Source: Haplodiscus bocki
Lineage: Eukaryota
Assembly (NCBI GenBank): GCA_965655095.1
Contig: OZ296650.1
Span: 69,068,001-69,132,000, forward strand
Direction: 5' to 3'
Length of the DNA: 64,000 nucleotides
Shown here: positions 1 through 64,000 of the stretch, piece by piece
How positions within the stretch are numbered: the stretch's first letter is position 1
Layout of the letters: each line of letters begins with the position of its first letter
The notes under the pieces: model-generated
Database searches by the model: none
What the model saw: only the letters and a program-made list of their open reading frames with translations
Told to the model about the DNA's origin: nothing
Translations under genes and position numbers: made by a program

Positions 1-617
1 CGATAACCAACTCTTTTGAAGACATTCTCAAACCCTGTAAGAGAAAACCGAAAGTGATAGAAACAGATGATGGTTCCGGTTTTGTGAATAAATTGTTTGC
101 TAGTCTCTTAAAAAACAATAACATTGAAAGGTATTCTCGAAACACATCCCTAGGAGTTGTTTTTCGTGAAAATTTTAATAGAACTATTTGATATCTTCCT
201 GATAAAACCTATTTTTCAAAGAAGTAAGGCTCATCGGGTTGATATACTACCCACAAAAACAACACATTGTAATAGAAAAATACATTCTTCCACCAAACTA
301 AGAGCAATTCAAGCTTCTAAAAAATTAATGGAAAAACAGTTTCTGATATACTCCAAGACAGTAGAGAAAATCATCAACCAAAATCTAAGTTGGGTTAGTT
401 TGTCCGGACAGCTGATAATGAAAAAGTTTTCAGTGAAGCTGATAGTACAAACTGGTCAGATATATTCTACACAACTGCCAAAATCTTACACAACGCAATT
501 CCTTTAAAAAGAATCAACTTTTGACCCGAACGATACAACGAGAAACTATTAAGATCAAAAAATTTAACTCATGATGAAAATGATAAGATATTGAAAGATT
601 TAAACCTAAATCGATAA
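1..617 (+). pseudogene. rve-type (DDE) integrase of the Polinton, disrupted, 5' end truncated by the window
   Basis: From nt 3: KRKPKVIETDDGSGFVNKLF...NTSLGVVFRENFNRTI (TDxGxEF and ERFNRT motifs), then HSSTKL and VRTAD...FSEADSTNWS in shifted frames; ends LKDLNLNR* at 617. Confidence 0.85.
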
Positions 618-632
618 AACAAAAACAAACAA

Positions 633-1151
633 ATGGAACTAAGCGAAGCTAAAATAGATGAAAAACATGCTAAACAGTGCAAACACTGTTCGAGAATTGC
701 CCTTCTACCATATGAGTGCGAATGAACTTGTTTTTCATGTGGCTACAACGTAGTAAAACGAAAAAGTGAAATTTCAAAACTTTCAAGGAAACAGATAAAA
801 TTTGTCAATCGATTGAAATTTGCTGAGAACAAAAAAAATTGCATTTGCATAGACGTATAGAAAGTTTTTGAGTTTTTGAAGGTGATGAAATTGAAAAATT
901 GATTGTATGTTTTACAAGATTGAAAAACAAAAAATTAAATATCAAAATCGAATTCAAGGAAAAATATGAAAAACAAGAATGAAGATTTTGAACAAGATTA
1001 CTATTCAGGAACAGCAAAAGGTAATTATAAAATTGGACATACTGGTGTAAGACTAATGAAATGGGTGGCGCCTTGTGATCATTACCATCAAAAAATAAAA
1101 TATTCCGATTTGATGGCTTCCATTTTAAAATATTTAAATGGTATATCTTAA
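633..1151 (+). pseudogene. Polinton accessory ORF A, Zn-ribbon protein (CxxC...CxxC), disrupted
   Basis: MELSEAKIDEKHAKQCKHCSRIALLPYECE*TCFSCGYNVVKRK...FVNRLKFA; C-terminal part is track ORF 966..1151. Confidence 0.6.
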
Positions 1152-1204
1152 CGGTAAATATTATGTAGAAGTAGAGGATAAACGATATAGTATTCAACCA
1201 TTAT

Positions 1205-1925
1205 ATGACTTTATTTTAGGAGAAAATGAAGAACCAAATTCTTGAGATCTTGATATCAAGTTAAATTTAATACTCAGATAAGACGCAAGCAAAAAGTTTT
1301 GGAAAATGAAAATAGTCAACTAGAAATTAAACGATATCCAAAGAAGTGAAAACAAAAAGCTCAAAAACCAAAAATTAGCGCATCCGCTTGTCCTGGTTGC
1401 AGACAGAACAATCGGGTTGAATCCGATTGAGGTTAGTTTTGTCCAGTATGTGAAATTTTTATTATTAAACAAATTTATCAGATAGATAGAAAAGGACTAA
1501 AACAGGACAAGAAATTTTCTACTAGATTACCCCAAGCTACTAAAAAGATTAGAGGAACTTAAATTTCTATGGTTAGAGTAAAGTGTAAATCAATAGAAGA
1601 TATGATTATTAAACAACTAATTTCCAACAGTAAAACAAAATAAAATTTTTATCAAATCACAAGTAATTATTTTGACGAAACGAGTTTTAGAAGGCAGAAT
1701 GGCTTTTTTCAATTTGAAGAAGATACTTTTGCTAAAAATTCTCAAGGCATAGGTAAAAACTTTCATGAAGTAATATTATGATTGAGATTGTTACACACAG
1801 AGCCTGAGGTTAAAAGTATGAATATTGATTATTTCGATTTGTATTTTATTGTTATTAAAAATTTGACTGAAGTGGAAAAAATTGAGATTTCAGATAAATC
1901 GTTTCAAGCTTTTTATCTTGAATAA
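1205..1925 (+). pseudogene. Polinton accessory ORF B, Zn-ribbon protein paralogous to ORF A, disrupted
   Basis: ACPGCRQNNRVESD*G*FCPVCEIFIIKQ...FSTRLPQATKKI...FAKNSQGIGKNFHEV...YFDLY. Confidence 0.6.
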
Positions 1926-2311
1926 AGAGATGGTGTAATGAACAAAACTCACTTTCCCGCAAAGAGATATGAAGATACATTTAAAAAAGATCAGAAACAA
2001 ATTCAACCAAATAAAAAAAAATCATAGGTTGTTAAATAAAGAAACAAAAAACAAACAAAAAATAAAAGGATTGAAGAAGATATAAAACAAAGAGAAAGTA
2101 ATAAAGCTAACAAAAACAATAATTTGAACGAAACAAACTCAAATAATTAGAAAAAAAAGAAATAATACAAAATGAAATAAACAAAAAAAGAGAAAAAAAT
2201 TTGGAAACGAAGTGAGGAAAATAAAGAATTGAAGCAATACGAACGAATTCAAGGTAGAGATAACAAAAAAGAAGACGATGTCGACATGGGTTGGTTTTTT
2301 AAATTAGCGAC

Positions 2312-5300
2312 ATGGGTGATAAAATGTTTGCTAAAAGCTCAAGTGTACAAAAAACTAGAAAGGCATTTTTAGGATATTTTAGTGGAGTTTTTGAAATGAT
2401 TGGCGATAATATTATTAGAGAACACAAACAGACAACAGCTATGAGATTTAGAGATATTGAACGCTTTGAAGCTTATATTATTAGCACTGATATCGATTAT
2501 GATGCTATGATACTAATTTTACTGGTTATATTTGAAATTAAGTGAACTTGAATTTAACAAAGTTAACAGATGAGAATATGTCAAAGGAACTAGTTTTATA
2601 CAAGATATTGTTGATGTTATTGGTAATAATTGTTATATGCCCACGAGTGGATATTGTTTTTAAAACTTTATCGTTTTTATAACAGGGAAGGAGTAAGGAC
2701 TATAAGAAAAGTTTTTAGACTTTATCAGAGATGAAAAAAGACGAAGTAATGTAATGATTGACGCTAGACTTCAACCTTTTTGTATAGCTAACAATATTAA
2801 CATAGAAAATTTTATTGGTAAAGAAGTTTACCCTAGATCTGTTACAGTATAGAGTTTGCAATAAAAACATATAATAAGCATTTCTGTCTTATTTGGCAAT
2901 CGGATGGAGTTAGTTTTATTGAAATTATCGAAGAATTAAAATCAAAATTTAGAAAACACAATAAATATATATCGCCTGATAATGTCAAAAGTTTTTTTAA
3001 AAATGAATATAAACCTGAGACGATAGAATCCCAATTAACTAATTTTATTGATTACGACCTAGAAACTTTTAACACAAAAAGAGTTGTTCCATATTGCGTT
3101 AGGTTGTATCGATTAAATAAAATAGCTACTAGATATGATCGTGATTTAACACTCGAAGAACATGATAAAAGTAAAATAGATACAACATATTTCTATGGAA
3201 CTGATTGTATTAGTAAATTGTTAGATTGAGTTGTTGCTCTCAAAGGAGAACATAGAAAATTGAAAAACAAAATAGTTGAGTTTGAATTAAATCTAACAGC
3301 TCATAATGGTAGTGCGTTTGATACATATTTTGTTTTGAACAGGTTATCAAATTGGCATCCATTAGTAAACATTGTAAAAAATGGAAAAAGCATTATCTCC
3401 TTGAAAATATTTAATTGCAATCTAAAAATCTGAGGAGCATTTTCCTAAATGTATTATTTTTAGATGTAGTATGACAAATATTATTAGCAGTTTAAAAAAG
3501 GGAGTTACTACTTATGGCTTACAGAAAGAATTATTTTAAAAAAGATGAATCAAGATGATTTTTTTGAACATAATTGGATGAATAAAAAAGATGAACGGTT
3601 AAATTATGAAAGAAACAGCATTTTATATACCGTTTTTGCTCACGCTAGATTTAGTAAAGGGATGGAAGACATTACGGGTTCCGGAATGAATAACGGTTTA
3701 ACATTACCTTCACTAGCATGGATAGTTTTTAATAGTTTGAGAGACGAAAGTGATGACCCAGTAGAACCATATAAGTATAGATATTTGAAATGGTTTGTGA
3801 GACAAAGCATAAATGGTGGTAGATGCACAAGTTTTAATCAATTTTATGAATCTGAAATAGCCAATGATATTTTCATAACTATATCAGAAGAATGAATTGT
3901 AAAAGAATTTATTTGTAAAGTTATTGAAGTTTATGTTAAATATGTGAGTAAATAGAAGAAATCAATAGAAGAAGAAAATGATTCTAACTTTGATGATTAT
4001 CGTAAAATTAATCAAAAGAAAAAAAATAAGTGAAAAATCAACTTAGTTAATTACCCATTCATGTAAAATTCAGAGAATTTGTTTTGACAGATGTTTTGAC
4101 TGATTTTGATGCAACAAGTTTATACCCTTGGCTATGTGGGATGAAAATCAAAAAAACCGAAATTTAAAACGGGTTATGCTTTCACAGCTGATGTGAATGA
4201 TGAAAATGTTGGAAATTTTAATAATGAAACTTCCACACAAACTAGCGATACTTTAGAAGTATTTTATTAGAACCGCTCAGATTTAACACTTCAACATTTA
4301 CCAGCTAGAGAGACAGTTAGGAAGACTGGGATAAATAAGATGTGAAAAGGATATACTTGAGACACGTTAACTAGTGTTGATATAGAGGAAATTGTTAAAA
4401 CAGGAGGAAAGGTAACAAAAGTTAATGAAGGTGTAATATAGGAAAAAATTTGAAACGTGTCCATTTAGAAAAAAATTACTGAAATTTTTATTAATTTAAG
4501 GTTAAAATCTAAAAATGAAGGATTATGCAAAAGCTTGTAAAATTACTTTAGAAAAGTTTATGTTGTAAGAATATTCGTAAAGATATTAGATAGGAATATA
4601 AGTGTATATCGGAGTATTGGATGAGCACAGAAACTGATAAGAGAAGTTTAGATTACTGGAGATTACGAAATGGAGATGTTGTAGCGAAATTGAAACAAAA
4701 CTAAGGTTTGGAATGTGAAACAGATTTGGAAAAACACAATGCCAGCTCACTTAGGTAGTTTTATTTTGAGTAAAATTAAAAGAAAAATGATTACTTTTAT
4801 ACGTGAGAAAATTTGTTTTTAAAAAATGTATATTTTACCGATACCACTTTTCTGTATGTAGAGAAAAAGCACTGGGACGTACTAGATGAAACTAAACTAG
4901 TTGGAGATAATTTATAACAAGGTAAGAACGAATATAATAAAAGTGGTATTTTTTATGGTTTGTTTCTAGCAGCGCAAACAAAATATTGTTTAACTATAGA
5001 TGAAAATGGTAATTTTGATGAACATAAAACCTTCAAGGGGTTAACGGATTCACAAAGACAATTAGATAGGAATCAATATTTTGAGAGGTTAAACGGTGAA
5101 AAAATACATGCTAAACTACCATTAATTTGGAAACAAAGCTTTGATTCAGGCATTGTTAAACCTAAGAGAGCAAAATACTGTACAGATTGTAAAAAAGATT
5201 CTATTTGTATTGAATGTCATTAAAAAAATTAACCAGACAAAAGAATTTGCAACAAATCTCAATGAACTAAAAAGACAACCTGCAAATAAAAGGAGACATA

Positions 5301-5332
5301 TGCTTAAGTGGTGTGTTAATGACTTAGTTTAA
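2312..5332 (+). pseudogene. Protein-primed family B DNA polymerase (pPolB), lineage 1, disrupted
   Basis: Ordered motifs: ExoI YDLETF (3053-3070), ExoII AHNGSAFD (~3299-3322), VRQSINGGRC (TPR region), motif A DFDATSLYP (4102-4128), motif B KLL*KSL..KNIRKD (~4540-4585), motif C YFTDTT (4831-4848), C-terminal CTDC...CIEC. Start approximate. Confidence 0.9.
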
Positions 5333-5357
5333 ATTTATTATATACAATGATTTTACT

Positions 5358-5627
5358 ATGATTTGTTCGTATACATTTATCAAACTTATTGTGTGTAAGC
5401 TTTTGAAGATGTTTAATTTTTCTTTTAATTTTTTTCGTTTGATCACATACATAACAATAGTAATCGGTATTCATTTGTACAAGATCGGTCGAAATAATAA
5501 AGAATGTGATATTTATATTAATCGTTCAATTATTCACGAAATGTATCTTCAATTAGTCCAAAAATCTACATTATCTCCATTTGATGGAAAACGAGGTTAT
5601 ATAAATGAAAGTGAAAGAGTACCTTGA
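5358..5627 (+). pseudogene. Small Polinton ORF resembling a pPolB C-terminal tail (RSxxHE...KxxLSPFDxKR)
   Basis: Track ORF ends RSIIHEMYLQLVQKSTLSPFDGKRGYINE. Confidence 0.5.
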
Positions 5628-6605
5628 GATTGATGTTAAAAAAATGAATAGAAAAGTAAAAGAAAAATTTGAAAGAACTAGAAATGTTGATAACAAAGAT
5701 AAACTTAAAAAATACATTTTACAAGGAGAGAGAGATGTGAGATATTTTGATAGCAATCTTTCTAAATCACTAGAAAGACAACAAAAGAACCTATCAACAT
5801 AACGCTTTTGTATGTGAAATGTCTTGAAAACTATTAGGTTTTCAAATTTTTATTTTTTATTCCTGTATACACTTCAGAATTATTTTGTGTAAAAACTGCC
5901 CTGGCCAACTTTCTAATCTTTTTTTTCCAAGCAAATCCGATTGAGCAATTCTGAAAGAGTTCCATTTCGATCTAGTCAACCTTTTCGAGCCTCAAGATGT
6001 AGACATTTTCTCCTATAGCTTCATGCTGAATGCACGACAAAGACCGGGAATACGTATTAAGCAGTGAACATCAAACACTCCGGCAAAGCCTTTACTTTAT
6101 TCGATGTCACTTTTGCATGAATGAGTCAGCTATAGGAGACAAAAAAAGAGAGAACTAGTTTAAATATACATATCATAATATGTCGACATAGTTAGTAAGG
6201 TAAACTTTCCAGTCTCGTTTACTAGGTAAAAATGCACTTGCATTATTTTTCGCATTTCTATGTTCAAATAAACGTAAAATTTATAAAGGAGTTTTTATCA
6301 TGTGTTGTAGAAAAAAAACAGGTGTGTTAAAAATTTTTTTCTCATTCCTGTGTACACCCATTGATAACGCCATTCAAAAATTTTTTTTTTACAGAAAGAA
6401 TTTTTTACTCCTATATACGCTCTCTCATATAGTGTAATTTTTATTATTTTTAAACTTCTTTCTAAATATTGTACGGCCATGTGCTATTTTATATTTTTAA
6501 TCAAGTTTTAGTTAAATTTATTGAAACTTTACATATTTTTGAATTTTTCAATAATTTTAATTTATTTTTCAGTATTTTTTAAAATTTCCTGTGTAGGGGA
6601 CTGAT

Positions 6606-6687
6606 ATAATGTAGTTTGGGTGTTGTTAGATGCATGACTGGTTGACCGAAGGGAAGTTAGTCGTGCATCCAAAATACCCTATATTAT
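6606..6687 (+). other. Imperfect ~80-nt hairpin near the presumed Polinton terminus
   Basis: GATGCATGACTGG (6629-6641) pairs with TTAGTCGTGCATC (6657-6669) using G-U pairs; outer GGGTGTT/AATACCC and ATAAT/ATTAT extend the stem. Confidence 0.6.
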
Positions 6688-7075
6688 TGGCTTCCAGTCA
6701 TCGCTTCTAATCAGAGAAATTTTTCTTTCAATCCTATAAACTGCCTGCTAGCGTCAGGGATTTTTGTCACTTCCCAAGAGTGTCAAGACTTAACCACTAT
6801 CTGCGTGGACACGGTATCACTGATTCTTGTTGCAACCGTGAAGTTAAGGAAAACATTACGTGCTACTAGCTTTCTAAGTAATTTGAACCCCCATGTATGA
6901 TCTCTTATTGTGTCTGCTAACTCTAGAACTTCTAAACTTACTGTGAATAATAAATAATAGTGGTAAATCTAATGATACCTTTTCCATCTTTTAATTTTTT
7001 TTCATTTGTTCGATTTTTATCTGTGTCTGTCTGTCTGCCAGTTAGTCAGTCAGTCACTCTGTCTGTCTGAAAATT

Positions 7076-7077
<2 letters not shown>

Positions 7078-7160
<83 letters not shown>
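7078..7160. repeat. Compound microsatellite (TG)n followed by (TCTG)n
   Basis: Directly visible: ~28 TG units, then TCTG units. Confidence 0.98.
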
Positions 7161-7162
<2 letters not shown>

Positions 7163-7799
7163 GCATCTTTGTCTCTTAATATTCGTGTGAGAATCGAGTT
7201 TTTCTGTCTTTTTCTCTCTGTATTTGTTAATCGTGTGAATGTTATCCTTGAAAAAGCCAAGAAATAAATGTGAGATTGTTTGAGTATGAGTTCACTGCGT
7301 GCCAAGTGAGCCATTGATTTTTCTTGTAAAAATGTGATCAATCATTTAAATGATAAGTGCCCCAGAAGACTTTCCTCTAGTTATTCTAGGTTGGATGAAA
7401 TTCTGAAGGTTCAACGAGCCATCAGATTAATTATTTCCAAGACACAAACGTTATCCAGTTGAGCTCTTTTTAGATAACAACGTGCTCTCTGTTAGTAACA
7501 GCTTTCATAAAAATTACACGAAAACTTTGTTTCAGATCTTGAGCCTGAAAAATTGTTGTGTCAGAAAAGTCAACTTACTTTGGGGTTCAAAATAGAAACG
7601 ATATGCAATTTTACAAATCACATCTAACAGAGTAATAAGTGCCGACACAAAATAGAGAAAATTTCATGTTTTGTTCAGACATTTTAACGTCCTTTAAATT
7701 AGTTAGGGAAAACAAATTTACAGAACGTATGCATACCATTACTTCTAAGATCAGAGATTTCTATAAACTTGATATTGTTTTACTTCAAGAAGGAGCTTG

Positions 7800-8800
7800 A
7801 AGAGCACAACATATTCCGTTGGTTCAGCCGAAATCAGCGATCAGTTGCGCAATTCAGATGACTACAGCTACAATCGAACTTATTGTTTTCCGTCGTACTG
7901 AGAAATTGGTAAGCTAAACCTTCAATTCAGTCAGTGGAACTTTTCCCCGCAAATTTGCCAATATCGCGTGAAACGTTGCATGAACTCTCGCTCACTGTTG
8001 CTGCTTTTTGATTAACTGCTAAAACACTAAGTAGAATTTAGACAAGTGAACAATGAAATGGGCAGTGGCCGCGGGATTACTCAACTCATGTAACGCTAGA
8101 AAGAGTTTTTCAATTAGTTATTTGAAAAAAATTTGAAAAGTTTCTTCTATCTTCTTCTTGAAGAGTTCCTTCCAACATTCGTATTTCATTTTTCTCCGGT
8201 CCTTGCGAAGGCAACAAGCAAATCCGGAATGATTTCGCTGAATGTCCCCTAATGTAGTTAATACAACCCAAGAAAGCCAAAACTTTTAATTGTCAAGTAT
8301 TTCTTCCATAAAGGTCTCAATCAACAGATTCCCGCCTGCACAATATTCTTCAAATATAATATTTTTGATTTTCTTTCTTGCATCGAAATCCTGATAGGTC
8401 AAAAAATACGGCAGAATGTAAGTAGTATGGATTTTTCTCAAATTTGGAATTAACCTTCCCCAAAATTTCCTGTTGGATTTCTTTCAAGGTTTCAACCGAC
8501 ATCTTTTTACTTAGAAAAGCTTCATCAGCTACGGTATCTTGTATCATTTCTTGCATGGAAATCCTGATATTCCGAAGATACCCAAAAGAGCAATTAGTAA
8601 AATTCGTTTTTCACCAAAACAACCTGCTACGTCTTCCATTTAGGTCTTCATTGACAACTTTCTACTTGCAGGTTTTTGCTATAAGCATATTTCGTTGCAT
8701 CGGAAACCAGATTAACCAAATAGTGGAAATTTTCGATGTTGAAACTCATTTTTACTCCAAAATTACCGTCTGGTTTTCTATCATCATGGTCTCAATTGAA
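7800..8800 (-). pseudogene. Decayed coding relic of a ~59-aa tandem-repeat protein (copy 1)
   Basis: Minus strand gives LPYFLTYQDFDARKKIKNIIFEEYCAGGNLLIETFMEEI (~8415-8300), EYQDFHARND (~8575), VETLKEIQQEIL (~8495), IETMMIENQTVIL...EFQHR (~8795); matches the consensus of the 48-50 kb array. Confidence 0.55.
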
Positions 8801-9034
8801 AGTTGCTTACTGGCTCCTTCTCTTTGTAACTGTTAATGCATTTTTGATCATTTCTTTTCAAATTTGTGAAAAATCGCAGTGGCTTTGCACTTGTTCACGT
8901 GCTCCTAGCAAAGATCAAAGTAGGGCGACATTGAATCCGCACTAGATGTGAAATTGTACAGGCTCCTACAATGTACTTTTCTTCAGTGATGGAATGTTTT
9001 ACTCTGAGTTTGGCGTTAGCGGGAGAGTATAACA

Positions 9035-9430
9035 CAGAGATGAAACTGGGTCCAGGGTCTATGGGTCAACCCATACAAAATTTAAGAATGGGTCAACTGG
9101 GTCCAGGGTCTAAATTTAAACTTAATTGAAATAAGATTGTTAACGAGTGAGCTGTGGACTGCTCGACCAATCAAGCAAAGCTTTCTCAAGTGTTATTCGG
9201 TACGAGAACTTGAGACACATTCTGCGTGAAAGGCTAAAATTGAGTTATATTACACCAATTGATATTGGCCTTGTCAATCAAATTTCTGCGTTTTTGAAAC
9301 CTGTAACTAAATTGTTTGACAAGCTTGAAGGAGTTTTGACTTTTTTCAATTAGTTTGCTGGGTCCAGGGTCAGGGTTCATTTGGGTCACATGGGTCCAGG
9401 GTCAACAAAAGTGACCCAGTTTCATCTCTG
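9035..9430 (+). mobile_element. Non-autonomous hAT transposon (internal-deletion derivative)
   Basis: 18-bp perfect TIR CAGAGATGAAACTGGGTC; perfect 8-bp TSD GTATAACA (9027-9034, 9431-9438); four TGGGTCCAGGGTC subterminal repeats; internal transposase-like fragment (ISAFLKPVTKLFDKLEG). Confidence 0.92.
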
Positions 9431-9973
9431 GTATAACAACAGCAGAAACCCGTGTTATGGGCTGACGTATTAAATAGAGCATTATTGTCTCGTTCTGTAA
9501 AGGATAACAGCAAGATTTGTAAACTGTTCATTCTGAACAATATTCTTTCTAGTCTGTGGCTGCTCAAGGAATTTTTTTCCGAATGAAGCTTCGTGTTGAA
9601 ATTCAAGACGGCTTCAGGTTTTTTGTTATGATCAGATGACTTCACTTTCAGAAAGAATTAGCACTTCCAGGTGTTAGTGAAAGAATTTTCCTCTTTTCTG
9701 TCCACTCCAAGCTGCTCAGTAATAATCCTTTCTTTCATAAATCTGAGCGTTTTGACCTACGGATTGGAGCAATTAACGTTCTTTTTCATTTCATTTTTGG
9801 ACGGCTACTAATTTACCAAATTTGCTGCTGGACTTGAGTCAGTGACAAAAACGCGTTGGTTCAGTCCTTTCGTTTGATTCTTCCGTAAATAACACTCAAG
9901 TTCACATTTACAAGTTCTGAATACAAATTTGAAAATAACTTCACCAGCCAATGTCATGTTACTAAATCTTTTT

Positions 9974-10159
9974 TCAACATTGAGTAATAAGTCTCCAGGG
10001 CACCAACGTTTCATCGTCTTTGTATTCAATGCAAACAGTCGCTTGTGAATTGTCTAGACTCATCCGTCCCGCATGGAGAATAGCTGTCACTTGCAAAGTA
10101 CTAGCAGCAGTTGGCAAACAGTTAACAAAATCTTCTGCACGCTTTTCTCCGTTATTAAT
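9974..10159 (-). CDS. GaaA-like oxidoreductase exon 5 (last; absent from the ORF track)
   Basis: Acceptor TTTTCTAG; INNGEKRAEDFVNCLPTAASTLQVTAILHAGRMSLD...ITQC*, matching the family C-terminus. Confidence 0.88.
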   Translation of the reverse strand: MNNGEKRAEDFVNCLPTAASTLQVTAILHAGRMSLDNSQATVCIEYKDDETLVPWRLITQC

Positions 10160-13100
10160 CTAGAAAACATAGGCAGCAAGTATGCTAGGCATTAAGTGCT
10201 TAGAGCCTAGATTTAGCATATTAAACATTTGTAATTGAGCGAAATTTGAACTATAATTTTGAAACAGAAAATAGATGCCAATTAAATCGACAAATTTTAG
10301 AACATTTGAATAAATTTGAATTACCACATGTACATAAAAATGAAGGGTGAATAGCGACGTAAATGGCAATAAGAGGCAGAATACTTTCTCCACGTATTAA
10401 CTTTCATTGACTTCTATTTACTTCGACAAAAAGTATCCATCCTCTCTCAAAATGATCCAATGGATATTTGCGGTAGAATGGAAGCGCAATAGAAAGATTT
10501 CTCAAAAACGTACGGAATCAAAGAAACTTGAATTGTTTTAGAATCAGTAAAGGTGACACATTTGCTGTAAAAAATTTTGGAGATATCTTTTTCCACCTTT
10601 ATTCAGGTTGCACAAAAATACAGAAATTTTTTGAGATTCGAAAAACTTAAATTTTGATGAAGCTTCTTTCCAAAATGTACGCCTTCATTGTTTTAAGCGG
10701 TATCTTTAACAAAAATGGAGGGCGCAAATATCCCGGTGGTAGGCGGGTGTCTGCTTACCTTTTGATCTCAAATCGTTTTTATCAAGGTTTCTCCCATTAC
10801 GACTTTAAGACGTCATTGAAAGCTCGGGATGCTGCGTTTGTTCGAGTTGTACTTATGTCGGAGGACCAAGTTGGTAAATGCAGTGTCACGAACAACTTTT
10901 CTGTGACCGTGTCGTTGAAACAAGATTGCTGAAAATCCGTGCTCCAGAAAACGGTGTGTTCGACGGGGTACAGTGAAGAGTTTCCAAAATCGACTACTGA
11001 CAAAAGAGCTACACGAGGCATACACGAGGATCGGAACACATACCACTGCAGTAGAGGACGCAAGAAATAACCTCCAGTATGCTTGTTAATGTCTGTATGT
11101 GTTTACTCTCAATTGTAAAAGAGAGACCAGAAAAGTATTTCAACTGAAGGAAGGCAAAAAATTGCAATGGTTATCGACGGAACAAGAATAACCCTTCAGA
11201 ACTGTTAATTAAAACGGAAGAAAATTGGGGAAAATGACAGTACCTGATTTCGTTGTCATTTTCTCACTTGGTCCACTGTTATGACCAAGTTCAAGGATAT
11301 ACATTTTCAGCTGAATTCGATAATTTCCTGAAGCAATTTTCACAAGACGACGACTCACAAAAAGACTTAAATGCAGCAGCAGTGACGTACCGTAAGAAAG
11401 CAAAGCGCCAGAAACAAAATAAAAATCGCATGAGATCTATCATGAATTTCTCGAGAAACCACGCAGCAGCGGTGCACAACCCGCGAAAATGTATGGTCTT
11501 GTCAAAGTACACAAATCGGGTTTTCCTCTGACACCAGTCTAGTCCTTGCCTGGTAGTAGGTACAAGCGCTTCACGAATCAACTGCCCGAGATGATTATCT
11601 GCCGGGAGCAGGAAATGAGGCGTCTAATCAAACTATTCGTGACCAAGTTCGTACGATGACGCAAGATGAAGACGAGGAGCTTATATCTTTGAACCTTAAA
11701 AGTCTCTATACCAACGTGCCCGTTGATGAGGCAATCACCGTAGCAGCTGAAAAACTTTACTCCACTTCAAGTTACTCGAATAAAATTTTGAATTGATGAA
11801 ATTTGCAGTCAAGAATGTGAAATTTGAGGTCGGTGACACACGGTTGGAACAAGTTGGTGGCTTAACCATGGACTCTACTTAGCCAACTCATGGATGAAAG
11901 AATTTGAGCCTTTACTTGGTGGAACATCACACACAGAGAACACCGAGGTGCCCTCTGAGGAACTCGGTGGACCACCACACATACAAGACACGGCAATGCT
12001 TTTTGACAAACCATCTCAAACATTAGATAGCTGTGGGAGCAGGGTCACTCGGCGACGATACTCAGTGCAACGTAGCAGGTGCGAGTATTGGTGCCATTGA
12101 AACTGCTTAGGCTATAGCGTAGCATATATTCGCAATGTGACATCATGCTCCTGGCATTGCGGTCGTACGAGTTTGCCGAACCCGTGATGAAACCTGCGAA
12201 AACTTTCCACAGATACATGGATGATATTTTTTTTTCAATGAAGGTTGACAAAATCCCTGACGTATTATCGAAGAACAATGACATCAATCCAAATCTCGAA
12301 TCCACGTTAGAAGAGTCAGGTGAGTTAGCGGTTCTAGATACGAAAATTGTTCGTTCCGGACGAATGTTGAGCTCCACCAGGTACCAGAAACCAACCGATA
12401 CTGGTCTTTGATTATCGTCTCTCGCTTGTGCCCCCAACATATAAGAGGAACACAGTGGAGGGCATAGTGCATAGATTGCACCACTTTTGGTACAAATGAG
12501 AGCATTTCCATTCCAGCCTAGAGAAAGCGAGGGGCTTCTCAGAGGTAAACCACAATCCAGCATCGTACTGCAATCCGATAATCAAAAGTGTCCTGGAAAA
12601 ACTCTCACAGGAAGAAAATGACAAATAATTTTGAAACCAGCTAGTCAAAACGAAGAAGCGAAAGGCCCACATTAGCAATTCTTTATCGGGGATATATTTC
12701 ACAGTTTCAACAAAAATTACCAAAAATCGTACCAACTGCCACTATTTTCACCACCACAAAGATGCGATTTGTAGTGCCACCAATAAAAAGGGGTACTGTT
12801 GAGGAGTGTTCCAGCCGTGTCGTCTAAAACCTTACATGTACAGGTTGCTTGGCCTGCCATGTCGGTCAGACGACTCGACATTTCAAAACACGTCTGTGTG
12901 AACACCTCAACTCCAATGCCTCCTTTAAACAATAACTGCATCAATGCGATTCCACTTACACCTCCGAAATCCTGGACAGTGGTACAAATATCGGAACTTA
13001 CTCACACTGGAAGCCTTTTATACTGACCTATTGAAACCTGGTATCAACACATAAGAGGAATACCGCCACCGTTCCTGACAGTGAAGTTATGTTTTTGCAA

Positions 13101-15732
13101 TGATATAGTCACCTTTCGTTCTCTATCAGAACTCATAATTCAGCAGAATATAAAGCTATTTTTGTAGTTTCAGATAAATGATGAAGTTTTCGCATCGAAA
13201 ACGTTTTATAGTGTATTATTATTTCTAATTTACCATTCGTTTCAACATTGATACCTATTTTGGAAAGAATAAAAATGATTAATAGGCAGGGACCATTCCG
13301 ATTCAATTCAGCGATCAGCCTCACTCAGTCGGTTAATCAAGCAGACCTTTGTGGGAAGAGTAAAATCTACAGGCATTAAGTTACACTTCATACCTAAAAA
13401 TCTGAAGATCAAGTTTTCAAACTACTTTTCTAACTTTTGCAACTAAATATTTTAGCAGTATTAGCAAAAACTTGAAATTTTTTCCACATTCAGTTTAAGA
13501 ACAGGCTGTCTCTTCAACTTTTAAAATTTTCAAAACAAATATTCAAGGATCTTTTCCCTGATTTTTTCATCAGTTTCAAATAACTAACTAGTAATGGGAG
13601 AAAAATTGCGAAATATAGTTGAGAAATAAATGTACCTGACGAGCAGCAAGGATGAATTTTTCGAAGCTTTGATAACCATAACCAGCTTGTCCGTTGTAAT
13701 ATCCATCAGAATCTGTTGTATACTTCATGTAAAGAGGATTCACAGATTTATAACCATCTGCATCCGTAGAAACAAAGTATCCACGGTGAGCCTGAAAGAA
13801 ACCAGAAGTTGAATTTATACGTTTAAGCAATAGAGAATCAAATTGCAGCTATACGAAGAACATTACGAATCATTTCCCCATTGGCCCAACAACGATGAGC
13901 AGAATGCAGTTGCCGTAAATAAATCTGGCTTGAACTGTTTACGTAAAGTTACGTAGCATAAGCCGAGAGGATACAATTGTAATATAGTTATTTGAAAATT
14001 ACAATTTTTCATTCAATTAACAACAAATCAATCAATATTTTGGAAATTCAAGACGAGTCTCTAAACCCAGGACACTTTTCGAGATGCATAAAAGCTTAGA
14101 TTTGGTCACTTTTTTAGATTATATTTATCAAAATTTACAAACAGACAAAGCTCAGCTCCTAAGATACATAGAAGCCCCATTTGACCTTATTTTTATCACC
14201 AATAAGTTGATTGAAATAAACTTCACAACCATTTTTTTCAACAATCGTTTAAAATAGTCAACAAACGTTCAAAATTCATCACACCTGGTCCGCTTTCAGA
14301 GATCCGTGATATGCTTGGCAATAGAAATACTGCTGGCTATGAACATCGGATATTGGATCAGTCCATGAGGCTGTGTATACAGCATGGGCTTTGTTTTTAG
14401 AGGGCAAGTTTTCCCATTGAACCATCAGGGTTATGGTGTCCTCACAGGTGCGTCCGTCATTGAAACGAGTAATTGCTACTCCTTCCGAGGAACATGACCT
14501 GACAGTTAAAGGTCGCCCTCTACCAGCCATAGCCCAAACATGCCAGTCTATGTGATGAGAGTTTAAATAAAAACTGATGTCACTCGAAATCCCAGCCCAC
14601 GCCTAAATCCAATTCACACTAGCATTATCAGCATTCCACAACAAAGCGAATTCGACCAGTTTTTCACAACATTTCAAAAACATGGACGAGAAACATTCAA
14701 TTGGAAGATTTTTTTGCACCATTAATTTGCCTAACTATTACAGCTTGACAGTAATCTTACACATCTAGATTAAAAAGAATACACACTATCAATACGCCAG
14801 AATGTCTAAATATCGGCAAATCACAATTAAGTTAGAAGTATGCTGAACTCCGTAAAAGTGCCCCAAAATAAAACTGTTAACTCTAACTCTAAACGTGTCT
14901 AGTTGGAACTTGGGTTGACTCATGTAGGAATGGAAATATCCAAAGTCTCCCAGGTCCCCTGAGTTCAGTCTTTGCCGTGCATCTGCGTAGATTGGGTCGA
15001 ACCGTTTATGTACTTCAACTAAAAGGAGCCTATTCTTCGCACGAGATAAATCGACTAATGCGCGATGTTCTTCCAACTTCAGCACTAAAGGCTTCGCAAC
15101 CATGACGTGACATCCGGCTTCCAAAGCAGAACGTGCCATTTCGAAGTGAGAGTCATCTGGGGTGAATATTGATACCACATCTCCTAAGGAGAAAATTCAT
15201 TTCAACACCAACACTGCTTTTATGTAACCGACCAATACTGAAGATTAGATTTTTTTTCCAGTCTACAGAAGCATAATTAGTTATTCAAAACTTTCATATT
15301 ACGTAACTAACTAGGACTTTAAGCGGTGCTCAGGATAATTCTTGTTTATCTTCATTATTTTGCCCTCATCTGTAATCGAGTAATGTTTTTACCTTTTCTC
15401 AATTGTTTCATGGCATTTCTGTACGCTTCGAGATCTCTGCTCGTTTCATCATTTGGAAACGTTTCACAATCCGCGCTCAGCTCTCTGTACCTTCCCTCAA
15501 TAAGTTTTTGCCAGTGCAATCTCACAGCTGGAAATTTTGTGCCATTCGTGCCAGCAACTAAAATTCTGTCGCCAAGCAACCCCCTCCTTCTCAAATCAAA
15601 GTGCACAAGACCAACAACTCCGCAGGATTTGTCTGACTTTGAACCACCGCTTCCAATGACATAGCCTGTCACGTATTCCCCCGTCCCTATGATCAAAGCG
15701 TTGGGTGCATGGTGAGTCGAAACTTCGCCCAT
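9974..15732 (-). CDS. Gfo/Idh/MocA-family oxidoreductase, GaaA (D-galacturonate reductase)-like; 5 exons, 431 aa
   Basis: Exons 15732-15393, 15183-14888, 14602-14285, 13791-13636, 10159-9974; all GT-AG with matching phases, 1296 nt, no internal stop. Motifs IIGTGEYVTGY, SDKSCGVVGL..FDLRRRG, IFTPDDSH, KP, EVHKRFDPIY, YMSQPKFQLDTF.AWAG..SDISFYLNSHHID, EDTITL, VHSQQYF, NPLYMKY..D..G...GQ.GYGY.SFEKF, LPT...TAILHAGR.SLD match Aspergillus GaaA as I recall it. Confidence 0.92.
10770..13210 (+). mobile_element. Penelope-like retroelement (RT plus C-terminal GIY-YIG), decayed, antisense in intron 4 of the GaaA-like gene
   Basis: N-terminal RTKLVNAVSRTTFL...SFQNRLLTKEL; RT motifs ISLNLKSLYTNVPVDEAI (~11680-11735), QVGGLTMDS..AN.WMKEFE, RYMDDIF (~12211), LAVLD, YQKPTDTG; GIY-YIG VV*NLTCTGCLACHVGQTTRHFKTRLCEH (~12820-12905). 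Boundaries approximate. Confidence 0.9.
13636..13791 (-). CDS. GaaA-like oxidoreductase exon 4
   Basis: Acceptor TTTCAG; AHRGY...NPLYMKY...SFEKFILAARQ; donor GTACAT. Confidence 0.9.
14285..14602 (-). CDS. GaaA-like oxidoreductase exon 3
   Basis: Acceptor TTTAG; AWAGISSDISFYLNSHHID...KADQ; donor GTGTGA. Confidence 0.9.
14888..15183 (-). CDS. GaaA-like oxidoreductase exon 2
   Basis: Acceptor CCTTAG; GDVVSIFTPDDSH...QLDTFR; donor GTTAGA. Confidence 0.9.
15393..15732 (-). CDS. GaaA-like oxidoreductase exon 1
   Basis: ATG at 15732; Rossmann IIGTGEY; donor GTAAAA, phase 1. Confidence 0.9.
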
Positions 15733-16885
15733 ATTTTGATAGGCGTCGCCAATTAATCAAATCTAATTATGTATCAAAATAGAATTTTAATTGCATATAC
15801 TTTCTAGAAGGGTTCAAAAGCTTACTCATATAAGATCTGCAATGACTCGGAGTAACTTATCTTGACTTTCTATTTACATTGATGCCTTCAAATTTATTAT
15901 GCTGCTTGATAATGGTTCGTAGGCTAAATCGCAAATAGAACTTTCATGTTAAGAGTTGAGGTAATTAACACAGCATATAAAACAATAAACTTAACAAATC
16001 TCGAATTCTTTTATGCTATGCTTATTATCCTAAGCTGGATGGAATTAACAATTTTTCAATTCCAAAATTCGATATCGCAAAAAAATCTCATTTATTACAC
16101 GCATATTTTAACTTGGACGTTATATCGAACGAGAATCGCAAAGTGTCACCTCAGTTTCAATTGTCCGATATTCAAGATCATTTATTTATAACTCCTCGAA
16201 TTCCTTCTGGAACAAAAATTTCGCTTAATCTAAAAAATTTCAAATTTATTTTGATTAATTTTGAAAAATTCAGCTTAATCTATATATAACAATCGAAGTT
16301 GCTTCAAAGTAGAGTCGTGGAAGATTTAACAAGCCAGAAGAACTGAGTTGGTATGACGCAAAATTTTGCAGATTTCGATGGCTTGAAAGAGCCAGTAGTA
16401 ATCTGGACCTTTCTCAAAGTGCCAAATTAAGATAGATACATGCTTTCACTTCACGTTTCGAAATCAAGTTTTCGTTGACAAGCAGTTTGGTCGTTGAGTA
16501 CAGGTGTGCTCAAAACCTTGACCAGCATTTGTAAATTATCCTAAAAAGTTTGCTGCAATTTTTGATTCAATGCTTAGCTAAAGCAAAAAGTCAACTATTA
16601 CAAGACAAGGTAACCAGGCAGTTTAACGCGACGTTTCAGGTATAATATTTCAGAAATAGTCCTGTACGCAAGAATTCCGAAGTTCGACATTATGATGATT
16701 ATCAAAGTATTCAGAAACAGTTAGGGCTGTTAGTTCGCGGCTCAACGACAATTCGGAGGAAAAACCAAATTCAAACCGAATTTAAAATTTGGCCCCAATC
16801 ATTTCGCTAATTACTTAACTAGCAAATAACCCTTAGCCAATTTATTCATTGAAAATAAAACAGCCTTGCAACCAGTTCTGATATA

Positions 16886-17598
16886 CACTAGGCAATAAAA
16901 GTAACCCTTTATGCCATTTTCAGTATTGGTCAAATTTCAAAAATGAATTTCATGGTCAACTATGGAAAAATGGTATAGGAGCAAAATATTCTTTGAATTT
17001 GAACTAGTTTTTCTAGTACTTTTTGTTTCAAAATTAGACCATTTTTTTAGAAATCATGAGGCCCCAATTTCTACGTGCATTTTACCATTTTTCAAAGTTT
17101 TAGCCAAAAGCCAAATATCTTGGCATACACAAGAAACCTCAAAGCGCTCAGTTGATTTTCCGTAGCTTTGGATGTCGTCTTTCAACTCCAACACTTTGGA
17201 GAAACAAGCCCTCAAGAAACGGTTGAACAAAAACTGTTTTCGCTTAATACAAGGAGACAGAGAAGTCGGTTCAGTTTTTGTTCGACCGCTTCTCAGGAGT
17301 TTGTTTCTCGGAACAGTGTTAAAGTTGAGCTTTAGAGGACATCCAAAGCTACAAAATGTCAACGGTTCAGGTTTCGTGTGTAGCCCAAGATATTTCGCGA
17401 AAACTTCGAAAAATGGTCGAAAATAATTTCTAAAAGAATAATCCATTTTTGAAACAAAAAGCACCAAAAAACCCTTGTCAAATTCTAAGAATATTTTGTT
17501 CCTATACCATTTTTCTTCAGTTAAGACTTGGCCATGAAATTTAGATTTGAAAGTTGGCAACTGCTGAAAATGGCATCGACAGTTACTTTTGCCAAGTG
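16886..17598. mobile_element. Foldback/MITE with long (~200 bp) diverged inverted arms, Tc1/mariner-like TA ends
   Basis: TA|CACTAGGCAATAAAAGTAAC ... GTTACTTTTGCCAAGTG|TA; arms give mirror pseudo-ORFs (EKWYRSKIFFEF on +, EKWYRNKIFLEF on -). Similarity may extend ~20 bp further out. Confidence 0.7.
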
Positions 17599-18089
17599 TA
17601 AATTAGCCGGACTGCATTAACTTTGTACTTTTGGGATTGTAGATGTTCTAGGTACTATCACTAGGACTATGAATGCAAAGGTGTAGGCCATCGGGAACTA
17701 TTGTTTTCCGCCCATATTCTAATATGGAAAGAAATTCATTCACTCGCCACATGCGTTTTTTACGTAAGCTTACCAAATGCACGATTCTCGCACGATGCAG
17801 TTTGACTTTGAGAAATTACGACTGCTTTTTGGACATAATTTTGGGTATTTAGAGAAAGGAATGGTTTTCTTAAAATTCGAAGAAGCAAATTTGCGGTAAA
17901 ATGCACGTGAAAGGGTTCATTCCTTCGAAAAACCCAGTTTCAGCCGGCGCTTCACTTTAGCAAAGAGCCCGCGACTACAGTTACTATTGTTTTTTAGCCG
18001 GCACTTTACTTCAGCCAAGAAGCCGACTATTACAAAGCTTTTTTCGTAAGACAACAGACTCACACTCAATCGATCCAATTTCAACAGTT

Positions 18090-18428
18090 TGTATTTGGCC
18101 CAGTGGGTAGGACAAACGGGTTCCGAAGCAACAACCCCTGAATAAGCTGTTTTTTAGTTCACATGGAGCAGTGTGTAGGGTAAGAGGGTTTCGAAGCCAC
18201 AAGTCGCGGGTTCGAACCCCGATATAGGCTAGATTGTGAACATTTTATACGGCCCATTGTGAGGCAAACGTGTTCCGAGGTCACATCGCGGGTTCGAACC
18301 GGTGTAGGCTATATTTTAAATTTTAAACCAAAATTTATCTCACAATACGATTTTTTACAAGCATCAAAATCAACTCCGTCCTTTTGAGCAATACAGGCGG
18401 CGGCGACTTTGGCTGTTCCCGGCTTGTT
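18090..18428 (+). mobile_element. Helitron/Helentron-like repeat 3' part with tandem tRNA-like (A/B box) units, copy 1
   Basis: TGGCCCAGTGG and two GGTTCGAACC...TAGGCTA units; ends GGCGGCGGCGACTTTGGCTGTTCCCGGCTTGTT, homologous to 29854-29887. Confidence 0.55.
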
Positions 18429-19095
18429 TCCTCCAAATACACACTTTCAACAACATTAGAAGGCAGAAAATATCCCTGTGGTAGCCGAGCGTCTTGTTTT
18501 GCCTGTCTTCAAAGCACTTTCACGAAATTGGAAAACGGAAAATATTTCGCGTAGGTTTCAGGACATTTGCGAAATGCCAAAATTGTGAAAGTGAGAAGAT
18601 CAAAGCATCTGTGTAGTGAATATTGTATTTTGGTGGGTATTGATTTATACTTTTAATTGGTGCTTATTGGTATGATGATCTACAATTATCGAAAATTTTA
18701 TAAACGCTGCTGATTACCACTATTTAGAGGTACTTAAAATTTTGAGCTGTATTCGTCTTCGTCCAAATCTGCTTTTGGTCCGAATTGTCGCATCACTTTA
18801 CTTTGCCAATGAAAGTACACTTAAAATTCATTTTATAATACTTCTCTCATCTCGACATCAAAACCGTGAAGTTCTACAATTTTCTTTATTGAAATAAGAT
18901 AAAGCAAAAATAAAGTTTGACTTTTCATTGAGAGTACAAATTTTGATAACTAATTTCAATCTATAAATGATGAATTGATTTACCAGGCAGTAATATCACA
19001 ATTATCAAGCTGTGAAGGCAAGGGGTATAGCACCAATTGGAAATGTATTAATATATTAGACTGTTTTGGTTTTGATTACACTTGCTGTAATTCTT

Positions 19096-19251
19096 TCAGA
19101 CTCCCAAATGGCACATTTGGGCGCACTGACATTCAATGCCACACACAGGACAGTTGCCGGAAGCGCCTTCATTGGACATAAACCATTCTCGCAAGTGATT
19201 TGGGTGACCTCCGTGATTGCATTTGAAACAGCACGTGAACAGACCTTTCAC
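19096..19251 (-). CDS. WDR59: WDR59 exon 7 (RING, last; absent from the ORF track)
   Basis: Acceptor TTATAG; VKGLFTCCFKCNHGGHPNHLREWF...CPVCGIECQCAQMCHLGV*. Confidence 0.9.
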   Translation of the reverse strand: MKGLFTCCFKCNHGGHPNHLREWFMSNEGASGNCPVCGIECQCAQMCHLGV

Positions 19252-22200
19252 CTATAAGATCAAGTTCACACTAGCAATTTAATGGACCGTATGATTCCTC
19301 AGCTAGAAATAAAACTCATGAATTACTGAATTTATCAACTTGCGACACCTGTCAGTCTGATAAATTGTACGGGAACTGGGCAATATTGTGCGCCGCACTA
19401 AACAGCCAGCCCTGGGTCAAAATTTCCCGAAACACAAGTTGTGCGTCATTAGTAAAATCAAAATGAACTTCAATTGCAGAATTGATCCAATTCGCTTTTC
19501 ACTTACCTCTTCTCTGCAAACCACACAGAAGAATTGCAGAAATTTTTCTCTATTCGCATCCACAGTTTGACTGTTTGCTGGAACTTCATCAACAGGCACT
19601 TCATCTTTGAATTGGTTTTTCGAAGAGGTTTTCAACAAAGTTCTGTGGACAACTGGCTCGCTATTTCTGGCTCGTGAGCTATTGGAAGATAGAAAAGCTT
19701 CAAATATAGGATTCAAGTTGTTCGCTGGTTCTTGGTATGACGGAGAATGTTTAATCATCCGGTATCGAGGATCTTTGGGACTTGGAAGCGAGACTAATTC
19801 AGCTTTAGGCACAAATAGGATTTTATAGCAATTATCATTGTCGTCAAGGGTGCTACGTTCATCTGACGAAGATTTCGAATTTCTGAAACACTGTGAATCA
19901 ATCTTTTTGACAACTTCACAACGTTGCATGAGCAGTTCCCAGCGATATAAAATATCAGCATACATTGATTTGAATATATTGTATCGAAGAGTTTGGTTTG
20001 GACTGAGAATCCGAGTGTCTTCTACAACACATAAAGCATCTTCGATTGAATGCAACCGATTTTGATGGTGTAAGTTGCCATTTTCTAATGACCCCTCTTT
20101 AGCTGTTACACCAGCTGGTGAATTCTCACACACGCCAGATTCTGCTTTCTGAACACGGATATCGCCATAGTCAGTGGCCCAGTACTTCTGGAGCCTTTTA
20201 TCATCGGGAGATTCACAGACACTAAACAAGATTAAACATTAGATGGCAATTTATACAGAATCTATTAACGCTGAAAACTTTTGCGTGAAATGAATGCGAC
20301 CAATTAAAATTTTACCGGCACAACATACTTACTCAGGCTTAAACCACGAGAAGGGAGTTTCATTAATTCAGTTCATCTAAAACCGATATAATCTTTATCG
20401 AGATCGCTTTCTCATTGCAAATTCGGGACAGTTTCCTCATCACAATCACAAGCAGAAACTACAGTAATGATTTTAATCGAACTCCTGGGCAGAAATTAAA
20501 CAAGTTTAGAGGCGAATTTTTCATCAGAGCATGATAGTTTTACGAGCAAACAGCAATAGCAGTTTTTCGGAATTTTCATGAGATTTTATTGGTATTTTCT
20601 GTTTCAAAATTGTGCCCCTCGTGGAAAAACGATGACTGACATGTAATGATTTTGTACATTTTCCCAAAATTTGAGGTGTTTCTCAAAAATCCCAACACCT
20701 ACAGAAAATACACAAAAATTTTCACAAATAAATATTTGCCATAAAGCACGCAAAACGTTCATTTTTACTACTTTTTTGAAAAATCATTACAAAAGAGTTC
20801 ACGCCTATAAAGAAAACGCAACTCTTATACACTATCTTAATACATGTAAACCGCATATCCTATATCTAAAAACAGTAAAAATTCCATTATAGGAATAAGT
20901 AGTATAGGCAATTGTATGGTTTGCAACGGGTCAATCCTAGGATTCACAAAATGTTTCAACGAATGAAGCCCAATAGTGTTTTTTTGGAAAAAGTATATTC
21001 TCAGCTAATCAAAGAATGATTGCATTTTTAATCGTCGGAATCAGAAGCAGACAGATGCATATTTTTCTAGGTTTCATGCCGGTGTCTGTCTTAAATCTTA
21101 CTCGTAATGTTTCCGAGTTTTTGGATGTTTTTTCATAAAATACTACGAGTAAGAATGATGACAGAAACCGGCATAAAATCAAAAAAATACATCTAGTTAC
21201 AATCCACGATCAACACCTGTTACATCTGCATGGCCAACGAGTTCTATACCTTGTAGTCAACATTATGACGAATGTAGTTCAAATGACGGTGAATGTATTT
21301 TCTTTCAAGATCTTAAGACTCCCGCCTGTAGCTGAATTGTGCCGTATGGTGGAGAGATAGCAAAGTATATATGGTAGAATTGTAAGTTTGAGTGCACGCT
21401 GAGGTTGTCAATCAAAATGTATGCTATAAAAGTCCATGTGTCTTGTTCTATCACACATTTACAAGCTCCATAGAACGAAACACCAACTGTATTCGATGTC
21501 TATTCCAATGACAAGAGAATCAACTTTGGAAACTATCTTTTCCCACTTTGTCACTTGATTGCTCTTAAAACCAATATCAAGCATCTAATGAACAAAGTTT
21601 TTCACCCGAATTTTAAAATCTGGCACAAGTGTTCGGAATCTTACGGAGTCAACAAAGTTACTGACAGATCATGCTTTCATCACATGGAGGCGAGCTGTGC
21701 CTCGCAATACTTGCGCGAGCGGAACACTAGAGAACTAATTGACCAAATATATCTGACTTTTGAAAGGGCCACGATACTAAGAATACCACTGATAACAAGT
21801 GTAAAGAAACTCTGTTGATTCTTTTATATTTATGATAAAGTAAGAAACGCTTTAAAATTCCGATTGCAGGAGTTTCTGAAGAAAACAACTCAGTCTCAAA
21901 CGGCGATGGCACAGTAAGTAGAGCATACGACTGCGGCACAAAAGGTCAGAGACTCGAGCGTAGGACACTTCCTACTCTCTTTGGTCAAATTCTAGAAAAT
22001 TGTTTCAGCTTTCAACGGATGGGGAAAGAAGAATGCAGAAGCCCGTGATAAAAAAAAATCTGCTCGAGCCAGTGTAATCAGTTCAGTGGACGAAAATCCA
22101 AATTATCAGCGATACGCTGAAATGAACAAGTTAGAAACCTTCCTTTTCGTTTCAAAATTTCCGTCTGTCTTTTATGAGGAATATTTTCGCTCAATTTTTG

Positions 22201-25200
22201 ATTCATACTTCTATAAGTTTCCGTTGTCAGTAGTTGAAAAGTTGACAGGTTTTGAAAATCTTCTTCGATGCAAACCAGTCTGATAAACCTGTCAATATTG
22301 GATTTTAAACCAGCAGTAAAGGATTCTAGTTTTATGCTACAGAGCCTACGATCTCATTCAATTAGCTGTTGCTCTATTGTGTCTGAAGATCGTCTCAACG
22401 GCCTCTTTTCATATTAAAAGTTTTCAGAGAAAGACTCAATTCTATTTCCTGTAAGGTTCGAAAAACGGTAGGAAAAAAGGCAAGTTACATTGATTTTTTT
22501 CAACGAACTCTGCACTCAAAAAATCTCGCGCGTGGACCGCAAGTAATTGTTGTTTCAACCTTATCAAAATTCCAAATGTGATTTGTTGTTCGAATATTGT
22601 AAAAGCTATAGGCTTGCATGTATGTTCAGAGCTGCCAGCGAAATGCTCATCAAAAACGATAAAATTCTCGACATCGAAGTTTAGAACTCCAGAAAAACCA
22701 TTCCGTAATTCATCACTCTGGAACTCATTAAAGCACTATTCTGCCTGATTTGATAAGTTATTATGCTAACTCACCAAATTGCATTTATCCAATTTGCAAA
22801 TTTGAATTTCAGACTGTTCTTTTTTAAAGAAAGAAGAGTTCATGGAGCTGATCACAAAACATTTTCAATTAGAGTAGGTTCCAGGTATAAGGCAGAGACT
22901 TTGGTTACTATGAACTTGCATGTTTCGAAGTGAGACTCAATTATTCACATATACAATATTCTATTTTGTTCTTCTACAAGTCTCAAAAAATGGTTGCCGA
23001 TTATAGTCGACTACTTCAAAGTCTTCGAAAAGTGTACTTTCTTACGAAATTTCATTTTCCACTTTACTGATTCAAAATCTTTAAAGCTTATAAATTCCAA
23101 GGAAATCCTTTTTCCGTTTGTCATGTCAGAAGCACCCAAAGTCCTTGTCAGCGAGACTATGGAGCTGGAAAAAGGGCCAAATCTTTCAGCAATTGACTTT
23201 ACCACTCGCATTAGTTTCGTCATGTGCTCGATAGTGAAAGACAAACATTACCTCCATCTGATTTTATCCCCGAGTGTGATCATAGCAGTTGCAACGAGCA
23301 ACCGCGAAAAAACGAGGAGTAACTGACAATCTCTCATCGAACTTGATAAAAACCAGAATAAAAGAAAAAGGGAAAGTATAGATTTCTACGGAACGGAAGC
23401 CCTTACAGTTCCTTGCAAGAAAGTGCCAAGTCGATAGATTTTCTTCTCGATCTTATCAAAAATCGAAAAATTAAACCACAGCCTAGAAAAAACTCTGAAG
23501 GAAACAAACAAGAAACCGCTGGCTTTCTACCCACCACGTGAAATCACCGTCATCCGAACAAGGAGTATCCTCGTATTCCTAAGCATATAGCTCAGCATAG
23601 TGAGAGAGATGTTGTTGCGGTGTTGCCTATTTTCAAACTTTCGGCGCCAAACGATCGGAAGAAAGAACAACTTTGAAACAAAGTGGTGATTTCAATAATT
23701 GCTAATTATATGATGTAAGATGTGACTGCCTTTCTATATTCAATTACGCATCATTACTTTCAATTTATCGTAAAATGGAGAAGCGAACAGTTGATAAAGC
23801 TGTCATCCCTGATGAAAAAATCACTGACAATCTAGTTTCCAGCCGAATTGAAAGCTGAGAGTAGTCTTGCAAATTTTGTAACTCTACAAATTTACGCCGA
23901 TATGAAGTGGTAATTTTCTTCCAGACTTAAATGTTTATACGTTAGCGCATGAGATTGCTTCTCATCTGCTATATCTTATATCTATGTCAATTACCACCCA
24001 CCGACGCAAGTCCTCGGCGTCAGTCATACATCAAATTCAACACCTGGAGGTAATAAGTGGTGAGTCTCAATCACAACATTTCAAGCTATCTCCTGTTTTC
24101 ACATGTAATTTCTCCTCCTCCGCCGACTCATAGGCCCATGTTAGTCATAAAGTTGATTTCGATAGATGGTAAAATTAGTAACGTTGAGGTTAACGTTCGC
24201 GTAGACGTCCGGACAGAATTTCTTTGCTCGGAGACATCCCCGACTACTCTTTATACATGCAAAAGATCAATTCTCAACGTTTACGCACCGTTTTCTGACT
24301 ACCTTTTTAATGTAAGATTTGAGTCTGTTTTGTCTTTGTCTTGAAGTTTAACCTAGTGTTTTACTCGAAAGTGTTCGCTTTCATTGTGCTTCAAAACTTG
24401 AATCGTCATCGGATATTCTTCATCCAATTTAGATTCGCCTGTGCAACTATAAAAATCGAAATCAAACCGTTACTGATTTACACGACTATAAACACTTCAT
24501 TTCTACAAGGCTTCCGACAAAACTGTAGCTTTTATGGAAGAAAAATATGTCGCAGAAGAGTGGTCTCTTGATAGTTCAAGGGCTAATTTTAAAGACAATT
24601 CCAGTCTTCTGAAAGCTAAAGGAGCTGTTGCTTCAGCTCAGAGAAACTTTCATGCAAAAAATGTGGAAGATCGTTCTCGAATAATCCTACAAATCCGTTA
24701 AATTAAGTTCAAATTGGATTGTGATGAGATTCCAATGTCCGAAAATCAACTGGGTAACTTCAGTGGTTTGAAAACTGATCAAAATGCTCTGGGACACTGT
24801 GAGGAATGAAGACAATTTATGCAAAAGAGAAGCAACGCGACACTTCAATCATAACCCCTTGAGGCAAATTGAAGCTCTGTCGACGCTTTGTCTGCAACAC
24901 ACACGAAAAAAACAGCGGTTTGACTCTATAGGCTGTCCCCAGCGCCTACGAAACGCTAGAAGTAGAACAGTCTTTGAGACGAAGACAACCCTTCAGTAAT
25001 CCTTCTCTTTGCTCCGTGGTTCCGATCATTTGCATGACTTCAATTTTTAAAATATTTGAGGGGCTCTTTTTTTCGTTAATGGTTCACAGAAAGCGTATTT
25101 TTCTGGGATCAGCATTTTCCCGATTTCTTTTTCATTCGGGATCGTTTCATCTGGTTCTACAGGTAGTTCTTCGCTTGTTTAGTCTAGATTAAGCAAGTGG

Positions 25201-28200
25201 TCTTCATTCATCTCACGTCCCTATCTAGGAAAAGTCGTGAATATTAACACGTAATATCTGCTGTTTATTGACGAAGAAAGCCTGAAGAAATCGTCGCCGA
25301 TTAAGCTGTTTAATAAATCTGATGATACTCGAAATGATTAGTTTTGATTCGGCACTTCAACGACCCTACCAAATGAGCTTCCTCACTGAACAGAAAAATG
25401 GCAACAAATGAGCGGTAAATTCTTGGGTTAGGCACATAGGAAATTGAACTTTAAAAAGGAGACAAATAATTTATTCTCGTTTTCTTCTCACAATTTGTCA
25501 AATTATAATGATCATTTTTGCGGAACCATCTCAGCTTTCCAGTCATTCCAATGTTCCAGTCATTCCTTGGTTACTGCAAAATTAGAACCTCTATCTGCTG
25601 GAATTGAAGTTGCAAGCTACCTTCTTTTGCTGTTCAAAAAATGTTAACAGTTCAATGAGATTTTTTGGTTCCCACCGTTTTACGGCGTCATCACTGGAAG
25701 AATTGGTTAGGTTTTTGCCAAGGGCAAATTTCATCATCACTCACCAATTTTTCTAATCACAATGAACTGTTCTTGAAGAGAACGGTTTCTATCCTTACTG
25801 TAACGTTGATACCCATGATAGAAAAATGGACATGCGGCTGGCTAATCTTCATCACTGGATTACCTTTCCAGGGTGGGCCAGTATCAAAAACCTCGGAAAA
25901 GCAACTTCAAGCTCAAAAAATATCGAGACCTTCAAATGCGAGAACAAAGGAGACTAACACGAGCTCTGTCTCTCGACAGCTATCCTGTTGTTATCATGTT
26001 TTTCCTCGAATCGTTCCGTAAGAGGTCATACTAAAGCAATGGACTAGATAGTGGTCATAATTAAATATGTTCAATCTCCCTGGAGATGCTTTCCTTAGGT
26101 TGAGAAATGCTTGTTTAGCTACTAACTGATCGACAACATTCAGAAAGCGCCAACAATTTATTCAGGGGTGGAATTACTATTGTTCGACCCAAGCGTCATG
26201 CAACAACGAAAAAATGATACATTGTCAAATTATGACGAAATGAAAACGAAAACATTCAGCCTATTGGTAGACACTAGCAACAATTTGCACGGCGGTGTTA
26301 CGGAGAAATTTCCATCAACTTTGAAACATAACCAACCGATGAATTGTCGTTGGACTTAGTACTGAACACTGCGACCAATTCTGCCTTTGGTTTTATCCTT
26401 GAGGTAGATCTAGAGAACCCATATGCTTTTCAGAATCCAAAGGATCATTATGTGGCGTCAACAAAAAAATTGAAGCTCAGTTCAAATTTCCTTTTGCAAA
26501 TCATGGACAAATTTTTGTTTCAATGAAAAAAGTTCAACAAAAAGTGGAAGAAGAGAAATAATACAAAGTTTGGGACATCATTTTAAAATTTGTTTCTTAA
26601 GTTTGGATCAAAAAATTCTAATGTTCACCATATTCTGAAATTTACTCAAGAAAAATGGACCACATTAAATCCCTATATTACATTAAAAAAAGAACTGCAA
26701 TCGAAATCCAAAAAAAAGTGGATGAGGCCTTCTATAAAAGCCGGAAATTTTGCTATGGAAGGAATTTCGAAAGCAAGCGGAATCGAAATATGGCCAAAGT
26801 ACTCCGTGCACAACGTGCAAATTTAGAGACTCAGAAAAACGTGACGGAGCTTTATCGACTACAAACTTAATGCTGTAACATGTCGGAGAAGTCAATCCTC
26901 CGGGAACTTCAGTCGGTGCTTGCATATTGGGCTCGGCAACAAATCGCATCTTCTTCAACTGCAGGGTAAGCTTCATTGAAATTATCTCGGCTTGAGGGAT
27001 GATATTTCAATCTTTTGTTCTTACCATGTTTGGTTTTCTTCATCTTCCTCTATATTTTCAGGGAAAAATTATCTGTGAAAAATTATGATGTATTGACAAG
27101 CGCCAAAGCTAGATTTGCTTGTTCGTAGGTCTACTTTGACAGGAATTCTCTTCTATTTGAAATACGAGGCGAGAACTTCTACGGAAAGTCCGCGACAGCG
27201 ATTCATTAAAATAGCATTTTGACTTATCGATCTACTTTCCGATTATCTCTTTCTATTCAAACGTCAAGAAAAAAGGCTATGTTGAAGTTCAAAGACGAGA
27301 TGTGTGGTAATAAAGTTAAGGATTTTAGTGGATTGAAGGCAAAAACTCTTCAAAATTCAAGAAGACAAGCAGAAATTGTGTGTCAGTGGTTTTCAGCTAT
27401 TTTGCTCAACAACTCTCAAGTCATCAGTTGTACAAAAGAGTTCTAAACAATGGAGTTATCATCATGCAATCAATAAAGATAAAGTCAGGCGTTCAAAAAC
27501 ACGGTTTACAGACCTTAAAAAAGCAGAATCTCGCACATCTCCTCTGAGCTCACCGACAAGAGATTCACTCAAGTGGATGTGATAACGTTGTCTACTTAAA
27601 AGTTTGATGCGCCTGCGACGATAACCATCGCTGATGACTAACTCGCAGCCGAAAAAAAGGCTTCATTGAAACGAAACGCTCGTTGAAAAAAGACAGCATG
27701 GAAATGCCTTTCAAGACACCAATTAAAAAATAGATGCAAAAAAAAGCACTATCGAAAAGCTCGCCAGCAAAGGGCACATAGGGGTGTTGCTCAAAATTCT
27801 AGCTTGAAAAAGCGCCTCAAAACACCGGTAAAGAATTGCTGCCGAAAAAATTACCGTATCGAAATGCTCGTCAAAAACAAGCCGCATGAAAATCCTGCTC
27901 AAAACACCGTCAAAAATTATCTGCCGAAAAAAGATTGTATCGAAATGCTGGACGGAAATACCTCATTTGAAAAGCTTGGTTACAGTGAAAATGGTAGCTC
28001 AAAAAGCACTCATTAAACCAGAGCAGGCAACTGAGCCCCGCAGACGGAATCTTCTGCGTGTGTGCGGTTCAGCATAAAACCTTGAGGATGAGATTTCCTG
28101 CTCATCTACAGAAATCTGTATAACGCAAAATTTGTATTAAAAAATAGGCAGAAAAAAAACGACTTGTGGATGACAAAATGCATCTAAATAAAGAGTTCAG

Positions 28201-31200
28201 TTCAAAATGTGAGTTTACATATGGCTTTTCCATTACTTTGATTAAGTTCGCATGGCCTTCTCGTTTGCCGTTTGAATTGATGCGACATTATGTGACACCT
28301 GTCAGCAGAAATTTTCCGCCAGGGGTGGTGGACCTGTACTTCATATCCTGCCGCTGATGATTTCAGAAAACCAGTGGAATCAGCATGCCTGCTCATGGCC
28401 ACTGTCCAATTTATCTCCAGGTTGCGATGCTCAGTTGACCCAAGGAGAAGTTGTCGCACATCTGGGACTGCTTTGGATTTTGCAGGTTGTTATACCCTTT
28501 GTGTAATGGTCTGAGGACTTTCGCAAAGCCAAAAACGCAATCTTCATCGCCCGTCATTGAAATCGCTCCATAGTGGACTCGAGGCTGGCTGCTCCTATTT
28601 CGGTTTCTGTTTTACAGAAGACGTACTCTTGAGGTTTCTCTTATTTTTTGAATTATAGCATCAAAACCGCATTAGTGTCTAATTTTCATTAATTCCGTAA
28701 CTGGTTCCCATTTCAACTAAGAACAGTACGTTCGTTGAAATTTGACAATGTTGCACAGTTTCTTACTTGTTGCCAGAAATCAAAAATTAGAAATGCTTGC
28801 CTACTTTCAGCAAGCAATTACGGGGAAAACCTGTACTTTTCTATGGATTTAGAAAACCTCAAACGTTAATCTGACATGAAATTCTCGTAAAGCGAGTTTC
28901 CTGTCTTTACTGCATTGAGAGCGTAACAGAAATACACGTAGGTTAGCCAGAAAGGATCAAATGTAGCTAGAACCAATCTGAGAAAACGTCAGCGTCATCC
29001 CTGTAAAAACTTTCGCCTCCGGCTGCGATATTGAAAACGTAAATTATTTGACAAAAAGTTCAATAACATGCCCCTGGAGAATTGTTGGAGGACTTAATTC
29101 AGTTTAAAAAATCCGCAGAGTACTTTGATTTAACAGCTGAAAACATGCAAGTGATATGGTAAATTTGCCAAAAAATCGGGGTGTCAAACTAAATGAATGT
29201 TCGTCTGGTTCTGATCAAAAGAATATCCTTTTCAATTTTATCGAAAATCCAAGAACACTTTGTACCCACAGCTTTTCACACTTTTTGTCTCCGCTTCTCA
29301 AAAACTGCGCGACAATTAGTGGTTTTTGCTTTTTAGGACCTCTGAACTCAACAAACTGAACGTTGTTGGCAGCGAATCAAGTGTGATTGGTACTAAAGAA
29401 CCCAGTGGTCTAAAAGGAAGGACAGAAGCGCTATGAAGTCACAGTTCGTGGGCTTCGACCCCAGTATAGGCTATACTTTTTACACTTTATGGCTTAGAGG
29501 CTAGAACAAAAGCCACATGTCGAAGGTTAGAACCCCGGGTTGAGCTGTATTTTCCAAAACTCACGTCCCAGTAAGTAAGAAAAGGGTTCAGAAGCCACAA
29601 GTCGCCGGTTTGAACTCCGGTATAGGCTAAATTTGTAGCCTTTCATACGGGAAACTATAACAATTGTCTACCTTTTTTTCGTGATAACCACCCTCATAAA
29701 GTCTAACGAACAAAAAGTTGGCGGGTTCGAATCCCAGCATAAGCTAAGTTTTCTGATAACTTTTACTAAAAGAATTATTAAAAAATTATACCAAAGCGCA
29801 GTTTTTGTCAAACATCAATATTCAATCTGTCCTATCAGTATTTTGAGTCATACAGGCGGTGCCGACTTGCGCCGTTTCCGGCTTGTTGGGTTTTGAGATT
29901 TTGGGCTCCAAAAACGCTCATTTTTGCTCGGGACACTTGAGTCACGAGTTCGCTTGATTAAAATTAGTGCTGTACATTTCTTATTGACGATATGAGCCTT
30001 GCTAGATTGCCCTTTCAAACAAGTTATTTAAGCAAGATAGCAATGTTGTTAACTTCATAGTTAAGATTGTACCACTGTCTAATGAAAGAACAACTAACAA
30101 AAAATCTGACCCTCTCCGAGATTCTCCAACGAAAAGATCGTCTCTAATAAATTGCTGCGGGTATTCTTTCAGCAATGAACGATCAGATAGTTTCTTAATA
30201 GGCTGTGCTGGTTTTAAATTCTCCTCGCCCACGAAAAAATTGAAATCATTCTCAGCCATCTCTGACAACTCTTTATCATTCCACGTTGAGTTGGTCATAT
30301 AAGAAGTATCGAGATGCATTGAGGGCGACTCTTCGTAGAATACTGCAACTATCATCGCCACTGTTTGAATGTCAAATAGCTGCAAGTAATATTCAATATA
30401 TGACTCTATTAGAGGCCTGCCAAGGGGAAATAAAGACATGGGTGGTACAGTTGGTTTTCCATCATCAAATTGTTTCATCATCACTGCGACGTCAGAAAGA
30501 ATGTCCCACATCCTAGCCAGCTCAGTCTTACCAGCCTTCGCACAAACCTCACGGTTATGCTCACATATTTCAGTCCTATCCAAGTCTTCATCAAACACTT
30601 TGTATTCACGGGCTAAATTTCTATCGGCAATAAAAATCTGAGGTACTTCTTGACAAATGACAGATATTTGGGTGAACTTCATGGCAGCGTTTCTCGAATT
30701 GTAATAGTCTGCTAAATTGTGAGGAGTTTTGCGTTTGTCTTCACCTGGAGGAAGAATTTTATACTGCTTCGCTTGCTGCATGGACTGGTTGAAGATGACT
30801 AAACGGCCGGCCGAAAATCTTCCACCTAAAAAAACACTGATAGTCAATATTGACAAAAGCCAGATTGATGTCAAAAGCAACAAATTTCATGCACATTCAA
30901 AAAACAACTACCACCAATTTTTCACAACACAAAAAACCATTTTCCAAAAACCATTCAAAATAAAAACAGGCGCCCCATTTTTGACGCTTTCGTTACGAAA
31001 CCATATTGCACAACGTGAAACGTGGGAAACTTTCGTCAATTTTTGTCATCAAATCTACGATAGGTTTCTTTTCCAAAGACATTCTGCTAAGAGGTTTAAC
31101 TTACTTCAGCAAAATTGTCCAACACGCCAGGTAGTCTAGAGCCAAAATGATGAAAGCTGTACATTTGACTGAAGTTTCCCAAGCTTTTCAATTTTTTTTG

Positions 31201-34200
31201 TGATAGCCTCTTGTCTCTGTCCCTAAGCTCGAAAACGCCGTACACCACAAATTTTGTGATACGCCCTAGCTTTTCGATTGGAGACTTGAAGGGGGAACGC
31301 CGACTAGATCCCTCGCGGCTTATATTTTGTGTTCATGAAATCGAGAAAAAATGATAAACGCATAGAAAAATGAGTGATAGGAAAATTTTTAATGAAAACA
31401 AGAGACATGGTGCTATTGTTAACAAATCGGAAGAAATCCTGTTAATACACGCGATTCAAAGTTTCCGCGAAATGAAAGAAAGCAAACGGACGAGCGATTT
31501 TAGAGATATATGAATTTTCTCCACTTGAGAAATACTCTAAATCCTTCAACCGTAATCAAAATAAATGTACGAATAAGTTACATTTCCACTAAATTTAAAG
31601 GAGTAAAAAAATCGAAGATAAAAAAAACCAGTCAAAATACCTCAGCGTCTTCTCAGATAAAAGGGACATGCCTGCGTCTCCTCAGAACTTCCATATTGCG
31701 GGCTTTTGGTTTTCTAAGCTATGAAATGTGTCAAAAAAATGCTTGCCTGTTCCGAAATTCCATTCAATTCAAACTTTTGAACGAGCACAAGAAGACCGTC
31801 TGCAATGTAAGCAGTAGTCTTTGAAAAAAAATGCAAGTCCCACATTCAAACATTCTCCAATATCAAACTACAAGTCAAGAAATTTCGCGTGGAAAGTATG
31901 GCACGTCACATCCTGATTTTCCAAAGATTCGCCACACCGCCGGTTTTGGAAGCAGCATTGTATGCCCGCAGTCCAACAGCATTCTTGCAGAAAAGCAATA
32001 AAAGAGTTGAAAGTAAAATTTTTTGGAATTACAAAGGACAATTCAAAATTTTTAAAAGTAAAGTATGAAAGGTGTGAAACGGTATATGCCTATTTTATGG
32101 CAGATTATCCTTTTTCGGTTTTTGGAGGAGCGGTAGAAGACCGCAATCCAGCCGGTGATTCTGAGAAAAACAACTATAAAAGTTACATGTAAAAGATTCT
32201 CAAATTACAAACGAGAGGTCAGAACACTTCATGTGTAGAGTATGAAAAGACTGAAACGGGACATTTCTATTTCGGCGCAAATTCTTCAAAATGCAGGCTT
32301 TTCAAAGAGTGCCCGATGACTTCAACTCGACGCGTAATATTCAAGAAAAAAATTGAGATTCAAAAAGACGCAAAAATTCTCAATGTCAAACTACTGCTAA
32401 ACAAAATTCAAGTCGAACGTACGAAATGGCACAACCCTTTTCTCTAGAGATTCTCAATATCGCAGAATTTCGCGGGAGCACCAGATGGTCACAATCTGAC
32501 TAGTAGCTTTCGAAGGAAACAGTTTTGAAGAAAGATGAAAATACTTTTTCTCTGAATTTGCCAACTATATAGTAATTTTTGCTTCAGAAAATCGGAAACT
32601 GTAAAATATTCAACTTGAGAAGTCTCTGCCTCTGGTTTTCCACTCAGCAGTGGAAGAAGGCAATACGTGGAAAAATTCTATAAGGAAAACATTTTGAAGT
32701 CAAATACCAGCAATTAATCGACACCAGCAAAGCTATACAAATATATTTGTTTAATAGTTCCCCCTTGCCGTTTTTCTTACTTTTCAATGAAGCATTTGCA
32801 AAGCAACCTGAAGGAAAAATGGAAATGGATTTATGGCCAAACACCCATTTACACAATAGAAAACAGCTCAACAGCCGATGCCAGTTTTGAACGATCGGAA
32901 AAGTCAGTCAGGATCGTATTCCATGACTTGCTTGATTCATGTGCAAATGAGGCGAGACGGAACATCGCAAAGCTGGGAAACTAAAAAAAGCCAAAAAGCA
33001 GCACAGCACCAGCCATAGATACCTGACAGAAACCAAGTAGAAAGTACTAAAACTTACCGATATCATCGAAACTCTACCTCATTGAAGAAACAGAGATTTG
33101 ATAGATTCTGTCCAGATAACCATTTGGGACAATTTTACAAAAGGGCGAATATCTTTTTTGACTGAAAAAAAAAACGTGAAAAGAGCCAACAAAAAAAACC
33201 TTTATATAAGAATTTAGGTCTATCTTGGCCGACTTTACCAGACAGGCGTAAAGATCGCTCTGGGCTCAGACTATCACTGTACAGGCTGGAGGCTTGAGGA
33301 ACTCACTCTTTTAACCCTATTTGATGCAATGTCGGCCGAAAGCCCGGTTCGGAGAGCAAAAGAACGAAAAATGTATGAAAAACATTTCAAGCAGTTTCAG
33401 GCTGACTTTGGAGCGGAGCACCAACGATACCATTTTAAAAGAAATTTTCGAAAATCTGAGACTCAAAATTCAACACTACGTATATGTTTTAAGTCGAGGC
33501 GTAGTAACAAATTTGATTTGATAGCCAGAAGATTAGAATCTGAATAACCCGCGACGTTAGTTGTCTTTGCGTACTAGAAAAAGCTAGAAACAATCTTTTT
33601 TTTATCCAAGTAGTTATAATGCATATTTAAAAAAACGACTACTAGGATTTGTTTTCAATGCACTAGGTCATGAGAATAATAGAAGGCAAACGAGCAAAAG
33701 TTCCACAGTCGTCGAAAAACACCATTTTCTGTTGTTCTGAGCCATAGAAAAACCTCAATAGTTACAATGAGATTGTAAAGTTGTACTTAATTATACTGGT
33801 TTTTGTGCAACGTACCAATCTAACCAACTGGCCCAAAAAGTAAAAATAAAAAGCAACAGTTACAATGTTCTGGGAAAATCGAAAAATTTATTACTTTTGA
33901 ACTACTTTACAACACCAAAAAGCAGCATTCGACAAGCTGAAAACCTTGAGATTTTTTAAAAGTTCTGCATTTGTCAACAATTGGGATTTTGTGCTGTAGT
34001 ATTTTGCAAAAGCACCAATGAAGTTCTCATCGAGAGCATTTGGAAAATTTTTTGGATAACAGGAAAATAGCCTAATTTAGGCCTACGTTATTAAATAAAC
34101 GAAAAAGGAAAGAGCCACTTTTTAACGAAAACTTTCAGAATTCGAAAGAGTCCTAATAAATCAGAGTTTCGTACGAAGTTATGCCAGAAGCTTGTTAGGA

Positions 34201-37200
34201 AGATTAAAGAAAAGGTAAAAAATCGAAAGTAACAAGAAAAACAGCGGACTTCAGCGTTGGTTGTCAGTGAAAATAAAAAATTTACTTACCAAACAAGCAA
34301 AACTCTTCGATAAAATATTGTTGGTATCAATTTTCAGCCCAAAATTACTGATATTGTAGGACAAAACACCGAAAACTCGAGTGAAGATGCTGAAAAAGAA
34401 TCCGAACAGTTCAAATTTAGTTCAATTCCGATAATGATAGAACACTTCGATTTTTTCAACCAATTTCACATTTCGGCCAACTTACACGACAAATTAGGAA
34501 AAATCAATTTGGACGAAGATCCCGAAAGAAATCTGCAAGCAAACAACATATCTCTCCCATCTGAGAAAATAGCGGTTTTTCTCAACAACTTCAGAATTGA
34601 GAGAAGGTAAAACATTCAAAACAAAAGATGTCAATCGCGATGGGAGCAGAACTCGGATGGTCGTGGTAACCGAGCGCAAATGGCCGTTAATAATTACCAC
34701 AACCCCGTAAACCACCTGATTGAACAATTAGAAGCGAAGTTCGTCCCACCACTCATATTGTGCGTGTTGTGGTCATGACAGAGCGCGGGTGAAACGCAAA
34801 ACTTGACGGTTTGACAGGCTAGTATTAACAAGAGGTGAAGTGGAGATTCACAGAGCTGACGAAACAAGGTCAGAAGTTCTCCGAAAATTCGGACAGCACC
34901 CTATCAACACCACAAAGTTGGTCGAACATTATTGAAATTTTACTATTTCTGAGACAAAATTGACAGCTCTAACCGAAAAATTGCAACATTAACACTTTCT
35001 CGGGAAGTTCTATTGGAAATCTCCGAATTGTAGCACGTGTGTGCCTATCGTGTCGGACGCAATAAGAGCAGACCACTGAATTGAAGGACAAGCGAACGAG
35101 CACTGGATGGAAAATCATCACTTTTAGCCGTGGCTGATCTTGAAATACTGAAGGCACTATTTCGAAATTTGACGTTTCCTATTGAATTATGCTTGAAACG
35201 TAGTGAGAAGGATATTGTTGAAGGCAAAAGAGCGGAAATAGCGGAAAAATCAGCAAAAGTTGTTCAGCAAAAACAAAATCTTGAATTTTTTTTCAAAAAC
35301 ATCCAAAAAAATTATAACTTGCTAGCGATTTTTTTCCGGGAAATCATAAAAAGGCATATAAACATCAAAAATTTCGGCTAAATATAAAAGTTCGATTGAT
35401 TAATCGTTTCTTTTTCACACTAAACACAGAAAACCTGGCCAAGATGGGATTTGAACAGATAGTCGACGTAAAATAGCGGACATGGTCCTGGTTACACATG
35501 GGCGAAGCTGTGCTTCGCAACACTTGCTCGAACAGACTACTAGTGAAAAAATCAAACAAGCATAACTGATTTTTGAATGGGCCAAGGTACCACAAGACCA
35601 TTGATTAAACAGCTTTTCAAGTAACTTAGTTTTTATAAATTAATACAAGCGAGACAGATACGCCTAGCTACAGTAAGTAATTCAATTTAATTCAAGAGAG
35701 CTCGCACGGAGGAAAAAACGCTAGCTGAACACATTTTTGGAACTGCGCGAGAGCGCATGAACGAAGTTTTGCAGGATAGCGAGAACGCATGAACGATCCC
35801 TGGGATTATAACAAATGCAATTTCTGACGGATCGAAAAACGAATAGGCGCCTCTGATATAACGCTTCCTTGCACAAGTGTTACAGAAGCGAAGCAGAACT
35901 GCGGAAAGCTGGGTAAAAAATTCCGCCAGTTTTCCACAAAATTGGAACAGCACTGTCCATAAATACCGGGGAAAGGTTGTTTAAAACAATACGAAAACCC
36001 CTATATTATCGAAAAGTGATTCTACAAAAAAACAATTGAAATTTGCCAGAATGTCTATTGTCTAAAAAACCATTGCTGGGATTCTCGATTTCTGCCTAAA
36101 GCTCCAAAGTCTCTCTTCGTCAGCGAAGGAGCGTGAGAACTTCCATAAAAACAAGAAATTTGTACTTATGAAAATTTTCATCCGAGAACCATACCAGACC
36201 TTTGGGCGCAAGGAGGCTCTCTCATGGCTGAAATAATAATCACTTTACAACAATTACGCTTGAAGAACTTGTAGCAATAGTACTTGCGTTTGAGCCCTCC
36301 TTATGCATTTGTAGCCAAGAAGCTGAGTGGAAGAGAAAAACTATGTAAAACCACTAACAAGCGCTGTTTCAGTCTGACCCTGGAGCACAAAAAACATTTT
36401 TCATGAAATTTTCCAAAAGAAAGAGACAAGGCTTAAAATACAACACTTTACTTAGTTTGACTGGACTCTTTGTGGCAAATCTGGGAGGCAAACGAAGAAA
36501 ATAAGCGAAAATCGCTAAATTAGATATTTTGAGAATTAAAACACTTTCAATAATGACCCCTTCACAGCAAAATGTTTAGTATTTAAAGCAACAATGAAAG
36601 ATAAGTCTTCGAATTGGTTTTCAAGGCACTTGTAGCTGAAAATCAAAATTAGAAGTCAACCGAGCGAAAGTACAGCAAAACACGGAGATTTAGCAATCTC
36701 TTGTTCACTTCAAAGCAACGGAAAGTTCCCTGAAGAACAACTTTGAAACTTCCTGTAATGAGCCATATTTGTGCCTCTTGATATTGTTGAAGTGACACAG
36801 TGGCAACATGCTTGATAAGGAAGCCAAGAGCGCAAAAAATTTGGGGAAAGAGCGATATTAGCTATTCTGGCCTACCTTACAGCATCAAAAACGCCATTTA
36901 CACCAAGTAAAAATCTTCAAAAAATTGCCACATATCAATGTTTTGACTACTTCTGCTCCTCCAGTTCCATTAGTTGGTACACGCAGCTAAAAGTTGATAT
37001 CGAAATAAGAATAGCGAAAAATCTGACAAAATCGGGAAATTAGCTAAATTTCGGCTTAGACTTGAACTTTTTTTGACACTTGAAATTGGATCTATTCCTC
37101 GTAGCTCAACGATTTGTACTAATTTGGGCTGCATGCAGAAATACAAAGCTCAAACGTAAGCCAAGAGATTGAAAGTTGCAAAAAATATGGCGAAAACACG

Positions 37201-40200
37201 CTACTATAGTACACTAAAATTACGGTTCTTTTCACAAAAAAAATTCTTCCTCTTAGCTTTGTCAATTTTCGCCCCCAAACTTGACATGGCAAGCTGTTGC
37301 AAATTGAGAAAAAAGAGAATATCGACCGCAAAATTTCGGCCGAGATCTGATTCGAACCCGAAAGGTCATACAACTCAATCGCACATGGCTGTCCTCATTG
37401 ACCACTAGCCCAAATGATCTCTGACTTTGCTACAGTCATCTCAATATCATCTTGTCTCAATTTTGAGCGATAAAACAAAAAATGCGGGTCGACCTCCATA
37501 AGCTAGCGTTTGCCAGCTTAATTACACCAAGAGGAAACTAATTTGGCAGTTACAAGCGAAGTTCAACCCACTCATCTTGTGCGAATTGTGATCATGACAA
37601 AAAATCTCTCGTCTACCGTAATAATCTGGTGGTTTGCCAGCTTAAAGAACTAGAGATTGGAGGAAAAGGACGGGAATGTATGAAAAGGCAGAACCAACAG
37701 TCATTGAGCCAAACTCATTGACTTAAAACATCTGAGTTTGAGAGCAGATCGAAAAGGAACATACCAAACGATTGAGTTCTGCGCCATTAGTAGCATTAGA
37801 CGGCTGCCTTTAGTGTATGTGAATAATATTGGTAAAAGAGCTCATGAAATGAAACAAGTTTGAACAGCGGGATTCTGATAGGGCTTCCAGTTAATCAGTA
37901 AAAACAGATACGAACGCCCACCAATTCATCAATTTAACTTTATACGTGAACGAACGTGCAACAAGCCTGGGTCAGAGAATTGACTCGCTCAACAATTCTC
38001 GCTCAGCGCTTTCCGCTTACTTTGAAGTGCCGCTTATCGCATATGTCGGTTAATTACAAAACCGCCTTTTGACATTCGAAATTATCTCATTAGATAAGAG
38101 GTGAACTTTTCGCCTCAGCGAAGGCAGTTTTTTAAATTTCGGCATAGTGAAGGGTAATTTATGACTTTCTGGCATTGGTAAATTGCCACATAAAGGAAGT
38201 AATCAGACCTATAAAGGAAAGTCCACCATGTCTTATAATTTCAATTGTTGGCTGTTGGTTTTTTGGGCCCAAAATAATAAATTTGATTTCATTCACCGCT
38301 TACATTGCTTATTTATCATAGAAAGATTGGCAGTTTTCCCGCTCTCGCGCAATTTTATCCCTCTTTGGTTTAATTAACCACTTATCACTAAAGCGGGTCA
38401 ATTCTTTGGCCTGGTTGCCCCTCATTCCAAGATTTTATCCAGAAAGTATGTAATCTTGTTCATGATTTGAGTATGATACACGCTTTTTTCAAGAACGGCT
38501 ACCATCAATTTATGCTATAATAGACATTTTTGCAACCAACTACGAAGCACCACAAAACTGCACGTGACGGTAATTGGGTGACGTTCGCAGAACAGCAAAG
38601 CAAGTACGGCGTTAGAACACAAGCAGTAACAATACCTGTACAAAATCGTGCACCTAGTACAGTGAAAGCATTTTACACATTTTATTAGAGCTCGCATACA
38701 ATGTTGAACATTTTCGAAGAATTTAATTTGCTTTTATCAGTCAATTCATAGAGTTGTTTTTGATCAATGTTAATTTCTAGAAACTTAATTAGTATGAATC
38801 CCAACCATTTGATTTCTAACCCGAAAATTAACCTGAAGCTTTAACAATGAATCCCTTGACCAAAACATATTAATCTAACCGGAAGTTTTTGGATAGGGAA
38901 TAGTTTTGCACTTTTCGGCGTCCTTATCTTTGGGTTGTGGATTTTTTACGGCGGCTAAAGAGTAAGCCGACAAAACAGCATCGGCAATCATCACAGCCAT
39001 AGCTTGTGCATTGTCACGGAAATTTGCAACTTCTAACAAATATTTCTCCCCCTTGAACACCAGCTGAAGATTTTGGATGATGAAATGCTTGATTGCCTGA
39101 TGATCCAATCTCTGGCTCATACCCCCACTACTGAGATGTTTGAGGGTTACGGTCTCAAAAGAACATGTAATTTCAGAGTTCTGGTCCAGGTGAATGGAGA
39201 ATGTGATGCTGTAGATGCCCAAACAACTCTGCACTGTGACGACAATCATGTTGCTCAATTTCATGCACTCCAGACGCAACACTATACGCTTATTCGGTGA
39301 GGCGTAGTTGTGACAATCTTCGTACTGCAATGGATTAATGTCATCCAGGTGTGGTGAAATCTAGCAAAAAGACGAAACATAGTAGCTTACTTTGGAAAAA
39401 AAATGGGTCAAATCTGTAGCCTGGAATCAAAAAACAATCTCAAGACTATTTGCATATTCGCCAGTGCAAGTCATTTTTTTTCAGCTCTTCCCTAATCGAA
39501 ACCACCTACCGTATTTAATCTCGAATTATAGCCGCGATCGAATTGAGGCCGCACCAAAAGTTGTAGGAAAAAGTTAGAGGCCACACACGAATAGAATGCG
39601 CAATCGAAAATTGGATTCAGACAAGTTTAATTCTGCCCCTCCATGTTGAAGAATAGGCCATAAAAATGTAAAAGTTGAAAAGGAAATCGCATTTAAGGTT
39701 ATTAATAGTATGCTAGATGTAGTCCAAGCGGAGCCACCCATTTCCAGATATATTTTCCGCGAGGCGGACTAGTTAGCTACTCCGGCTGGCCATATATGAA
39801 TTGAAGCACCATTCAAAATGAGGACGCAGAATTTACCCCCAAAAATGCTAGAAGCCGGGGCTACAATTCGCTCATATACGGTAATCCATTTCTAAATTTA
39901 AGATCCGCAAATTCCAATTAATCAAGCTTTACTGTTTTTTTTTCTGACTTCGATCTTCGATACTAACTGATAGGACCTCATGCACGCCCGGGAATGCACT
40001 CTGCTTGCCAAGAGAGCTAGACAACGTTTGATTGACAGGGGACGAACTAATTATAGCTGTTGCTGTATCGGGATCATTGGCAACTCCTGAAGCCACGGCT
40101 ACAGTGTTTAAATTTTGACTGTTCAATCCAAAGGCAACGGTGGCAGAAGAATTGAATCCGTATTCTGCGCTTGCTCTAGGGTCAGCATTCACAGAAACAT

Positions 40201-43200
40201 CTTCCAAGTCCACTTTGACGTTTAACCTTTGGAACAATTCCTTCGACGGCGACCAAATCCTGATTTTCTTGTCAGAACTGAGAGATATTAACTGATATTT
40301 CCTCGCAAAGGAGGTCCATTCAAAGTCAACTATTTTGCAGCTTTCCGCCTCAAATTTCTGAAGAGCATATTGGTCCATTTCTTCATAACTGTATAACCTG
40401 AGAACGTTTTCCACTTTGTCGCATGTTGTGAAAGTTTTGGCAAATGGGGCAAATTTTGCTTTCGTTACAGGATTTTTGTCGAAGATTGATTTGTGTTCCA
40501 CCGTGGAAGATGAGTTTTGAGCTGGTTTCTTGGAATTTGAATTATCAATTGCTCGATTGGTTAAAGAGGTGAAGAAAACCAGTAGAGAATTCAGATCCAG
40601 AACTTTGACTGAAAAATCTTCACTGCCTGCAACCAATATGGCGTTTTCCAGTGAAGACCACTGTAGACTATGGATATTAGTAGTTTGCACCGCAGTCAAT
40701 TCCTAAACAATGAAGATATGTAATTTAACACAGTAGTGTGATAAAACAAAGAAACCTTTATTTTGTAATTAAGATTGGAACGATACATGCAGTTGCATAA
40801 AACTCAAAAATCACAAGTTATGATTGAAATAAAAGTTTTTTAAAATTTCATCTAGATTACAATGGTGCTTATTTGAAACTTCCAGGGTCATTGTTTTAGA
40901 AGTAAGGAGATTTGTATCAAGATGTATTAAGACATGAACTTGATTTGGCATCACAACTCTCGATGTTAGGCGCCTTAGACTCCATTTTTGTTTATAGTCT
41001 TTATACTATCAAGATGCCCCTTACTTACTGATTGCACTCAAAAGTGGAAAGCTCCGAAGTTTTTACAGTTCCAGAGAACATGCAGAGAATCATGTACTTT
41101 GGTACATTTTTCGGTACAAAATGCAACAAAACATGGCTTACTTTGGGATTGGAAGCCGCTACCAGCCGATCCGTTAGATTTTGAGGGGGTTACGGAAGAA
41201 CCAAGTTTTTGTTCGATAATAGGTAGATTTTTGGTAGTTTGCCGACAAGCAACACACATGACTGACAAAAACTTGATCATCAAATACTTTAGGCAAGAAG
41301 CCTGGTAAAAACGTTATTTTCATACCAAATGAACACCTATATATTTTGAGATACATTCGAGATATTTATTGATAGAACTGAGAAGATCGAACAATTTTGA
41401 TTTTTTTCGGCAATACTTCAAAAGTGAACAGCGGTCAAAACTGGAAAATCAGACTGTTTTGACGAAGTAAAAACGATTACTGACTATACGATAGTAAAAA
41501 GAATAATTCTGTAACCAGGAGGCCTACACAATGATCCCAATCCAATTTATTTTGCCTAATTGGAAAATCTTTCCAACTTCGCTCTTTCGCTTCATGTCTT
41601 GGACACAAATAACAGTGGACAGAAAGATATAAGAGCAGAAGTCGTTTAGTTACCATTAATTGACCAAAAATGGAAAGTGTAAGCTAACTAACGTTTATAC
41701 TCTGGCTAAGATTCCTGAAGTCCCAAATTTTCACGTCATTCCCTTGTGAAGATGCTAGAATATTTCTATCTAACTTGCACCATTTTAACTGCGACACCCC
41801 CATGATGTTAACAGGTAAATCCTTCATCTGCACAATACCTCCCTGTCTCGTGTCCCAGAAACCAATTTCGTTTCGAGATCCGGTGGCAAACAAACATCTA
41901 CTTTCATAGTTCCAGTCAAGATCGTTTATGTACCTATTGTGCGCTTTTTTGTTAACATGAATCAGTTCCATGGACTGGTTGTTCGCTTCGTACAAATCAA
42001 TTCCCAAATTTGCAGCCAAAAGAAAGTGCTGATTATCGGTCGGATTCAACCTTGCTATTGAAACCTTAAACAAGACGCCGGACTAACTCCGTGACATTTT
42101 CCGCCTTCCAAATTAGGGAAGAAACTACAACAGAGGTGAAGCGGAACTCCTCAACACATTTTGACTTGTCAGCTGAGATCAGGGATCCCCAAAGACATCA
42201 TCGGAGATGTGATTGACACTTTCAGCAATACACTAGCTGTCAATCAAGAGCTGGTTCGAAATAGTCAAATTGAGACAAGTACCTGTCACAGCGTCTCATA
42301 CCCGAAACGCTGATATGTCATTCATGCCTTTTCAGGTTACGTCATTTTGCTGCCCAAATGTCTTGAAAGTTTGCACAACAAACAATGCGGAAATAAACAA
42401 GTGTCTGTCACAAGGAGGCCCATTTTGACCGTTTACAGTACGTATGACTTATTGTTTGGCGGTTAACCTAACCGAACCGATTAATCAAAAACCAGACCGT
42501 ACCGAGGTTCAGAATCAAAACCGACAATTTCAATTTATAATAGGTCAATCGGCAATAGTCGAATTTGGCTAATTTTTAGAGACTAATCCCAATCACCCAG
42601 AGACAATTACTCACAGCCATTGATTGAAGGATGGAAGTTTATATCGTAGCAAAAAAAAATGTAGCTTCACACCGAAGCAATATCACTTTGGAAAGCCGCA
42701 GGCTGTAGATTAACTCATGCTACAAAGAAAAAAGTTCTGCTAGGATAAAAATTTTTGTTCCAACTCCTGAAACTGAACCGAACCGATTTTTTCGGAAACC
42801 GAGCCGAAAAGATTTTTCCCGAACCGCCGAACACTAGTATAACTAGACTCTCTGATGACGTAAAAAATGCAAGTTTTGGACAGGATGAAATACTAAGCAT
42901 AGGCCGATAAAAAGGCGCAATTCGGACAAAAAATGTCTGAAAAAGGTGCAAAATTGCACTGAAATTCAAAAAACTCGATTTTTTTCAAAAAAATCTAAGT
43001 TTTGGCTAGAAAAACCTTCTCTGTTAACATCCATTTTTTTGTTTACCGTGCAATTGTTAAATTTCATGTAAACAGCCCTGAGTGTTGAATGAATGATTTT
43101 CCTTCCAAATATGAAATATGGGCGGAAAAATACAAGACGCCCGGCTAACTCCGGGATATTTTCCGCCATAGAAATTTTCTAAAAGTGTTGAAAAAATTAG

Positions 43201-44219
43201 GGAAGTGCATTTTTTAAATATATATATTTTTTCAAATTTCAGTCGGGATTTTTCATCGAATAAAACTAAAATTCCTTTTGAGAATTTTTTTGCAAAAAAA
43301 CCTCCGTTTATTATGCATTCTGTAAAAAGCTTGGTACTTTTTCCCATTTAGAAAATAAAATGACTTGAAACGTAAAAATTCCGGTTTGAAAAACTCACAA
43401 AAACCTTAAATTTTTGGCGAGATATACGTTTATTTTTACTAATTAGACGAGCATTTTTTGGTCGTTAAATTTAGAAAATTTCAAATTGCTTCCGAGACTC
43501 GAACACGCGATCTATGTGGTACCGAACACACACAGACACTGGATTTACTCTTCTTATTCCAAACATCTTTCAAGAAGAGTCGAGGGAGGTGCATGTATGA
43601 ATATTCGATCGTCCAATTCATGTTAAAAACCTGAATGTTGTTTTTCCTTCCACATTATAAAATCTGGGCGGAAAATAAAATAGCATCCCTTGTATTTAAC
43701 TTTGAAACAACGAATTTTCAGATCATATACTTCAGAATCGATCAACTTCCGACGCACTAACCCTTCCAAAAGATAACTAATCTACAATGAAAAAAGCAGA
43801 TAAGACTACCATTTGGAATATAATAAGTTATTCAAGTCGTAGACTTCTGACCTCATTCAATTGGCAATTGAATTTTTATTATCAGTGTGGATATATAGAG
43901 CCTTACTTTAATAATTTTAATAAGACAAGGATATTGGAAAAACAAAACTAACATCAAAGTTAGAGTGTTTTCGAGGCACAGTAACAGCTGATTGTCTATC
44001 TACGAGACTCTGGAGTAGCAAGACGGATTTGCTGGCGAGAAGAGCTTTCGATCCATCGGCCAGAAGTGCCAGAGCAGCCGGAGTATGGATCGGAAAGTTC
44101 TGTGGCTGGATCGTGCATACAGGTACCATTCGCTGGTTGTCAGAAGGCACACCAGGGCGTCCTTCTGAGCGACTCATGTCGTATGAAGGTGATATGGCAA
44201 TATTAGGAGACAGAACCAT
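19096..44219 (-). CDS. WDR59: GATOR2 complex subunit WDR59 (Sea3 ortholog); 7 exons, 1146 aa
   Basis: Exons 44219-43953, 42064-41693, 40702-39968, 39360-38880, 30825-30111, 20221-19507, 19251-19096; GT-AG, phases consistent, 3441 nt. WD40 repeats (HNRYINDLDW, SQLKW, DVKIWD, TKAKFAPF), RWD-position region, IPYPKTSGGRF, ICEHN...W, PLGRPLIES...DIQTVAM, YADILYRW, RING CVVC...CFKCNHGGH..H..EWF...CP. Small extra exons in the long introns cannot be excluded. Confidence 0.93.
19507..20221 (-). CDS. WDR59: WDR59 exon 6
   Basis: Acceptor GTTTAG; ...YADILYRWELL...FFCVVCREE; donor GTAAGT. Confidence 0.88.
21053..21194. repeat. Small palindromic (hairpin/MITE-like) element
   Basis: ...ATGCCGGTGTCTGTC...TCTTACTCGTA pairs with TACGAGTAAGA...GACAGAAACCGGCAT; ~55-bp arms, ~25-bp spacer. 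Confidence 0.75.
24540..27600 (+). pseudogene. pPolB lineage 2 (with endonuclease VII-like segment) of a second decayed Polinton/adintovirus in WDR59 intron 5
   Basis: SGKFLG*AHRKLN (25411, EndoVII-like), SHNLSNY (ExoII), SSLEELV, GFYPY, FKCENKGD*HEL, GLD..NLPGDAFL, RGGI, VDTSNNLHGG (motif A), FILEVDLENP, FYK...YGRNFESKRNR (motif B), VGACIL, KFKDEMCG....FSGLKAK. The element probably extends ~21.2-28.6 kb. Confidence 0.85.
29400..29887 (+). mobile_element. Helitron/Helentron-like repeat 3' part with four tRNA-like units, copy 2
   Basis: Four B-box-like units (~29450, 29525, 29607, 29724), each followed by an AGGCTA-like motif; ends GGCGGTGCCGACTTGCGCCGTTTCCGGCTTGTT. Confidence 0.55.
30111..30825 (-). 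CDS. WDR59: WDR59 exon 5
   Basis: Acceptor TTTTTAG; GGRFSAGRLVIF...DIQTVAM...ESRR; donor GTCAGA, phase 2. Confidence 0.88.
31850..35820 (+). pseudogene. Highly decayed Ski2-like/Sec63 tandem helicase (ASCC3/Brr2-like), antisense in WDR59 intron 4
   Basis: Collinear remnants: VFGGAVEDRNPAG (motif VI-like), ILNVKLLL...KWHNPFL*R (winged helix), QTPI...ENSSTADASF...SVRIV (Sec63), RLEELTL...DAM, TNDTILK, second Walker A TG/GKS..VADLEILKAL...KDIVEGKR (~35100), G.GPGY/MGEAVL (second motif VI, ~35480). Confidence 0.5.
38880..39360 (-). CDS. WDR59: WDR59 exon 4 (RWD-position region)
   Basis: Acceptor TTGCTAG; ISPHLDD...TIPYPKTS; donor GTTAGA, phase 1. Confidence 0.85.
39509..39881. mobile_element. 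Tc1/mariner (pogo-like) MITE in WDR59 intron 3
   Basis: TA|CCGTATTTAATCTCGAATTATAGCCGC ... GGGGCTACAATTCGCTCATATACGG|TA; TA TSD. Confidence 0.7.
39968..40702 (-). CDS. WDR59: WDR59 exon 3 (WD40)
   Basis: Acceptor TTTAG; ELTAVQTTNIHSLQW...HEVLS; phase-0 donor GTTAGT, required by exon 4 frame. Confidence 0.85.
41693..42064 (-). CDS. WDR59: WDR59 exon 2 (WD40)
   Basis: Acceptor TTTAAG; VSIARLNP...KIWDFRNLSQSIN; donor GTTAGT. Confidence 0.9.
42071..42105 (-). repeat. Helitron-like 3' terminal hairpin motif GGCGGAAAATRTCMCGGWGKTAGYCCGGCGTCTTGT
   Basis: Related copies at ~10720(+), ~18462(+), ~43133(-), ~57749(-), ~58209(+); GC-rich hairpin followed by CTTGT. Confidence 0.55.
42450..42836. mobile_element. 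hAT-type MITE in WDR59 intron 1
   Basis: TIR TATTGTTTGGCGGTT / AACCGCCGAACACTA; TSD GTATGACT / GTATAACT (7 of 8); many AACCG subterminal repeats. Confidence 0.8.
43953..44219 (-). CDS. WDR59: WDR59 exon 1
   Basis: ATG 44219; ...ALALLADGSKALLASK...HSNFD; donor GTTAGT. Confidence 0.8.
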
Positions 44220-46125
44220 GATTATTGAAAAGCTAAATTGGAAGAATTATGGCATCAACAAGGCAACAACGAATATCGCCATTCATTGATGATGGGTCTC
44301 TCATCACCACTGAATTACATGAACAAGTCTGAAAACAATACGCAGCAGAACGTTCCAGAGCGATCTACAATTGACTATTCTTGTTTAAAAATCTCGATTC
44401 ATTTATGAAATCCCAAAAATGTGTTTCCGAAGAGTTAAATCATGGATATTCACAGCATCAACAAAACTGATTAGAAAGTAGGCGGCCTTTTCAATACCAA
44501 AGACGTATCCCAATTTCTTGAGTCACATTTCTTTTGCCCGAATTTCCGCAACCCTAGAATCGTAAAATATTACCTGAATTTTTCCTACCAATTTTCAGCA
44601 GCAAATCATTTCATTTTGAGCCCGAATCTCATTTTCAGATACAATCAGCAGGTTTTGCAAAAAGCAACAGCTAATTCTGTTAGGAGAACTGCTCATGATC
44701 TCACTGGAAAATTAGATCATACTCGTATTAATTCATCATTTCACGAAGTCCTTCAATCAGTTTCAGTGAAGTGCTTCATAATAAACGTTAATGAAGAATG
44801 CTCTACATTTTTCGGTCGTTGTAAGAGCGGTATCAGAAAAAAATTATGATCAAAAGTTCCAAATTTTTCCCAATTTCTTGCTGTGGTGGTCGATTTTTTT
44901 CAAAAACATGATTTTAACCGGTTTACGTTATAAAAGTAATTTTTGGATACTTCAATTTTTGGATAATGGTGAGTGCAAAAAAAATTAAATGGATAGTTTT
45001 AAAAAGGGTTTCGTTAACTTTTGTCTTATGGCCTTGGCAGGTCGTTTAGGAATGCTCCAGGCATTCCGCAAGAAACTCTAAAATGGGATCGATTCGAAAT
45101 GAGGTCTGTTTTCTCAAGAAAAAAATTGTAATAATCGGCATCTTCATGAAGGGCGGACTGAAAACATGCAGCATAGAACCTAAGACACATTCAGAGCCAT
45201 GATCAGAGACATGATCGATACTTTTTGAAATAGTGCTCCAGCTGCTATTGAGAAGCTTGTTCGAAAAAATCAAATTGAAACAAGTACCAGTCACGGTATC
45301 CCTAGTTGAAGCATTTGATCTGTCAATCATGTCGTTTTACGTTACGTTACTTTGATAGCCCAATTTTTAAAATATTTATACTATTTACAACGCGGAATGA
45401 ACAATTACCAGCCACACTGCCCTATTCAAGACAATGATACGTCATACAAGACCGTTGAGGAAACGGTTTTTCATTTTTTTCCTTAAAATTTCTGAACCAA
45501 ATTTTAAACAAGCTGAGGTCAGCCCTATGTCGGCACTACCCATCTGTTATGCACGAAAATTTGGGTAGGCCATAGAAGATGCACCACAAGAAAGTAGTCG
45601 AAAATTTTTTGTCTATGTGACAAAAGAGTAAAGGGGGGTCATATGGTGATTCGGAAAGTCTCTGATATCGAAAAATTTTATGCATCAAAGAGGGGGTATA
45701 ACGATTTCTCAGAAATTTTTTTGTCTCAGGGTACCAAAAACTATCATGAGGGGACTCTTTGGTTTTTATGAGAACTTGCCTGTGCCCTGTTTTTGTCCTT
45801 GACTGCGCTGCCATGCTGTAAATTACGGTACCAGGGAAAAAATTAAGAAGTGAAAATTCGTTGTAAACTTAATACCAAGAGGCGAAGAGAATCAAAGGCC
45901 CGGAAAGACATTTGAACCTTGATCAGATAGATGATAGACACCTTTAGAAATACTGCACCAGATGTCTATCAAAAGGTTGTTCGCAAAAGTCGAATTGAGA
46001 CAAATCCTTGTCTTGTCAATGTGTATAATCGAAAGCAGATCTGTCAATATGTCTTATTTAGATCCTCCATTTTCAGCCTTCATTCAAAAGATTAAAACAT
46101 TGAACAACGAAAAAATGAACACAAC

Positions 46126-46444
46126 TAGGTGTCCCAAAAATGTTACATGTAAAAAACTTTAGGCTGTTAAAAAGGCTAAAATTAGTCGACAAGACGTGAA
46201 AACAGCTTCAAAAATTTCCTATTTCACTTGTCAATCATGAGACCTGTGTGACGTGACTTAATTGAAACATCAACAAGAAACTAAACGTTCACAATTTGAA
46301 ATTTAGGAGCATGAGCCAATTTTGATGATTGACAGGCAATATGTGTCGACTTTAAAGAAGTTCCGATGACTTGTTCACTATTATGAATCACTTGGAGTTT
46401 TGAAACTCGAAATTTTTAAACGCAACGTTTTTCGGGGACACCTA
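46126..46444. mobile_element. MITE with ~30-bp imperfect TIRs
   Basis: TAGGTGTCCCAAAAATGTTAC... and ...GCAACGTTTTTCGGGGACACCTA. Confidence 0.6.
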
Positions 46445-47739
46445 ATACACTGACCATACTGTCTGTGTCCATCGATATGTCTTTCCAGGTTACGCCATTC
46501 AGCTGCCCATTTCTTAACAAGCTTGCACAGTAAACAACTCGAAAATGAACAAGTGCCAGCCGAAAAGAGGCCGTTTTTGACCGTTTAGACTAGATGACGT
46601 CAAAAAAGGTAAGTTTTGGACAGGATAAAAAAAGCACAAACCGGTTTCCAATACATATTTTTCCTTTCAGTCGGAATGAGTAAAAAGTGGCCTTAAGAGT
46701 AAGCTTTTTTAACGAAAGCACTGAAAATATCACTTTTTAGACGGCGGAAATATACAAGATCCTGCCAAATGGCGGTAGAACAGTTTCTGCTCATATGGCT
46801 GGGAAATTACAAAAAACATAATTATTGCAACGGTAAGGTTGTATTCCTGTAGAAAAACTCTCAGCAAACGCTTTTCATCTTCAAGAGAGGACAAAAATTA
46901 ACCGCTTTTGCAAATGTATTCGTGATCAGCCAAAATGCTCCCAAGCCATTTTCAACATGCATCTTTTTTTCACTAAGTTTTGCTGCGACACGTTTCAAGG
47001 TTCGCGCTATCGTTAGGCCTGCGTCTTCCGTGCAAAATTGACGACCGTTAAAAATCAATGAGTACAAATTAACTAATTTTTCACGGAATTCAATTTTTGA
47101 AAACTGACCAGTTTTATGCCTCCAGTTTAGCGAAAATTGAAAACTGACCACACGCTGACATCATCGCCTACATACTTACACAGTTCCATCTCATTTTTTA
47201 GAGGAAGTCGATCAAAATGAAGCCATAGAATGTAAATGAAGCGCAGATCCGTGCTGTTGCAGAGGAGGGAAGGCTATGTAATAGTCTATCGAATATGTAA
47301 TAGTCTCCTGATAGTATGTTGAATTCACAAAGCACCGGCTCAGTTGAACAGCCATCGCTACAGGTGGGTAAAACTTCCTCTGAAGTACGAGCTTAATTCA
47401 ATCCGTTGGTTTGTGGACTCGCACTAAACGTCACGTCAAGCTTAGGTGAGTGGTTCTTGATCATCTCCATGGCATGGTTTGCGAAGTGAACGGAACCACT
47501 CACCTGAGACAAATATATCATTATGCCGATATTTTCATGATGGTATTTTTTGCTGATCAATGTAAGGCCTTCTCGAACACTATCAACCATATACTTTTTT
47601 GAATATGACAACTGTATTGTTTTTTTCCGCCGCAATATATTATGAAAAAATAATTATGCTCTCAGTGTGGAAACTTTTAGTTCTCCGTAAATTGCCAATT
47701 CTTTGCAAAACATTTTCGTAAAAAATTATTCGCTCAAAA

Positions 47740-48070
47740 TGATCCCCCAGACATGTACACTGCAGTGTTGACAACCCCCACCGAAAAATTTTCGCTGCGA
47801 ATCTGACAATTTTTCACTGTAAGTCCGAAAAAAAATGTTTTTTCAAAATTTTCCGAAAACGTTCTTCTGGACACAACAGTTTTGACAACACTGCCGAAAA
47901 CTTTTTGCTCATAGTCGTCAAACTTTTCGCTCAAACTTCACAAATTTATAAAATTTTCTCAAATTTCGTTGCCCTAAAATGTTCCTCTGGACAAATAAAA
48001 TGCAGTTCTGACAAATCTGCCGAAAAATTTCCGCTGAAAGTCCGAAAATTGTTCAAACTCCGAAAACTAT
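47740..48070. repeat. Degenerate tandem repeat (CAGTTTTGACAACNCTGCCGAAAA core, ~120-bp period)
   Basis: Three diverged units at ~47760, 47878, 48003. Confidence 0.65.
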
Positions 48071-48269
48071 AAATATTTTTACATACTTTGGCTAAAATTT
48101 CGGGAAAAGGAAGGCTTTCCCAAAAAATCGAAAAAATTTAATCTTTTCTATGAAAATTAATCATAAAAGTAAATAATTGTAAATAATATGTAAAACTTTT
48201 AGGTATCAGGTTTTTTCCGTTATCCTAGCTTCTCCGTGCCAAAAAAGAACAAACTTAAATTGAAAAAAG

Positions 48270-50420
48270 TGTCAAGATGTCGTTCTGTGATCCACACATG
48301 TCAAAAACAACAATTAGTATTGGTTTTCGCTGAAGTTGAAACTCATTTATCTCAAAAACTACATGGTTCAATTCTTTCATCTAGGTAACAATGAAAAAAT
48401 CTGTTCGATCAAAAAAAAATGATTTTGTTTCATGCGACTGAATCTTTATTCTCCAAAAATGCCAAGAAACGCTATTAATATTGGCATATTCCGATATTCA
48501 AGCTCATATTTCTTCATTAATACAGGCTTGATTTATTTCATGAAAATCTTATGTGACAGCCTGCTTTCTACCTAACGAGGCCTACGTGACAAAAAAACAT
48601 CACAAATTTGTCCCTTGCATCAGATTCCAAATGGAACCGAAAAGCAAAATAATGCCATTTCAATTGTTGTACCTCGACTCTGAAACTCAAATTTTTAATG
48701 AACTCCACGCCTGATTTCCCTGAAAGTCTTAACCAAAAGTCTTCCACGTGTAGACGAATAGTTGATTTACCAATTACCGATTTTGTCCCTGGCATCCGAA
48801 TGCTGATATTCCAAGAAGCCAAAGAGTGTCAATAAAAATGACATAACTCGATTTTCGAACTCCTCGCAATAGCTATAGGCTCGATGTCTTCCATCAACAT
48901 TTCAATCGCCAGCCATTTGATTGTGGATGAGTATGTTTCTAAGAAACCACTGAATTTGCACCTTGCAGTGGAGTCGCAATGGACCAAAAGTGCCGGAAAG
49001 TGCTAGTCGTTGTGATATGTCTAGCTATTCAAGTTCATATTTCTTCAACTCTTCCTGTTTCATTTTATCCATCAGGGTCTCAATTCCGTTGCCTTCTACT
49101 CAAGGAGGGCTGTTAGAAAATTCAAAATATATGAACTGAGTTTTCTATATTGGAACAGAAATGCTGGCAGCCCGGAAATAGCAAAAAGTACTATCAGTAG
49201 AGACTTATCTCGATGTTCAAACTCATCCATCTCAATAACTACAGATTTGACTGGTTCCATTAAGATCTGAACCGAGAGTTTCGTATTTGTGCAGTATGTA
49301 AATAGAAGTTCATTGATTTTCTATCCTGCCGGATAAATTGACTAGCGGAAAATTATAAAAGCCATTAGTTTTGACAGTCCTCGATACTCAAAGTCAAATT
49401 CCCTCAACACCACCTGCTCCCTTTCATCCATCAAGGTCGCCATCACCACGGGTTCATTTGCAGAAATGTAGTGGCACTAAAAAAATTTCGATTGTGTTGC
49501 TTGAGTAGGAAGGCTGATAGTTCAAACATATCCTAATAAAGTACTAATAAAATTAGCAATCAAACTATATCACCTTTGTTTCTTCAATTGAGGTGTCAAC
49601 CCACAGGTTTCTGCTTGATGAAAATTGTTCGATTGAAAAATCAAAAGTTTTGCGCCTTGCGTCTGAATCCTGATTGTGCGGAAATGCCAAAAACGATTTT
49701 AAAAAAATTGAAACGTTGCGATATTCAAACTTATTATTCTGATACTACAGGTTTGATTTTTTCCATAAAGCTCACAATCTAAAACCTTTCAGTTGTAGAA
49801 TAGCATTCTACTCAAAAGATACCGATTGTATTTTTTGCCTCGGAATCACGGTTGTCCAAGAACTCCAGAAAAGACCTATAACAATGACATACCTTGATTT
49901 TCAAAATCATGTTTCTGCAAAACTACACATTTGATATCTTCCATAAAGTTCTCAATCGACAGTGTTTTTCTTGTGTTCGCCTATGCTACCGAAAAACAAT
50001 TGCTTTTGTTCCTTGCAGAGATGATATCACTCTTGACATATCTCGTTATTCAAACTGAAATTTCATCACCGCCTGCTTCAATTTTTTTCATCAAAGTCTT
50101 CATAGACAGAACTTTACTTAATGACTATTCTATTTCAAAAATATTCAAATTTCTCCTGCATTCAAATGAAAATCCTCGCCGGAACTCCAAAGAATGCTGT
50201 TACTTAGGACATATCTCCATATCCGAACCCATGGTGCTCAAAGGCTACATCTGTGAATTTTTGCATCAAGGCATTAATTACCAGCTTTCCACTTGTAGAT
50301 GACTTTCAAAATGAACAATCCCCGATTTCTTTCTTAAATGCGAGTCATAAAGAGCAATATTGCGAAAAATGTAAACAAAATTTTTCTGTTGTCAATTTTC
50401 AATCCAGCTCGAAGTCTTTC
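48270..50420 (-). pseudogene. Decayed array of ~13 units of a ~59-aa (~175-bp) tandem-repeat protein (copy 2)
   Basis: EF-codon anchors at ~48337, 48497, 48681, 48855, 49028, 49216, 49387, 49560, 49724, 49900, 50049, 50222, 50397. Example units: SIENFMEDIKCVVLQKHDFENQGMSLL; KFEYRNVSIFLKSFLAFPHNQDSDARRKT; EFENRVMSFLLTLFGFLEYQHSDARDKIGN. Confidence 0.7.
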
Positions 50421-53311
50421 CGTTCAAGCGACTTTGCCAAAAGAGGGTTTCTTAGAGAAAATCATGTGTAAGTTCCATTACTCACTATTGCACCTTTTCA
50501 ATGAAGTAACTGTTGCGCGTCTATTAGCAAAAAGGGGCGAAAGGGATCTGCGATCTTTTCTGCCGGTGGTGTTGAGAAAATGGTTGATCGAAAATACATC
50601 AACTAAGTTGGACAAAATACTCAGCACTTTGACTAGAATGCGAGTTTGAGAGACCGAAAAATGAATTGCCAATTGCAATTAAGTGAATTCCAGATTCAGG
50701 TTTCCAATAGAAGTAAAACAAATTTATCATCAATTGTCAACAAATGTCAAAAAGGACCTTGTCCGAGGAAATCCAACACGTAGATCTGTGAAACATTCAT
50801 CTGAACACCGATAAAACACTAGTAATGATCACAGTTTTCGATACCTGCCTGTCCGGTTTTCGCTGCCCGAAACAAAACCGGACAAAAGCAAAAGAGTAAA
50901 AAGATCTCACAATTTGAAAGCCGTCGATAGATACCAAGACGGAGGGAAGCCGAACGGTTGTTTCGATAAAAAGGCATTTCAATGAATTGTCAGAATGCCG
51001 AGGGTAAGGTTTAAAAAGGTAAGCAGACTACTGAATTGAAATTTTCTTGTTCGCTTAAATTTACGCCGGAATATAAACGCTTCACCGATATTCGCTATTT
51101 TCGCATTTTCCTTTTTAGGAAACATTTAGTGCTAGTTTAGTACATAAGCACTAAGCAGTTTAGTGCTAGGCTCAACGTTTCAGCATTGTTGTTTTTTTCA
51201 GAACTGCTCCTATCGGACAAGCGGTTTCAACTTATGTTCGAAGTTCCAACAAAAGTGAGAGATGGACTTAACACTGTTTCGAGAGTAGTCTCCGAAGAAT
51301 GAATTTGACTGTACACTTAGTCGATTTCAGCGTATTGTTTCAATTCTCCTCCGGAGAAAAACCTATCGAAAAATCGCGGGGCCGCAACCAGAATACAATA
51401 TATAATAGAAGAGTCACCTCGTTAAGCTTGTTCGAAATTTAGGCGAATTGGAGCCCTACATGTGGACATAAATGTCCTATATGACAAATATTAGCAAAAA
51501 AGCCCAAATCAGCCGGATCTTCAAGTGTCTTACGCAAAAAAAAACCTATCGAAAAATATTCGGAACACAACCAAAATTAAGTATCTCATAGATTAGAGTA
51601 TTGTCGTAATTATTCAGCAAAAATAAGAAAAATCCGTCAAATAGGTGAAAAGATATTAAGCTTTAAAAAATTTGCAATCGAAAGGGGAACGGGAATAAAA
51701 AAATTACCACTAAATTTCTTGGTGTTCCGCTACACTCGCGTAAAAACCAAAATTTGCTATTTTAGCCCATTTTCAGCTTCTTTCTAAAATTTGAGATTTT
51801 TTCAGAAAAGTTAAATGCTCTCAGCGACTTAGAATGAATTCGTAGCCAAAAAGTTAATTTGAGGGCAGAAGTTCAAAACATTTCGACTCCTTGAAAATTT
51901 CCCAAAGCATTGTTTTTCTGCACACTTGAAAAATTTCAGAAACATCGTTTTTTTGCAAATATTTCAAAATAGCTCCAAAAGAATTGTTTTAATTCAGTCT
52001 GAAATCGTAGCTGGGAAGTGGATTTGGAACCCAAAATCGGAAAAGCCTGCAAAAAGCAGAAGATTCACATTTAGCGAATTCCGGGAAACAGAAATAATAG
52101 ACAATTTCGCAAAATTCGATAAATTGCATTCTTTGCAATTAAATTTCATAATATTGGTGCCTAGAATTCAAACTTGGGAACCTGGTTTCAATAGAAATAT
52201 TCAGTTTGGTGCAAATTTAACGAACGAAATTTTCCTGCAGAACGTAAATGTGAACGTTAAAATACTGTGAGTCTACTTCGTCTCAAAAAACCTCCAAAAA
52301 AACTTGGTAAGCAGCGAATGTGTAAAAACAGTCTCTGTAACAGTCGGGCATTTTTAATAAATAATGGCACCGTCTAGCAAGCGGTGAACGTTCAAAGTCG
52401 GCGCCGTCTAAGGCTAAAATGTACGGTTTCATCGCAAGAAAATCAACTCTTTCAATTTTCAGAAAAACTGGTTTATGGAACAGAATTTGTTACGCAAAAC
52501 TTCTTGATACCGACGATTTAGAAAAGTTAGTTAGGGGTCGGGAAATATACAAGCATTTGCATCTTTCTAAAAGCACAGGTATAAAAAATGGACCAAGTGG
52601 TTCAAATAATCAGCGGATGAAATAACATAATCAAAAGAGAGCTTATGCCAAGAATCGCGTCCGGTACCAATTAATTCGTAGCTTTTTTGCCCAACCCACT
52701 TGGCCACGCAGCCGGCTAATTCGGACCAAAAATTAAGTTTAGAACGACGGGGATACCACAACTTTTTGACTAAAAATTCATGTCTCAGTGCACGTTCCAA
52801 AGACATTTAGTTTTAAACTGCATGAAAAATACAGTAAATCGTGCATATTTCTCATTTTATTTTCTTGATAAATTATCTGTATAACGAAGTTTTTGGTAAA
52901 TGGAGGAGGCATCATGAAAGTTGAAACCAAGTTCTCATGAAATGTTTGGTTTGTGTATCCTATAAAAAACTATTGGAGCATGCATAAAAAAGAAATTATT
53001 TAATATTCACGTTAGAATTTTCCGGTACTTAAGAGTAGCATGAAAATTTTGAAATTTGCGGTTCCCAAAATGGTATTGGCGTAGGCCGGGTATCGTGAAA
53101 AATTTGGTTTGTATAGCTTACGAAAATGTTCGAAACAAACGAGAGGGTGGCGCAAAAGTACCCGATTTTGAAAATTTTGCGCTTTTGCGAAGTTTAGGAG
53201 TATCACAAAAGAAAATTTGCGTCACGGTACCAAAAAAACTTGCTACGGGGACCCTTCACTTCCGGTATCAAATAACGTAAAGTAGATCGATTCGAAGGGA
53301 TCTAAACCGTC

Positions 53312-53781
53312 CAGAGGTGTGTCAACCATAGCAGTAGTGGCGCTATTAAGGGAAATTTGTCAGCTGCTAAGAGATCGCCATTAGCGAATGAAATAAGTAT
53401 TAGCGGTGCTATTAGCGGATTTCGGAAATTCGAGATTTTCCGTCCATTCGGAAAAGGTTTCCAGTAATCCAAATGCTTGAAAAGTATTCAGGAGCTTGTC
53501 GTTCCAAAATGTTGCTTGCAACGCAAAGAAAAAAGCCTGCTAGCTTTAGAATCGCAGTTTTCAGTGGCTGATTCCTTTTGAACCGCTAAGCCATTTCGTC
53601 TTGATATTAATTTCTCGTTTATAGTGATCAGGTATAACTTACAATATTTGATAATCAATGCAATTATTGACCAGCAGTAGCGATTCATTAGCGGTTGTCC
53701 ATAGCGGTAACTAGATAATAGCGATTGTCTCAATAGTGGCATTAGCTGATAGCGATTTTTCATTAGCGAAACACACCTCTG
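53312..53781. mobile_element. hAT-type MITE
   Basis: 11-bp TIR CAGAGGTGTGT; perfect 8-bp TSD AAACCGTC; many (AT)TAGCG subterminal repeats. Confidence 0.9.
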
Positions 53782-54959
53782 AAACCGTCTTAAGGAAATG
53801 AAGCGATGTAATTGCGGTTCAATTTTTGCAATTAAAAGCACCGACTAAAAATGCTAGCATCGATTTTAACCCGTATAAATGTCCTCTACCGATGAAAACG
53901 CTCAAGCTACTAGTGAAAACAAAAAACAAATTAGTTGACATTTTTTCAAGAAAGATTCTGCCAAATAGTTGATGCAATTCTATCGAAACAAACATTTACA
54001 AAAATTATTCACAGTATATACAAGAATTGATGTTTACCAGTGAATTCAATCGCTTAAAGTCTAATTGGAGAGTAAAAAGAAGCGCGACAATTAATGCAAA
54101 ATCAAAAAATACACTACCGAAACAATCAAATTTGCCCTTATTAAAATGATGACTAACACACACTTTCTGCGCGCTCCCCACTTTATCACAAAAAAAAACC
54201 CATCGCACAGTATTTTTAATCACGGGATCCTTCATCACTGTGACATTTGAAGTACATTTTCATTCATATTTTTGTTTGTCCGCTTCATTTTGATCATTGC
54301 AGAACCTTTTTACTTTACAAAAAATGATCCAAAACTATGGCGAAATGGATATAACTCATGCAAACTTGCGAAACAAAGAGGCTCGAATTGCCATTCTATG
54401 AAAACGATTTTGAGAATCAGACCTCAAAAATGTGCCACTAAACAAGGATTAGAATGACAGCTTTTCTAAAACTATGTAATAAATTTCAGGAGTTCCACTT
54501 ACCAAGTATATATCGAAGAACTTGCATGAATGAATTACTGGTAAAAATTGTCGACTTATTCATGCTGTGAATTTTTTCAATTTAATAAGCGATAAGCGTT
54601 TAATTCACTGATGTTTACAATTAGAAGTCAATAACCATCAACTAACAAATTACTTCCTCTTCTCTCTTTTGCGAAGGTTTTTCACAGCTGATTTGGAAGA
54701 ACCAGTCTGAAACAACACATCTGGTCCAAAACAATGGAGTTTTCATGGTTCAAAAATAAAAAGATAAATTAATATCTGGTATATATAAATACCGTGAATG
54801 AGTCATGGACAATAAGTATGATAATTAGGAGAACTGAAAAGTCATAGAGTAAAAAATGAGAGAACATGTTCCATTGAAAGTCAATCCGTTTTGATGGTGC
54901 TGTCAACAATGCATAGTGCCGACTTCCCAATGGCCAGGGCTTAAAGACACTTGTTGTTT

Positions 54960-56050
54960 TACTCAATTCATCTCATAATTGAATAGAACACAAATCAGAG
55001 CTTTTACCACAATATCTCCAATTGAATTTGCAACGTGTTTAGCTCTTTTCTGGGCACGCCTCCCTGGAAGCCATATAAAAGCGCTTCGTTTCAAGGCGAG
55101 ATTTAGCTATGTTCGTATGTACCTGATGGTCTCGGCGTCGCTATCGTTGCGTCTCTGGCTGATCTACCCTAATCGCTGCATCATTTTCGTCGCAGCGGTT
55201 GCTGACATACCGTCACAAGAAAAAATCAGCGCCACAAAGCTCCTGTGTCAAAAACTCGGCTGTTACTTCAGGTATTAAGTGCTGTCATGATATCTGAAAG
55301 GATCCGACAGGTTCTTTCGTGTTTACATCAAGCGGATCGAAAAAGTATCTGGAAATTCGCGTCCCCCAAACATCGTTTGCTTCGATATCTAATCCAGTCT
55401 CATCATTTGTTGTAGTGGAATGGTCAAGAATTTCGAAATGCAACAGTTGACGAATAGTTTCGATTCCGATGTCGTAGCATATTTAGTCCATCAACTTAGC
55501 GAAGGTGTCGCGGATGTTATTACGCCTTATGTGTAGTCTCCATTTGTACAAGGTAGTGCATGACTTGTAGTGAGTGTTTGCCCGCAAGGCAATGGGCTGG
55601 TGTGTTTTCCCGGTAGGAGGATGTTGTCGCAAAATTTTTTATTGTTCAGATCAAATCCGTACTTTATCCATCTTCTTTCTCGATTAAAAATTCTAGCATC
55701 AGTCTACACTTTCGGTTATAGATCCGAGATTCCGCCATCCCCATAAAATTAACAATGATCCCCTGAAATGCTTTTCCTTCGAAGACTTGTTTCACAATCA
55801 GATGGCGATTGGATGGCATCAGGTCATGACCAAAAGCTTTTCCATGCTCAGTGACGCCAGCGGTTGTCACGTAAATCTTCAGCGCTTCTTTAGTCTTCTT
55901 AGTAACCAACGACAAGACGCCATTGGATTCGGAGTTAGATAGTCGAATGGCACTGGCAATTTTTCGCGCGGCCATCACATGATTCCACCGTTTGGTTCCA
56001 TTGTGCTCACATTTGGCAGACACTTTTGTTTTTGGAGTATGCAGTGAAAA
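54960..56050 (-). mobile_element. CRE-type (restriction-like endonuclease) non-LTR retrotransposon, decayed 3' part
   Basis: EHGKAFGH...PS..HLIVK (RT), FDLNNKKF, HCPCG....HAL.C, RRNNIRDTFAK, LDIEANDVWG, SFVALIFS, YIRT*L..ALKRSA....PGRR. Confidence 0.8.
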
Positions 56051-57431
56051 AAACTCAGTTAACTTGCCCGCTTTCTTATCGTTTTTTTCCGCGTAAGTTG
56101 TCTTCGAGTTTGAATCGTCAGTAGAAATCTTTGTTTCCTGTAGAGTGCGACTAAGGATATCATTGCAGCTAAGATACTTGTTTCAATCTGTGGGGTGGAA
56201 TATTTCGTTCAATTGCATTTTGTTGAGGAATTCGCAGTCAGTTTCCTTTTATCTCATAATGTAAAAAGGGGTTTTCAGTTGTTAATTTCTTCATACAGTC
56301 GCTTCAGTGGGGTGTTTTGACGATTTGCAATTTCATCGATAACCTTTTAATCGCTCAGAGCGGCAACTCGCCTTGACTCGTTACTAGGTAAATTTGCCGT
56401 CAAAAACGACGCAGAAGTCCATCGTGTTCTGTAGTCCACCCGCAAGTCGCATCAATTAAAATGGGCATTTGATAAACATGTTTAAACATAACCTATAATG
56501 TGTTTGGTCACTCACTGAGGACGAAGAAATTGAAAAGTTATTGCATTGGTCTAATAATGAAACCTCGAAGGAAGCTTCCGAAATATCGCATCATTAACAA
56601 AAACTAAATTACAAAGATCCGAGAAATGAATGCTACATCCGGAAGAGCATTGTTTGTTCATCTGATATTTTTCTATCAGGGAAGAGCACCGGCACATTGA
56701 AGGAAAAGGTGGCATTAAGACTGAACACAGCTGAATTTACAACGAAAATGTTACGAGTAAACAAAATGTTCACAGCTGTGAAGTTTTCGGAAAGAATTGT
56801 TTTGGATTGAATTCTTCACTACAACTTTGATTATTCGTGACCAGGCTGTGGAAAAATCAGCCACAGATACTGGATTTTCGTTGAAAGCTGCAGTCAGCGT
56901 TACCACATGGGCAAGTTTCTTTGGATAGTTCCAGATTACTGCGGCTAGGTCTTTCAAAAATGCCCCCTGTAGGGGAGGCCGCCCCAACTCTTCCACACTT
57001 CAGATGTTTCGTTTTTGATGTTTACAAGACTACAGTCACCGACGGTGTTTGAAGTTTCTCCGGTCGGAACTGTTTGCGGGACATTGGCATGTTCCTGGAA
57101 TCTTCTGTCCAACGAGAGAGAGGGAGAGAGAGAGAAAGATTCAATTCCCAAAAGAGAGTTAATTCCCACAGAAGGACCAAGACCAACAGAACATAGTCAA
57201 TTTATTACTATTTTGCGCCACATTCACCATAAAATGGAAAGCAAAATCTTCCTCTCAAATGGAACGTTTTTTACCTCAGGTTTGCCAATTGCGTTCACGC
57301 CACATCGGCAGTTGTTGCCGTTTCTAAATGTGAATTTTTTTCATCAAATTTCAGCGAATTTGCCGTAGAATGCGACTGAAATAGTAAGATTTCTCAAAAC
57401 GTTCAAAATTTGGGTTTTTTTCAAAAAAAAT

Positions 57432-58539
57432 CTGGGTTTTTCGGAAAAAAAATCGTGAAACCGATGGCTTTCGAGGAAATCATAGGAACACTTCCTACTG
57501 CTCATGTAAGAAGCCGAAAGAGTAAATATGAACTAAATTTCATTTTGCCAACGGGCTCTTCCTCGGACAAATCGGTAAATTTGTCCAACTAATTCTATCG
57601 TCAAGATGTCATCAAAAGAGAGGAAATGCGAAATAAAAACATGACTTTTTTCATTTCGATTCCTAAATCAAACTGTTTAATTTTCTAAAACATTGGTTTT
57701 GACTTGTCAGTTGCATTTGCACTACTTACAGTGTTGTTGCATTTAATAAACAAGACGGCCGGGCTACCACTGGCATATTTTGCTCCTTCCGATTATAGTA
57801 AAGATGCAATTTTGAAGGTCAGAAACGTTGTTTCCTCAACACTCATATTTTCTAATTTTTCCAACTGTCGAAGCTTTCTCATTTTTTTGCCAGAAGAACC
57901 TCATAAACAGGGCGGAAAAGGCATTTCTAAGAAATAATACCATTTGATACGCATTTTACCGCAAATTTGCTACCTCTAGCGATTTTTAGAAAATTCACGA
58001 TTTTTTCCCGAAAAACCCAGAGGTAGCAAATTTGCGGTAAAATGCGTATCAAATGGTATTATTTCTTAGAAATGCCTTTTCCGCCCTGATTATGAGGTTC
58101 TTCTGGCAAAAAAATCAGAAATCTTTGACAGTTGAAAAAATTAGAAAATTGAGTGTTGAGGAAAAAACGTTTCTGACCTTCAAAATTGCATCTTTACTAT
58201 AATCGGAAGGCGCAAAATATGCCAGTGGTAGCCCGGCCGTCTTGTTTATTAAATGCAACAACACTGAAAGTAGTGCAAATGCATCTGACAAGTCAAAACC
58301 AATGTTTTAGAAAAATAAACAGTATGATTTAAGAATCGAAATGAAAAAAAAATCATGTTTTTATTTCGCATTTCCACTCTTTTGATGACATCTTGACGAT
58401 AGAATTAGTTGGACAAACTTACCGATTTGTCCGAGGAAGAGCCCGTTGGCAAAATGAAATTTAGTTCATATTTACTTTTTCGGCTTCTTACATGAACAGT
58501 AGGAAGTGTGCCTATAATTTCCTCGGAACCCATCGGTTT
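57432..58539. repeat. Inverted duplication: ~520-bp arms (57458-57977 and 58019-58539), 41-bp spacer
   Basis: Arms roughly 95% identical by eye, innermost ~70 bp identical; part of the spacer is itself an inverted copy of 57434-57459. Confidence 0.95.
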
Positions 58540-58599
58540 TTTTTTCTGTGAAAGATTGACGAAAGGCCGACAATCTTCCCTTTGCAAACCATAAGACAT

Positions 58600-59800
58600 G
58601 AGTATAACATATTTTTTCACAGGTGTACTTGTTGTAGCTGTCGTATTCGCCAAGTACCCATTTCACGCAATTCCCTTCAAATCCCCCGACAGCTCTAGAA
58701 TCATCATCAGAGGAGGAGCAAACCTGACAACGGAAAAGGACTATTGGCATCACATAACTGCTACAAAAGTTCAACTTGATAAACGGAGAAACTTGCAACA
58801 AAAACTCGTCTACTGTTTGCAGTTTTATTTTCTTTACATGCGTTGTCCACTTCAAATTTTCGAAATCAAAACTCCGCGAAATTTCACGTGCTATTGACAA
58901 ACTGTTGTTGTTGACATAAACTATTGGCCCAGTGGAACCGAAAGAAAAACACACGCTTATTTGATGTTTACCAAGACTCCATTAGTCTAATTCCTTTGGA
59001 GGAACCTAACAACATCTTCAATGAAAGTATGGAAATCGCAAAACAATTCTGTATCAACAGGAAGCATGCACACGATGCTATCCTACACATCAGGCATGTC
59101 GTTAATTAAAACAAAAAAAACAGTGGACCAAGAATTGATCTTGTGGTACACCAAGCAACACTTTACCGTATTCAGAGGCAGTTCCGCTTATTCTAGCAGT
59201 CAAGAATCTCTCACAGAAAAAACTATGGAAAAACTGGTAAAACTAGAACCAAGGCCGACTTTCCATCTGGTGAGCAAAAAAAAAACGGAACTTGATCACA
59301 ACGTTTCTCAAAGTCAAGTGGTAGTAGAAAATTTCCTTTGTTGGGGTAGAAGTGATCCGTTATTTTTTCAGATGCTGACAGCTGACTTTTTAAATTAGAA
59401 TTCGTCATGATTGGTATAACTTTTACCATTTAGCTTCTCTACCAAGAACTTATGCACTCTTTTCGAAGGATTCGGAGACACTATCCGAAGGAGACTGATT
59501 GGGAGATAATTGCAAAGTTGCTTTTTGCAAGTTCGTTGTGTACGGAATTGATTTACCTCTACCAAATTTCAGAGATCTCCTCAGTCAAAACAACAAACTG
59601 AAAGATAACATCGAAGACAGACGAAAACAAGGCACGGTATATTTTGAAAAAGCCATGAGGAAACTCATCAAGGTTCTCATATTTACATCGTTCACAAACG
59701 AAACGACTTTTTCCATGTCATTAGGGTTTATGATAGACTCTATTTATCGAAAAACATACTGCTCTTTTCATTCGATGTATCAAGAGGGTACGCGTTAAGA
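58600..59800 (+). pseudogene. Possible third decayed pPolB
   Basis: Ordered weak motifs IIIRGG, FYFLYMRCPL (motif A-like), VVDINY, RKHA, KN*SCG (motif B-like), FSDADS (motif C-like, ~59365). Confidence 0.4.
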
Positions 59801-60529
59801 GTGAAATATCAGGCGAAGAAGCCGAAAATGTTCGCGATCTCGCCCAGGTGCAAAGCTTTCCAGAGTCAGAAAACAATGTGATTGGTAGGCCTTTGTCCTG
59901 GTTTTGGAGATGCGACTAAAACAAAAGATATCAAATCGGAAGTCTCTGAGCTCGAGATGAAATTAATCTTACCCAAGTTCTAGAGATTTCTCGGAGAGTC
60001 TACGAAAGTAGCCAAAAACAAATAAACGATAGAAATATCTACTTCTAGAAGGACCGGTGGTCTAGAGGAACCGATTCAAAGGTCCGGGGTTTAGAATTCT
60101 GCTAAGAGCAAAAAGGTTTTTAATTCTTAAGATCTCAATTGTTTTTAAATTTTCGATGAATAAACCTTGAAAAACTCTTGCTATCGATTCAGCTGTATTG
60201 TTAACTGAAATTTGATGATTGTATATTTGTTCTAGTGCCATTTTGCGGATTTTTAGAGTTTTGATTTTAATTTTATTGGCCGAGAACCGAGACAAAACAC
60301 AGAGAAAAACATTATTCTAAATCCGTATTTTAAAGCAAACGAGCTCTATAAAGCCGAAAAACAGCTTTTCGTGGTATTCATAGAAAGGCTCGATCTCTAT
60401 ATAAAATCATTTTTTCGAAGTCCTCCAGGATTTTGTCTCAGGGAAAATATCCACTTCCTGCGAAACAAAAGTCTGCTTGCTTGCATGCTAAACATTTTCT
60501 TTTAATCAGCCCAGCTGTAACATGTAAAC

Positions 60530-62039
60530 TGAAGCATACACAGCGGTTGATGCTGCGAGCACGCAGTTGAGATTTGCTTCGGAGGAAGCTCACGGGATTC
60601 ATTCCACAACCCTGACTCCAACCACCCCAGACGCCCTAACTCAAAAAAAAACAACAGACTAAAAGCAACTTGCCCCTTGTGGAAGAAAACTTGGCCATAC
60701 CTCAGCCTCCTTCACAAGGAGCTTCTGGGAACGAATTCAAAACTATTCAGGAGAACTTCAACACCCTTTCTCAGTTCCAAAGAAATGCCTTATGCGAATG
60801 ACAAACAAGCTAACTGTCTCGTGGCCAGTGGTGCATTCAAGGATCCAGAGATCCAGTCTTCAACTCATCATGTCTTCAACTAATCATGATATTCATGAGA
60901 AAAAGTCCACTGGCCAAGTGTTCGCCAGGAGCTGCGCCAAATAGTGGCAGAGTTTCTTCCTCGTCATCATCAGAAAGATCTAGTGATCATCCCGGAACGA
61001 ATTCAAAAACTTCAGGCACCGGTTTGATAAAGTTGAAGTTTAAATCTTTGGTGTCTTAGTATTCAAATCTCCGATAGCAAGACCTTAAAGAATTTCTCAA
61101 AAACCTTTCCGGAAATTCCGCATTTTTGTTTTCACAACCCGTGAAATTCTCTCAGTATGTTGTTGTTCACTCCAAAGCCCCGAAACTTTTCGGTTAGTGA
61201 ATCGAACTCTACTATTCGACTGTTCAATATTTCGTTTTCATTGAAAACACGCATTTGCAGGAAAACAGTTGAGAAAATCCTGAAATTTCCATGGTGTACA
61301 TCTTAGCCGCAAGTTCCGGTCATCATGCGATAGATGCGTTAAGCCCTGAACAATTATCAAAGTACAAAGATGAAGTTTACTCGATCCCGGTCTAAGTCTT
61401 GAATGTAACGCAAAAAAATGTGTGAAACTTGCTTTTGAAGGATCTAAAAGATGAAACCAAGATTGTTGTTTGGCACGATGTGTTGAATTACAGCATTTGC
61501 ACATATCAAAGTTACAATTACCGACCGTTATCAGTACCGGATCTGAACGTATTGGAAATTCTTCAAAACAAACCCAGTGCTATTGTGCATTGCCAGCGAA
61601 ACAATACGCCCGATATATTTGACTCACATCAAGAATTAGAAAAGAAATTTTATTCAAGTATTCAGCATTCTGAAAGACTTAATATCCGTTAGGAAGAAGA
61701 TTGACTCCGATCTTTCCAATAAGGTTCCGGCTTTACTGCAGAGTTCCGAGATTGAAGAGAACATTCATCTTATCTTGCGGAAACAAAGCGATCTTTCCTC
61801 AATTACCGCTAACAGCCGGCCCAGTAAGCATGTCAGAAACGCTCGAAAGAATACAAGCGCCACTCCATTGCCTCCCTCCCCCCCCGCCTCTTTTCCGCTG
61901 TTGCTTTTGCGTCCAGATTTAGTTGACTGGTTGACTTCTCAACAGATTCAACAACCTTTTCAGGGCTGCGTCCACATTTCGTTGTCAAATTGTTACGTTG
62001 CATGGTAGTTCTCCCGCTTTCCGTTCGGCTAAGGGGTAG
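60530..62039 (+). mobile_element. Decayed repeat-like element carrying an SGNH/GDSL-like ORF and a 3' HDV-like ribozyme relic
   Basis: PGLSL...LLKDLKDETKIVVWHDVLNYSI...AIVHCQR...PDIFD (~61380-61690); a second ORF remnant upstream; ends GGCTAAGGGGTAG. Confidence 0.4.
61929..62039 (+). ncRNA. Degenerate HDV-like self-cleaving ribozyme
   Basis: P1 GGTTGAC / GTCAA(A)TT, P2 CTGC(G)TCC / GGGGTAG, L3-like TTTCGT, J4/2 GGCTAA as in the HDV antigenomic GGCUAAGGGAGAG; P1.1 and P4 are eroded. Confidence 0.4.
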
Positions 62040-64000
62040 TGTCAAAACTTCGCTGACCGGTTGAAATACTAAGGCCTTGGTAAACTTTCTTTACGTAACG
62101 CCTGATAGATCGTAACTACTTTTAACGAAACAAAAACAAACCAGTATCTCCTCTTTTGTTCAATTTCCCGCCTTAATTCAAGCATAAAACATTGAAAAAC
62201 GTTAGGAAACCGGAGTTTAGAGTTAAAATGACTAAACCACAACATGAAAAAAAGTATATTAAGGTGGTACTAAAGCGAAAGCAGAGCTGGAAAAGTACCA
62301 ACAACAGCTAAAGGAAGCAGTAGGAAACGCAAAAAGAAAAGTCAGAGTTGAACGTTTGGTTAATTCGTGTGAGGAAGCAAGGACCAAAGGATTTGGTAAT
62401 TACAAACAGATCTACACTTTCGCAGATGAAACTACAGACCCCAAAGCCATGAAAAACGATTTAGAAAGGTGGCTAAGTGACGTTAAGGTGAGAATGGGAA
62501 TTTGACAAAGCTAGTGAGCACGACGGTGGCCTTCCTCAAATGGAAAACATTTCAAAGTCTTCAGTTAAAACCGTTCAAAAAGCCAAGTGTGCTTCTCAGA
62601 CTTCCAGCACGTCTGCTTGCCCAATTTCTTTTCCAAGATATCTAACCAGCCACGAGAAATCCTTCTTCCAAAACTCTAACGCGATATTGAGAGTCGGAAT
62701 GAAAGTATGTTGCGTCTGATTCAACAAAAGCAAGAACATGCCTCCAGCGACTCACGCAGGAAAAACAGCGTCTGGAGCAAGAAGATCAAATGAAGAAAGA
62801 ACAAGCGTTGACGCTTAGTGCACTGGAGGAAGACAAAACAAGTAAATTGGCGTAAAAAACATGGACTGAATTAGAAGTTGGAGACGATGTGTTAGAAGAC
62901 TGCCAATCGTTTTGAGAGGCGTTGTCTAAACCTAGAGCGCACAGTCAGAATGTTAAATCGCTAAGCATGAGTAATTGGGTCATTAACGCTTCAAAAGTCT
63001 CAAACTTATTCAGGTACAAGGCTTTACCGTAAAATCGGACAAACTAGGATCTCAGAGCGGATAACTGAAGCCAAGCTTTACGTCAGCTGGAGTGCCCCAG
63101 GTCTTCAAAACAATCTCGAACAGTTCCTTACAACTACTGCAAGAGCGCCCAGGGTCTCTAACGGGGATTCCTTCCAACGTTGCGACTGGAATTAGTAGAC
63201 CTAACAATATTCCGCCTTTCGTTATTGTTCCTAATCTGACTGATTCGAAGCAGCCATTATTAAACAAGGCCCAACACTCCGTCCAACCGAATGCAACTCG
63301 ACCGCAACATGTACCAACAAATCCAGTTTGAGCAATTGGTGGCTCAACAGATATTTACTTCGCAACCAACCGTCCCAGCCATTCATATCTTGCCAAACCT
63401 GTCACCAGGGAGTTTTCCAACAACAAGAAGAAGTTCAGTGCCAAATGTTAACACATCTCAGTCGGCTTCACAAGGCCTTTTAGGAGCACCAAATATGAGT
63501 ACTGACAACGCTACAGTTTCACAAGTGGTTCCGGCAACAAATTGTGGCACTGTTTACTTGAATCCATTCTCAGTACCGAACGTTGTAGGAGGTACTATTC
63601 CAATTAATATTTCTTCAACAGCTCCAGTGAGAGTGGGAGGACTCAGTTGTACACGCCGGGTCTATTGCAACACCTCGACCGAAACCTAATGCTTTAAAAA
63701 TTTAGCTCACGTGCTTGCGTCCTCAAGGAAAGACGATCTGACCGAATAGAAACTAGCTCAATATAACCGAAATCCTCTGCAATGGCACGAGTGGTCCAGC
63801 CAGTCAAAGAACGCCATCGACTTGGCTCCACTAACAGACGATGCTAAATTGACGTACCTAAAGATTGCAGTGACCGGCAAGTCAAAGACAGATATTGCAG
63901 AGTTTGCATGCTGCGGAACTACGTACAAGGATGTGTGATAACACTGGAGCAGAAGTTCGGGCAGGCACAGGCAGTAGTGAGTGCTTACTTGTACAAACTC
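62040..64000 (+). mobile_element. BEL/Pao LTR retrotransposon 5' part (candidate LTR 62040-~62191; disrupted gag with DUF1759-type domain), continues past the window
   Basis: YNRNPLQWHEW...AID.APLTDDAKLTYLK..VTGKSK..IAEF....Y.D....LEQKFGQ.QAVVSAYL (63760-64000); Q/P/S/T-rich gag linker upstream; TG...CA candidate LTR is tentative. Confidence 0.85.

What the first reader, a model, noticed from the sequence alone, without database searches (positions are those of the whole stretch)
11894..12190. PHD-finger-like module inserted inside the Penelope reverse transcriptase
Seen: between RT motif B' (QVGGLTM...WMKEFE) and motif C (RYMDD), normally a short linker, there are ~95 extra codons: a spacer with a small internal repeat (LGGTSH/LGGPPH), then DSCGSRVTRRRYSVQRSRCEYWCH*NCLGYS....VTSCSWHCGR. 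Two expected Cys are CGT (one transition from TGT) and the stop is TGA (one transition from CGA), restoring a C4HC3-like pattern (VQCxxCxxWxHxxC...WxCxC); the first Cys is not visible. Established: PHD fingers read histone tails and occur in some LINE ORF1 and gag proteins. I know of no described case inside an RT palm. Inference: a chromatin-reader-equipped Penelope RT that could guide insertion.
Basis: partly seen in the sequence, partly recalled or inferred. Interest (0 to 1): 0.72.

Follow-up and report, generated by a model that had tools for sequence, protein, structure and literature searches.

The report
PHD finger inside Penelope reverse transcriptase
A dead copy of a Penelope-like jumping gene carries the remains of a genuine Pygopus-type PHD zinc finger placed inside its reverse transcriptase. 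The same layout defines a whole old lineage of such elements, some recently mobile in this genome, and the finger is probably a chromatin- or partner-docking module.

Summary
Window 11423-13072 (+) is a 5'-truncated, heavily frameshifted Penelope-like element (PLE). Between RT motif B and motif C it holds about 90 extra codons instead of the usual short linker (35 residues from the motif-B Gln to RYxDD).

- **In the window:** the extra stretch is a decayed C4HC3 PHD finger. Five of eight zinc ligands survive, two now read CGT, and one was lost with a 9-nt deletion.
- **A lineage trait:** four older copies and a 95-98%-identical young family in the same genome share the insert. The young family has open frames up to 775 codons and 9-13 bp target-site duplications. 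PLE proteins in at least four other public assemblies and an acoel share it too.
- **Conservation:** all eight ligands, the Trp before the His and a Val are conserved.
- **Domain identity:** relatives pass Pfam PHD. The profile and the predicted fold match Pygopus PHD fingers best.
- **Origin:** with the insert removed, PHD-bearing RTs form one group (support 100).

Histone reading and guided insertion remain inference. Some histone-contact residues are kept and others are replaced.

PHD inserts in PLE RTs are already published for algal Chlamys elements, at a different site, so this is a new variant. The scan reached the same reading on other DNA of this genome (s1-364293, s1-356358).

The parts
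11423..13072 (+). Decayed, 5'-truncated copy of a Penelope-like element (RT plus C-terminal GIY-YIG endonuclease). It has at least 7 frame changes and several in-frame stops.
   Evidence: tblastn of open PHD+ PLE ORFs (L024 ORF, P0003, P0006, P0010) covers 11423-13072, starting at about residue 215 of 775.
11486..11539 (+). RT motifs 1/2 (KMYGLVKVHKSGFPLTPV)
   Evidence: Translation. These columns are nearly invariant in alignment A2.
11680..11736 (+). RT motif A / RT3 (LISLNLKSLYTNVPVDEAI)
   Evidence: The D, Y, T and V columns are invariant in A2.
11844..11908 (+). RT motif B / RT4 (LEQVGGLTM) and its helix ending in WMKEFE. A frameshift lies inside this stretch.
   Evidence: Corresponds to Q156-E180 of the L018 ORF model, helix 165-176.
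11909..12025 (+). Variable N-terminal linker of the insert, with two copies of an 18-nt unit (11915-11932 and 11963-11980)
   Evidence: Both units are also present in L002 and L003 (A3). The linker is unconserved across families (A1) and has low pLDDT in the model (block 191-200: 63).
12026..12166 (+). Remnant of the PHD finger (C4HC3). C1 is deleted; C2 12032; C3 position CGT 12071; C4 12080; Trp 12089; His 12095; TGA 12098; C6 12104; Trp 12152; C7 12158; C8 position CGT 12164.
   Evidence: Sister copy L002:1784-2134 scores 22.2 bits on Pfam PHD, E 1.4e-4. Relatives P0003 and P0006 pass the gathering score. The profile matches Pygo PHD at E 5.5e-11.
12167..12204 (+). C-terminal linker of the insert, containing the gaps that shift the frame (two stops at 12185-12190 in the PHD frame)
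   Evidence: A3 shows a 3-nt and a 1-nt gap relative to L002.
12205..12234 (+). RT motif C / RT5 (FHRYMDDIFF)
   Evidence: The Y, D, D columns are invariant in A2.
12325..12408 (+). RT motifs D/E region (LAVLDTKI ... STRYQKPTDTGL)
   Evidence: conserved columns in A2.
12828..13066 (+). GIY-YIG endonuclease remnant (NLTCTGCLACHVGQTTRHFKTRLCEH ... LTLEAFY ... EEYR)
   Evidence: Pfam GIY-YIG reaches its gathering score only on the PHD-less relative P0015 (22.8 against 22.6); the PHD+ ORFs give sub-threshold matches (L024 ORF 17.9, P0001 19.6 bits). tblastn comes.

Best explanation
**Shown.** The window holds a dead, 5'-truncated copy of a Penelope-like retroelement from a distinct lineage.
- In this lineage the single ORF carries a Pygopus-type PHD zinc finger. 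It is about 50 residues long, with C-x2-C ... C-x2-C-x2-W-x-H-x2-C ... W-x-C-x(1-2)-C.
- The finger is inserted on two flexible linkers between the motif B helix and the motif C hairpin of the reverse transcriptase.
- The insert is translated, was acquired once, and has been kept by purifying selection through deep divergence.
- One family with it moved recently in this genome by target-primed reverse transcription. The signs are a common 3' end, variable 5' truncation and 9-13 bp target-site duplications.

**Inferred.**
- The finger hangs off the back of the palm without disturbing catalysis.
- It acts as a docking module. Most likely it holds the RT/endonuclease-RNA particle on nucleosomes through the N-terminal tail of histone H3, with a methyl-lysine-type pocket built on the invariant Trp. 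This would bias or assist integration in chromatin.

My odds are about 0.95 that it is a real, selected PHD domain of a PLE lineage, and about 0.45 that its ligand is the H3 tail.
For: **The insert is shared.** It is present in four old sister copies and in several further families of the same genome. One young family has open frames of 367-775 codons.

**Database relatives.** 19 of the 120 listed relatives have a 97-125 residue B-to-C spacing with the same Cys/His pattern, against 35 residues in 100 others.

**Ligand conservation.** Ligands, Trp and Val are invariant or nearly so at 26-32% mean identity.

**Domain identity.**
- Pfam PHD scores 32.7 bits on P0003 and 26.4 on P0006, against a cut-off of 24.
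- The precomputed family on the relatives is PHD_Pygo.
- The profile hits Pygo PHD at E 5.5e-11. Alfin-like, MLL1 PHD3, BPTF and TAF3 follow, which I know as H3K4me readers; the KMT2C/MLL3 finger lower in the list is solved with histone H4.

**Predicted fold.**
- The 568-aa ORF model has pLDDT 89.6. The finger is confident (81-94) between low-confidence linkers (61-63).
- The whole model matches TERT best.
- The finger alone superposes on Pygo PHD at 1.4-1.8 A over 53-58 residues.

**Single origin.** A tree without the insert columns puts all 13 PHD+ RTs on one side of a branch, SH-aLRT 100, with one change.

**Recent mobility.** Young copies are 95-98% identical with TSDs.

**Pocket residues.** The equivalents of Pygo1 V350, A356, I357 and W366, which PMC2726290 shows to be needed for H3K4me binding, are conserved. 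An extra aromatic sits in the loop.
Against: **Function is untested.**
- The Pygo lip residue D352 is K/R/Y/F in most members (D only in P0005).
- The acidic residue after C3 (E360) is kept only in the CxxC subgroup, not in the window's 'CGC' subgroup.
- That subgroup's finger is strongly basic (net +3 to +10). A basic finger is unusual for a face that binds a basic histone tail and would also suit nucleic acid.

**Other gaps.**
- No RNA run of known kind was found, so translation of the insert rests on open frames and protein-level conservation.
- The window copy itself matches no Pfam family.
- No hammerhead ribozyme was detected.
Confidence: 0.5

Rival explanations
1. The insert is a real PHD-fold zinc module, but its ligand is not a histone tail. 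It could bind nucleic acid (target DNA or the element's RNA). It could also bind a host or element protein on its rear face, as the Pygo PHD binds BCL9 HD1. Or it could only stabilise the RT.
For: The window's subgroup is highly basic, with net charge +3 to +10. It has K/R in the loop where Pygo has the acidic EVND lip, and it lacks the acidic residue after C3. Pygo PHDs are known to use a second surface for a protein partner (PMC2726290). The finger sits inside a nucleic-acid enzyme.
Against: The invariant Trp, the Val base and the small residue of the K4me pocket are exactly the positions conserved across the clade. Nearly all of the closest sequence and structure matches are H3-tail readers; one, the MLL3 PHD6, is solved with histone H4.
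Confidence: 0.35
2. The extra stretch is an intron or other non-coding spacer that is removed from the mRNA. PLEs are known to retain introns.
For: The window copy changes frame between the insert and motif C. A CAG sits just before the motif C codons.
Against: The frame change is explained by a 1-nt gap relative to L002, which reads through in one frame. The insert is in frame and stop-free in dozens of divergent ORFs, and it is conserved as protein with invariant zinc ligands. Contigs of public runs span it without any joint (the kind of run is unknown).
Confidence: 0.01
3. The pattern is a chance Cys/His-rich stretch, or a copy-specific nested insertion of foreign DNA in this one dead copy.
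For: The window's pieces hit no Pfam family. Only 5 of 8 ligands are present.
Against: The same insert at the same place occurs in sister copies, other families and other organisms. PHD-bearing RTs form one group on a tree built without the insert.
Confidence: 0.01

Closest known systems
Chlamys Penelope-like elements of Chlamydomonas with PHD finger insertions (Craig et al. 2021, PMC8557442)
   Same: A PHD finger is inserted in frame inside the single PLE ORF, in some families inside the RT itself. The authors regard it as an accessory chromatin-related domain.
   Different: There the insert lies between RT2a and RT3(A), or inside the endonuclease. Those elements are algal, have an N-terminal GIY-YIG domain and lack the CCHH motif. 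Here the insert lies between RT4(B) and RT5(C) of animal elements with a C-terminal CCHH-bearing GIY-YIG. The gain is therefore independent and at another site.
Canonical C-terminal-EN PLEs of the Penelope/Poseidon type
   Same: [quoted passage not shown] There is no CX2-5CxxC linker finger. 5' truncation is also shared. Such elements are the nearest PHD-less relatives at 40-45% identity.
   Different: Canonical elements have a fixed 35-residue B-to-C spacing. This lineage has 97-125 residues with a folded zinc finger. No hammerhead ribozyme was detected here.
Pygopus PHD finger (hPygo1/2, Drosophila Pygo; PDB 2vpe, 2vpd, 2xb1, 3zpv)
   Same: It is the best sequence match (E 5.5e-11) and the best structure match (rmsd 1.4-1.8 A, 33-40% identity). 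The pattern CG-x-C...V......[AS]I-x-C-x2-C-x2-W[FY]HR-x-C is shared. The equivalents of V350, A356, I357 and W366 are kept.
   Different: The D352 lip and, in the window's subgroup, E360 are not kept. Loop 2 is shorter. The last ligand pair is C-x-C in one subgroup. The net charge is basic. The finger is embedded in an enzyme rather than at the C-terminus of a Wnt co-activator. Binding to a BCL9-like partner is unknown.
PHD fingers of other transposable elements (CR1-like non-LTR elements, Rehavkus DNA transposons; cited in PMC8557442)
   Same: A PHD finger serves as a recurrent accessory domain of mobile elements, presumed to deal with chromatin.
   Different: As I recall from the CR1 paper, which I did not read here, the finger there lies in a separate ORF1 protein and not inside the catalytic RT core. 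I did not compare these sequences.

Membership tests
PHD finger (Pfam PF00628) | Eight zinc ligands in C4HC3 order with canonical spacing | tested here: met
   The ligands are invariant or nearly so across 17 inserts (A1, A4). The last pair is C-x-C in one subgroup and C-x2-C in the other. In the window copy 5 of 8 ligands remain.
PHD finger (Pfam PF00628) | Profile score above the curated cut-off (24 bits) | tested here: met
   P0003 scores 32.7 bits and P0006 26.4 bits. Sister copy L002 scores 22.2 bits, below the cut-off. The window pieces give no hit. The feature is therefore met for the lineage but not for this dead copy.
PHD finger (Pfam PF00628) | PHD fold (two-strand sheet, cross-braced zinc sites, Trp before the His) | tested here: met
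   The AF2 finger core has pLDDT 84-90. Foldseek's best matches are Pygo, BPTF, AL3, MLL1 and TAF3 PHDs at rmsd 1.4-2.5 A. This is a prediction, not a solved structure.
PHD finger (Pfam PF00628) | Zinc binding and histone H3 tail binding | not testable with these tools
   This needs metal analysis and peptide binding assays.
Pygo-type PHD (Pfam PF27108 PHD_Pygo) | Match to the family profile | tested here: met
   Precomputed hits are on record for P0001-P0004, P0006, P0007, P0009, P0010, P0013, P0014, P0016 and P0026. Several of them are marked weak. The model is not in my local Pfam copy, so I did not rescore.
Pygo-type PHD (Pfam PF27108 PHD_Pygo) | EVND 'Pygo loop', with invariant V and D forming the K4me2 pocket base and lip (PMC2726290) | tested here: not met
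   V is invariant. D352 is replaced by K/R/N/T/Y/F/W in 15 of the 17 sequences, P0013 has a gap there, and only P0005 keeps D. The finger works like a Pygo-type PHD in fold, but it is not a Pygopus orthologue.
Penelope-like element (PLE) | Single ORF with a TERT-related RT (motifs 1-7) and an N-terminal DKG motif | tested here: met
   The motifs are in the window. DKG is present in the L024 ORF and nearly invariant in A2. The best structural match is Tribolium TERT.
Penelope-like element (PLE) | GIY-YIG endonuclease with internal CCHH | tested here: met
   The pattern C-x2-C...H...H lies in the C-terminal GIY-YIG. Pfam GIY-YIG scores are near or at the cut-off. The remnant in the window is at 12828-13066.
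Penelope-like element (PLE) | Hammerhead ribozyme in pseudo-LTRs; tandem or inverted copy structure | tested here: not met
   Rfam found no HHR at E <= 0.1-1 in window 8-16 kb, in 12 loci, or in four 10-kb regions around young copies. No pLTR was seen in two regions. Partial tandems are seen elsewhere, for example L009/L010, 2147 nt apart. Minimal HHRs may escape Rfam. Some PLE clades lack canonical HHRs (PMC8557442).
Penelope-like element (PLE) | Variable 5' truncation and target-site duplication | tested here: met
   The young family has a common 3' end, 5' ends at six different positions, and TSDs of 9-13 bp in L016, L018, L020 and L026.
Penelope/Poseidon clade | No CX2-5CxxC linker finger upstream of GIY-YIG (PMC8557442) | tested here: met
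   Only one Cys lies in the linker of the L024 and L018 ORFs and of the A2 consensus. Placement on a tree with named reference elements was not done.
Chlamys PHD-bearing PLEs | N-terminal endonuclease; PHD between RT2a and RT3(A) or inside the EN | tested here: not met
   Here the EN is C-terminal and the PHD lies between RT4(B) and RT5(C).

The most novel reading that the evidence does not exclude
A deep, still mobile lineage of animal Penelope-like elements has built a methyl-lysine-type histone H3 reader into the catalytic core of its reverse transcriptase. The polymerase itself would then dock on marked nucleosomes and choose where new copies land. That would be an enzyme-embedded chromatin reader steering target-primed reverse transcription. 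The PHD-less sister families in the same genome would serve as a natural control.
Probability: 0.3. Interest if true: 0.7.

Novelty: new variant of a known kind. Interest (0 to 1): 0.5.

Why it matters
How Penelope-like elements choose targets is poorly understood. Accessory chromatin domains are one of the few handles on that question.

This case is a folded reader domain placed between motif B and motif C of an RT. It is kept through deep divergence and is present in copies that moved recently. It shows that the RT palm tolerates a large insertion at this loop, and it gives a concrete, testable candidate for chromatin-guided retrotransposition.

The same genome holds PHD-bearing and PHD-less PLE families side by side, so insertion landscapes can be compared directly. 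The window copy itself is an ordinary dead repeat. The interest lies in the lineage, and the scan has already met that lineage elsewhere in this genome.

Tried and rejected
- **Pfam on the window's own pieces:** no family. The copy is too decayed, so the case had to be made from sister copies and relatives.
- **Intron reading:** rejected (see rivals).
- **Region-restricted word search with the insert:** found only 2 near-identical proteins and gave no taxonomy.
- **RNA evidence:** no run on record as RNA holds the young family. Contigs of four runs (kind unknown, or metagenomes) cover the insert without joints, which shows presence but not expression.
- **Complex prediction:** the finger with two zinc ions and this genome's own histone H3 tail (L042 residues 2-40) gave no verdict (score 0.28, mark 0.34). 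It counts neither for nor against binding.
- **Hammerhead ribozymes and pLTRs:** not found.
- **dN/dS between families:** not attempted, because synonymous sites are saturated at 30-68% protein identity.
- **Geometry of the finger relative to the active site:** could not be measured, because model coordinates are not exposed.
- **Big profile search (1.84 billion representatives):** not used. The word search answered the question, and no claim here rests on absence of protein relatives.
- **Two ORF pieces of the neighbouring putative gene** (13591-13830 and 14282-14530, minus strand): no Pfam hit.
Full report
**What is in the window**

Translation of 11200-13100 shows the ordered motifs of a Penelope-like element (PLE) RT and endonuclease scattered over three frames:
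- KMYGLVKVHKSGFPLTPV at 11486-11539
- LISLNLKSLYTNVPVDEAI at 11680-11736 (motif A)
- LEQVGGLTM at 11844-11876 (motif B) and WMKEFE at 11891-11908
- FHRYMDDIFF at 12205-12234 (motif C)
- STRYQKPTDTGL at 12373-12408
- a GIY-YIG remnant at 12828-13066

tblastn with open PLE ORFs covers 11423-13072, starting at about residue 215 of 775. The copy is therefore 5'-truncated and carries at least seven frame changes and several stops. It is a dead copy.

**The observation**

Between WMKEFE and RYMDD lie about 100 codons. They comprise:
- a linker with two 18-nt units (LGGTSH, LGGPPH);
- DSCGSRVTRRRYSVQRSRCEYWCH*NC...SWHCGR at 12026-12166;
- a short tail with two stops.

In 100 of 120 database relatives the distance from the motif-B Gln to RYxDD is exactly 35 residues, so about 90 codons here are extra.

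- Other copies read TGT where the window reads CGT: L002 at the third ligand, and L002, L004 and L005 at the eighth.
- L004 and L005 read CGA, and L002 reads CAA, where the window has TGA.
- The missing first Cys lies in a 9-nt stretch that is present in L002 and absent in the window.
- A 1-nt gap near 12184 explains why motif C is in another frame.

**It is a lineage trait, not a quirk of this copy**

The same genome (1.5 Gb) holds sister copies at 66-74% DNA identity with the same insert. The 117-codon stop-free stretch of L002 already gives Pfam PHD at E 1.4e-4, or 22.2 bits against a cut-off of 24.

A six-frame protein search found 26 places in several families. Among them is a young family with open frames of 367-775 codons. 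These read ...QRDGVAMGASLAVILANVWLKNYE...CGGCEKMVAKNSYAIQCSTCRSWFHRKC...NWLCGC...FGRYVDD.

Copies of that family are 95-98% identical. They share one 3' end, are truncated at six different 5' positions, and are flanked by 9-13 bp target-site duplications of unrelated sequence. This is the signature of recent target-primed reverse transcription without a fixed target motif.

PHD-less PLEs with a contiguous B-C region coexist in the genome.

**Relatives elsewhere**

The word search with one open ORF returned 309 proteins. Of the 120 listed, 19 have a B-to-C spacing of 97-125 residues with the same Cys/His pattern, and 100 have 35 residues.

These proteins come from at least four ENA assemblies, including a Tara Oceans marine metagenome. 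One cluster also includes an NCBI protein of the acoel Symsagittifera roscoffensis. Public runs that hold the young family include one coded organism and coral, coral-reef and marine metagenomes.

**Is it a PHD finger?**

Seventeen inserts were aligned, with a mean column identity of 26-32%.
- Invariant or nearly invariant are C-x2-C, a Val, C-x2-C, Trp, His, Cys, Trp and the last Cys pair.
- The last pair is C-x-C in one subgroup, which includes the window's family, and C-x2-C in the other.
- P0003 and P0006 pass the Pfam PHD cut-off at 32.7 and 26.4 bits. The precomputed annotation of these proteins names PHD_Pygo.

A profile of the inserts hits solved PHD fingers. Pygopus is first at E 5.5e-11. 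Alfin-like, MLL1 PHD3, BPTF and TAF3 follow.

AlphaFold2 of a 568-residue open ORF with 122 aligned sequences gives pLDDT 89.6 and pTM 0.84.
- The insert folds confidently (81-94) between two low-confidence linkers (61-63).
- It lies after the motif B helix (165-176) and before the motif C hairpin (268-280).
- The whole model matches Tribolium TERT best, as expected for a PLE RT.
- The finger alone superposes on Pygo PHD at 1.4-1.8 A over 53-58 residues with 33-40% identity.

**One origin**

On a maximum-likelihood tree of 63 RTs built with the insert cut out, all 13 PHD-bearing sequences lie on one side of a branch with SH-aLRT 100. That is one change of state, and none of 500 label shuffles gave as few. 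Paths within that group reach 1.7-1.9 substitutions per site, so the lineage is old and the finger has been retained throughout.

The root was not inferred. I read the change as a gain because the PHD-less relatives have a fixed short spacing and, to my knowledge, other PLE and TERT lineages lack such an insert.

**What it probably does**

In human Pygo1 the K4me2 pocket has W366, Y341 and D352 as walls and V350 and A356 as base. E360 and I357 hold the start of the H3 tail. Mutating W366, V350, A356, E360 or I357 abolishes binding (PMC2726290).

Compared with that, the PLE fingers show the following.

| Pygo1 position | State in the PLE fingers |
|---|---|
| V350, W366 | invariant |
| 356 | small residue |
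| 357 | hydrophobic |
| 352 or 355 | an extra Tyr or Phe in nearly all members |
| Y341 | kept only in some families |
| D352 | basic or aromatic in most members |
| E360 | acidic only in the CxxC subgroup |

The window's subgroup has a net charge of +3 to +10.

I therefore commit to a docking module. The H3 tail is the most likely ligand (about 0.45), and nucleic acid or a protein partner is the main rival (about 0.35).

The finger's place on the back of the palm, away from the cleft, is inferred from RT topology and the flexible linkers. It was not measured.

**Known or new**

Craig et al. 2021 (PMC8557442) describe PHD fingers inserted between RT2a and RT3(A), or inside the endonuclease, of algal Chlamys PLEs. 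They note PHDs in CR1-like and Rehavkus elements.

Full-text searches for Penelope with PHD finger, and for Pygopus with retrotransposon, gave nothing on an insert between motifs B and C of animal C-terminal-EN PLEs. The library lacks most subscription papers and Repbase notes. The linker upstream of the GIY-YIG lacks the CX2-5CxxC finger, which fits the Penelope/Poseidon type.

I class this as a new variant of a known kind.

The scan's own notebook shows the same feature noted at least seven times in this genome. Two follow-ups reached the same reading. I treat that as agreement, not as evidence.

**Limits**

Natural open copies made it unnecessary.
- No expression data of known kind were available.
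- No hammerhead ribozyme was found.
- The complex prediction with H3 gave no verdict.

Noticed in passing
L016, L018, L020, L026 (own genome: C4:118.94 Mb, C11:89.90 Mb, C11:73.17 Mb, C3:38.20 Mb): The young PHD+ PLE family has copies 95-98% identical. All end at ...CAAATCCTTTTTCCT(G), have different 5' truncation points, and carry 9-13 bp target-site duplications of unrelated sequence. This points to recent mobility without a fixed target motif or poly(A).
   Followed up: partly
own genome C2:117473973-117480125 (L049, L055-L057): PHD-less PLE fragments recur at a regular 1891-nt spacing (117476014, 117477905, 117479796), so part of a PLE forms a tandem array. This may relate to the scan's note on a PLE-derived macrosatellite (s1-369387), which I did not check.
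   Followed up: no
own genome C7:87491494 and C7:87493641 (L009, L010): Two identical-scoring PHD+ PLE matches of another family lie 2147 nt apart on the same strand. This is the partial-tandem arrangement typical of PLE insertions.
   Followed up: no
own genome C4:15.58-16.31 Mb and contig C37 (L037-L048): A very large tandem histone cluster has one H3 gene (136 aa, canonical [34 protein letters not shown] tail) every ~4.6 kb. At least 150 copies were scored.
   Followed up: no
window 11915-11932 and 11963-11980: An 18-nt unit (CTYGGTGGAMCAYCACAC) occurs twice in the linker before the finger. Both units are also in sister copies L002 and L003. It is a family-specific duplication in an otherwise unconserved, flexible linker.
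   Followed up: yes
window 13588-13830 and 14279-14530, minus strand: Two open stretches flank the PLE copy. They lie within a span (9974-15732) that another first-stage note calls an intron-containing reductase-like gene. If so, the PLE copy is intronic. The two pieces hit no Pfam family.
   Followed up: partly
window 8000-16000; loci L024, L018 and others; L033-L036: Rfam detects no hammerhead ribozyme at permissive thresholds around the dead copy or around young PHD+ copies. Canonical C-terminal-EN PLEs usually carry one.
   Followed up: partly
L080:1-936 (ENA assembly ERZ25878734): A second PHD+ PLE gene on the opposite strand abuts P0006 head to head. This is the inverted-pair arrangement known for PLE insertions.
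   Followed up: no
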